Source of the DNA: Guillardia theta CCMP2712
Taxonomy: Eukaryota > Protista > Cryptophyta
Assembly (NCBI RefSeq): GCF_000315625.1
Contig: NW_005434553.1
Span: 45,471-80,460 of the forward strand
Direction: 5' to 3'
DNA length: 34,990 nucleotides
Shown: piece by piece, positions 1-34,990 of the stretch
Numbering within the stretch: position 1 is the stretch's first letter
Layout of the letters: every line of letters starts with the position of its first letter
Notes under the pieces: generated by a model
Told to the model about the DNA's origin: nothing
The model's input: the letters and a program-made list of their open reading frames with translations, nothing else
Database searches by the model: none
Translations under genes and position numbers: made by a program

Positions 1-63
1 TGGCGTCAGCGAGCGAGCGAGCAGCGGCGGCGGCGGCGGCAGCAGCATGGCAGGACGAGTCAC

Positions 64-1141
64 CTGCGGCAGATATCCTCGTAGATGACAAAGTAGAGGC
101 CAAAGGACGGCGCATCCCGCACCATGGTCATGAGCAGGCCGCTGTAAAGCAGCCAACAGTCACTGGCTGGTCCAACTCCCTCCATGGTCCTCACCGAGTG
201 GGACCATGCTTGCCCAAGACTCCATGCTCCCTCACCATCCTCTTAATGATTCGCAGCTCCTCTACTACATGCCCCTTGCTCTTCACGTCCAGCTGTGCGA
301 TGCACTTCACCTTTCGTGTCCACGGGTCACCCGTCGCTCCTCCTCCTCCTGTTCTTGCTATTTTCCCTCCCACTACCCCTCGCCCTTCCCCTTCCCCTTC
401 CCCTTTCTTCTTCTTCTTCTTCTCCTCCTCCTCCTCCTCCACTCGTCGCCGCCTCCTACCAGCTCTGTCGGTCCAGTTATGAAAGCAGAGCCAACCCCAG
501 CTGCAACCCCAGCAGCAAAAATCTCTTTGAGACTCAGCTCTTCAGCCCCATGCCTGCCGGACAGAAGATGCATCAGCTCCTGCTCCTGCTCCTGCTACTG
601 CTACTGCTACTGCTGCCTGCTGCTGCTCATGCTGCTGTTGCTGCTGCTGCTGCTGCTTCTCCTTCTCCTCCTCGTACTCCTCCTGCCGCACCTGCTTCTC
701 ATCCACTTACAGGTGGTCTCATACGAGAGGAAGAGAACAGCATTCATCGCTCCAACCTGCCCATCCACATCATCTCCAGTCAACTTGTTCCCTCCCCTAG
801 GTACAGTCAGCGTCGGCGAGGCAACTCCCTTGAAGAAACCTCTGACACCTGAAGCACAGCAGCTCAATCATCCCCGTCACACATCTCACTGCTCCCACCT
901 TCTCCTCTCAGTGTTGAGGTCGTACATGTCCAGATGCCTAGTGGGACCTTGGCTGCCTGCGAGGTTTCGGCGTACTGGCCGCCGTTCTGAAGACGAATAC
1001 GAATGGTGTCGATCGGCTGTTGTAGACAATAAGGAAGTGAACGAGGAGGAGGAGGAGGAGGAGGAGGAGGAGGAGGGAAGAGGAGGGAGGAGGAGGAGAG
1101 GTAAACAACCAAGAGATCAACACCAGCAGTAGCAGCAACTA

Positions 1142-1216
<75 letters not shown>

Positions 1217-1537
1217 ATTCATCAGCAGTGGGAGAAGGAGTAGCAGCAGCAGCTACGTGCCTGCGTGAATATAATTCCAGCAGCACCCGCTATTCCACCG
1301 GCAATGAGCTCAGACAAGAAAGTCATGTTGTACTTGTCTCGCTTCAAGCTCGGTGAAGTCTGGAAGGAGGAACTGTTTCTTCTCGCATCATCCTTGACTT
1401 CGATGTGGTTTCATCTGCAATGTGACGTTCACTCGTACTCCTAGAGCTCCAATGTGAAGTTGTTGGCAAACTTGCACGTAAGAAGTTATTGTCTTCACTT
1501 CGTCATTGTCTACATGGCCTAGAATCTGATTCGACAT
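64..1537 (-). CDS. Mitochondrial carrier family (SLC25) protein, amino-acid/carnitine/ornithine-carrier-like; multi-exon; 3' end lies beyond the window start
   Basis: Spliced exons read [16 protein letters not shown]|[10 protein letters not shown] (carrier signature Px[DE]xx[KR]x[RK]), [45 protein letters not shown]|KCIAQ (second signature) and [23 protein letters not shown] at contact point II is typical of amino-acid carriers. The start codon is uncertain (1537, 1573 or 1579). Confidence 0.9.
1143..1215. repeat. (CAGGAG)n hexanucleotide microsatellite inside a carrier-gene intron
   Basis: Tandem gagcag/caggag units visible directly; the same intron also holds a (GAG)n run at about 1043-1100. 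Confidence 0.9.
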
Positions 1538-1572
1538 GTTCGTCGACAGAGAGAGAGAGTATGGTGAGGTCA

Positions 1573-2000
<428 letters not shown>

Positions 2001-2245
2001 ATAAGGTCTTTGTTTTATCTGATCTATAGCAGAATCATATCAGAGCTGAATCATGAGCAGAGCAGAGCGAGGGATTTTTCATCATTCGAGTCTCTCGACT
2101 TTGTCGCGAACAGCTTCTTGGGCGGCTTGCCGGACTCCTTGTGCCAAGGGATCCTTGCCATGCACCCTTCATCCCCCACTTATGACCTTTTCTAAAAAAA
2201 CCAAATTATTTTTGGTTTTGACACATGTTTTCCTTGGTTTTTTTT

Positions 2246-2345
2246 NNNNNNNNNNNNNNNNNNNNNNNNNNNNNNNNNNNNNNNNNNNNNNNNNNNNNNN
2301 NNNNNNNNNNNNNNNNNNNNNNNNNNNNNNNNNNNNNNNNNNNNN
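2246..2345. other. Assembly gap (100 N)
   Basis: Run of N. Confidence 1.
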
Positions 2346-2934
2346 CGAGACCGGGCCTCCTCCCTCCCCCCCCCCCTCCCTCCCCCTCCTCCTCTCTCCT
2401 CCTCCTCCTCGGGCCTCGTCGTCCTCCTCTTTACTCTCCTCCTTCCTCCCTGCAAGCTCAATGGCACTACCTCCCACCTACTACCTGGATCCTCGTGCCT
2501 GCTGACTCATAATTCGCTCTTGCTACCTCTTCCTCTTTCTGGCATCGCGAGGAGGATCTTACCCTCCCTCTCCCGGCTTTAATTTCTCTGCCGCATCTCC
2601 TCGTTTCTCCTCGCCATCGCTACCTGCCCGCCCTGGTCCTCCTCTTGACCTCTTCGATCCTTTGCTCGCACAGGATGCGTGCGACACAAGACGTAACCGC
2701 ACGCTGCGAGCAAGGGGGACTTTAAAGGATGGGTCATGAGGTCCGAGCTGTAAGTAAGGAACGTCACTCGCTTGTATCAGAGCATCGCAGAGCAGGAGGA
2801 CGGGATGACTTGAGTTGACTGTATCGTGCTCTAGTGGTTCTTTCTGCTTGGCTCTCAGGAGAGGAGCTACTGGAGATCGGGCCCGCTCGCTGCAGCTCTA
2901 GAGCAGGAGAGCACCGGATAGCAGCAGCGCTAGC

Positions 2935-5900
2935 ATGAACAGCGCTCCTCCTCCCCACGGGGCCCTACTCGTATCAGCCTTCGTCCTCGTGTTCCTTGCA
3001 GACCCTGGAGGAGCGGTGAACACATGGATGCAAGTTCCCATCCCCGAGTACATCTCCTGCTCCCTCCCGCTCTGCGACCCCCTCTGTGAGAACCTTGAGA
3101 GCGTCCTAGGCGAGATCTGCCCTCGAACCGCTTCCACAAACCTTATGCTCTTTGGCGGCATCCCCGGACCAGACGCGTGCTACAAGGAGGTTCAGGGGTG
3201 GGTGTCTGGCCCGAAACCCAGCGCGAGTGAGAGGAGGAGAAGAGGGAGGAAGGTGCAGTGACACGTTCCTAGGTGACCCGACGGGCTGTGGCCCCTGCCT
3301 GCTGCAGTCGGAGAAGTCAAGGTGTAACGTGAACTCGGGAGCAGGGAGAGGATACAGCGCTGGAGGGCCGATCGCTCGGACAGGTTCTGTTAGAGGAGGA
3401 GGAAGAGGAGGAGGAGGAGGAGGAGGAGGAAAGGTTGGGGGGGGGGGGGGAGGGGCCAAGGGGGAAAGAGGAAGAGGTCACTCGAAGAAGTGGCCCCCCT
3501 ATGATCGTGGATGAAACTCCCCTCCCCTCTGACTACATCGGTGCCACTATTCTCCTCATCTTCCGGGGGGAAGGACATCAACCGAAACCTTCTTTACCTC
3601 TTTCTGGTGGTAATTTTATTTAAAACTTGCCCCCGTGTTTCAAATAAAACCAGCCAAACCTATGTACAAGGTCTCCTTTTTTAAGGGGCCCGAACNNNNN
3701 NNNNNNNNNNNNNNNNNNNNNNNNNNNNNNNNNNNNNNNNNNNNNNNNNNNNNNNNNNNNNNNNNNNNNNNNNNNNNNNNNNNNNNNNNNNNNNNNNNNN
3801 NNNNNNNNNNNNNNNNNNNNNNNNNNNNNNNNNNNNNNNNNNNNNNNNNNNNNNNNNNNNNNNNNNNNNNNNNNNNNNNNNNNNNNNNNNNNNNNNNNNN
3901 NNNNNNNNNNNNNNNNNNNNNNNNNNNNNNNNNNNNNNNNNNNNNNNNNNNNNNNNNNNNNNNNNNNNNNNNNNNNNNNNNNNNNNNNNNNNNNNNNNNN
4001 NNNNNNNNNNNNNNNNNNNNNNNNNNNNNNNNNNNNNNNNNNNNNNNNNNNNNNNNNNNNNNNNNNNNNNNNNNNNNNNNNNGGGAGGAGGAGGAGGAGG
4101 ACGGGAGGGACGGGGCGGGGAGGGGTAGGGTGGGGGGGGGGGCAGGGCTGATGGACGGAGAGGAGGGGGAGCTGATGGAGGGCACTAGGTAGTGTACGGG
4201 GGTCTATCTCCGAACTGCACAGACTACTGCGACGATCTGTGGTACTACGACATCATGGCGAACCACTGGTACATGCTGTACGGGGAGTGGTGGGGCCAAG
4301 ACCGGACGTGGCAGAGAATGTGGGACTACGCGGCGTACGGGCAGCAGCATCCGTCGAAGAGATTCGGGCACAACGCAGTGCTGTCAAACAACTTCCTCTT
4401 CGTCTTCGGGGGCTTCAAGAACGGCACCTTCGACGCCTGTTGCGGTTACGACTGGGTCGTGTGTGGTGCACCCAACAACCTCGTCCCGATCTTTCCCAGC
4501 TCAGGGTGCGGGTTCCTGCATGACATGTGGTCGGCGGACACGCTCAAGTACGAGCCGTTCCAGACTCTCATCTCGCTCAACAAGCACGCGACTCAGTCCA
4601 GCACCCTCGGGACAGGAGTCGCAGCGCTGGCAGTGGACGGGAACACGAGCGGGTACTACTCGGACACGTGGGCGAACTCAGTCACGCTGACAAACAGCGA
4701 CGACGAGGCCTGGTGGCAGGTCGACCTCGGGCAGAGCTACATCATACGGAACATGACCATCTACAACCGACTCGACGCCTTCTCGGAAAGGCTCCAGAAC
4801 TTTTACGTGCTGTTTGCAACGGTCCCGTTCCAGTCAGATTGGCTGCGAGACATTCTGATAGACCCTCTTGTATTCAAGACGCATGTCATGTACGTTCAAG
4901 ATCTGCAGTCTCTTGATCTGGACATCACAGCGAGGTACGTCAGGATACAACTAGCAGGCACAAACTACCTCTCCCTTGCCGAAGTTCAGATCTGGGGGCA
5001 CCCGCTGGTGCAAGCATGGCAGAGCATGGAAGGGATGAAGAAATGGACGCAGGTCCTGCCCAACAGTGACATCTATCCCTACGGAAGGTTCGCAGCCACT
5101 CTCACCATGTACAACGAGCACACAGCCCTCCTGTTCGGGGGGATGGTGAAGGAGACTCCTTACTTCCTCGACGACACCTGGACTTGCACCCTCCCTGATG
5201 TCAACCAGACCACACAGCAAGTTGCCTGGTCCAGGCTGAGCATGAAGAAGCAGCAACCTCAGAACACGTTCCCTGTCGGGAGGTACGGGCATGCCGCAGC
5301 CTTCTCGCCTGTCTGCTCCTTGGGGTATGACATCGAACTCGGCGTGCTAGACGGGACTATCGTGCTCAACCGGGTGACTGGATCCGTCCCGGGATATGTC
5401 TACCCAGGTAACCCCCAGCAGACACCCTGGTGCCGAGGGCAGATCATCATCCATGGAGGGAGGACGAGCGCGAATCGAGACACCACAGACATCGCCTACC
5501 CCTCGGGGTTCCTGCCGGACATGTGGATCTACAACGTGTCGAGCGAGACTATCAGTCAGGTGAACTTCTCGCGGAGCTCTGGCTTCCCGAGCGCCCGAGC
5601 CCATCACGCCATCGTCCTGCACAAGGACTGGCTCATCCTGTACGGGGGGACCAGCGACTCCTGCCCCGGCTCCACCTGCGGGGACCTGTGGATGTACAAC
5701 GTGTCGGGCCCCAACTCCTGCCCTAACGACTGCAACGGGCATGGCACGTGCGAGTGGGGGTTCTGTATCTGCGATGCGGGCTTCAAGGCCGTGGACTGCT
5801 CGGAGCTGAGCTGCCCACAAGCTCAGTGCTCGTTCAGCTACTCCGATCACTGGCTGACGTGCCTCGAGTGTCACAACCAGTACGAGCCCTCCCTTCCTCA

Positions 5901-7909
5901 GTTGCTTCCTCTCTTTGTACCCCCTTCTACTCTTCGTGCCTTGCTCTTCTTTCTTCTTGTGCTGAAGGCTTTGCAGTGGTCTCTGCAACACGAGCGGGTT
6001 CTGCTTGTGCAACCAGGGATGGGGCGGAGAGTCTTGTCAGCTCATCAGCTGCCCAGGTCAGCCCCGACTACTTTTCTCCCCACCCCTCCTCTTCCTCTTC
6101 CTCTTCCTCTTCCTCTTCCTCTCCTCTCCTCTCCTCTCCTCTCCTCTCCTCTCCTCTCCTCTCCTCTCCTCTCCTCTCCTCTCCTCTCCTCTCCTCTCCT
6201 CTCCTCTCCTCTCTCCTCATCTCATCTCGTTTCGTTTTCTCTGTCTCACTCGGGTTGTCAGGGAACTGCTCGGGCCACGGGACCTGCAAGCTCGGAGGGA
6301 CGTGCGACTGCGACCCAAACTTTGGAGGGCCCGACTGCTTCGTTGCCTTCTGCCCCAACAACTGCACCACGTGGAGCGATGGGTACGACTCGGGGGCGCA
6401 GGGGGAGTGTGTCATCACCAGGAACCCGTAAGAGCAGCTCAACGAGCAGGTTATCAGGCTGAGACGCGTCAAACTGACTTGTTTCTGTCAGACCATGCTG
6501 CGGAAACGAGCCGGACTGTGTTCAGGTACTTGTGATCGCGTTCCCTTCAAGAGTTTTGACAAGTTCCTTCAAGACGTCAAAGTCGCCAAGCCCCTGTATA
6601 TCTAGAAACCCCAACTATATCCCTCCTCATCAAGTCTCCGCTACCTGCGTCTGCTCCGACACGTACGTGGCCCCCTCCCCCTATCTAACCTTCCTGGTCC
6701 ACCTCGCTCCTCCTCGCTCCTCCTCCGTCCTCTCTTGTCCACCTCATGGCTGATCGATTCTCAGCTACACTGGGATCGACTGCTCTCAGACCATCGCCGA
6801 CGTCATCATCAGCCAGCAGCTGGCCAAGGGCGTTCAGAAAAGCGCCGGCTGTTTCGCCTCGCACAGTGAAGTGTATACCGTGGAGGCAGAGGGTTTGAGG
6901 ATCAGAAAGATCTCCGAGCTTCAAGGTCATCCCCCCCCTGCCTTGCCGTCCCCTCGTCTCCTGACCTCTCGCCTGTAGTGGGGGACACAATCTTGACCAT
7001 GAACGATGCTGGGAAGGTGCTGGAGGCTTGCGATGGTGTGACTAGATGTGACTCGACCCTGTCAAGCAGCTGGACAGCACACGCGTGATCTTCTTGCACG
7101 ACCATCCCGACCAAGTCGAGACCAACAAGATCTCCTTCCTCTCCAGCGAGGGCCTCGTGTCCACGTTGGAGCTGACAGGTCAGGAGGAACCCTTCCTCCT
7201 CCTCCTCCTCCTCCTCGTCCTCCTCCTCCTCCTCCTTCCCGTCCTCCTCGTCCTCGTCCTCCTCCACCACCCCTGACGCAATCGCAGACTGGCACGCAGT
7301 CTCGTCGGAGGTAACATGCACAGGAAGGAACAACTGCGGCATCCGTCTTATGTACGGCCACGAGATGAAGCGAGGACATGGGATAGTGAGGAGGAACGGA
7401 GGTATCTCGTCCATGCCTGCTGTGAACTCTCCCTCCTCCTCCTCACTCTTTCGCTGCAGACTCGTTCGATACCGCCCGCGTCATCAGCATCGAGCGAGGC
7501 TTGTCCAGAGTTCGCTACATCGTGACCGGCAACGATCGACTGGTGGTCAACCAGGTGCTTTCGCTCCCCCACACCTCAGAGTCGGCTCACACCTCCAGCA
7601 GGCGCTGGGGATCGTGTACAGCACTGCTCTTGCTAGCCTTGAAAGCCTTCCCTTCCGCTTCCTGTTTTGGTTGTCTCCCACCTTGCTCTCGCATCCTGCC
7701 ACAAGTACTGCCATCCTCCTCCCTGTCTGTGCGTGACGCTGCTGACTGCAGGAAAGAGCCTCGAGACGGTTCTCGAATCGCCAGCTCTGCGAGCAGCAGA
7801 AATGTTGTTCAATCACCTGGTTGGGATGCTGCCGGCATGGAAACAGGGAAGTCAGTCTGGATCAGAACTAATGGCTGGTCGTACTAGAAGCAATGAGTTG
7901 GAATCATAA
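2935..7909 (+). CDS. Secreted multidomain protein: signal peptide - Kelch repeats with an inserted F-type lectin (F5/8C-like) domain - tenascin-type EGF repeats - C-terminal Hog (Hint + SRR) domain
   Basis: N-terminus MNSAPPPHGALLVSAFVLVFLADPGGA is signal-peptide-like, with an in-frame stop upstream. Kelch motifs: PSKRFGH..FVFGG..DMW, PYGRFAA..LLFGG..DDTW, PVGRYGH..IIHGG..DMW, PSARAHH..ILYGG..DLW. F-type lectin at 4570-4998. EGF: CPNDCNGHGTCEWGFCICDAGFKAVDC and CPGNCSGHGTCKLGGTCDCDPNFGGPDC. Exons 6765-7909 splice by GT-AG in consistent phase to give GCF..ISELQVGD..LELTDWH..LVVNQ. The link between the N-terminal exons and the rest crosses the gap at 3696-4082 and is inferred. Confidence 0.85.
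3696..4082. other. Assembly gap inside the Kelch-Hog gene
   Basis: Run of N; the flanks are homopolymer-rich and probably of low quality. Confidence 1.
6085..6220. repeat. (CTCTTC)n/(CTCCT)n microsatellite in an intron between EGF exons
   Basis: Tandem units lie between donor ccag|gtcagc and acceptor tgtcag|ggaac. Confidence 0.9.
6847..7909 (+). other. Hog (Hedgehog-type Hint + sterol-recognition-like region) domain spread over 7 small exons
   Basis: Exons 6765-6925, 6979-7016, 7070-7178, 7288-7401, 7460-7554, 7602-7704 and 7752-7909 give G|CFASHSEVYTVEAEGLRIRKISELQVGDTILTMNDAGKLDSTRVIFLHDHPDQVETNKISFLSSEGLVSTLELTDWHAV...MYGHEMKRGHGIVRRNGDSFDTARVISIERGLSRVRYIVTGNDRLVVNQALGIVYSTALASLESLPFRFLFWLSP... 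Confidence 0.88.
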
Positions 7910-8048
7910 CGTGTTTACCAGTCATGAACAGGATTATGTACATGATATAACGAAAGTTTGTGTAATGATTATTGATCGACTCCTCCCCTTCCGTCTTCTC
8001 CCCTCCCCTCCCCCTCCCCTCCCCTCCCTTCTCCTCCCCTCCCCTCCC

Positions 8049-8148
8049 NNNNNNNNNNNNNNNNNNNNNNNNNNNNNNNNNNNNNNNNNNNNNNNNNNNN
8101 NNNNNNNNNNNNNNNNNNNNNNNNNNNNNNNNNNNNNNNNNNNNNNNN
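8049..8148. other. Assembly gap (100 N)
   Basis: Run of N. Confidence 1.
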
Positions 8149-8203
8149 GGTGGTGTCGCCTGGCTCAATTCTCCCGGTAATGCCGAGAGAGAGGAAAAGT
8201 GAA

Positions 8204-8496
<293 letters not shown>

Positions 8497-8714
8497 GCAG
8501 AGAGTAAGTAAGTGAGAACAAGAGAAGGTGATGAAGAAAGACTTTTTTGATGTTGTTACATTCTGAAAATCACAAAAAGATGCAATCTGGTCGTCATTGT
8601 CAAGATATACGCTGATACTTGTGATCAGTTCAACCTCTTGCTACTGAGAACGGATCTCTACAAATCGGATCTATGGCGGCGACAATTGAGCAAGGAGGAT
8701 AAAACTGAAACGAG

Positions 8715-9201
8715 ATGAACTGGGAGGACGTGACTGAGATAGACTTTAAACTGGAGCACTGGGACCAGGACGAGCTAAGACAGCTGTGAGCAAACTTGTG
8801 CTGAGACGCATACTGATGGTTGATCAGGAAGGAGAAGGAGAAGGAGCTGCTCTCGCGGATAGAATACTTGAAGTCTGTCAAGGGCGACAACCAGAACTCG
8901 AACCAGGCAAGCAGCGTCATCGAATCTCAAGATGCCAACGACCCGTCGAGCTCTTCCTGCACGTCAGGTGGGAATGAGCTGAAAAGAGCGTAAGAATAAC
9001 GAGGAGCAGGCGAGGGTGAGAAGGAGGAGCCCCTCTCCCTCACCGAGAGAGTCGCAAGACTGTACGCATGGCAAGATGCGACGCCTGGTAACCAGGACCT
9101 CTCCACCTCTCACCTCGCAACCTGGTAAGGAGCAGGAAGAGCAGGGGCAGGACGACCATGAGGGAGAGGAAGGGGGGTGGGGGGTGGGCAAGAGCAGTAG
9201 A

Positions 9202-9233
<32 letters not shown>

Positions 9234-9234
9234 T

Positions 9235-9266
<32 letters not shown>

Positions 9267-11450
9267 TAGCAGCAGCAGCAGCAGCAGCAGCAGTCTTCTC
9301 AAGTGACTGATCTGTCAGCTTTGCCTTCGTGAGCGAAGAGAACGACAAACTGCGTCAGACAGTGCAGGACCTCGAGTTCTTTCACAAGACCGTAACTTGA
9401 TGGCTGCCATGGTTCTCCTCCAGTCTCACTAGCGCAGGTTGACGATGCGGAGGAGCAGCGGCGGCTGAGCCAGGAGACCATCAGGTGCTGGTAGGGGAAG
9501 AGTTTTTAACCTCTCAGACCCCTCGGCAGCACTCTAGAGCTCCGACTCGAAGCCCAGCTGAAACGGATTGTCAGCCTGAAGGAGCAGCTGAGCGAGGCCA
9601 GGAGGAGGGAGAAGCAGCTCAAGTGAGCGCTGCGACCTGTGCCGTCATGTCCCTTGACTGGCCGCGTCCAGGATGCTGCTCGGACGCAAGTTTGACAACT
9701 CGGCGGAGGTGATGGCGGCTATAGACATGCAGGGCACTTGTGAGGAAGGGAGGGAGGGAGGGAGGGAGGAGCGACTGACCTGTGGGGCCAGGGCGACAAG
9801 TGAAGCAGCTGGTGGAGGGGCTGGTGAGGGAAGTGAAGGTGTGCAGGCATGAGCAAGACGAGAGTCTAGAGCTCTACGAGCGCATGCTCAACGACATCCT
9901 CTGCGAGAAGAACCAGGCGGACATGGTGAGTCACGTCAGCCGAGCTCACGTCGGCTCCAGCTGAAGCCCTTGGACACAGGCCCACCAAGAGGCTTCTAGA
10001 GCCTCTGCCGCCTCCAGTAGCTGGGCGGAGGCTCTGAGCAAGAGGCTGACGAGGACGAGGACGTTCCATGCCTGGAGGCATCACACCAGCGTCAAGATCC
10101 GACGAGTCCAGCTGGCAACCAGCTCACGGGTAGCTCGACACCATGCTCGCCTCGGATGCTTCAGCTGGTGGAGGGCAAGCGTAGAGAGCTCTAGAGCTCA
10201 GCGGCGCTTGACGCGCTCATGGTCTGGCCTGCTGGCCCTGAGGGCCTGGCGGGAGCTGCTGGAGAGGAAGCGAGGGCTGCGCGAGCGCTCGAGGCGCGAG
10301 CTGGAGCAGCGAAGGATAAGGAAGATGCTGGACGTGTGGAGGGAGGAGGTGGTGCTGGAACGTCACGTGCTGGGGCTCGAGCAGGGGCGTGTGGAGCGGA
10401 AGGTGCGAAAGCTGCTTACCAGCTGGAAGCTGCTGCTGATCATGAGGAGAGCCAAGAGCCTGGTCCTCCACAAGCTCACACGAGACTTGTACGAGAGCAG
10501 TAGAACTCTTTGCTTCATGCGATGGCACGCGCAGGCGAACCGAGCAAGGTTGACGAGGCACCGAGAGAGGACGTGCAGGAGGCGATGCGATCACAGGAGA
10601 CTGAAGCTGCTGCTGCGAGCATGGAGGACTTGGACTGAGAGGGAGAGGAAGAGCTCGCAACTGACGCCTGACCGACACGTGCTGGGGAAGGTCCTGGAAC
10701 AAGTTCATCAGCTCATCGTGTCAAACTCGGACATCCTGCAGGAGATATCGCAACCTCCTGCTACTGCAGACTCGCTCCACGTCAACGAGGCCCAAGAGAG
10801 AACAGAGACAGGCAGCGGGCTGGGCAAACTGACCAGGAGCAACAGCACGCAGACCAGCAGTAGGCGTTTGCTGCTGAGACTAAGTGGAGCCAGAGCGTAC
10901 ATGGACGAGTATACCATAGATGAGGTAAGTCGCCAATACCATCTTCCTATTCTCCTCCCTCCTCCTCCTCCTCCTCCTCCTCCTCCTCCTCCTCCTCCCA
11001 TCTTCAACAGCCACCACCATCTTCATTACAGCAATCTGATTTTCCTTGCAGCCGGGTGGAGCAGATGGAGAGTCTCAGCGTCTTGTAGTGATCAGAAGGC
11101 ACAAGAGGAGGCAGCAAGATCTCCTCCTCCTCCTCCTCCTCCTCGCCTGGCGGGCAAGCGCATCATCGACGAAGCTCGTCATCGCATCGAAACATGCTCT
11201 AGCGCTACCTCCCCTCAGGTCCTCCTTCCTCCTCTGGCGCTCCCGCCGCTCCGCCGCGCTCATGGCCTACCGCTGCTTCCATCACCTGAGCCGGCGACTG
11301 AGATGCAGGCTGAGGTGCGAGAGGATGGGACATCTGTACAGGAGGGAGCAGGAGAGGCACAGGCGGCAAGTGACTCACTTGTACCTCTCCTGGTCCCTTA
11401 TGAGCTGGCGGCTGCCGCAGAGCTCAGGCAGGCAGCAGCTCGTTTGTTGA
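8715..11450 (+). CDS. Coiled-coil protein with Sfi1-like (putative centrin-binding) tryptophan repeats; multi-exon
   Basis: MNWEDVTEIDFKLEHWDQDELRQL|KEKEKELLSRIEYLK followed by coiled-coil exons. The long exon (about 9980-10925) has recurring F/L-x-x-W-R/K-like motifs (FHAWR, FSWWR, LRAWR, LDVWR, LTSWK, FMRWH, LRAWR) about 27-33 aa apart in a basic helical context. The last exon (ORF 11046-11450) adds LLAWR, FLLWR and LMSWR. Confidence 0.65.
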
Positions 11451-11519
11451 GCCTAGTATTCGCCATGCTGCCATGATGTCATTTTCATGTAATACTAGCC
11501 TATCATGTGAGTGATATCA

Positions 11520-11605
11520 GTGATGTGATGTGATGTGATGTGATGTGATGTGATGAGATGTGACGTGACGTGATGAGATGTGATGTGATGTGATGTGATG
11601 TGATG
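11520..11605. repeat. (GTGAT)n pentanucleotide microsatellite
   Basis: Tandem gtgat with gagat/gtgac variants, just downstream of the Sfi1-like gene. Confidence 0.95.
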
Positions 11606-12970
11606 AGCCTGAGACTCTGATGTGATCGATCCGACGGTTGGTACAAGACGGTCACTGAACTCAGTCAAGAGTCTCAGACTTGCTCAGAGTCAGTCACCCG
11701 GGAGTCAAGTCCGAGGGCCCGCCGCCGGGACTCACTGCGGCCCGCAGGGTGACTTAACTTTGAGTGAGGTGACTCGGATCGGACTGGCACCGGGCCGGAC
11801 ATGAAGCCCGGCTGATCGGACTCCACGTTCGAGTAACTCACAGTAACCGTAAGCGCTCGCCGAAGCCTAAGTTCCGAGCGTTTAGGTCGAGCACGTTGGA
11901 TTTTTTTCACTTTCAGTTCAACCGTTGAATCGGAAGGACCATCATGGCACGTGACCGTAGAGTCAGCCTGGGTGGCTGGCCCGTGGCCTGAGACTCACGG
12001 ATGTGGCCGGCGGCCCGTCGAGATGATCGGCCGGCCCCCCCGGGGGCCCGGCCGGGCCGGGCCACGGCCGGTACTGACTCAGTGAGTGACCGAGCAGGCG
12101 ATGAGAAGAGATGATGATATGCGGGGATGAGGCTGATCCATAAAATGATTTTTTATTTTAAGTGAGCGCGGACTCCACCCTTTGCCACCACCCTACCTTG
12201 TTCTCAAAGTACCCCCTTATTCTGCTTGTTTGACGTGGGAAATTGCTACCTGCATGAGTACCCTACCCACTGATATGTGAACCTTTTCTTTACTTCAGCT
12301 CAAGTAGAACCTATGACAGAATCGTCCGATATATTTCCTAGGACCCAACTAGATACCACTAGGACCCCTACTTTGACTTTTCAAAACACGTCGTTTGAAA
12401 TATGTGACCCGGTACCGGTGGTTTTTTGAGACTTGAATCTGTGAGGAGGTCGGGGTGTGATTCCGATGGGGGTGGGGTTGATCTCGAAGGGGGTGGTAAT
12501 TCAAGTAGGGGTAGGAGGCCTGCTCAGCATAAATATGTCTGCAAATAATGGGGTACTTGGAGGATCAGAATGGGGTCATGAGGACAAGGGGTAGAGTAGG
12601 TACGGATACAATATCCAATAAACGCTCTGCCCAATGACCCCCTACCCACCTGTAAGAACAACTACCCCTCTCATTAAGCATTCTTTCTACCCCACCCCCC
12701 TCTTGTTATCTCCCTTCCGTCCCCTCCTCCTGCTCTACCCTCTTCTCTCCCCCTGCACTCTTCAACTACCCCACCCCCTCAGTAATTCTACACCCTCCTC
12801 CTTTTTGTCGCCCACCCCTCTCTTTCAACACTTTTCCATCAAAAATACCCAGGTGTACCCACCCCTTTCACATCACCCTACCCATAACTAATTTCCCTGT
12901 GGCGTTACACCCCTCGTCTGGAGGGAATGACCCCCACCTCCCTCAGGATGGTCGATGACCCCCTACTGAG
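11606..12970 (+). other. Non-coding composite element, copy A: palindromic GC mosaic (11606-12095), AT patch (about 12140-12160), ACCC/GGGT field (12170-12970)
   Basis: Dense GACTC/GAGTC, CCGG, GGCC and GTGAC words, followed by blocks of strongly strand-biased ACCC or GGGT. No credible ORF or exon pattern. Confidence 0.6.
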
Positions 12971-13456
12971 CAGTGCTACTTTTATGCACATGAGCGCCAT
13001 GGCAAACTCGGGGGTTAGATGGAGGAGAGAGGATGGAAGGGAGGGGAGATGGCAGGAAGAGAAGAGATGATGTGGTAAGATGGACAAGGAGGAGGAGAGG
13101 AAGGAGGTGAAGCTTAGGCAGCATATTAGTCGGGGTTGATTCATTCTTCCTCCACGTTGACCTCTCGACGTCAGATCACGGTCTAGTGAAGAGTGTCGGG
13201 TGAATGTGGGATATGAAGAGGAAACACGGAGAGAGAGTGTGTGTGAAGGACATATCGGCTTGTTTGCTTGAGGGACAGTGAAGAAGCATCTAAGACGTGG
13301 CGAGCATTATGTCTGATGACGTTACTGAAGCATACCGCAGGCTGGAAGTTATCGTCTTGTATCAAGGGCTGAGTGATCGTTCATGGCTGCTCAGAGATGA
13401 TCTGGATCGGGGGATGAAGAGGAGGATCATGTGAGAAGGTAGTCGGGGTAGGAGAG

Positions 13457-15838
13457 ATGGAGAGTACGAGCGTGATGCACCAGATCAACGAGTTGACGTC
13501 TGAGCTGGATGTTCAACTCAGCATGGAGAAGCGATCTTCGAATACAGAGCACCGTCTCATTGAAAACGAGACAGAGGAGAAAGACGAGATCGACGCCGTG
13601 GTCGTGAAGCAACTGAAGAGACTGAGGTCTGCCATGGACGCGATCAATGCCGGCAGGTGTATGGAAGTGATGAGCTCAATTTCTATCCGAGAGACTTCGA
13701 TGGTGAGCACGGGTGTTTGCGCCGGCACTGCTGCTGATTGTTTGCATGTAGAATTTCACTATTGCATCCGAGAAGGAGGTTGAGAACGAACAGACGTTGG
13801 CATCGGCAAGGCATGAGGATATCTTCGAATCGGAGATAGAGTGGGATCCAGAAGGTGGGTCCGAGGTCGTGAGGGATGCAGGAGCATGCGAGGGTGAAGA
13901 GATGGTTGAAATGCGACTTGGTTGAGGGAAGGATCACGTTGAGAGGCTTTCCTGTGAACTTGTTTCATAGCTTGTTAGCTTTCAAACTAGATTCTTGATC
14001 TCACCCTCCTACCTTGACATCTCGAGAACTCCTTCTTACTCGCGATGTTGCAGAGTTAGCCCCCGGTTACACAGAACCGGCTTACGTGCGATATAAGGTG
14101 ACGGTGAATGTGTTGAAGGCGCTTGAGTGCTGATCATGAGCTGTGTGGCCAGACCATGAACAAGAAGTCAAGGAGAGTTTCGATCCACTCAGATGGAGTG
14201 CTGGTGATCTTTCTGCCCATACCTTCAACCTTCTCCACCACTCTTCTCTGCCTCTTCGCCCTTCACCTCCATATTGAACTCCACGCGCAGCAGCCATGTC
14301 CCTTCCTCTTCACCGTCTCTCTGCTCCCCCCACCCCGCACCTCTCTTTCTCTCGTCGTTTTTCAACTCTTTGACGAATCTCGTTTCTCACAGTGCGTTGC
14401 GAACATTCATGATGCAATTGAGAAGTTCACGTCGATGCCGGTGCTGAGAAAGGTGACGTGCACTCGGCAGCCAAGAAAGCTCCAGCTGACGACGAACAGG
14501 AGGTGGAGAACGTTGAGGCTTGGTTCCGAGGGGAGGAGATGGACAGGGCAGAGCAACGAGTGCAAAGCGCAGCATCAGGCTCAATGAGGGAGGCGGAGGA
14601 TCTTTCAACAGAGCAGGGGGAACAAGGCGAAATTTGTGAAGTGGAGGTTGACAACACAGAGATGTAAGAGGAGAAGGGGACGGTCGCTTGAGTTTTAGTC
14701 TGGCTCGCAGGGAGCCCATCTCCATGAGTCTGGAGGAAAGGATCGAGACGCTGAAATCCTCCACCGCCTGCACAGGTTCAGATTCCCACAAGAACTGAGA
14801 TTGAAAGAGCCTCTGACCTCTGCTGCTCCTCCAGCTCGACGCGTCGACGAATTTTGTTTGCGGGGAATCGCGCGGAAGCTTCACGTGCGGAGCTTTAAGA
14901 GGGGGTCGACGATAGCCAAGAAGGGAAGGTGATGCGAGGCCGAGGCGGAGAAAGTGGATTGAGGGAGAGGAAGGGATATTCCTTTGAGGGGAGGGAACAG
15001 GAGAGGAGGGTTGAGAGAGAGGGAATGCGGGTTGAAGAGGGGAGGACGGAGGGCTGCATGGACGGAGGAGGGAGGGGAGTTGGCTGACGTTCAGGCGCAG
15101 TGAGGGAGACAAGATGTTCTGGGTGGCGTCGGGATGCTGCACGTGCGTGCTAGACGGATCGGTAGGAGTGCAGGAGGAGGAGGAGGAAGTGACGTATCAG
15201 TAGGAGATCGACAAACTTAGCCGCGGACAATGTTTCGGAGAAGTTTCTATGATGAATCTGTGCAAACTATGGTACGAGAGGGCGGACGAGGTGGAAAAAA
15301 CGGCTGATGGGATTTGCGTTGTGCAGTCAAGGGGGGATGCTGGAGGAGGAAGCGCGGAAACAGTGCAGGAGAGGAGCAGGTGATATCCGGCTTGTGAGCT
15401 TTGCAAGAGGCTGTGGGCTGGGAGCAGATGGAGGAGCGAAGGGCAGAGGGACGAGGGAGACGCAGGCGGCAATAAGAGATGAGGAGACTGATGTTCTCGT
15501 TCTCGCAGACATCATGGCGACTGAAGACGTGGTTCTCCTGGAGCTCTCCTATAAGGACGCTCTGCCCCTCTCTCGCACCGCTCCCAACCTGTGGTGTACC
15601 CTGGTGCGTCACTGGCCCCAGCTGGAGTGGAGCTGACGTTTGACAGGATGACATCTGCCGGTTGCGCTCGAAGCGTGTGGAGTCTCGAACACAAGGAGGG
15701 GAGTAGAGGACGCGCAAGGAGGAGGGAAGAGAGAGAATAGGGGACGAGGGGGAGGGCTGCAGACGGGTCGTCGAGGTTGCCATGAGCAAGGTGAAGGCAA
15801 TCGAGCAGCGCAAGGCAGCAGGCGATTCACCAGGGTGA
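13457..15838 (+). CDS. Protein with an N-terminal coiled coil and a C-terminal cyclic-nucleotide-binding (cNMP) domain; multi-exon
   Basis: Spliced exons at about 14840-15603 give DEFCLRGIARKLHVRSFKRGSTIAKKG|SEGDKMFWVASGCCTCVLDGS|EIDKLSRGQCFGEVSMM...RRGA|DIMATEDVVLLELSYKD, matching the CNB pattern (G..GD.[MF][FY]...G, G..FGE, R.A.[VI].A). The middle exons and the stop position are less certain. Confidence 0.8.
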
Positions 15839-15943
15839 GGTGGGATGGGAGGGTGGGAAGCTCAGGAAAGGCGTGTAGATACAAACTTAATGTTGGTGTT
15901 AAATTTAAGGTGAGCGAAAACCCTCACGACAGTCTTCACTCGT

Positions 15944-18900
15944 TCACTCTCTGTCCACATCCTGTGCTCTGGTGTGGAAGGACCTCGCCTGAGACGCTCT
16001 CTTGACTCCCTCGGACGAGGATTGCGAGACGTGCTGAGTACGCGACTGCAGAAGAAGATGAGAAGCAGAAAGAGACAGAAAGGGGAAGGGGCACAAGAGG
16101 CTGATGGAGAGGAGCAGGGAGGGAAGAGACTGAGGATGAGGAGCAGGAAGAGGAGGATGTAAATCACCTCGAGCAAGAAACGATTCACAGCATCAGCAGC
16201 GCGTTGACCCTCGTTGATGGCCCACACGACGAGCGACTGACCTCTCCTGCCCACCAAATGTCAGGGATCGTTCTTCCTTCTTCCCCCCCCCCCCCCCCCG
16301 TCGTCCTCCTTTTCTTCTCCCTCCCCCTCCTTCGTTCTTCCATCCCCCTCCCACCACATCCCTTCTCTCCCCCCTCCTCTCTCTCCTCTCCTCTTGTTGC
16401 ATCCTCTACTCATCTAAATCTCTCGGGCTCACCGGCAGTCTCCCGCAGCAAACACGCCATCCACTGACGTTCTGTAGCCATCACCGTTGGATCCGTGCAT
16501 CGCCTGAGCCCCAGGTCACTCTCCCGCTCATCAGCCAACAGCACCCTCTGCCTCCTGCCTCTTCTCCTACCTTGATGTTGGACTGGGGAGTGGCTTCGGT
16601 CTTGAACGCCTCGACCAGGTTGGGGTCGGGGCCCACGAAGCCCATGGCGAGGATGACAGCGTCGGTCTCGATCAACTGCTCGGATCCCTCGATCTCTGCG
16701 ATCGTTGGCTTTCCGTTTGCATCTCGTGCAACCTGACGTAATGAGGTCAAGAAAGAGAACTGCAGAGGCCACGGGGGGAGGAGAAGAGACGAGGAAGCAA
16801 ACAGGCGAAGGTCAAGGGATGCGAGAGCGGAAAGTTGGACATGCACAAAATGGAGAGGAGGCGGCAGGCAACCTTGAGAGAGACGATCTTGATGGCCTTG
16901 ACGTTGCCCTGCTCGTCTCCGATGAACTCCTTGGTCATGACGGCATACTTGCGAGGATCGGCGCCGTCGCGCTTCTTCACCTGATGAAACATCACTCAAG
17001 ACAGGCTCCCATGCGGTGGACTAACCTCTTCTTGTCCATAGTCCGTCCTGAAGATGCGGGGGTAGGCGGGCCAGGCATTGGCGATCTCGTCACGAGTAGG
17101 GGGAGGCTTGTCGAGGAGCTCGAGGTTGACGAGGCTCTTGCATCCATGCCTACATGCTCGTCAGCACCCGAATCTCTCTCAACTCGCTCAGCCTCCGCAC
17201 CTGACAGACGTGGCGGTGCAGTCGGTTCCCGTGTCTCCGCCTCCGATCACGACCACACGCTTTCCACGGACATCGATGAAGCTGCCGTCGTACTCGAGCT
17301 TCCAGTCCTTGTTGCCCTTCGCCGATAGTCTTAGGTACAGGCAAAGGGGAGGGAATCGTCTTTGCAAGGGCAATACCTTGTACGGGGTCCTGAAGGAGAT
17401 GGCGTTGGTCATGAGCTCAGGGTTCTGGCGAAACAAGGCTTGTTGCTGCTTGCCCAAGAACTCCATGGCAAAGTAGATGTTCTGAAAGGTACAAGCCATC
17501 ACGCATCTCCCTAGCCGGAAGCTTCGTCGTCACCTTGAGATTCCTGCCAGGGATCGGAAGGTCTCTTGGCTTCGTGGCTCCCACGGTGAGCAGGACAGCA
17601 TCAAACTTGCTCTTGAGCTGAAACATCGCGAGTCAGTCGCAGCCGCCGCGAAAACTTCTCCTGACCTGATCTGCAGTCACGTCCTTGCCGACTTCGACGT
17701 TGCAGATGAAGTCGATTCCTTCGGACTGCATGATCTCGAGCCTCCTCTGAACCACTCTCTTGTCCAACTTCATGTTGGGGATGCCAAACCTAGAAACATC
17801 GTCAGCTCAAGTTCGATCTTAAGCGGTAGACATACATGAGAAGCCCTCCTGGTTTGGAGTCACGCTCGAACACAGTGACCTGCAAGACAAGCATGAGAGC
17901 TGCTCGACGTCGCCAGCTTGTCAAACCTTGTGTCCCATCTGGTTCAACTCATCCGCAGCTGCCAAGCCTGCTGGACCAGAGCCGACGATCGCCACGGTGA
18001 GTCCAGTGCGATCCTATCACCCCTCCATCGTCAGCTATGCCATGATAAAGAGGTCTCACGCACCTTGGGGATCCTGGGCTTGACCCATCCTTCCTTGAAA
18101 CCACGATCGATGATCGCGTACTCGATGTTCTTGATCGTCACTGGCGCAGCGACCAATCCGGCAACGCAGGCACCCTGCAATGCAAGGAATCAGGGCGGAC
18201 CGACGGCAAGGACACTGCCCCAAAGACCTCGCAAGGCGCAGGGCAAACTCGTCCGGTGAACTCAGGGAAGTTGTTGGTGGTAAGGAGACGATCAAGAGCG
18301 GTCTTTAAACCAATATGAGTTTTGATGAGCAGACAAAATCGATCCCTTTACCTTCCATTGCTCCTTGAAGACAAGCTCGTTCCACTCAGGCATGAGGTTG
18401 TGGATTGGGCAACCCGAGTGAGTCTGACAGAATGGGGTACCGCAGTCCATGCACCTGGAATAATTGTCAAGACGCGAAACCGAGCAGCACATTGCTGACC
18501 TCGCTGCCTGGCGCTTTCTTTCAGCATCGTGAGCCTTAACAGGAGTGTAGATCTCTCCCCAGTCCGTGAGACGCTCCGATGGCTCACGGTAGGGTTCAGG
18601 GATGCGCTCGATCTCCACGAACCCACGGAGCTTATTGAACTTGGTTGCGATCTCCTTCTCGCTAGGCGTGTGAGCCTGAACCTTAATCTTCTTAGCGTCC
18701 ATATCAATCTGCTCACAGTCCAACATCATCTTGGAGCACACATGACGAGTTTCGCAAACCTCCAGGTTCTTCTCCTTGTGGCTCTCTTCGCGACCCTTCC
18801 AAGAGTCAGCGTCCGCAGCCTGCTTCCTTGCTCTCTTGTAGTCAAGGGGGAAGACCTGCAGGGCCTCAGCTACTCGAGAAAAACGCAGGACCAACTTCCA

Positions 18901-21900
18901 CCTGAACGAACTTCTCTCTCTCCACCTCCCAGTTGTCCAAGATAGATTTGGCAACGGTAGATCCAGTAGCTGCAAGATGTTCCTTGATGTAGCCGATGAG
19001 TTCTTGCTCGTAGATATCGCCTTCCAGACGCTCGAAGTCCCTCATGGGCTCTGCGAAGTTTGCCTTGTACCTGAACATTCCCCAAGCAAGTGTCAGTAAG
19101 AAAACTTGAATACCCTTTGAACATGTTACCTGAGCTGACCCTTGGGATCATATACCCAAGCAATTCCACCACTCATTCCAGCAGAAAAGTTCTTGCCAAC
19201 TTCTCCCAAAATGACGGCTCTGCCTCCGGTCATGTACTCAAGTCCATGATCGCCACAGCCCTCGACGACAGTGATGGCTCCGGAGTTACGGACTGCGAAC
19301 CTTTCGGCTGCGATACCTCGGAAGAATGCCTGGAGACGCTTTCACGATGAGGGTACGGGTGTAAGCCTAGCTTACCCTCCCTGAGGTGGCTCCATACAGA
19401 GCCACGTTGCCAGTGATGATGTTATCCTCGGCAACGAAGCCACTGTAGTTCACACAATCAATCAAGTAGCAACTATACGAAATCAGGAACACACCGCTTC
19501 AAGTTCCTGGGGTCGGGGTTCACCACGATTTTGCCACCGCAAAGACCCTTGCCAGTGCCTGAGTGAAAGTGAGCTCACAGTAACTTCTCTCTGGCCGATC
19601 AAGACCGTCGTTGGCGTCTCCAGTGACAATCATGGTGACTCCCTTGGTAAGGAATGCACCGAAGCTCTGGCCAGTGGAGCCATGAACCTTGATGGTGATG
19701 GTGTCATCTGGAAGACCAGCTTCTCCGTACCTGTTGAACCACCTGTCAGATACCCGACCGCTGCTTTTCTGCTCCCATCGCTACCTCTTGGAAATCTCAT
19801 GGCTGAGCATTGTACCGCAGCTGCGTTGGATGTTGATGATCTCAGTCTCAATGGTGACAGGTTTCTTGGACTCAAGCGCCTCTTTTGCCTTGGGGATGAT
19901 GATATTGTCGATGTGCTTCTCCAACTCATGATCCTGCTTGATTGCACTCCTGGTGATTGCCTTGGGGTTGATCAAACCCGGGAGAGTGAAAGCAGGGGTG
20001 ATGATTGAAGACAGATCAAGGTTCTTAGTCTTCTTGTTCCTGATTTCTTCGTTGAATTTCAAGAGATCAGATCGGCCGATGAGATCATCGATTTTCCTGA
20101 TTCCGATCTTAGCCATGTGCATTCTGACCTCTTCGCCAATCATCCACAAGAAGTTGACCACATGTTCCGGCAATCCCTTGAACTTCTTGCGCAGCTCTGG
20201 GTCTTGAGTAGCAATGCCCACAGGGCAAACGTTAAGGTGGCACTTTCTCATCATGATGCATCCGATCGAGATGAGTGGGGCCGTGCTAAATCCGCATTCT
20301 TCTGCTCCAAGCATGAACGCCATGATAACATCCAATCTACACGACGTGTCAGATACATAGAGAGTTGTCTCTCCCCTCTCTCGCCACAGTAGAGAAATGA
20401 GACAGAGGCAACACCGATCGACACTCACCCAGTCTTCATTTGTCCGTCAGTCTCCAGAATGACTCGCGACCTCAAATCGTTGATCACGAGGGTTTGATGA
20501 GCTTCTGCAAGACCAAGCTCCCAAGGAAGACCAGTGCTCTTGATACCACCCCATTGAGCTGCACCAGTTCCACCGTCATGCCCTGAGATCAGGATATGAT
20601 CCGCCTTCGCCTTAGCAACACCGGCCGCCACAACTCCTACACCGACTTCGGAGACGAGCTTGACTGAAATTCGTGCAGCAGGATTTGAGCACTTGAGATC
20701 GTAGATCAGTTGCGCGAGGTCTTCAATCGAGTAGATGTCATGGTGAGGGGGGGGCGAGATGAGCCCAACTCCAGGAGTGGAGTGGCGAAGCTTGCCGATA
20801 TCCATGGATACCTGACGCAAGGGTTAGGCACAATGCCAAATCATGCTGTCAGACAGCACCTTGAATCCAGGAAGCTCTCCTCCTTCACCAGGCTTTGCTC
20901 CTTGAGCCATCTTGATCTGAAGCTGAATAGCATTGGTGAGGTAGTTGGCAGTCACACCGAATCGCCCAGAGGCGATCTGCTTGATAGCACTTCGCCTTGA
21001 AGGATCAACAAGCCTTTCTTCACTCTCTCCGCCTTCTCCAGTATTGGACTTGGCACCCAGACTAGGAGAACGAGTGTGAAATTCAACATTCAGCAGCATG
21101 AGATTCAACAAACCGGTTCATGGCCAAGGCCAAGGTTTCATGAGCTTCCGCTGAGATCGATCCCAAGGACATTGCACCGGTCGTGAACCTCTTGACGATT
21201 TCGGCCGTTGGTTCAACCTCGTCAATCGAAATGGGGGTGACGCCCGTCGTGTTGAACGTCAGTTGGCCACGAAGAGTGACACCTTGAACGAGCTTGTGCG
21301 AGATGTTCATATACTTCTCGTATGCTTCGCGGGAATTTTTCCTGGCAGCTTCCTGAAGCATGGCCATCTGTTCCGGTGCATTGTAATGCAGCTCGCCACC
21401 ATCACGATAGTGAAAGTCTCCCAGGTTGGGGAGCGAGAACTTGTCATCGTCGGAGTCGAATACTCCGCCGACACGAGCAGCAGTGAATCTTGATTCGATG
21501 CCGTAGTTTGGTTTGTATCTGCATGGCATCATATCAGATCAGGATCGTTCGAAGATTCAACATCCATCAACAAATAGGCAGAGTCTCTGGGAACGAATCG
21601 ACTCACCCAGTGCTCTCAGGGTCCTTGGGGAAGGCCATGTCGTGATACTTCAGCATATCCTCAAGCAAGATATCAAATGTGACTCCTCCGATGCGAGACG
21701 GGGTTCCAGTGAATGCTCTGTCAATGATCTCTGAGCTGATACCAAGGGCCTCGAAAATCTGTGCTCCGCGGTAGCTTTGCAAAGTGGAGATTCCCATCTT
21801 CGCCATTACCTACGAGTGCGTCTTCAGGAAACGAGCGCAACACTTAAGAGGAGCAATACCTTGCGAACTCCGTAATCAAAGGCTGATTTCACACGGTCCG

Positions 21901-24618
21901 TGATCTCAGCATCCGTGTACTGCATACCAAGGCGACCTTCATCGCGAGCCTTGTGCAGAGCATGGTAACAGAGATATGGGCAGACAGCATCCGCTCCCAT
22001 ACCAAAGAGGAGAGCATAGTGATGCACCTGAGTAACTGTCATCAAACTTCGTTGGAACGATCATAGATGGAAAGAGAAATTGACCTGATGTGCAGATCCG
22101 CTCTCAAGGATCAAGCCACTCAATGTTCGCAACTTCTGCTTGATGAGGTACTGATGCACACAACCCACAGCAAGCATCGAATCAATCGGGACTCGTGTAT
22201 CGGAAACCTTCTTGTCTGAGAGGCAGATGATTTTGAATCCTTTGCGGACTGCATCTGCAGCTTCCTTCTCGATCCTGTCCAACTCCTTGAGCAACACTTC
22301 CTTCGATGGTGGATTGCTAGGATCCTCATAGGGAATCGTACAATCGACCACATAGGTCTTGTATCCTTTGTGGTCCATATGCTTCAAGGCATGCATCTCC
22401 TCCAACGAGAGGAGGGGGCATTCAACATCAATCCTTTCGGATTGATTGCCCGCCTTGTCCAGTAGATTTCCCTCAGGACCCAAAGGAAGTTTCAGTGACA
22501 TAATGAGCGACTCTCTCAGGGGATCGATGGGAGGGTTTGTAACCTGCACCATTCTGTCAATTTCAAAATGTTCCATCCTAAGTCAAGACCTGAGCAAAGA
22601 GCTGTTTGAAATACTCGTACAGCAAGCGAGGCTTCAAGGAAAGGCATGCAAGAGGAGCATCGTTGCCCATGGACCCCAAGGCCTCTTTGCCGGTTGCTCC
22701 CATAGGTGTGATGATTGTATCGACAGCCTCAGTTGTATAGCCATGAGCAGTGAGAAGCCTGTTTGTTGCACGCAAGTTCTTCTGATCCTCGGGAATCTTA
22801 GGTGAAACCTCAATGACCTATTATTTGAATCAGTGAAACAAATATACCATCTGTCAGCCTCAAACCTTAGAAAGAGGGATCATTCCATCAACCCATTCAC
22901 GGAAAGGCGCGTTGGTAGACAATTGCTTCTTGAGCTCCTTGTCACGAACAATGCATCCCTCTTTGAGATCCACCATGAAGATCTGACCGGGGCGCAATCT
23001 TCCACGTTCAATGATGCTTTCAACAGGGACAACATCCTGAAGACATCCGACTTCTGAAGATAGAATAACTTCTTCAGGTACTCCACTTCCATTCGAATCG
23101 GTAACGTAGTATCTGCTTGGCCTCAAGCCATTCCTGTCCAACGTAGCACCAATTACATCTCCGTTTGTGAAAGCGATCATCGCAGGACCATCCCACGGTT
23201 CCATCACATTGGAATAGAACTTGTAGAAAGCCTTGGTATCTTCATCAATATTGCCATCATTTTGCCATGGCTCTGGAATCATCATGAGCATGCACTCCGC
23301 AAGAGTGCGGTTGGATCCGTGGTACATGAACTCTAACACGTTGTCATATGAACCCGAGTCGGATTGTGACTTGTCAATCACTGGCAACATCATCTGAGTC
23401 TTTTCCTTGCCAAGCTTAGGCGAGAGGATCACACTTTCTCTTGCAGACATCCAATTAGCATTTCCCTTCAAAGTGTTGATCTCGCCGTTGTGGCAGAGCA
23501 TGCGCATGGGCTGCGCACGACTCCATGAAGGAAACGTGTTTGTGGAGAAGCGAGAATGAACCAGAGCAAGATACGTCTCAAACTTTTCGTTCTGAAGATC
23601 CAAGTAGTACTCCCGGACTTGTTCAGGAGTGAGCATGCCTTTGTACACAATGGTTTTCGATGAAAGGGTGCAAGGATAGAACTCTTGCGTCCAATCGCGA
23701 CCCTACATATCAGTTAGCGCAAAGGTAAACTCAAGAAACTGGATAGAATACAAGATCGATGAAAATTTCTGCGATTTCTCTCTCGAAAACACGTCTGAGG
23801 ATCATAAGTTCCTGCATCAACATGAGAAGTCTAGCCGGCAGAGACCCAGCGTAACACAACAAGATTGCCACACCGTCTCAAGCACTTCCGGAGCCAATTT
23901 CGCCGTCGGAGCCACAAAAACTTGCATGACCTTGGGCTCACAAGCCAAAGCAGATGGGCCTGAATGAACAGGGCATTATTTCAAAGTGATTTTCCCTTTA
24001 TCCTCTAACCAATTGTGGAGTTGTTTGTGGGAACGTCCCTCCAATGAAGAATCTTGAAACCGTGCTCCTGGCACCTTCAGATACACTCATTCGACCTTCT
24101 CTAACACTTCAGTCAATACCTTTTCTCGATGATTCCCTTGCACTTTTCAAGCATTCCAGGCTGAAAAGTACTCAGCTACGCAACCTCCGGCAAAAAGATG
24201 AACTGTCAGAGACCCACCTTTCTTGAGAAGAAGATCAAGCCAGAACCATACTCTCCACGAGGGGGCAGCTTCACACCAGCCTTCTCACACTCTTGACGAT
24301 AAAAGGTGTCTGGCATGGTGAACAAAACTCCCGACCCATCTCCAGTGTTGACCTCGCAGCCACAACCTCCACGATGTGCCATCCTTTCGAGGACCTGTCA
24401 TGCTCAAACGTCAGTGTCGTTCCATCGACGTGCATGTTTCGAAGTGCCCCCGAAGTATGATGTGTGATAGAGAGCAAGGGTGCAACTTTTAGACTCGCCT
24501 GAAGAGCGTTCTTCACGATCCTGTGACTCTCCGTCTTCTTCAAGTTGGCAATCATACCAACACCACAATTGTCTCTCTCCAGGGCAGGATCATACATCCC
24601 CTGCTTTCCTGGCAGCAT
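15944..24618 (-). CDS. GLT1: NAD(P)H-dependent glutamate synthase (GOGAT), eukaryotic fused alpha+beta polypeptide; about 36 introns
   Basis: [18 protein letters not shown] (Ntn amidotransferase Cys1), [85 protein letters not shown], the [3Fe-4S] motif [12 protein letters not shown] and a GXGXG domain; then the beta part [37 protein letters not shown] and [22 protein letters not shown]. Exons were joined in phase by hand. 24618 is the minimal ATG; the true start may be upstream (for example 24918). Confidence 0.97.
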
Positions 24619-25049
24619 GGTGTGTGAAGTATACTGCGATCTCGCGCCCGACGCGCTCTCGGCGTTCAGGTCGTCGGCCCTGGAAGAGAAGCCTCTTGCC
24701 AGAAACCCGGGCAGCAATCTGATCCCTTCATACCTGCAGATTCCAAGTGAGAAACAGCACCAGGAGATTCATGACTTGCGTGCGAAATCATGTTCACTAT
24801 GAGGGCATGTCCACCCTCCATACGCGGTCAACAAGGTCAAGGGGTCGCAACAGCGCTACATCGGCACAAGAACAAGAAGCTCAGTATGGCGGCGATGAAG
24901 CAGACATCTAGCCGCCATCCGAGCGCAATGCAGGGGAGGTGAACATTCATTTCCGTCTGGTTGAAACTTGCCTGCCAAGAAGGGCCACGCGCGGCTGCAT
25001 GCCGCGTGAGCGAAGCAGCCCTGCTGCTCGCTGCATGCTTGCCGCCGAG

Positions 25050-26865
25050 TTGGTGGGGTTGGCAAACCTATGGGGTGGGGTGTTCAAATAGCAGGGTACA
25101 GGTGACCAGCAAGGTCACAGTCCGGTAGGGTCATCGATTGCTGGGGGTGGTCTAGTGAAGATCAGGGTGATGGCCTTAATTTACATAGGGTGGTGATAGG
25201 ATAAAGGATGGGTGGATGAACGCTGGAGATGGTGGTCTCACACAAGGGTGGACTACATTGCTTATTTGGTAGGTAGTGACCACGTGAATCAGATGGTGGG
25301 TGGTTGAAATAGTGGGGTGGGGTGGAACAGATCAAAAGTAGGGATGCAAGCTATTGGGGAATGTGGAGAGACCCGGAAGTAGGTAGGGTCATCCATTGGT
25401 AGGGGTGGTGAGAATAGGTAGTTGTCTAGGGTACACAAGGGGTGATAAAGGCAAGATGGACAAGGGAGGGTAGTAAACGGAGACCGTAAAAAGAGGTAGT
25501 GACAATATGATAGGGTGGGTGGGGGTAATTGAAGGTGGGTGGTAATAGTAAATTTGGAGAGGTTAGAAGATGGCTTTAATGGGGTGGGTCCTGAAAATAG
25601 GGGTCATTTCACTGCCATAAGTTGTTTGCCAGGGTAGATGGGATAGAGGGTGGGTACTTGAGATCAATAAGGAGGGGACGGTAGATGTGCATAAACGATA
25701 GGGGTGATTACGAAATTGGAGTATGTAGGGTACTTCATTGGGGAGGGTGGGGGTTATCAGACAGATACATGTGGTAGGGTGGGAGCCGCTTCCTTGTGGC
25801 TCTGCAGAGGGTCTATAAATTGATTTTATTATAGTATATTGTATTTTGATCGTAGGGAAAATCTGTGTAATAACAATATAAGAGCATGAATAATTCATAA
25901 ACAACAATTGAAGCAATTAAGAACGTGCAGGGTTTGGACTCACCACAGGTCCCGGCGAAAGGCAAAGGATGTCGAGGGGGTAGAGGAGTGGCCGAAGGGT
26001 GGTAGGGTCCTGAGTGTGGCATAACCGCGACGGGTCGCTTTGGACCTCGGAGGGTCGTTAGTTTTAATATTAAATTAGTTTTTACATTTTCTTGATTGAT
26101 AAATTTAAATATATATATTATTGATTGGGACAAAAACACAATTTTGAGCTATAAAACATAAATAGCTCTATAAAACTCTTGGAAGAGTACAAGAGATTGT
26201 TGGAATAAAACCCTAATAAACTTCTAGCCAGGCTCCCGCCGCCCGGCTCCGGCTGAGTGCCGCGGCCAGGGCTGGCACTCAGTGACTGGCCGGGCCTCCG
26301 AGTTCATGCACTGCTCAAAACTGAGTTGCGCCGGGGGCCGGCCTCCGACAGTCACTGTGGGACTCAGTGACTCGGGACCGTCACGCTTCACTGCGCCGTT
26401 CACGGTTCAACTTTGGCCTTATTTACTCACTTGAAGTTAAGTTAAAGATCAGTACGAGGACAATCAGGAGAGTCGTCGGACTCGGCGAGGAGGCTTGACC
26501 CTGGCCGACTCGCACTCTGTCGCGCCAGGCCAAACGGCGAGGAGAGAAAAGACCGTCTCAGGACAGCGCTCGGAGAACCAAACCTAATCCGACTGAGGCT
26601 GCCACGGCCAACAGTGCCAGGCTGTCCCGAGTCCGGGCCCCCAAACTTAACTCAGTGAATTTGGCACGGTTCACCCGGTGACCGGGGCAGCCGCTTGGCG
26701 CGGCCCGGCGGGCCGCCGGGACTGAGCCTCGGAGTGTTCGGGCACCGAGCCGGTGACTCGGTAGCCTAGTACGGCACTCAGACGGTCATTCGGGGCCCGG
26801 GGCCCAGATACGCCTGTTGCCAACCCGGCTGCTACTGTACGAGCTTTCTAGGCCCCTGGTGCTAG
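25050..26865 (-). other. Non-coding composite element, copy B (inverted relative to A): GGGT field (25050-26020, interrupted by AT patch 25815-25920), AT patch (26060-26225), palindromic GC mosaic (26226-26865)
   Basis: More than 30 GGGT against 1 ACCC in 25050-25812 by hand count; the mosaic shares its word vocabulary with 11606-12095. Confidence 0.6.
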
Positions 26866-27850
26866 GAAGTGTATAGGAGTTAAAAATAGAGGGATCTCTT
26901 TACTCAAAGTGAAGGATCTGGTCTTACCTTCGGTCTACCCCCTTTTCGGATGATGATGAGGGGGGTGGGGGGCCCATGAGTGACTTTTTCTTTGTTTGCT
27001 GATGGGCGCGATGGGGTTTTGTGGCAGAGGGAGCGAGTAGAGGAAGAGAGGAGGAGGGAGGGAGAGAGTCAGGTGGGAGCGGGCAAGAGAGGGAGGCAAG
27101 TGAGAGGAGACTTCAGCCTCAGGCTTTGTAAGGGAAAACAGTGATCTTATTCGTAGGAAGTGAGATAGCCTCTACAAAGACGATTGGGATCGCCTGCAAG
27201 AAATAGGGGACGAAGGAGGCCGGGATATTGAATGGCGGAATTTTCAGAGAAGGTTGTGAGCCTTGGAGGTCAGATCAAAGCAGAACAGGGTGTGAAAAGT
27301 TCCTGCCAGTGCGATAGAACTCGGGTCAATGGTCTTGGGTACTTAGTTGCAGTGAGCAAACGGTGATCTGTTTCCATAAATGATCAACCACGCAATCAAG
27401 CATGAATGCAAAAGTATGCTTTGTGAGTCCTTTTGAATCGTATGGCAGATAGTATGAAGTCAGGTTGATGAAAGCAGATGGAAGAGGATCAGGAATAGGG
27501 AGCTTAGGATCCATGGCAAATAAGATATTTACTGCTGACTCCCGAAACTATCCTGATTCTTAGACTCTCGAGAGATTCCGTCATGAGTTACTTTTATTAA
27601 TCATGTCTTGAAGAAACTTCCAATATCCTCTGATTCCTCCTGCAAGAATTAGCAACCAAGACTTCGATATGGTTTGTTGGGCAAGTAATGTTTAGGTAAT
27701 GGCAGGGGAACGAGGAGCGAGAAAGAGATATCATGATAAAAATCAATAACACAAGAGATTCCCTTTGGGGCGTGACTAATGGATGACAGCTGAAGCAGTT
27801 GATGAGGGGAAGTCAAGTCAAGGAGAAGGAATACTGCTCCTCTGCGTCAG

Positions 27851-34960
<7,110 letters not shown>

Positions 34961-34990
34961 CAGCATTCACAACTTGAGCAACTTCATTTC

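What the first reader, a model, noticed from the sequence alone, without database searches (positions are those of the whole stretch)
2935..7909. Secreted Kelch/F-lectin/EGF protein with a hidden Hedgehog-type Hog tail: candidate sterol-anchored surface lectin in an alga
Seen: seven short exons (6765-7909), not recognisable in the ORF track, splice by GT-AG in consistent phase into a domain starting G|CF (Cys codon 6850-6852). It continues with ISELQVGDTILTM, VIFLHD, LELTDWH (TxxH), LVVNQ and an amphipathic/aromatic tail (LESLPFRFLFW...LRAAEMLFNHLVGMLP). There is a signal-like peptide and no transmembrane segment before the GCF site. Established: in Hedgehog, the Hog domain cleaves at G|CF through an N-S acyl shift and transfers a sterol to the new C-terminal Gly; Hog domains with non-Hedge N-termini are known from several protist lineages. 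Inference: the N-terminal Kelch propeller + lectin + EGF stalk is released and possibly sterol-anchored at the cell surface, as an alternative to a GPI or TM anchor. I do not recognise this domain architecture as described.
Basis: partly seen in the sequence, partly recalled or inferred. Interest (0 to 1): 0.9.

Follow-up and report, generated by a model that had tools for sequence, protein, structure and literature searches.

The report
Algal surface lectin with Hedgehog-type tail
One expressed gene of the alga Guillardia theta joins a large secreted sugar-binding protein to a Hedgehog-type self-cleaving domain, so the alga may fix this lectin to its surface by a lipid as animals do with Hedgehog; the chemistry is untested.

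Summary
Transcript contigs from three runs confirm all seven GT-AG exons of the tail (6765-7909). They join them, across the N gap and in frame, to the upstream exons in one mRNA: CDS 3636 nt, 1211 aa. The product has a signal peptide, Kelch repeats around an F-type lectin domain, about four EGF modules, then G|CF (Cys codon 6850-6852) and a 230-aa tail.

The tail is a Hedgehog-type Hog domain. Three orthologues with the same architecture pass Pfam Hint (PF01079). AlphaFold models of the window's own tail and of an orthologue both find Drosophila Hedgehog-C as best structural match. A conserved helical end carries the P-F-R motif of the Hedgehog sterol-recognition helix.

Cys1, Gly-1 and TxxH are kept. 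The general-base Asp46 column holds His, and Cys143, which Hedgehog needs, is Val.

The public annotation covers only the last 198 aa (GUITHDRAFT_155400). Hog domains in G. theta were already reported from ESTs (Bürglin 2008), so this is a new member with a new cargo. The scan also noted other Hog genes elsewhere in this genome.

Self-cleavage is likely and sterol anchoring is plausible, but neither was tested. A Goniomonas homologue carries a GPI-signal-like tail exactly where the Hog domain starts, which favours a lipid-anchor role.

The parts
2935..3226 (+). Exon 1: start codon, signal-like peptide (residues 9-29 hydrophobic) and a conserved Cys-rich N-terminus
   Evidence: Transcript contigs, with joint 3226/3273 GT..AG. 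Hydropathy. 61% identity to the N-terminus of orthologue P0121.
3273..3384 (+). Exon 2
   Evidence: Transcript contigs. Homologous to orthologue N-termini.
3491..4082 (+). Exon 3 onward, running into an error-rich flank (3564-3695) and the N gap (3696-4082). The mRNA holds 393 nt between 3384 and 4188. The exon start (about 3491-3501) is not resolved.
   Evidence: contig piece 3501-3563, then 'skips 624, between not known'. The record coordinates give 393 nt. Frame shifts relative to orthologues are visible.
4188..5879 (+). Large exon: Kelch repeats, F-type lectin domain (about 4543-5010), more Kelch repeats, first EGF module
   Evidence: Pfam Kelch, F5_F8_type_C and EGF. PDB F-lectins 3CQO 6.7e-22, 4GWI, 2J22 and 1K12. 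Transcript contigs.
5977..6662 (+). Four short EGF-module exons: 5977-6056, 6262-6427, 6492-6525, 6574-6662
   Evidence: Joints. The spliced translation gives regular CxC...YxGxxC modules.
6765..6925 (+). Exon with the end of the last EGF, a 22-aa stalk, Gly-1 (6847-6849) and Cys1 (6850-6852), and the first Hint strands
   Evidence: Cys and Phe are each conserved in 31 of 34 family members. A G[CS]F motif occurs in the hits whose junction region is present.
6979..7178 (+). Hint exons 6979-7016 and 7070-7178. They hold VGD, H48-D49-H50 (7097-7105; H48 sits in the Hedgehog Asp46 column) and T74 (7175-7177).
7288..7554 (+). Hint exons 7288-7401 and 7460-7554. They hold H77 of TxxH (7293-7295) and VRYIVTGNDRLVVNQ.
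7602..7909 (+). Last two exons, 7602-7704 and 7752-7909. They hold V149 in the Hedgehog Cys143 column (7614-7616), P161-F162-R163 (from 7650), the conserved helical SRR-like region with LESPAL, and stop TAA 7907-7909. The 3' UTR reaches at least 7955.
   Evidence: P0216 identity.

Best explanation
Positions 2935-7909 are one expressed Guillardia theta gene encoding a 1211-aa secretory precursor.

Shown:
- The layout is signal peptide, Kelch repeats flanking an F-type lectin domain, about four EGF modules, a short stalk ending in Gly, then a C-terminal Hog domain.
- The Hog domain is a Hedgehog-type Hint fold plus a conserved helical region.

Inferred:
- In the ER, Cys1 attacks the Gly-1 carbonyl (N-to-S acyl shift, helped by T74/H77).
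- The thioester is then resolved by a hydroxyl nucleophile held at the interface of the Hint fold and the helical tail. This is most likely a membrane sterol; epibrassicasterol is the typical cryptophyte sterol. His48 would serve as general base.
- The lectin ectodomain would then stay on the cell surface with a lipid ester on its C-terminal Gly, doing the job that a GPI signal appears to do in the Goniomonas homologue.

My odds: Hog homology and fold about 0.97, self-cleavage about 0.7, lipid adduct about 0.4, sterol specifically about 0.3.
For: One mRNA and one frame:
- Transcript contigs in three runs give all the listed junctions; the 7178/7288 junction follows from the X2 record coordinates. 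They bridge the gap in frame.
- P0216 matches the spliced tail at 100%.

Hog identity:
- The tail aligns to G. theta paralogues that pass Pfam Hint.
- Orthologues with the same cargo pass PF01079: 41.4, 32.2 and 46.1 bits against a cut-off of 29.7.
- The only Pfam hit of the window's own truncated tail is Hint, profile positions 54-182.
- The AF2 models are confident (pLDDT 90.1 and 88.7). Their best Foldseek matches are Hedgehog-C 6TYY/1AT0, ahead of the inteins.

Catalysis probably retained. These residues are conserved across the family:
- Cys1 31/34.
- G27-D28.
- H48 35/39 and H50 38/39.
- T74 39/42 and H77 39/42.
A G[CS]F motif is present in hits that include the junction.

His in place of Asp46 is compatible with activity:
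- The Drosophila/SHH D46H variant still autoprocesses and accepts more sterols (PMC12054796; PMC8529194 citing Zhao 2019).

Adduct recognition:
- The 70-aa helical end is strongly conserved (E158, P161, F162, L186-E-S-P189).
- Its P-F-R-[LF] matches P379-F-R381-L382 of the first SRR helix of human SHH (PMC7906309).

Anchor role:
- The Goniomonas homologue P0011 ends in a GPI-signal-like hydrophobic tail.
- Its small-residue site aligns with AG|C.
Against: - No biochemical result exists for any cryptophyte Hog.
- The Cys143 column holds Val (24/41 in the family, never Cys). In Hedgehog, C143A/D abolishes autoprocessing and C143 forms the branched intermediate (PMC12054796).
- His, not Asp, sits in the Asp46 column.
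- Bürglin (PMC2362128) notes that in protist Hogs the motif J Cys is replaced and motif K is not conserved, and the adduct is unknown.
- The full spliced tail itself could not be scored against Pfam. The available fragment scores 16.8 bits, below the cut-off.
- The helical tail could serve membrane docking or folding rather than sterol binding.
Confidence: 0.5

Rival explanations
1. Cleavage without lipid. The Hog domain performs the N-S acyl shift, but the thioester is resolved by water or by a non-lipid nucleophile. The Kelch/F-lectin/EGF protein is then released as a soluble secreted lectin or handed to another surface component. The helical tail only docks or chaperones the precursor.
For: - Hydrolysis is a known side reaction of Hedgehog-C (PMC9163320).
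- The adduct of protist Hogs is unknown, and their motifs J and K deviate (PMC2362128).
- Cys143 is absent.
- Other family cargoes are small secreted Cys-rich, Fz or LDLa domains that could act as soluble factors.
Against: - The 70-aa helical region is strongly conserved, including the SRR-like P-F-R motif (PMC7906309).
- A GPI-signal-like tail sits at the same position in Goniomonas. This suggests that membrane attachment is the selected function.
Confidence: 0.28
2. Non-cleaving Hint. Without the Cys143 equivalent and with His in place of Asp46, the domain no longer autoprocesses. The protein stays whole, with the Hog module acting as a structural or peripheral membrane-binding C-terminal domain.
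For: - C143A/D abolishes both cholesterolysis and DTT cleavage in Hedgehog (PMC12054796).
- Val occupies that column in the window and in most relatives.
Against: - Gly-1, Cys1, TxxH and H-x-H are near-invariant in a family at 25-50% identity. That is hard to explain without catalysis.
- The many inteins among the structural matches show that the N-S acyl shift at Cys1 is a general property of the Hint fold, although inteins use a downstream +1 nucleophile of their own.
- D46H is active (PMC12054796, PMC8529194).
Confidence: 0.15
3. Artefact: two neighbouring genes joined by mis-assembly or read-through, so the lectin and the Hog tail are separate products, as the public annotation implies.
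For: The public model GUITHDRAFT_155400 is a stand-alone 198-aa protein. An N gap lies inside the locus.
Against: - Single transcript contigs span 2800-7955, with in-frame splicing, in three runs.
- The last EGF module is split across the 6662/6765 junction and completes only when spliced.
- Orthologues P0121/P0322 carry cargo plus Hint in one uninterrupted genomic ORF.
- L006 has the same order.
- The annotated model starts at an internal Met, 32 residues after Cys1.
Confidence: 0.02

Closest known systems
Hedgehog C-terminal autoprocessing domain (Hh-C/Hog; Drosophila Hh, PDB 1AT0 and 6TYY; human SHH)
   Same: - G|CF junction and TxxH.
- Hint fold: best Foldseek match, TM 0.81-0.82 on the target for the orthologue model and 0.61-0.62 for the window's own fragment.
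- Pfam PF01079.
- A helical region after the Hint fold with P-F-R-[LF], as in the first SRR helix.
- Location at the C-terminus of a secreted precursor.
   Different: - The cargo is a ~980-aa Kelch/F-lectin/EGF ectodomain, not the Hedge domain.
- His is in the Asp46 column, like the engineered D46H variant.
- Val is in the Cys143 (SCYA) column.
- The rest of the helical tail (LESPxL...) has no Hedgehog counterpart that I could show.
- Sterol transfer is untested.
Protist and nematode Hog proteins with non-Hedge N-termini (Bürglin 2008, PMC2362128: crGt Hog from G. theta ESTs, red algal, moss, alveolate and jakobid Hogs; warthog/groundhog; choanoflagellate hoglet)
   Same: - Hog domain at the C-terminus of secreted proteins with unrelated N-terminal domains.
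- The motif J Cys is replaced, as noted there for cryptophyte sequences.
   Different: - That survey had only ESTs for G. theta and describes no Kelch/F-lectin/EGF cargo.
- This gene is much larger than the small Cys-rich Hog proteins of G. theta (C21, C32, C4 loci).
Attractin/LZTR1-type Kelch propellers with EGF modules, and F-type lectins (FBP32 3CQO, Anguilla agglutinin 1K12, Streptococcus lectinolysin domain)
   Same: - Pfam Beta-prop_ATRN-LZTR1, Kelch and teneurin-type EGF hits.
- The F-lectin domain matches 3CQO at 6.7e-22 and keeps R-x-D-x4-R.
   Different: - The His of the fucose-binding H-x26-R-x-D-x4-R/K motif is Leu here (Leu or Met in orthologues), so the ligand is uncertain.
- No known member of these groups ends in a Hog domain, as far as I could find.
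GPI-anchored surface proteins
   Same: A lipid is attached in the ER to the new C-terminus of a secreted ectodomain after removal of a C-terminal peptide. The Goniomonas homologue P0011 has such a signal-like tail at the aligned site.
   Different: The window's protein has no C-terminal hydrophobic signal. The removed part would be a 230-aa self-cleaving enzyme, not a transamidase substrate.

Membership tests
Hedgehog-type Hint module (Pfam PF01079) / Hog domain | Match to the PF01079 profile above the gathering score (29.7 bits) | tested here: inconclusive
   The complete spliced tail has no reference and could not be submitted. P0216 (tail residues 33-230) gives Hint as its only hit, at 16.8 bits. 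Single exons give nothing. Orthologues with the same architecture pass: P0121 41.4, P0122 32.2, P0215 46.1. Paralogues pass at up to 74.5 bits, and they align to the window tail at 1e-24 to 1e-32.
Hedgehog-type Hint module (Pfam PF01079) / Hog domain | Hint beta-fold, closest to Hedgehog-C | tested here: met
   AF2 of P0216 (the window's own product): pLDDT 88.7, top Foldseek hits 6TYY 2.4e-6 and 1AT0 7.5e-6. AF2 of the complete orthologue tail P0215:66-307: pLDDT 90.1, 6TYY 1.5e-9, TM 0.82.
Hedgehog-type Hint module (Pfam PF01079) / Hog domain | Gly-Cys-Phe at the cargo/Hint junction (nucleophile Cys1) | tested here: met
   GGC TGT TTC at 6847-6855. Cys and Phe are each conserved in 31 of 34 family members. 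G[CS]F is found in the hits whose junction region is present.
Hedgehog-type Hint module (Pfam PF01079) / Hog domain | TxxH motif (T69/H72 of Hh-C) | tested here: met
   T74-D-W-H77. T and H are each conserved in 39 of 42. The orthologue's TPAH aligns with Hedgehog's TPAH.
Hedgehog-type Hint module (Pfam PF01079) / Hog domain | Asp46 general base | tested here: not met
   HMMER alignment of orthologue P0121 to 6TD6/6TYY puts the first His of F-I-H-D-H in the Asp46 column. The window has F-L-H48-D49-H50. In the family H48 is 35/39, D/E49 31/39 and H50 38/39. The engineered D46H variant is active (PMC12054796; PMC8529194).
Hedgehog-type Hint module (Pfam PF01079) / Hog domain | Cys143 of the SCYA motif (branched-intermediate nucleophile) | tested here: not met
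   VVNQALGIVYS set against Hedgehog VVNSVAASCYA puts Val149 in that column. The family has Val 24/41 and no Cys. The alignment is by motif, not by superposition.
Hedgehog-type Hint module (Pfam PF01079) / Hog domain | Sterol/adduct recognition region after the Hint fold | tested here: inconclusive
   Confident helices follow the Hint core. P161-F-R-F matches SHH P379-F-R381-L (PMC7906309). The Pfam match runs to profile position 182 of 213. Binding of any sterol was not tested.
Hedgehog-type Hint module (Pfam PF01079) / Hog domain | Autocleavage with sterol transfer to the C-terminal Gly | not testable with these tools
   This needs biochemistry or mass spectrometry.
Inteins / bacterial intein-like domains | C-terminal Asn plus a downstream extein with a +1 nucleophile, leading to ligation | tested here: not met
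   The protein ends 230 aa after Cys1, with a helical tail and no C-extein. Inteins rank below Hedgehog-C in both fold searches.
F-type lectin (fucolectin) domain | Sequence homology to solved F-lectins, and the H-x26-R-x-D-x4-R/K fucose motif | tested here: inconclusive
   Homology is met: 3CQO 6.7e-22, 4GWI, 2J22, 1K12. R-L-D-A-F-S-E-R is present, but the His position holds Leu (read from the translation). Orthologues have Leu or Met.
GPI-anchored protein | C-terminal hydrophobic signal after a small-residue omega site | tested here: not met
   No hydrophobic stretch in the last 100 residues of the window protein. The Goniomonas homologue P0011 does have one (residues 723-745). No GPI predictor was available.

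The most novel reading that the evidence does not exclude
Photosynthetic cryptophytes replaced the GPI signal of an ancestral surface lectin by a Hog domain. They now anchor this Kelch/F-lectin/EGF ectodomain to the cell surface through a sterol (or other lipid) ester on its C-terminal Gly. The Hog variant involved has a natural His general base and no Cys143, so it would work without the branched intermediate now thought essential in Hedgehog. This would be the first protein sterylation shown outside animals, and a natural experiment on the Hedgehog mechanism.
Probability: 0.3. Interest if true: 0.8.

Novelty: new member of a known kind. Interest (0 to 1): 0.55.

Why it matters
What non-animal Hog domains attach to their cargo has been open since they were catalogued in 2008. 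This gene offers a well-expressed, conserved test case in a culturable alga with a genome.

- The cargo is large and easy to detect.
- The cleavage site is defined (…KSAG|CF).
- The general base is a natural His.
- There is no Cys143.
- A sister-lineage homologue appears to use a GPI signal at the same spot.

The work also corrects the public annotation, which holds only a 198-aa 'hypothetical protein' for the tail. It shows that the architecture is conserved in several environmental cryptophyte-like genomes.

Tried and rejected
- Pfam on single tail exons of the window and of L006 gave no Hint hit. The exons are too short, so this says nothing about the domain.
- PF01079 against the whole genome did not list the window. 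Only five candidates were scored, exon by exon.
- phmmer of an L006 tail piece against PDB sequences found nothing.
- An alignment built from exon pieces (A1) was too fragmented and was dropped.
- The contig of P0003 had no DNA on file.
- The complete spliced tail (230 aa) was not typed into Pfam or AlphaFold, because it has no reference. I used P0216 (its last 198 aa) and orthologues instead.
- The exact start of exon 3 and the ~320 nt hidden in or beside the gap could not be read. The assembly at 3564-3695 looks error-rich (frame shifts against orthologues).
- A mis-assembly or two-gene reading was considered and rejected (see rivals).
- An intein reading was rejected: there is no C-extein.
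- Two literature searches for this architecture (F-type lectin/Kelch with Guillardia; Hog domain with cryptophyte/sterol) found nothing relevant.

Full report
**Source.** The assembly has 87.1 Mb in 669 contigs, and the window is contig C121:45471-80460. A protein identical to part of the window's product is XP_005822694.1, 'hypothetical protein GUITHDRAFT_155400 [Guillardia theta CCMP2712]'. The window therefore comes from the nuclear genome of the cryptophyte G. theta.

**Gene model.** I read three frames over 2900-8000 and joined candidate exons. This gave a single open frame with AG acceptors and GT donors at every junction.

Contigs of three RNA-type runs were laid on 2800-8048. Together with the exon ends fixed, they give these junctions:
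- 3226/3273
- 5879/5977
- 6056/6262
- 6427/6492
- 6525/6574
- 6662/6765
- 6925/6979
- 7016/7070
- 7401/7460
- 7554/7602
- 7704/7752

The 7178/7288 junction is not in the printed table. It follows from the coordinates of X2 record 3: 146 transcript letters lie between 6923 and 7285, which is 38 + 109 after the stated cut offsets. That record is one 4232-nt contig covering 2800-7955.

My only correction is that the preceding EGF exon starts at 6574.

The last EGF module (CVCSDT|YTGIDC) is split by the 6662/6765 intron and exists only after splicing. This alone ties the tail exon to the cargo.

**The gap.** In X2 record 3, window 3384 is record 954 and window 4188 is record 1348. The mRNA thus has 393 nt where the assembly has 803 positions, including 387 N.
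- From the ATG at 2935 (record 551) to 4188 there are 797 nt. Position 4188 is therefore a third codon position, and 4189 starts a codon in the frame of the large exon.
- The CDS is 3636 nt (1211 codons plus the stop codon).
- The contig matches 3501-3563, then departs from the assembly with non-intron ends (CG..TA).
- Compared with orthologues, 3564-3695 shows frame shifts. I take this flank as low-quality sequence.
- After a ~74-nt exon 3 start (3491-3563, allowing one base for a suspected indel in the C run), the hidden part is about 319 nt. That fits the ~108 residues orthologue L006 has there.

**Cargo.**
- Pfam on the large exon finds Kelch families, F5/8 type C / NedA-like and teneurin-type EGF.
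- The lectin segment (4543-5010) matches solved F-type lectins: FBP32 3CQO 6.7e-22, Streptococcus F-lectin domains, and eel agglutinin 1K12. 'F-lectin' is therefore correct.
- The R-x-D-x4-R part of the fucose motif is present. The His 27 residues upstream is Leu, so the ligand is open.
- Residues 9-29 form the only strongly hydrophobic stretch, signal-like, by a simple Kyte-Doolittle threshold (19-residue mean of 1.6). No stretch reaches that threshold in the 945 post-gap residues, or in orthologues covering the gap.

**The tail is a Hog domain.** Single exons are too short for Pfam, and the spliced tail has no reference, so I worked through relatives.
1. tblastn of the spliced tail hits two G. 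theta genes on contig C21 that pass PF01079.
2. A metagenomic orthologue (L006, 54% identical cargo) has GCFA and the same tail downstream.
3. Searching with the longer orthologue P0004 found P0121 (1196 aa) and P0122 (1123 aa). Both carry cargo plus PF01079 above the cut-off, at 41.4 and 32.2 bits. In P0121/P0322, cargo and most of the Hint domain form one uninterrupted genomic ORF.
4. An exhaustive phmmer of the P0122 tail against 1.84 billion representatives found only 76 proteins at E ≤ 0.001. Among them:
   - P0216 is 100% identical to the last 198 residues of my model. Its only Pfam hit is Hint, 16.8 bits, profile positions 54-182.
   - P0215 is an orthologous EGF-GCF-Hog fragment that passes at 46.1 bits.
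5. AlphaFold2 with a 45-row family alignment gave confident models.
   - P0215:66-307: pLDDT 90.1. P0216: pLDDT 88.7.
   - The best PDB matches of both are the Drosophila Hedgehog autoprocessing domain, 6TYY then 1AT0. E-values are 1.5e-9 and 3.4e-9 for the orthologue, and 2.4e-6 and 7.5e-6 for the window's own fragment. Inteins and BIL domains rank behind.

**Active site.** Numbering runs from Cys1 (6850-6852), and family conservation is.
- Cys1 31/34 and Phe2 31/34. A G[CS]F motif is present in hits that include the junction.
- G27-D28 33/38 and 37/38.
- H48 35/39, D/E49 31/39 and H50 38/39.
- T74 39/42 and H77 39/42.
- HMMER aligns the orthologue's F-I-H-D-H to Hedgehog's F-M-D46-R-N. The general-base column therefore holds His, with Asp one position on.
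  - 6TYY is the engineered D46H protein.
  - That variant still autoprocesses in cells (PMC12054796, Fig. 1C).
  - It accepts a wider set of sterols (PMC8529194 and PMC9163320, citing Zhao et al. 2019).
- The SCYA Cys143 column holds Val149 (family: Val 24/41, no Cys). In Hedgehog, C143 is required and forms a thioester branched intermediate (PMC12054796). If this domain cleaves, it must do so without that step.
It counts Asp49 as the D46 equivalent, which my alignment does not support.

**Helical end.**
- After the Hint core, both models have confident helices.
- The segment is among the best conserved parts of the family: E158 37/40, P161 38/40, F162 38/41, and L186-E-S-P189.
- P161-F-R-F matches P379-F-R381-L382 of the first SRR helix of human SHH, where P379 and R381 are part of the conserved 'HPR' motif (PMC7906309).
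- This supports homology to the sterol/adduct recognition region. It does not show what is bound.

**Family context.**
- The family profile finds at least seven loci in G. theta: C32, two on C21, C4, C301, C54, C590, plus this one.
- Two are named 'Hint domain-containing protein' in UniProt.
- Other cargoes are small Cys-rich domains, a Frizzled-type CRD (P0238) and an LDLa plus Hedge/M15-like domain (P0251).
- The scan's notes s1-432802 and s1-445572 describe two such genes elsewhere in this genome.
- Bürglin (PMC2362128) had already listed Hog sequences from G. theta ESTs, and noted the replaced motif J Cys.

**The Goniomonas comparison.**
- The cargo homologue from the plastid-less cryptist Goniomonas (P0011, MMETSP0114) has the same Kelch/F-lectin/EGF order.
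- After the last EGF and a stalk of similar length it ends ...AQAGAS-TLSPH-LLLSAAAAVAVSLVATWA.
- That is small residues, a short spacer and an 18-residue hydrophobic end, the pattern of a GPI signal.
- Its AGAS aligns with the window's SAG|C.
- This is the best indirect argument that the C-terminus of this ectodomain is a lipid-attachment point. It rests on one transcriptome sequence and my reading of the pattern, since no GPI predictor was available.

**Mechanism and odds.**
- Shown: one mRNA, the domain order, the Hint fold, and retention of the acyl-shift residues.
- Inferred: cleavage at Gly-Cys (about 0.7), a lipid adduct (about 0.4), and a sterol, probably epibrassicasterol, the characteristic cryptophyte sterol (PMC4515614) (about 0.3).
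- Rivals are hydrolytic release of a soluble lectin, a non-cleaving Hint because Cys143 is missing, and an annotation or assembly artefact. The last is effectively excluded.

**Known versus new.**
- The kind, a Hog domain on a non-Hedge secreted cargo in protists, is known.
- New here:
  - the cargo;
  - the corrected 1211-aa gene model, against a 198-aa public model that starts 32 residues after Cys1;
  - conservation of the architecture in several environmental relatives (P0121 cluster with 53 members, P0122, L006, P0215, P0242, P0273);
  - the His48/Val149 active-site pattern;
  - the Goniomonas comparison.
- I file it as a new member of a known kind, of moderate interest.

Noticed in passing
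window 6979-7909 (public model GUITHDRAFT_155400, XP_005822694.1, UniProt L1IIF4): The public annotation holds only a 198-aa 'hypothetical protein' starting at an internal Met, 32 residues after Cys1. The true product is 1211 aa. I found no public model joining the cargo to the tail.
   Followed up: yes
window 3564-3695 and 3490-3500: The sequence beside the N gap looks error-rich. It has frame shifts relative to orthologues, and the transcript contigs stop matching at 3563 without a splice signal. A C-run at 3494-3499 may carry an indel.
   Followed up: partly
P0251 (591 aa, ENA metagenome; cluster members P0293, P0294): An environmental protein with a cryptophyte-type Hog tail. It also has an LDL-receptor class A hit just under its cut-off (21.1 vs 24.1 bits). 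A domain upstream of G|CF scores above Pfam's cut-off for the Hedgehog N-terminal signalling domain (PF01085, 24.2 bits, profile positions 98-161 only), with weaker Peptidase_M15 hits. This could be a Hedge/DD-peptidase-like plus Hog fusion outside animals. The organism is unknown.
   Followed up: no
G000:C21:338913-340622 (L001/L002): Two small Hog genes lie tail to tail (convergent) on contig C21. Each has a short Cys-rich N-terminal part ending in FGCFA / CFAQ. In all, at least seven further Hog-tail loci exist in the genome (C32, C4, C301, C54, C590, two on C21).
   Followed up: partly
P0011 (Goniomonas, MMETSP0114), residues 700-745: The cargo homologue of the plastid-less cryptist ends in a GPI-signal-like hydrophobic tail. 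Its small-residue site aligns with the window's G|C site.
   Followed up: partly
P0306 (MGB1591733.1) and P0320 (MGB1600114.1): Two partial proteins filed under a 'Promethearchaeia archaeon' MAG sit in 90%-identity clusters with these eukaryotic (cryptophyte-like) Hog and Kelch/lectin proteins. They probably come from eukaryotic contigs binned into an Asgard MAG.
   Followed up: no
P0223 (3176 aa, 14 matched stretches), P0276 (1404 aa), P0281 (1296 aa): Very long database proteins with many separate matches to the Hog tail. They could be tandem arrays, fused gene calls or repeat proteins. I did not look into them.
   Followed up: no
window 6076-6243, 7185-7270 and 8205-8300: Long CT-rich pentamer (TCTCC)n and (CCT)n runs fill two introns of the gene. 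A (CAGA)n microsatellite lies just past the second N gap downstream of the gene.
   Followed up: no
P0122 residues ~940-1005: The Logan-derived orthologue carries a ~50-residue low-complexity insert after TxxH that is absent from the window and from P0121. It may be a retained intron in that transcript assembly.
   Followed up: no
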